Notes under the pieces: model-generated | Databases searched by the model: none | The model's input: only the letters and a program-made list of their open reading frames with translations | What the model was told of the DNA's origin: nothing | Made by a program: the position numbers and the translations under genes | Assembly (NCBI GenBank): GCA_045837725.1 | Contig: JBEWZL010000047.1 | Location: 49,644-69,643 of the forward strand | DNA: 20,000 nt | Direction of reading: 5' to 3' | Source: Vermamoeba vermiformis | Lineage: Eukaryota | Shown: positions 1 to 20,000 of the stretch, in pieces | Layout: each line of letters begins with the position of its first letter | How positions within the stretch are numbered: the first letter of the stretch is position 1

Positions 1-2909
1 ACCAAAAGGTACTTCTGAATTACAGTCGAAGCAGGACTAGTGGTTCGCATAATGTAAGCACCACTTCTTTGAGCGTCTCGGTATGCCATCAACTGGTGCA
101 CGTGTTAATAAGCACATCCAATACAATTTTGGCTTCATTACTTACGTCTTGGTTTAATTGCTGTGTTTTGCCTGTTTTTTTGTTCAGGATCTTGCCCATC
201 AAACCATTTGTCGAAGAGAAAATGATTTGTAAATTGTCGTTTTCAATGAACGCTGCCTCAGATCCATCAGCGTGAGTGATCGCAGCGAAGGAATAAATAC
301 TATCAACTTTAGGGCCATTGTAACCTTCGCGACTCCAAGCTTGTGTGGTCGGCACAGCAGCTAATGCAGTCGTCTCGGGATCCACCTTCAAGAAGTAGGT
401 TTCGGCTCCAAGTGGAGACACCTCAGCCAAAAAATACAAATAGAATCCAGTATTGTTTTTCAACGGATCAACGGGAATCATCTAGTCATAATGTTAGAGT
501 TAAAAATAAAACGAAATTAGTATCGCGTACCTCGCTTGGCACGTGATTGCCTGCAGCATCTGTGACAATAATCTTGTGCTTGGATTTGACGGTCAAATGT
601 TGGTACTGCTTTCGAGGCCAGCCAAGCGAGTTATGCACGGCAATAACGTAGTCAGTTTTCTCTTCGAAATCTAACACGCGCAATTCCGATTCAAACTCTG
701 GTGCTGCCTTATCACCAGCCAACAGCACCGACAATGACTTGGCGAGGGCAACTTTCGACGCATTGTAGCCCTTGTCGAGCCTGTTCGTGTAATCTTGAGC
801 CACGAATCCACGAGCTGTACCTGTAATGCCGTCGTGGTGTTGAACCAAAGCTGAGTCCTTTGCAGAAATCATAATTAATTAAAGCACTAAAATGTGATGT
901 TGTAATTGTGCATAGTCTAATCGTTGCACTAGATCCAGATCTAAGCTTAAGGAAAAACACTTACTCGGCGAGCCCATTTGAGATCATAAGCCGTATCAGC
1001 AATGTTAAGAATGTTCTTGCCATTAGGCACGTTTCCTTGCACGACCTTGTGATTGGCGAGTGCAACACCAGTCTCTGCAGACTTGATCATAGCATCCACT
1101 TCACGCGAGTGCAACTTCAGTGCAGGACGTGTGGTATAATAGCCCTGTTCATAGTTAGTATGTGCCCGCTTAGTATAACACTATACGTACTGTCCAATAG
1201 CTGTCGCCGTTGTCAGCGTACGGGAAGAAATCTCCGAAGAATGAGGGGAACTCGGCCTTCGCATTGTTGAGCGCATCAAAATATCGCGAGAGAGTTGAGT
1301 ATTGAATGTTAACACCAAAGTCAGGGTTGGCATTGATGTATTCTATCAACATATAAGAAATTGATCGTATGATCAGTTTTTCTGAAGGTACGTACTAATG
1401 AGCGGATCCATGTTAGAGAACTGTTTGGTGGCATCAACGAACTTAAAGTCATCGCCCCACGGTACCAACAAGTTATTAGTACGATAGGCAGTGGCTCTGC
1501 CCGTCAAAATATTGACGAGTTCTCGTGCACGCTTTGCTTTGTTCTCTTCTGTCGTGGTCATCCAAGTCTCTTCGAAATCAAATCCTCTTCAACAATGGAG
1601 TTAGCTAATAGTACAATATAACTTCATATTGTTAATGAAATTTTCGATGGAATGGTCGTATAATTAGTAAATTAGAATTATAACTTACTGAGGAGCAGAA
1701 TAATGCGTGTGAAGCACGTGGGTCATAATCTTCGAGTCAGCTCTATAATTGATTAATTTATAAGTATTCATAGTATCCATTATAGTGTTATTTTCTTACT
1801 GGTTCAATCCGTGCCAGATAAATTCCATGTGCTTTGCTGACTTGTACTTGTTCTAGGAAATATTTTCGTTACATTTCGTTCATAATAATTTTATATAATA
1901 GGTCTAGAGTTACCTTCAAATCAAAATGAATTCTATTGATAACAAGTGCATCAAATCCTGCTTTCGCGAACAAACTTGGAGTCAAAGATGAATGACCGAA
2001 CGGATCAATCTTAAAAAAATAAATAAGATTAAAATAATTAATGTTAATATTAATGTTGCTATTTACCTGCCAAGCAACGCGTGGTTTAACTTTGAAGTTT
2101 TCCCACAAGTATTGATGACCTTCTGTGACCTGATCTATCACTTGATGATAATGCGCATTGGCTTCATCGTTTTGGACCCATCCACCTGCAAATTATAATA
2201 TAATTATCTTTTCAAACAAGTGCACGAGAAATACGGATTAACGTTGTTCGTTAAACCGGATTTGACAACAAAAATTGAAAAAAATCAAAATAAATCTTAC
2301 CAGCGACGAATTCGAATTGCTTGTTATCAATTAACTTCTTTAGCTTCGCTTTGACGTCATTAGTTTGACTCTCGTACCACCGCTCAAAAAAAGAACTAGT
2401 CGTCGGAAAAATTAGAATCACAGCCGGAACTTTGCATGCAAAAAATTGATCGTATAATTATGATAAATAGGACTTACATCTCGGCCCAGACAAATGTACG
2501 CGAAGGATCTTTGGATAACTCGTTGACTACGTTTGTTAAGATCCGAGTTACGCGCATATTAAAATAACCCTAAAAAAGTTTTGTAGTTTTAGCAGCATTC
2601 GATTATAATAATATTAATTCAAGAAGAATATACTAATATGATCATGATATCATTTGATAAAAGGAGAATTCATTTTTTTGAATTTTGAAAAATAACGATC
2701 TGTTTTGAATTTACACAGAAAATCTTCTAAAATCGTGCTAACATTTAATTAATGGATTATTAGCATATAATAATTACCTCGAATGTTTCTAACCAGCCAG
2801 GATCGCAATGGGAATGCGGGATCAGATGAACATTCAAAGGCTCTGCAGACGATAGCCCAGCAAAGAGCACGACAGAACATGCAATAATAAATAAATATAT
2901 ATATCTCAT
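1..2909 (-). CDS. Lysosomal-type alpha-mannosidase, glycoside hydrolase family 38 (multi-exon; 3' end runs out of the window)
   Basis: The ATG at 2909 gives signal peptide [22 protein letters not shown], then [18 protein letters not shown] (GH38 Zn-binding HSHxDxGW). Spliced exons give [31 protein letters not shown] (nucleophile Asp), [41 protein letters not shown] and SGAYIMR. All joins are GT-AG and in frame. Confidence 0.95.
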
Positions 2910-3067
2910 ATTACACTATTGTACATGGGTTAAGATTTAAATAATGACGAAACAACGTCAGCAATTTTTTGTCCCATTTTTTTTGAGCCAAATAATTCCA
3001 GCCCAGCACGCGTACGACTCTATTGCCTATTATTTCATATTAGTCCATAATACGACACACATATAAG

Positions 3068-4084
3068 ATGACGGCAGATAAAAGAAATGATTCAGTAACA
3101 ATAGGAGTTCGCTCGATCTTCAGTCGGCCATTAGATTTATTATTATGCTTTGTATTTTTAGTCAAGGCTATTATTGCCGCATATTCCGATATTATGAACG
3201 CTATAGGTAATTATTGCCAATCAAATTACGAAGTAACGGTCACCAGACAGATCCGTAATAGTTATTACGATGTCTTCTTTCCACAAATATTAATTACATT
3301 ATTTTCTCCTATAATTATTAAATGCAAATATTAATATTCGACGTAAGGAGCGAAAATAAGGCCGTAATTAATTTTTCTCCTTGTCAGGTCCGATCGAAGG
3401 CAAAATGTCGCCCGAAACCGTAAAAGATTATGCTTGGCCTCCTAAAATGTGGTGGGACTTATTTTGGTGGTGGACTGACTTGGCAGATCCTCATTTACGC
3501 GTCAATCCGGTCTGGCTCAAGGTCGGATGCGCCTTGTCGGCTTACGTTTATACTCCTTTCTATTTCATTGCCATCTACGCATTTGTGAAAGGTAATATAA
3601 GCACTCCTAGTTATATAGCATGAAGTCTAACCCTTTTTCGAAAGGACGTAACTGGATTCGTGATTGGGTCCTGATGTGGGGCTGGGGCATGATTTTGACT
3701 GTCGTAAGTAATATTAATACATTTAATACCACCCTTAAATATAATAATCGATTGTGGCTTAAACGTGTTCACGAAGATCTGATCCGTTGAGTTGGTCTCG
3801 TTACAAAATGATACAATAAGACATATTCGCCTATTACTTATACTTAAGTTAATGATTTCCATTCATTAGGTGTTTGTTTTGAGCGAATTAACTATGTCTG
3901 AGAAACATTACAGCAACAACTTGTTGCTCGCCTACATCGGTACGTAAATATACGGTCTTGAAACGTTACTTATTATTAATAATATGCTGCTGTAGTCTAC
4001 GGTGCTTATATTCTATTCCCATTCTTTGCAATGGTTCGCGTGTGGCCGAAAAATGTTTTTGGCGTAAAAGAGAAAAATGAATAA
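3068..4084 (+). CDS. EXPERA-domain (TMEM97/TM6SF/EBP-like) multi-pass ER membrane protein, 5 exons
   Basis: Spliced product: ..SRPLDLLLCFVFLV..DIMNAI/GP..WWDLFWWWTDLADPHLRVNPVWLK..YVYTPFYFIAIYAFVK/GRNWIRDWVLMWGWGMILTV/VFVLSEL../VYGAYILFPFFAMVRVWPKNVFGVKEKNE*. It has four hydrophobic segments, the DP..P.W motif typical of EXPERA, and a C-terminal KxKxx ER-retrieval signal (KEKNE). Confidence 0.75.
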
Positions 4085-4178
4085 AACTCGTAGTGCCAGT
4101 GGCGCAAATGAATGCAAACAGAATAAATTATAAACAATACACCAAATATAATATTTATTGATAGAATCTAAAACGGTA

Positions 4179-4737
4179 TCACCTTTCACGCTTCTTTGTT
4201 ACCATTACGCTTTGTACCTTCGTACCGATCCAGTTCTTTGATACTAAATCCCGTAAAATCTTCAGTCGGCGGGCATAAGCAAGCATACTGTTATCCTTGT
4301 AATGATATAAGCATATCAATTTAGCATTAAAAGTAAACTACCTTACTACGGTACTCCAAAATAGCTTTTTGCAAATCTAGCAGCTCATAATGCAGTTGTT
4401 GCAAGTCTTGTGAATCATCGAGTACTTTTTGTTGCGCTTCATTTACAAACGGCAGAAATTCATGGTTTGCAACCCGCAACAGATTTTGCATCTCTTTTAC
4501 CTCATCTGCTATTTCTTGGGTTTTTACCGCAATTATTTTTAATTTTTCTTGTATCCTTTTTTCAACCTCTTTCTTTTCGTCGTCTGTGTAAATTATGAAT
4601 GAATTTTTACCAGTAGACGAATTTTGTTTTGCAAGATTCGTTTTTTTTCCTGGTTTTTCTAGTAGGGTTGGGCCCTCCGAAGTTAATGGTGAAGCCAGTC
4701 GTCCTTCAGACCTGCTGGAGTTTTTTTGTTCTGCCAT
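4179..4737 (-). CDS. Hypothetical coiled-coil protein, about 170 aa, 2 exons (4737-4342, 4295-4179)
   Basis: The 136-aa ORF has a disordered N-terminus and a heptad-like helical region. A 46-nt GT..AG intron (4341-4296) extends it in frame to DNSMLAYARRLKILRDLVSKNWIGTKVQSVMVTKKRER*. No family recognised. Confidence 0.6.
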
Positions 4738-5239
4738 TAGTAGACCCGTTGTGTTATCTCAGCGAATGAGCGAAGGCAATAAGAGCGAGTATGAAGGGAA
4801 TTAAAACAAATTTGAATATGACTAAAAAATGCTTCACGTGTTGAGTTCGTATTGTGTTAGATGTTACAAAAGGATTAAGACAAAAAAAACATCAACCAGT
4901 GGTAATTTGCAGATCTGTGCAATGCTTCTTAAATTTTTGATAACACAACCTTCAAATTCACCACTACACTTGTCAAAGGCACGTGACTTCGTTTCTTGGC
5001 AGTGCCTTTCACACCAAACCTAGTACTTGAGCAAGATCTGATCCTATCAAACACTGGATACAAACAAAGTTAAATTAGTGATGCTGTAATTGTCCTCCAA
5101 GGCGCCATCATTAAAAGCTATCTCCAATAACACTGTAGAGCCAAGAAAAAGTGCCATTTTGTTGCTTCAAATGCTCTTCAGTCACAAGCAAAGCACTGCC
5201 ATTGAATGACCTAATCAAAGATTTGATGATGCTGACTGG

Positions 5240-8195
5240 TTAAATTTCCTCTTTGGAGTCAAAGTTAGCTTCTAAAATGTACTCATCCAAATCTGATTCT
5301 TCCTCTTCCAATTCACCCTCCAATTTGAATTCGGTTAGTTGCGCAAATTGTGCCACAAATGGACCGTAATAGAGTTTAATATTTTCTGAATGTACGATTG
5401 CCAAAGAAGCTGGCAAATCCTCAGGTATGTTGGTAATCGTCTTGTTGGTGATGAACAGATAAATCACAGTGTACTCCTGTTCAAAGATTTGAAGGCACTT
5501 TTGCAATGAGTTGAACCAATGCTCGATCTGGATGTAGTTAATTGTAGTAATTTCTTGTTTGGTGTCTGCCTTTTGCAGGTGCTTCAGCTGCTTGACGAGC
5601 ATCACTGGCTTTGAACCTTCTGCAGACTTGAAGAATGTGCGGCCATCAACACAGGGATTGCCTGTCTTGCAAAGGAAGGTATAGTGGAAAAATTCAATTT
5701 TTGGAACCTTTCGGACTTCAGTGACAATGTTCTGACGATTGTTAGTGATTAAAATTTGTAGCAGGAGACTAACCTCTTCGAGCGCAACTGGTCTCTTTGA
5801 ATTCTTTTTGATGAACTGCTCCACTTCAGTAGCACACTGTATGGGCTGTAGCTGAATTTTGATATTCGCTAGTGTTTGAGACAACTTGGCACCATTCAGA
5901 AGCTCACCGACTGTTATTGCTGTGTCTTTCACGTACATCAGTGCTTGAATACGAACAGGCTACATTTCAGATCCATTAGTTGTTGCTACGATAAATCAAA
6001 AAATAGAATACCATCAGTTGGTGATCAAGCAACTCAAACATATGCCAAGTAAATCGCACACCAAGAGAGGGCATCAGGCTTGGTGATATCAACGGCAATA
6101 AATTTGCACCGTATTCGTCAAGTCCGTAGGTTTCGTTTGCTTGGTGTACCCAATGGTAGGGCAAGAAAACACCAACATTTCGACGATAAATTATACCTTG
6201 AATTTCAAGTTGGTCTATCAATTGTGCTTGTAGAGTCTTGAGGAGAGAAAACGGCGTTCCAGCCAGAACAAAGTGAAGAAGTTTTCTAAAACCAGAAATT
6301 TCCTGAAGTTTTTTCATCATCTGCATGGTAAAGTCAGTGCGGTCAAGATAATAACTCATGTTACCTCAGTTGTTTTGTTCAGCAATTCGCTTGTAATTTG
6401 ACCAGTAATTGCCTCGATAGAGTCTTCAGATGGCTGAGCACTTGACAAATATCTCTGTATGATTGATATAATAGACTCTAAAACATGAGGTGTAGAGCAC
6501 ATCAAAAACAAAACTCGCTGAAATTTGACGTCTTCAAGCCAAGCCGCGTGGTTGGGTAAGCAAGCCAGGAAGATTTGTTTGATGCTGTCGAAAGAGAGCG
6601 GCGGCAGAGCCATCTTTAACTGCCCAAATCCAGAAGCAACGACAAACTGCTTGTCGATGACTTGCTCAACGGTGCCTGCTATGACAGGATATATAACGAA
6701 GTTGTCGATTGGAGCTCCAGATTTCATATATGTTCCGATGCATTTGAGAATATCTCGCGACAGTTGCAGATTCTGAGTGACAACGGTGTTAAACTCATCC
6801 AAGACCAGAATCACAGCACAAAGTCCAGGTGGGTAATCCAATCGTAGAGTCGCCATGACAGTATCGAAGGTAAAGGTCCGTCGAAGTAAGTCCGGGTAGT
6901 CCGCACATGTTGTTAAAAGGGCTGACTTTGTGCAGCCACACAGTGCCTTTGCAGCCACTCTCATGCCAAGAATTAACTCGCAATTAGTCTCACCCACAGT
7001 TAATTGATCTCTGTTACTGAAATCAATGTAAACAGTTACAACGCTAGTGATCTATTATCAATTTGTTAATTATTACCTTAAAATGAAACTTAGTGATTAC
7101 CTTTGGATTTTGTTTAACAAACTCGGTGCACCATTCTTTCATCTCCTCACAAATGCGCGATTTTCCGCTTCCGCTGCCAGCTGAGACCGTGCAAAAGAAG
7201 TGTCTATTTTTAGTAGTATTTCCGAATGCTGCGAAGTTTGAAGAGAATAATAACTGTGCAGTTTCTTTGGCTTCTCTCCGGTCAAGCAGTGGCATTTGCA
7301 TATATGTAACAGGGCCACTTCCAACTTTGAAAGGAATTGCAAGTTCCTTTCGTAAAGAGCGGATGAATGCAATCTTCTCGTTAATTGTTCGGAGGCGTAA
7401 AGTATTGGCATACTCCAACAAATACTTTTGTTCGGTGTCTGCGTTCCGTTAGTTATTAAAAACTGATTAAGAGGATCAACCAGTACTTACACGTGTCTAA
7501 AGTTAAATTTTGTAATTGACTTTCAATGGACAGGGCTGGGTGGGTAGTAGGTTTGTTTATTTCGATCTCAGCCCACAACTTCCGCAATAACATCTTTGAA
7601 ATCCTCTTCTGCTCTGTATATTCTTTGAAATCATCTAAAAGGTCTTCGAAGCTTTGGTACGTAATAAGGGTTTCGACGGAAAAGTTCAAGACTTTTCGCG
7701 CCCAAATCGCAACTTGTCTCTGGTGCCAATCAAGCTGCGGTGTGGTGTCTTTAGTTATATGGACACGTGCCCATTCCTCCAATTGCTCTTCAGACCACTT
7801 TTCAACAGGGAGAGTACAATCAAAAGACGTATCTGCGATTTTAAAAATATGTTAATTTGATGCTTATTTGCAGAATACGTAAAACTTTTTTTTAAATTCA
7901 ACGTTTGAGTTAATTTGATTGCTTATTATTTGCAAATAAACGATATACTATTCTAAACATATTAATTATTGCTCCGAGCGGGAATTTAATTAATTGAGAC
8001 AAAAAATGAGGATTTGGATTCAAATTTTCGGGCAAGTTAATTAAATTTCTTTTGGGTAGGTATTCAACTACGCGGTAAAGAAAATAAATAATAGAATATA
8101 ATTATTTTGATTTAGTACTATTTGGTGGCGCGTAATTTAGGCTAAATGCCCAACAATGCAGACCAATCGATGTTACCTCTATTTTTCACCTCCAT
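5240..8195 (-). CDS. Crinkler/RHS-like protein: SAM-like header + P-loop NTPase + PD-(D/E)xK restriction-endonuclease-fold domain, about 804 aa, 6 exons
   Basis: Exons 8195-8177, 7832-7491, 7438-7101, 7051-6365, 6320-6012 and 5959-5240 join through GT-AG introns into one 2415-nt frame. Motifs: VEKWSEEQLEEWA (SAM-like), SAGSGSGKSR (Walker A), VYIDFSN, VILVLDEFN (Walker B), PVIAGT, LPPLS, and C-terminal GNPCVDG...VKQLKH (D..QxK nuclease core). The 19-nt first exon is the least certain part. Confidence 0.75.
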
Positions 8196-8479
8196 TATAT
8201 TAATATAAGAAATTGTGCTGAAATACTTCGTCCGTGGTAATCAAACAAAGCAGAGATAAAGTTCAAAAAAATGGGCTTCCAATTTTTGACGATGTGCCCG
8301 CCTGCACTGACAGTGTTTGGGTGTCTCGAAGTCTAATATTCGTGACGATTAAAAGAAAGCGAGTTTGGTCCCAAATACGTCAAGATTAATGACATGGAAA
8401 GCAAAACGCCCACTGTCATAATGTCAACAAAAAATTTCTGCGAGCATTTTTATCTATTTTTGACCACAGGAACCACAGT

Positions 8480-11448
8480 ATGTCTAATATTGGTCATCTT
8501 GCTATCTTAGTGCTGCTGAGTACTACCCTGGTGTACTCTCAACAGCTTTCAATCTTCGTTGCGGTGGACGGATCGGATGCAACTGGTGATGGCTCGATGA
8601 ATAAACCGTTCCAGACAATTACCGCTGCCAGAGATTATATACGCAGTAATGTCACGAAAGCGAATTTTAACGGTACGTGAATAAAAGAAATTAAAATGCC
8701 TGTTGAAATTAATACTGAATTACGTAATGCAGAGATCAATGTCGAAGTTCGCGGTGGAATGTATTTCCTTGCCGATACCATTGCATTTACGCAAGAGGAC
8801 TCTGGCACTAACCAAACATTGGTTCGTTATAGGTAAATATCTTTTTGATTCCATTTTAAAAATATTGCTAGCGCGGTTAATTTTATTCCGGCTCGCTTTA
8901 TGAACAATACCAACATAAATCATGTTTTTAATTTTCTACAATTAGGGCATATAATAACGAGCAAGTTACTTTGGTTGGAGGTATTTCTCTTGGTGGATGG
9001 AGTTCCGTAACAGATTCGGGAGTGCTCAACCGCTTGAAGACCGATGCAAAAACAAATGTAAGGCGGTATTACTATAAGCATGTTATGTACGACATTAACA
9101 AGTTAAAATTAGGTCAAAGCAGCGTCTTTAGGTGATGCTGATCCGGGTACCTTACAGAACCGTGGATTTTCCTTCTTTGGAAATTATGCAGCTATGGAAT
9201 TGTTCTTCAAGACCGATCCAATGACCCTCGCACGATATCCTAATAACGTAAGTATCACAATTTGGCTATTTTTAGCTGACAAGCGCAACACAGGATTTTT
9301 TGTTGATCTCGGCCGTTACCGGATCAACAGTGCAATTCACTGAAGCCAATAGCAATGTCGCTAATTGGCAACAAGAAAGCGATCCGTGGGCCTTTGGATA
9401 CTGGAAGTACGATTGGGCCGATGAGTAAGTATCAACCTATCAAAATGTCAAAAACTTGATCTTATCCATGAATTGAATCAAACAGCTACGTGAAATTAGA
9501 TTCATTCAGTGCCAGTGGAAACAACGTGTCATTTCAAGTTGTCGGCGATCAGCCTGGATTTGGCATTGGTGCAGATCAGCGATTCTACTTCCAAAACTTC
9601 TTGTCTGAACTCGATAGTCCCGGCGAGTACTACATTGACCGTGCTAACAAAAAGATCTATTTTTGGCCTCCCAGCAACGACTACTCTGACAGCGACTTTA
9701 TTGTTTCAACCAACGATTACATCTTCAAGTTGAACGACGTGTCATATTTCACTCTCGAAGGATTTACCATTGAAGCCACTCGCAGATCAGTAAGTTAGTT
9801 GGATAAATTACCATAAAAGGAAATAATTGACTTATTAATTTTATTTCTAAGGGCATTGACGGTCGCGACCTGACTAATGTAAGACCGACGAAATCTCGGC
9901 CAAAAATATCCAATTAACATAGGATTTGTACAGGTGACAGTTCGTGGTCTGACTATTAGAAACACTGGCACTGACGGTGCTGTGTTAGAAGGCCCGAAGA
10001 ACATTCTTGTCGAGAACTGTGTGGTGAACAATCCAGGTGACCGTGGATTTTCATTCTACGGAGGAGACCGTGCCACGTTGACGCGATCAAGTAAGCCTTA
10101 CGATTACACTGTGATTGCAACCTAACGTGCTTTAGATCATATGGTACGCAATAACATTGTGAAAAATTTCAGTCGTTGGTCGAAGACTTACCGACCCGCG
10201 TTCAATGTTGATGGCGTTGGTACCACGATTGAGCACAATGAAATGTTCAACGGACCTCACACTGCGTTGTTGTGGAGCGGCAACTATCACACGATGCAGT
10301 ACAACATCATTCACGATGTAAGTACGACACTTTTCGAGAGACACTTTTACCTATTGTATTTGCAGGTTTGTCGCGAGACTGGTGACGTTGGTGCGTTTTA
10401 TTCTGGCAGAGATTGGACTCGCCGTGGTAACGTCATCAAGCACAACTTTTTCTAGTAAGTACAAACGTGTCATCATGGCGTCAAAGTCCTGTACTCACAC
10501 CGTCGTTACGCACAGCAACATCAATGGTCCTGGTGCTCTTGGTGCCTCAGGCGTTTATTTTGACGATCAGTACAGTTCTGGTGACATCATCGGAAACGTC
10601 TTTTACAACGTCTATCGCGTACGTAGAAGCTAATTTCTAAATGGCTCTCGTGTTCTCATTTTAACTGTCTCGCAGGCGATTCTGATCGGCGGAGGTCGCG
10701 ACAACAACATCCATTACAATCTGTTCGTTGACTGCCAGACCGGTGTTGCTATTGGTAAGTCAAAACATGGGTCGAGCGCGGAAATCCAATCCTGAAATTT
10801 CGTTTAGACGCTCGTGGATTGGGTCTGTGCGGACCTCAAAATGACGGTACTTTGAACACTAACTTGGACGCCGTGCCCTACAAACAAGAGCCCTGGTTGT
10901 CTGCTTTCCCGACTTTAGCAACCATTTTGGATGCAAGTACTGATTGCTTCGAACAAACAAATTAATGAAATTGATTCGTGGAATTTAACGCACATTATTT
11001 AGAATGAGCCCAACGCGCCTATAGGCAATAACTTTGGTTACAATTTGTTCGTCAACATGAGCGACACGTGGAAGTCGTTCTGTCCCGAGGATCAAGTCAC
11101 GCCGTTCATCAATATGACCGAGAACTGCTTCAATTTGACGCGCGAAGACTTTGTCGATGCTAACGGCCTCAACTTTGAGCTCGTGAGTGGTGCGCTGAAC
11201 AAGTGCTCCAGCTCATTCAGTGCCGTGTACCAGGCCATTCCATTCGATACCATTGGTGCCCAGAACTTAAGTACGTATTCTATATTATTATATGTTCTGT
11301 CTTATTAATCGATGGTGCAGATCAATCGCCTCAAAGCGGATCGGGTCCTTCAGCGTCTTCAAACACACCGAAAGCAGGTTCATCGGCAGTTAGCAACGCT
11401 AGTTCTTTACTCGTTTTTGTAGTTATGCTTGGTATTGGAATGTTTTAA
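8480..11448 (+). CDS. Secreted, probably GPI-anchored right-handed parallel beta-helix protein (GH141-like/pectin-lyase fold), 15 exons
   Basis: A signal peptide is followed by IFVAVDGSDATGDGSMNKPFQTITAARD, VRGGMYFL..F..EDSG, YRAYNNE, MELFF..MTLARYPN, GYWKYDWAD, RFYFQNFLSELDSPGEYYID, CRETGDVGAFYSGRDW, GVYFDD and IGGGRDN. It ends in a Ser/Pro linker and hydrophobic tail (LLVFVVMLGIGMF*). All 14 introns join in frame, one of them GC-AG. Confidence 0.85.
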
Positions 11449-12096
11449 AGAAAGTTGGGTTGAAACAGAAATTTGGTGTATTGTTTTATTCGAGCATTTC
11501 GTGACAGCAAATACACATGAAATTTGATACAAACTTCGCTTTAAACCTGGAGGTATGACGAGAGTTATAGGCACCTTATCGCGCAAAAATATTTTTTTAT
11601 TCCGCGGATCGGATCGAGCGATCTTTTTTCCAACTTCTCTTATATGTATATTATTCCAGCTACAAACAAAAATTAAAATTTGTATTATCTCAGCGTACTT
11701 TGGTAGTAATATAGTAATAGCATTTATTTATTATTTTTAAATTGGAATATCCGAAAAAAAAATTTGCAATTCACTCTTCCGCAACTCATTTTTAGAGCAA
11801 TTTTCTAATAGAATTTTGATGCAAACGCTGGTTAATTTACAATGGTGAATCTTGGATCCACAGATGCGAAGCTATTGACTTGAAGATTTTGGATCAATCT
11901 TGATTACAAGTCCAGTGCAGCGAGGGAGAACTGAACAAAGTAACTCATGCCACCGCAACAAAACGGCTAGGTCGGCGAAATTAACTCCGCTTTTCTTTCC
12001 GCGGCGATTTACTCCTTTTTTGGATTAGAAGAGCTCGCGAACATTGAAGAACCTCGAGACGCACGGAATTTCCTCTTCGCAATTTCTCCTTGCCAG

Positions 12097-12104
12097 CTAT
12101 AAAA
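12097..12104 (+). promoter_or_regulatory. Putative TATA box of the SDR gene
   Basis: CTATAAAA lies about 70 nt upstream of ATG 12170 and is followed by an A/C-rich leader. Confidence 0.45.
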
Positions 12105-12169
12105 GTACTTTGCTCGAGCATTAATCATTCATCAAACAAACAAGAACAACAACTCTATTCCAACTTAAA

Positions 12170-13381
12170 ATGTCAACTGTATTCCTCATTGGCGCTGGTT
12201 ACATCGGCAATGCTGTTGCGATTGCATTAAGGTATCTAAAATATAGCATGAAATTAGCGTATTAATTCTTTGTTCAGACAAGCTGGCCATCACGTCACCG
12301 TTTTGGTGAGATCTGCACCCAAAGCAGCAGAGTTGCTCAAACACGAAATTCGCGTCGTCGAAGGGCAAGTAAATTATCAAATCTATATACCAGTTACTAA
12401 TATGAGCATTATAGTGATTTAAAGAATATCCAGACCTTTCAGAAGCAGATCGAAGAATCAAGCTACATTATTGACGCTTCTGGTGACATGCAAGCCTGCC
12501 ATACCTTATTAGCTGCCATCGAGAAAGCTTCCGAAAAGTAAGTCGTGCATTTCTATAATATCTGGAAATATCTTTATTCAATTGACCTTTTTTTTAGGGC
12601 ACCGAGATCGAAAACTTTTGTTTACACTTCCGGTGTTCTCGTGTACGGTGATAACCCCAACAAAATCCTCGATGAAACATCGCCTGTTGCAGCCAATCTT
12701 CACCCGTGGTCAAAGGGCAGATACGAATTTGAGCAAAAAGCGTTGCACTCAAGCCTCGTGCGCACGGTGATTATTCGACCTGGATTTGTTTACGGCAACA
12801 GTTCTGGCGGGTAAGTAACGTTGATATCAATTACAGCCGGGACCTTTAACTTATTGTTGACATTCAGTCTGGGACACATGGCTTTTGGAGCAGTATTGAA
12901 GGGTCAACTTACCATTGTTGGCAACCCTCAAAACAGGTACGCAATTCTTGCAAATAAGACTTAATATTGATATAATGCTATAGATTCGCCTATTCTCATA
13001 TCGCTGATCTTGCTGATGGTTATCGACGTGTTGTTGAAGCACCAGTAAGCGTCATCGACCGAGAAATTTTCAACATTGTTGACTTCTCACATCCAACCAA
13101 CGATGAGGTACGAATACAGCTAAAGCTCCTGATTTTTGTAATACTGATACTAATACTGTATTAAGATGTTGAAGGCTGCCGCGAAGGTTGCTGGCTTCAC
13201 TGGAAAACCCGAGTACCGCGCTGCGGAATCCGATTTTGAAAAGTTCGCTGATGTCAGCTGTGCCTGCTCACCACTTAAGACCATGAGACTACTCAACTGG
13301 ACCCCTCGTCACGTTGGCTTCGTTGAAGAAATTGAGCTCTACTTTAAGGCCTACAAAGCTGCCTATGGAATTCCCCTGTAA
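12170..13381 (+). CDS. NAD-dependent epimerase/dehydratase family (atypical SDR), 7 exons
   Basis: MSTVFLIGAGYIGNAVA (GxGxxG Rossmann motif), VTVLVRS, VVEG/DL, FVYTSGVLVYG, IIRPGFVYG, HIADLADGY, EIFNI and LLNWTPRH. One intron is GC-AG (12365-12414). Confidence 0.9.
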
Positions 13382-13468
13382 GCAAATAAACTTTAGTTTC
13401 ATACTAATTGAACAGCAGTCAGAACACTATTCGTCGTCGTTTCGGGTGTATTTAACAGTGCGTATTCT

Positions 13469-13684
13469 TTTCGCTTTAAGGGGCGAAGGGGCGAACCGCT
13501 TTTCCGCGCGGTGGTGGGTCAGAACAGATCGCGAGATCTGCCACTGTGTCGTGCACGGGTTTTCACACCACACCGTATCTGTGTCTCTGTTATTTTGTTT
13601 TATATACTGATGGATCCATCCGGTTTTTAACGCGCGATCTGGATGGCGCTCCAGGAAGGTAATTCTATCGTATTTCGCTTTAAG
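13469..13684. repeat. 12-bp direct repeat TTTCGCTTTAAG flanking a GC-richer, hairpin-containing intergenic segment
   Basis: Exact copies at 13469-13480 and 13673-13684. The internal hairpin CAGATC-GCGA-GATCTG is at 13525-13540. Confidence 0.45.
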
Positions 13685-13884
13685 CAGCTCGAATTATGCA
13701 AGATTTGTTGGTTTTGTACCTACCTCGTAAATAAGGAACAAAAGTTGGTTTTCATAACATAACCTAACATACAAGAGTCCTTTTTGGTTGCAGCGAAGAA
13801 AAAATTGATCCAAAAACGGTCTGTTGCGATTTCAATTTTGCTATTTAATCGTGATATTGAGACAACACAGAATAGTGAGTTGCA

Positions 13885-15364
13885 ATGAGAGAGCTGCTGT
13901 TCATCACCGTTTTGCTTGCAGCGATATTGAACGTGACTGCGCACTCAAGATTCGTTTGCCCGACGCCCAGAAGCGATAGCTCCGGTATTAAAACAGTAAG
14001 TTCCGTGATTAATTTTAAAATTGTATAATCAATGCACTCTTATGATAAATAACGCTAATACTGCAGGATATTAAAATAAAATCTTTGTAATTGAGCTGTA
14101 ATTTCCGTTTAACTGCCCTAGTAGCAATTATAATAGCAAAAATAATATAATTAATCAACCAAGGTATTAAAATTAATTTATGAAGGGACCATGCGGAGAT
14201 CAAACGAACGACTTCAGCGGACCCGTTACTGAGCTTTCTCCCGGCTGGAATACCTTAGTCATCGAAGAAACCGTTGTTCATAGTGGTGAGTCATAATTAT
14301 GGAGTTGATATAAGTGCCAGGCAAGCCGAGATTTATTTTGATACTCGCAGGAGCGCCGTTTAGAATTGCGTTGACGATTGGAGGAGTCGATGATTATAAA
14401 AGTAAGTTATTACTTGCAATTTTTTAATTCGTTGATATTGCGAACAACTTTGAACTAACGAAACTAAACTAAACGTAGTAAATCCGCTTCCCATTCCAAA
14501 ATAGGCACAAATATCGCTTTATTTATAGTTTGCCGCTAGTAATTATACCTTTTTATGTAGTAAAGATACTCGTTGCTAATCGCTTACGTATCTAATTATA
14601 GACACCTTACTCGATCACGTGCCACACAACGATGCCAATCCCACTAACGGCCGTTACTTCGTGAATGTTTATATTCCCGATATCAACTGTGCAAATTGCG
14701 CTATTCAATCGGGCAACTCGATGACTGGCGGTTACAGTGGCTGTACTCTGGATGGAGGTTGCTCGGCCTACTTCTCTTGCGCTAATATCAAGATTAACGG
14801 GTACATATCATAAAAGAATACACTGCATCGTATATATGTTAAAACAAGCAATAAGCAAGCTAATAGAACTAATTTTTCGCTTTCAGAACTACAGATCCCG
14901 CTACTTGGCAATCCAACTTTACTTACTCACCACCAGCAGACTGGCCTTATACTGTAAGTCTCGTATAGCTTGAATTAATGCATAAATTCGTCTATGGTTG
15001 CATTAAAAGCAATTAGGATCCGATCGCTCCAAACACCTATTTCTAATATAAATGGCTTGATAGGACACTCCTAACGTATACGGCGATGAATCGGCGACTT
15101 GGAAAGACGGTTGGATCGTAGGTATCAACTACAATCAACAGCCTGCTGGTGCTTGCGCTGCTGTCGTGGGCGGTGGAGGTAAGTCAGATCTTTGCGTAGA
15201 AATTCAATTGTATTTAAATTCTTATAGCCATACCTCCTACTATCTATATTCCTGCCGCGCCTAAACCTCCCACAGCTTCTACGCCAGTTAAGAAGTCTTC
15301 GAGCGCATCCGCAGTTCTTGCCAATATCTTGCTCTTGCTTAGCGCCATTTTGTTGCTCCTTTAG
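13885..15364 (+). CDS. Secreted, probably GPI-anchored His1 (histidine-brace) polysaccharide-monooxygenase-like copper protein, 7 exons
   Basis: Signal peptide MRELLFITVLLAAILNVTA is directly followed by H (CAC 13942-13944): HSRFVCPTPRSDSSGIKT/GPCG..EETVVHS/GAPFRIAL..LLDHVPH..IPDINCANCAIQ..YFSCANIKING. A Pro/Ser/Thr linker and hydrophobic tail (SSSASAVLANILLLLSAILLLL*) follow. All introns are GT-AG and in frame. Confidence 0.8.
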
Positions 15365-15703
15365 ATTGTAATATTAGTTTTGGTAGTAATTAGCAAATAA
15401 AGCCAAATTTGTTTGCTGAAACTGAAGATCCAGACGCTTAGTGAGATTCCACTAAACAGCCCTTGGAGCGAATATTAGAACTCGTGTTATACCGCTAGTT
15501 ATAATAATAAATGAAATTTAACGTACCAACAGAATTGCCTCCCGATTTCAAGAGCTGTCAAAACAACGATCTTGACAAAAAAAATGTTCCAACCTTAAAT
15601 TCAGACCTCTCCACCACAGAACCCGTCTGTGTTGTTTATATAATATTTTGTATATCAATTGTAAATAACTTGGTCATCTCGTAGTCTGTATAGTTTTAAC
15701 AAG

Positions 15704-16991
15704 ATGCAATCCATTGTAAATTTTTTCTTTGGCAAAGAGCCTACACCGGAAGAAATGGTGAAAAAATGGAGAAGAGAAATTAGTTCTGAAGGGCGAACAA
15801 TTGATCGAACCATTAGAGGTCAGTGCTGCATCTGAATTTTTCCTAATAATTTTTGAAATTGAAAGCCTTTATTAACAAATCTGTAAATACTTTAGAAATT
15901 AAATACGAATTATTTACGTGCTAATTTCTATTTTTATTTGCAAAATTAACGCGTACGATTTTAGGTATCGAGCGAGAGGAAAATAAATTGAAACTCGAGA
16001 TCAAAAAAGCAGCCAAAGCTAATGATATGAAAACTGCAAAGTAAGTCGTTTTTGTAGGATTCCTTGCATTTATATAAATTAAAGCACACCGGACAGTAAA
16101 ATTTTTTTTGCAAATCCGGATCGCCCGCTCTCGTTTAGTTCAGAATTGAAATTACATTGACTAACGCATCCCTTGTTATCAATAGGACATTAGCTAAAGA
16201 AATAGTCCGCTCTCGCAAACACAAAGATCGTCTTTTTGTTTCAAAAGCTCAGCTCAACTCTGTCTCGCTACACTTACAACAGAACTTAGGTACCTTTAAT
16301 ATCTGCACTATGCATATCAATACATAGTAGCCGAGACCTATAATATTAATCACCTATTTATAGCTACATATAAAATGGCTGGCCATATCGCCAAGAGTGC
16401 TGAGGTGATGAAAGCGATGAACAATTTGATTCGATTGCCCGAGCTCAATAACGTCATGATGACCATGTCGCGAGAGATGGAGAAGGTTGGTATCTATAAT
16501 GTACAAAAACATGCATAATACCACAGCAATGATGAGCGTGCGATCTGCTCACATCCACGGCTGGATCTGCACGATGAATCCTCTTCACTATTATGCGATA
16601 ATATTGCAAGCACGTTACTAAAATATAGTTATATTATCATATTACATAGTGCCAGCGTTAATTATTCTCTTTTACCTTTAGGCCGGTCTGATCGAAGAGA
16701 TGATGGACGACATCTTGGACGAAGATGACGTGGAGGATGAAGTCGAAGAAGAAGTCGACAAAGTGGTCGATGAGCTCATCCTCGACATTGTGGATAGAAC
16801 TCCTGCTGCCAAGAGCAAAATACCCGCTGCTAAAGTGCAACAGCCTGCTCAAGTACGTACCTGTCAAACGAGATCTAGATCACGCACTCGAGTTATTATG
16901 ATTAATAGCAAACAATTAATTAATACGTATACTATAGGAAGAAAAAGATCTCGAATTGGAGAAGCGATATGAAGCTTTGAACAATATTTAG
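15704..16991 (+). CDS. VPS24: ESCRT-III subunit Vps24/CHMP3 (Snf7 family), 6 exons
   Basis: MQSIVNFFFGKEPTPEEMVKKWRREI..IDRTIR/GIEREENKLKLEIKKAAK../TLAKEIVRSRKHKDRLFVSKAQLNSVSL../..KSAEVMKAMNNLIRLPEL..MSREMEK/AGLIEEMMDD..EEEVDKVVDEL../..LEKRYEALNNI* (MIM1-like tail). Confidence 0.93.
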
Positions 16992-17563
16992 ATGATAGTA
17001 TGAGGATCGTAACGTACGTAAGTTCAAAATTTACTACGTTATTAGAATATTGTTTGAAAATCAAATTTGATGTAAATAGTGCCAAAATGTGATAAATATG
17101 TGTTAGCGATACCTTGAACGAGTGCGTTTGACTCGATTTTAAATTTCAGCTTTTTCAACGATTCAACAATAATATTTTGTTACTACTACTTATTACATTA
17201 CCAAATACTGTGCATGTAGTTTAATTGATATACAATATTGTGCATTACTTTCAGATCTTACCAGATCCTTCTGAAGAAAAATCACAAGTTGAATCTGAAG
17301 TTCACTTTGCTTGGTATGTATGAGTAGCACGAAACGGAGGGTCAGCGGAAAGATCATTCGGTGTACAGTGCTTCCGTTCCAGAATTTTCCAAAAAAGGAA
17401 ATTTTACCTTCTGAACAGCTTCGTGAAGAACGGTGGAAGAAATTTGAAAAATATAAATTGAAATCGATCTGAGTTGTTATTTATCAATTGCAAATAACAA
17501 TCAAAAAGCAATACGACAAACTCTTCCCCCTTCTACTTCTTTCAAAAACAAATCCGCTAAACA

Positions 17564-18649
17564 ATGTCCAACCAATTCAAGACTGTTTTGATCGCTGGAG
17601 CCACTGGTTTCCTCGGCTTCAAAGTCGCCAATGCCTTCTCGGACAAGAAGCAATTCAATGTCCGTATCCTCGTCCGCAAGGCGAGCGACAAATCCGATCA
17701 GCTCAAATCCAAGGGCGCTCAAGTAACCGAAGTTGACTTCAATGACTCTGAAGCACTCAAGAAGGTAAGTCGTGATATACTATGGCTTATTAATATTAAT
17801 TGTATCATTTAGGCCCTTACTGGCGTGGACGCTGTTGTTTCAGTTCTTTCCAACGACGGATTCGGTGTTCAACCAGCTCTTATTGCCGCCGCTACTGCTA
17901 GCGGTGTTAAGCGCTTCATTCCTTCCGAGTTCGGTGCCAGCATTTCATTCGCTCCTCCTGGCACTTCTGGCTTGCTTGACTACAAGTGGGGCATCCGCGA
18001 ACAGATCCAAAAAACCGGCATGGAGTACACTTACATTAGCAATCACATCTTCATGGAGTACTTGTTCAGCCCGTTCGGTGGTGTTGACCTCAAGAACGCT
18101 ACTATCGACACTTACGGCCCGGATGTGACTTTCAGCACGATCCACACTGACGACATTGCTCGCTTGGTCCCTGAAGTCTTGTTGAATCCTAATAGCAAGA
18201 ATAAGGAAGTTCATCTTGGTGCTCAGACCTTCAAATGGGACGACATTGCCACCCAACTCGAGAAACTTACTGGTACGTTAAAAAAGATCAATAACAATAA
18301 TTATTACGTAAATCGCGCGTACTCGGCATTTTTATGAAATTTAAAAAAACAACGAAATTTCGCAAATGATGGATTAAAATTTGGATGATTTCTGTGACTT
18401 ACGGAGTTTTTTGGACCGACAGGCAAGAGCTGGAAAAAACAACAATTAACTGACGAGAAATTGACCGAGACCATCACCACTTCGCAAGACATCATTGTTG
18501 CATTCGGCGCTACTTTGCAACGTCAAGCATTGAGACTTAAAACCACCGTTTTGCATCCTCTTGATAACTTGACGGATCCATTCTACGAACCAACCAAGAA
18601 GAACTTAATTAAGGTCGAAGATTACCTCGCTCAAATCACCAAGCAATAA
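17564..18649 (+). CDS. NmrA-like / isoflavone-reductase-like NAD(P)-binding oxidoreductase, 3 exons
   Basis: VLIAGATGFLG (Rossmann motif), ALKK/ALTGVDAVVSVL, QPALIAAATASGVKRFIPSEFG, K..IREQI..TGMEYTYI and IHTDDIAR. Introns are at about 17764-17812 and 18273-18422. Confidence 0.92.
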
Positions 18650-19014
18650 GCACTCTAGATTCTAGATACAAAACGAACTGAATTGTTCTTTTGCTGTTGA
18701 TCTAACAAAAAAATAAACCTTTGATCCTATTCGACCATAAGAGTAGTGTTTGCATATGCCTTGAGTAATGTTTGATTATTTGTTTGTACACACAGTAAGC
18801 GCTTATTGGCTCCCCGCTTGCTTCTCAAATAATAATTTGTATCGGCACACTAAAGTCAAAGCTGATTACAACGGCTCAACATAACGTACTCGAATGAATA
18901 GATAAAATTGGTTTAATTACACTCACGATCAGCATTTAGCAATATGTATTTCTACTAAATCAATATTAAGCCTGTCTGTAATTGATGTAAACGGGTTTCT
19001 TGACAATCTCGTGT

Positions 19015-20000
19015 TTATCTGCAAGTAGCGTGACAAGATGTTTTAAACCATTCAGGCATCGGACATGTGAATGGATTGCCTGTCGCAAAACAAGACATGT
19101 AGGGCATTGTCACGTTGTTCATCTGTGATGAGACGGACGTGAACTGATTGCCCTCGATATCAATACAATTCTTGTTTTTTGCCAACAACGGCACGTAAAA
19201 TTCGCCGCTGAAATTATTCTTTGCAACGCTGAGGATCAGCTCCTGTCTACCGGTTTGAAAAAAAAGTTTCTCGTTCAACTTTGGTACTGGGCCAGTGAAT
19301 TGATTCTTGTCCAATATCAATCGAGTCACACTCGTATTAGCAAGACTAGGCATTGTTCCTGTCAAATTGTTGTAGCCTAATGACAACACCCGCAAATGCG
19401 TTAGCTGCGAAATTTCGTTGGGTATTGTTCCGTACAGTCCACTGCGGCGTGCTTCAAATTGCTGAAGATTTTTAAGATTTGATATCTGCGGCGGTATCGT
19501 CCATGACAAGTCTCCATTGTTGCTTAATTGCAAAACTTTCAATGAAGGCAGTGAAAATATCTCCAAAGGCACGGATCCAGTAAACTGTGAATTTGCAAGA
19601 ATGAGTGTGTCGAGATTGGTGAGGTTCCCAATCGATGCAGGAATAGTTCCATATATCTTATTCGCTTGATACAACCGAAACGATTGAAGTTTGTCGAGTC
19701 TGCCAATCGAGTCGGGTATCGTGCCAACCAAATTGAAATCGTACAGTTCAAGACCAACCACTCGTAAGTCACCATTGCACGCGACACCAAGCCATTCACA
19801 GACATTATTTGAAGATGTCGAGAGTCCTCTTTGATCACAACAGGCGCCAGTAGCGTTGTACAATTCGGCAACGACGGCGTGATCGATTGACAAGTACGCT
19901 GGTGACGGCGTTGTTGGTGATGGTAGCGGACTTGGTACTGTTGTTGCAGGGCTATTTGGTGCATTAGGAGAGGTGTCTGTGTTCAGATCTGGTCGAAAAA
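19015..20000 (-). CDS. Extracellular plant-type leucine-rich-repeat protein (5' part outside the window)
   Basis: The frame stays open to the window edge through a Pro/Thr/Ser linker (SPNAPNSPATTVPSPLPSPTTPSP). It continues with an LRR N-cap (CEWLGVAC), repeats of LxxLxLxxNxLxGxIPxxI, and a C-cap GNPFTCPMPEW..C..TC*. Confidence 0.9.
   Translation of the reverse strand, partial: FRPDLNTDTSPNAPNSPATTVPSPLPSPTTPSPAYLSIDHAVVAELYNATGACCDQRGLSTSSNNVCEWLGVACNGDLRVVGLELYDFNLVGTIPDSIGRLDKLQSFRLYQANKIYGTIPASIGNLTNLDTLILANSQFTGSVPLEIFSLPSLKVLQLSNNGDLSWTIPPQISNLKNLQQFEARRSGLYGTIPNEISQLTHLRVLSLGYNNLTGTMPSLANTSVTRLILDKNQFTGPVPKLNEKLFFQTGRQELILSVAKNNFSGEFYVPLLAKNKNCIDIEGNQFTSVSSQMNNVTMPYMSCFATGNPFTCPMPEWFKTSCHATCR

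Follow-up and report, generated by a model that had tools for sequence, protein, structure and literature searches.

Is there a histidine-brace protein hidden in this stretch of Vermamoeba vermiformis DNA, and if so, is it an oxidative enzyme or a copper carrier? Histidine-brace proteins are either cutters of polysaccharides or carriers of copper, and sequence alone has repeatedly failed to separate the two, as far as the available portions of two papers go (PMC7924993, PMC7529816). A preliminary description of the 20,000 nucleotides analysed here, which we call the window, was made from the letters alone. It proposed that positions 13885-15364 hide a split gene for an LPMO-like protein, with a His at the first mature position and probably a GPI anchor.

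The gene is real. Joining seven exons of the plus strand (13885-15364) gives an open frame of 259 amino acids, and the six introns are all of the GT..AG type, with a GC content of 0.25-0.40 as against 0.43-0.55 in the exons. Splicing was checked with contigs from 4 of 17 candidate runs (4 studies), which are presumed to be runs of RNA. Introns 2 (65 nt, 14286..14350) and 3 (200 nt, 14402..14601) are absent from the contigs in all four runs. Introns 1 (190 nt, 13996..14185) and 4 (86 nt, 14801..14886) are removed exactly in three, with a few variant letters at each joint in the fourth, while introns 5 (110 nt, 14954..15063) and 6 (49 nt, 15179..15227) are absent in two of the four. Contigs that lack the introns indicate an origin from cDNA. 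The proposed division into seven exons is thus borne out, both by the open spliced frame and by the contigs that skip the introns.

Exon 1 (13885..13995) encodes a predicted signal peptide (amino acids 1-19), followed by His20, a P-x-P-R motif and Lys36, which is conserved in 122 of 134 homologue rows; the contigs, the frame, the homologue alignment and the -3/-1 rule all contribute to this assignment. Exon 2 (14186..14285), supported by contigs and homologues, holds Cys40, Glu65 and His69, the second His of the putative brace. Exon 3 (14351..14401) carries a core strand with the conserved motif P-F-R-I-A-L, as judged from the contigs, the frame and the homologues. The contigs, the homologues and a match to the family model NF043005 define exon 4 (14602..14800), which contains the branch-specific H93-x-P-H96, a CxxC motif (117/120), a divergent MTGG loop where the family has MTDK, Cys135, Cys141, Tyr144 and Cys147. 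A Trp/Pro-rich C-terminal extension, common to close homologues, begins in exon 5 (14887..14953; contigs, homologues) and ends in exon 6 (15064..15178; contigs, homologues, model), where it includes Tyr182, Glu185, Trp189 and Cys207 and is ordered in the model of a stand-in homologue. Exon 7 (15228..15364; contigs, frame) encodes a Pro/Thr/Ser-rich stalk, a run of small residues with a candidate omega site at about S238-S240, and a hydrophobic C-terminus that ends at the stop codon with no tail behind it. On inspection this is a GPI-type ending, which suggests GPI anchoring. The His that follows VTA (codon 13942..13944) and the second His (codon 14279-14281) lie where the preliminary description had placed them, and the CxxC, the YFSCANI (144-150) and the hydrophobic end that it had listed are likewise present in the spliced protein.

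A search with exon 4 gave one full-length homologue, which led to a set of 19. In a space of 1.84 billion representatives, clustered at 50% identity, a profile of these 19 matches 1621, 877 and 171 clusters at E-values up to 1e-3, 1e-10 and 1e-30, counts that include bacterial members. The best 150 matches were retrieved, and the closest homologues among those retrieved share only about 36-46% identity with the protein. In the alignment of 159 homologues, counting the rows that have a residue at the position, His69 is His in 149/155, Tyr144 is Tyr in 146/151, Met128 is Met in 142/154, and the near-invariant Glu65 is found in 148/155; His93 and His96 are kept in 133/158 and 140/157. The proposal had been made to depend on conservation of the first His, and at position 20 a His stands in 117 of 124 rows. 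In addition, His20, His69 and a Tyr or Phe at position 144 co-occur in 108 of the 116 rows that cover all three positions. From these figures the pattern of landmarks is more than chance.

Two sites of signal cleavage, one after A19 and one after S21, are compatible with the -3/-1 rule. The first is favoured mainly by the leaders of the homologues: in 111 of 111 with both His1 and a leader, the residue before His1 fits a signal-peptidase site (A in 55, G in 32, S in 18, C in 5 and Q in 1 at position -1), and position -3 is small or aliphatic. His20 is predicted to be the first mature residue, and the homologues support this strongly. The codon 13942..13944 would then specify the N-terminal copper ligand, a role consistent with the frame, with its conservation and with the stand-in model, where it matches the first residue of LPMO structures.

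The stand-in is P0037, a homologue that is 42% identical over 223 amino acids, and all statements on the fold refer to it rather than to the window's own protein. Its model (pLDDT 89, pTM 0.80) is closest to TdAA15A, a member of AA15 (PDB 5MSZ; Z 11.8, rmsd 2.3, 134 aligned), among 48,161 chains, and Foldseek also puts this structure first (E 4e-4). Other matches include AA11 (PDB 7P3U) at Z 10.7, LaX325 at 10.4, an AA10 at 10.0 and AA13 at 9.9. The top 22 structural rows are all LPMO or LPMO-like (the top 16 at Z 8.0-11.8) and the first unrelated row has Z 6.8. The alignments start at His1, with His19 of the model on residue 1 of the LPMO chains. As modelled, the fold of this close homologue is unambiguously that of an LPMO, so the LPMO-like beta-sandwich anticipated for the gene is supported on the stand-in. 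That said, rows within 1 Z count as tied, and the fold therefore cannot choose between AA15, AA11 and X325.

The residues of the presumed metal site can be compared with known copper proteins. The best sequence-profile match in the PDB is the AA10 protein ScLPMO10C/CelS2 (PDB 4OY7; E 1.9e-4 with profile A5 and 7.2e-6 with the bacterial profile A6; Z 9.6); of two further searches of PDB sequences, A1 gave no match at E up to 10 and A2 gave only the AA16 entry 7ZE9, at E 0.12. In profiles with bacterial and other members, His69 and Tyr144 align to the second His and the axial Phe/Tyr of ScLPMO10C and TdAA15A, and His1, His2 and the axial Tyr of the stand-in align to AA15 and AA11, its best structural matches. 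Modelled on the stand-in, His20 would lie close to His69 as a copper brace. The preliminary description had included the late aromatic residue in the brace. Its three residues are indeed conserved, but the aromatic one is the axial residue of the LPMO type and no member of the brace itself. CxxC-x-L-Q and a terminal C-A-x-I are common to AA15 and this protein; identity to AA15 and AA11 is 17-20%, and there is here neither a Glu at the position two before the Tyr nor a pair of Trp residues in the strand that follows the Gln.

The second sphere is where the protein departs from AA10. In the part of PMC11137697 available to us, the key second-sphere positions of ScAA10C are Arg212, Asp214, Glu217 and Phe219, and Glu217, two residues before the axial aromatic, tunes LPMO reactivity; the role of a second-sphere Gln/Glu in such tuning is also the subject of PMC10472438, as far as its available text goes. 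Against this Arg-Asp-Glu-Phe the family has approximately Met-Asp-Ser-Tyr and our protein Met-Gly-Ser-Tyr, the register of the first two positions being uncertain by one residue. Ser142 occupies the place of the Glu; in that column 50 of the 69 rows with a residue have Ser. The near-invariant Glu65 might substitute for the absent Gln/Glu, although this is a guess.

The other comparison is with X325/Bim1 (LaX325, PDB 6IBH; PF20238), which the protein resembles in the compact LPMO fold of the stand-in (for LaX325, rmsd 2.7 over 123 aligned) and in its putative GPI-type anchoring. The family's MT-D loop may be the counterpart of the X325 Asp loop; profile searches of the PDB aligned no individual residues with LaX325. 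X325/Bim1 proteins have an extra ligand, an Asp from a Gly-rich loop, that closes a site which LPMOs leave open, whereas an axial Tyr and a free equatorial site belong to the LPMO side of this contrast (PMC7529816, in its accessible sections). The family loop Asp is present in 138 of 155 rows and is Gly130 here, where MTGG lacks the Asp-Lys of MTDK. The protein differs from X325/Bim1 in having no Asp in the candidate loop and in its conserved Tyr at the axial position, and, if the two loops are equivalent, its copper site would be uncapped. Weak matches to the BIM1-like model PF20238 occur in 9 of the first 19 homologues, the eukaryotic-type scores shown being 18.6-21.2 bits against a cut-off of 27, and four bacterial members (L016, L021, L025 and L028) exceed that cut-off. 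When the genome was searched with PF20238, neither the gene nor the controls gave a match.

To which family does the protein belong? The nearest named one is NCBIfam NF043005, the SCE4755 family polysaccharide monooxygenase-like protein (a hypothetical equivalog). Exon 4 alone matches it at E 1.5e-6 over model positions 93-145, as do 19/19 of the first homologues and 40/40 of a second set (E 1.3e-9 or better), only 6/40 of the latter passing the 75-bit cut-off. The spliced protein scores 66 bits over 126/128 positions of a profile made from bacterial members. Its NF043005 score is estimated by regression at 57 +/- 7 bits (r 0.83, 40 homologues), so it is probably below the cut-off. A Pfam scan of five exon pieces matched no family; for Pfam LPMO_10 in particular there was no match in these pieces or in the genome, and its cut-off was reached by one of 26 long homologues and by three bacterial relatives.

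Shared with NF043005 are His1, P-x-P-R, K-x-x-PCG, E-T-x-x-H-x-G, R-I-A, CxxC-x-L-Q, Met-Thr and Y-x-S-C-A. The differences are that the gene is eukaryotic and contains introns, and that its product has a GPI-type tail. The H-x-P-H motif, moreover, is found in 109 of 160 homologues and in none of 18 bacterial SCE4755 members, which also lack the extra Cys pair and the Trp-rich extension of the non-bacterial rows. After Met-Thr the protein has no acid, whereas the bacterial members have MxD/E in 17 of 18 cases and MND in the other.

A motif scan gave 24 bacterial loci, of which, by record title, 16 come from myxobacteria, 4 are of Bdellovibrionota type and 4 belong elsewhere, a split that the motif pattern may have biased; 18 of the 24 were translated and 12 entered the tree. 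In this quick tree (157 rows, midpoint root) the 12 bacterial rows form one group that does not include our protein (SH-aLRT 96). The distance from our protein is 2.9 changes per site to the closest bacterial row and 1.3 to the closest homologue. Most of the other rows are taken to be eukaryotic because they have cytosolic tails and Hint, WW, GYF and CHRD domains. The proposed likeness to the myxobacterial SCE4755 proteins holds in that theirs is the nearest named family; the protein is not, however, simply of myxobacterial type, for it falls in a separate branch with an estimated score that is probably below the cut-off. This branch outside the bacterial SCE4755 clade is large and apparently eukaryotic. 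Our literature search, which left most subscription journals outside, found no paper naming SCE4755 or treating the eukaryotic branch. The fold and the parent family are known by name, and the branch with this protein was not found in the literature searched.

One member lies on a contig of a giant-virus MAG. It is intact, 272 amino acids long (L032:3962-4780, plus strand), and groups with the non-bacterial rows. Next to it are an SNF2-like helicase and an ADP-ribosyltransferase-like ORF, and mis-binning of the contig is possible. An Atlas cluster is listed with 71% viruses, a figure that rests on 7 members of known phylum. A scan of the viral collection with the L032 protein matched only itself and other scans gave no further member; with a single viral locus in these scans, wide viral spread is not supported.

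The 43-Mb genome contains a second copy of the gene on contig C214 (L002, G000:C214:76548-79778, flanks included). The two copies share about 94% DNA identity, and since this runs through flanks and introns too, a paralogue is not favoured; the second copy is probably an allele or haplotig, and together with its flanks it suggests that the assembly contains separated haplotypes. The copies differ by 13 synonymous and 7 non-synonymous codons, with zero amino-acid changes within residues 20-155. Among 14 variants listed in the coding region from RNA, the 7 that fall within residues 20-155 are all synonymous. By this comparison of copies and strains, in which only synonymous change is seen, the domain is under constraint. 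The odd SGNSMTGG loop is no sequence error, as the RNA contigs and the copy on C214 both carry it as well. That it stems from RNA editing or an overlooked intron was also considered and is rejected, since the contigs read identically there. The protein departs from the family at Ser124, Gly125 and Ser127 too, where homologues are mostly hydrophobic or have Pro; these residues lie outside the commonest ones listed for 156 homologue rows, and on this account it may be a weakened family member.

A hydropathy rule classes 105 of 153 rows as tethered to the membrane, 63 of them by a transmembrane segment with a tail and 42 (our protein included) by a GPI-like end. Among 26 homologues chosen for length, two, P0070 and P0137, combine the His-brace domain with a cytochrome b561 (in one case scoring just under the cut-off) and with one or two DOMON domains, and P0114 carries a glucose/sorbosone dehydrogenase domain. 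The Met and His residues expected at the heme positions are present by eye in the DOMON-b561 fusions, and P0070 is encoded on one 2626-nt contig. Looking for further long fusions among 97 candidates yielded two proteins and no new DOMON-b561 fusion, and we found no paper joining LPMO, DOMON and cytochrome b561. The DOMON-b561 fusion, as read from domain matches, supports redox cycling of copper and fits a cupric reductase for uptake equally well. Other partners of the long homologues are Hint, WW, GYF, trypsin and other non-redox domains; a Pfam carbohydrate-binding module was found in none of the 26. In four of the 26 (P0053, P0090, P0098 and P0110) a Hint self-processing module follows the His-brace domain. 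A well-supported group of P0140, P0145 and P0156 (625-784 amino acids) contains repeats that follow the His-brace domain, and in P0145 also a CHRD match and a GPI-like end; the three may be animal proteins.

That the product is a histidine-brace copper-binding surface protein of some kind we hold to be very probable. More narrowly, we propose that it is a secreted, probably GPI-tethered monocopper protein with an LPMO beta-sandwich that performs LPMO-type redox chemistry at the cell surface, and we give this a probability of roughly 0.45. The gene is transcribed and spliced, as the contigs show. Signal cleavage after Ala19 would, by analogy with the homologues, expose His20; a single copper would be held by His20 and His69 with Tyr144 as axial residue, in line with conservation and the stand-in fold; and the Pro/Thr stalk and GPI-type tail would display the domain on the membrane. 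Electrons to reduce the copper would come from outside the domain, in some relatives perhaps through the fused DOMON-cytochrome b561 chain. More speculatively, Cu(I) with H2O2 or O2 may oxidise a surface glycan, e.g. the wall of a food organism, the cell's own coat or the cyst.

This proposal draws on the joint occurrence of His20, His69 and Tyr144, the fold of the stand-in, the axial Tyr and the lack of an acid in the MT-D loop, as well as on the DOMON-b561 and dehydrogenase fusions, the constraint on the domain and the intact member in the giant-virus MAG. It is weakened by the Ser in place of Gln/Glu, the lack of carbohydrate-binding modules, the structural tie with X325, the BIM1-like matches, the fit of DOMON-b561 to metal reduction, the residues at 124, 125 and 127, and the uninformative bacterial neighbourhoods. 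The rival reading is capture and hand-over of copper in the manner of Bim1, which is GPI-anchored and serves copper uptake (PMC10952591, PMC7924993, in the parts available); the available parts of PMC10952591/PMC7924993 and PMC7529816 give X325/Bim1 as not cleaving polysaccharides. Here the brace would bind extracellular copper, Met128 with His93 and His96 would hold or pass on Cu(I), and b561 partners would be cupric reductases feeding an importer. The prevalence of membrane tethers, the conservation of these three residues, the absence of both Gln/Glu and binding modules, and the bacterial members above the BIM1-like cut-off are all in favour, and the family Asp could cap the copper as in X325. 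It is this Asp that is missing here, where the RNA contigs and the second copy likewise give Gly130, and the near-invariant Tyr at the axial position is an LPMO trait. In addition, the family Asp aligns to an Asn of the TdAA15A loop and, to within one residue, to Asp214 of ScAA10C, so active LPMOs carry a polar residue there too, and no copper-homeostasis genes were seen among the scanned bacterial neighbours. We regard copper hand-over as a serious possibility, close in standing to surface redox chemistry.

It is unlikely that the protein is a non-catalytic lectin, adhesin or recognition protein of the cell surface that keeps the LPMO fold, with copper perhaps structural only and this copy perhaps partly degenerate. 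The loss of the Asp-Lys and of the hydrophobic residues at 124, 125 and 127 would agree with such a role, as would the fusions to domains without a redox function (Hint, WW, GYF and trypsin among others), and an LPMO with a role in recognition has been published (PMC9550227, known to us in part). Yet all three metal-site residues are kept, in a domain with only synonymous change between copies and strains. Most improbable of all is that the likeness to LPMOs arose by chance or from an error in splicing the exons together, with a mature protein that does not start with His: a second compatible cleavage site after Ser21 and a fold known from P0037 only leave room for it, but the splicing is seen in contigs, the 111 leaders all fit, and the P0037 fold is unambiguous.

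Returning to surface redox chemistry as the preferred reading, the branch is of interest since it combines features of polysaccharide-cutting enzymes and of copper carriers. If its members are enzymes, they form an LPMO-like family that acts on new substrates and may have an electron supply of its own in the membrane; if they are carriers, copper uptake of the Bim1 type reaches well beyond fungi. This protein and an Asp-bearing homologue are a natural pair for studying the role of the loop Asp. With some hesitation, and with the odds against it, we also put forward a broader proposal: an undescribed class of cell-surface copper oxygenases that many microbial eukaryotes would share with predatory bacteria and at least one giant virus. 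It would have a Met/Tyr second sphere lacking the canonical Gln/Glu, would be wired in some eukaryotes to cytosolic reductant via DOMON-b561, and would include this protein as a natural variant without the loop Asp. If this were true, the loss of the Asp would offer a direct test of what separates a capped carrier from an open oxidative site.

The genes around the family members gave no functional hint, either in the window or in bacteria. Across 26 hand-picked ORFs from 11 bacterial loci no copper or glycan genes recur. A GH5 and a GMC oxidoreductase are single cases each, and three related Bdellovibrionota loci (L011, L015 and L022) have a ChaN-like haem-uptake gene close to the SCE4755 gene, which may be shared gene order. 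In the window we find an alpha-mannosidase (89-2457, minus strand), an EXPERA-domain gene (3372-4080, plus) and an NmrA-like gene (12186-13381, plus) by Pfam, and by eye, with no Pfam match on the scanned pieces, an epimerase-like (15705-17000, plus) and a VPS24/CHMP3-like gene (17561-18649, plus). A multi-exon gene at 5240-7851 on the minus strand encodes a short N-terminal domain and a P-loop-like motif, in a layout that we take to be Crinkler-like; the one exon scanned has no Pfam match. At 8393-11448 on the plus strand lies a multi-exon gene for a secreted protein with beta-helix-like repeats (by eye; one exon without a Pfam match) and a GPI-like tail resembling that of the LPMO-like gene.

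Finally, the genome holds a second, different His1 gene, split by introns, on the minus strand of another contig (L007:985-1724; G000:C239). It has a signal peptide ending in A-H, a P-x-P-R motif, a second His in N-H-G-G, a late Y-Y-G-C and a hydrophobic tail, and from its sequence it looks like another GPI-type LPMO-like protein.
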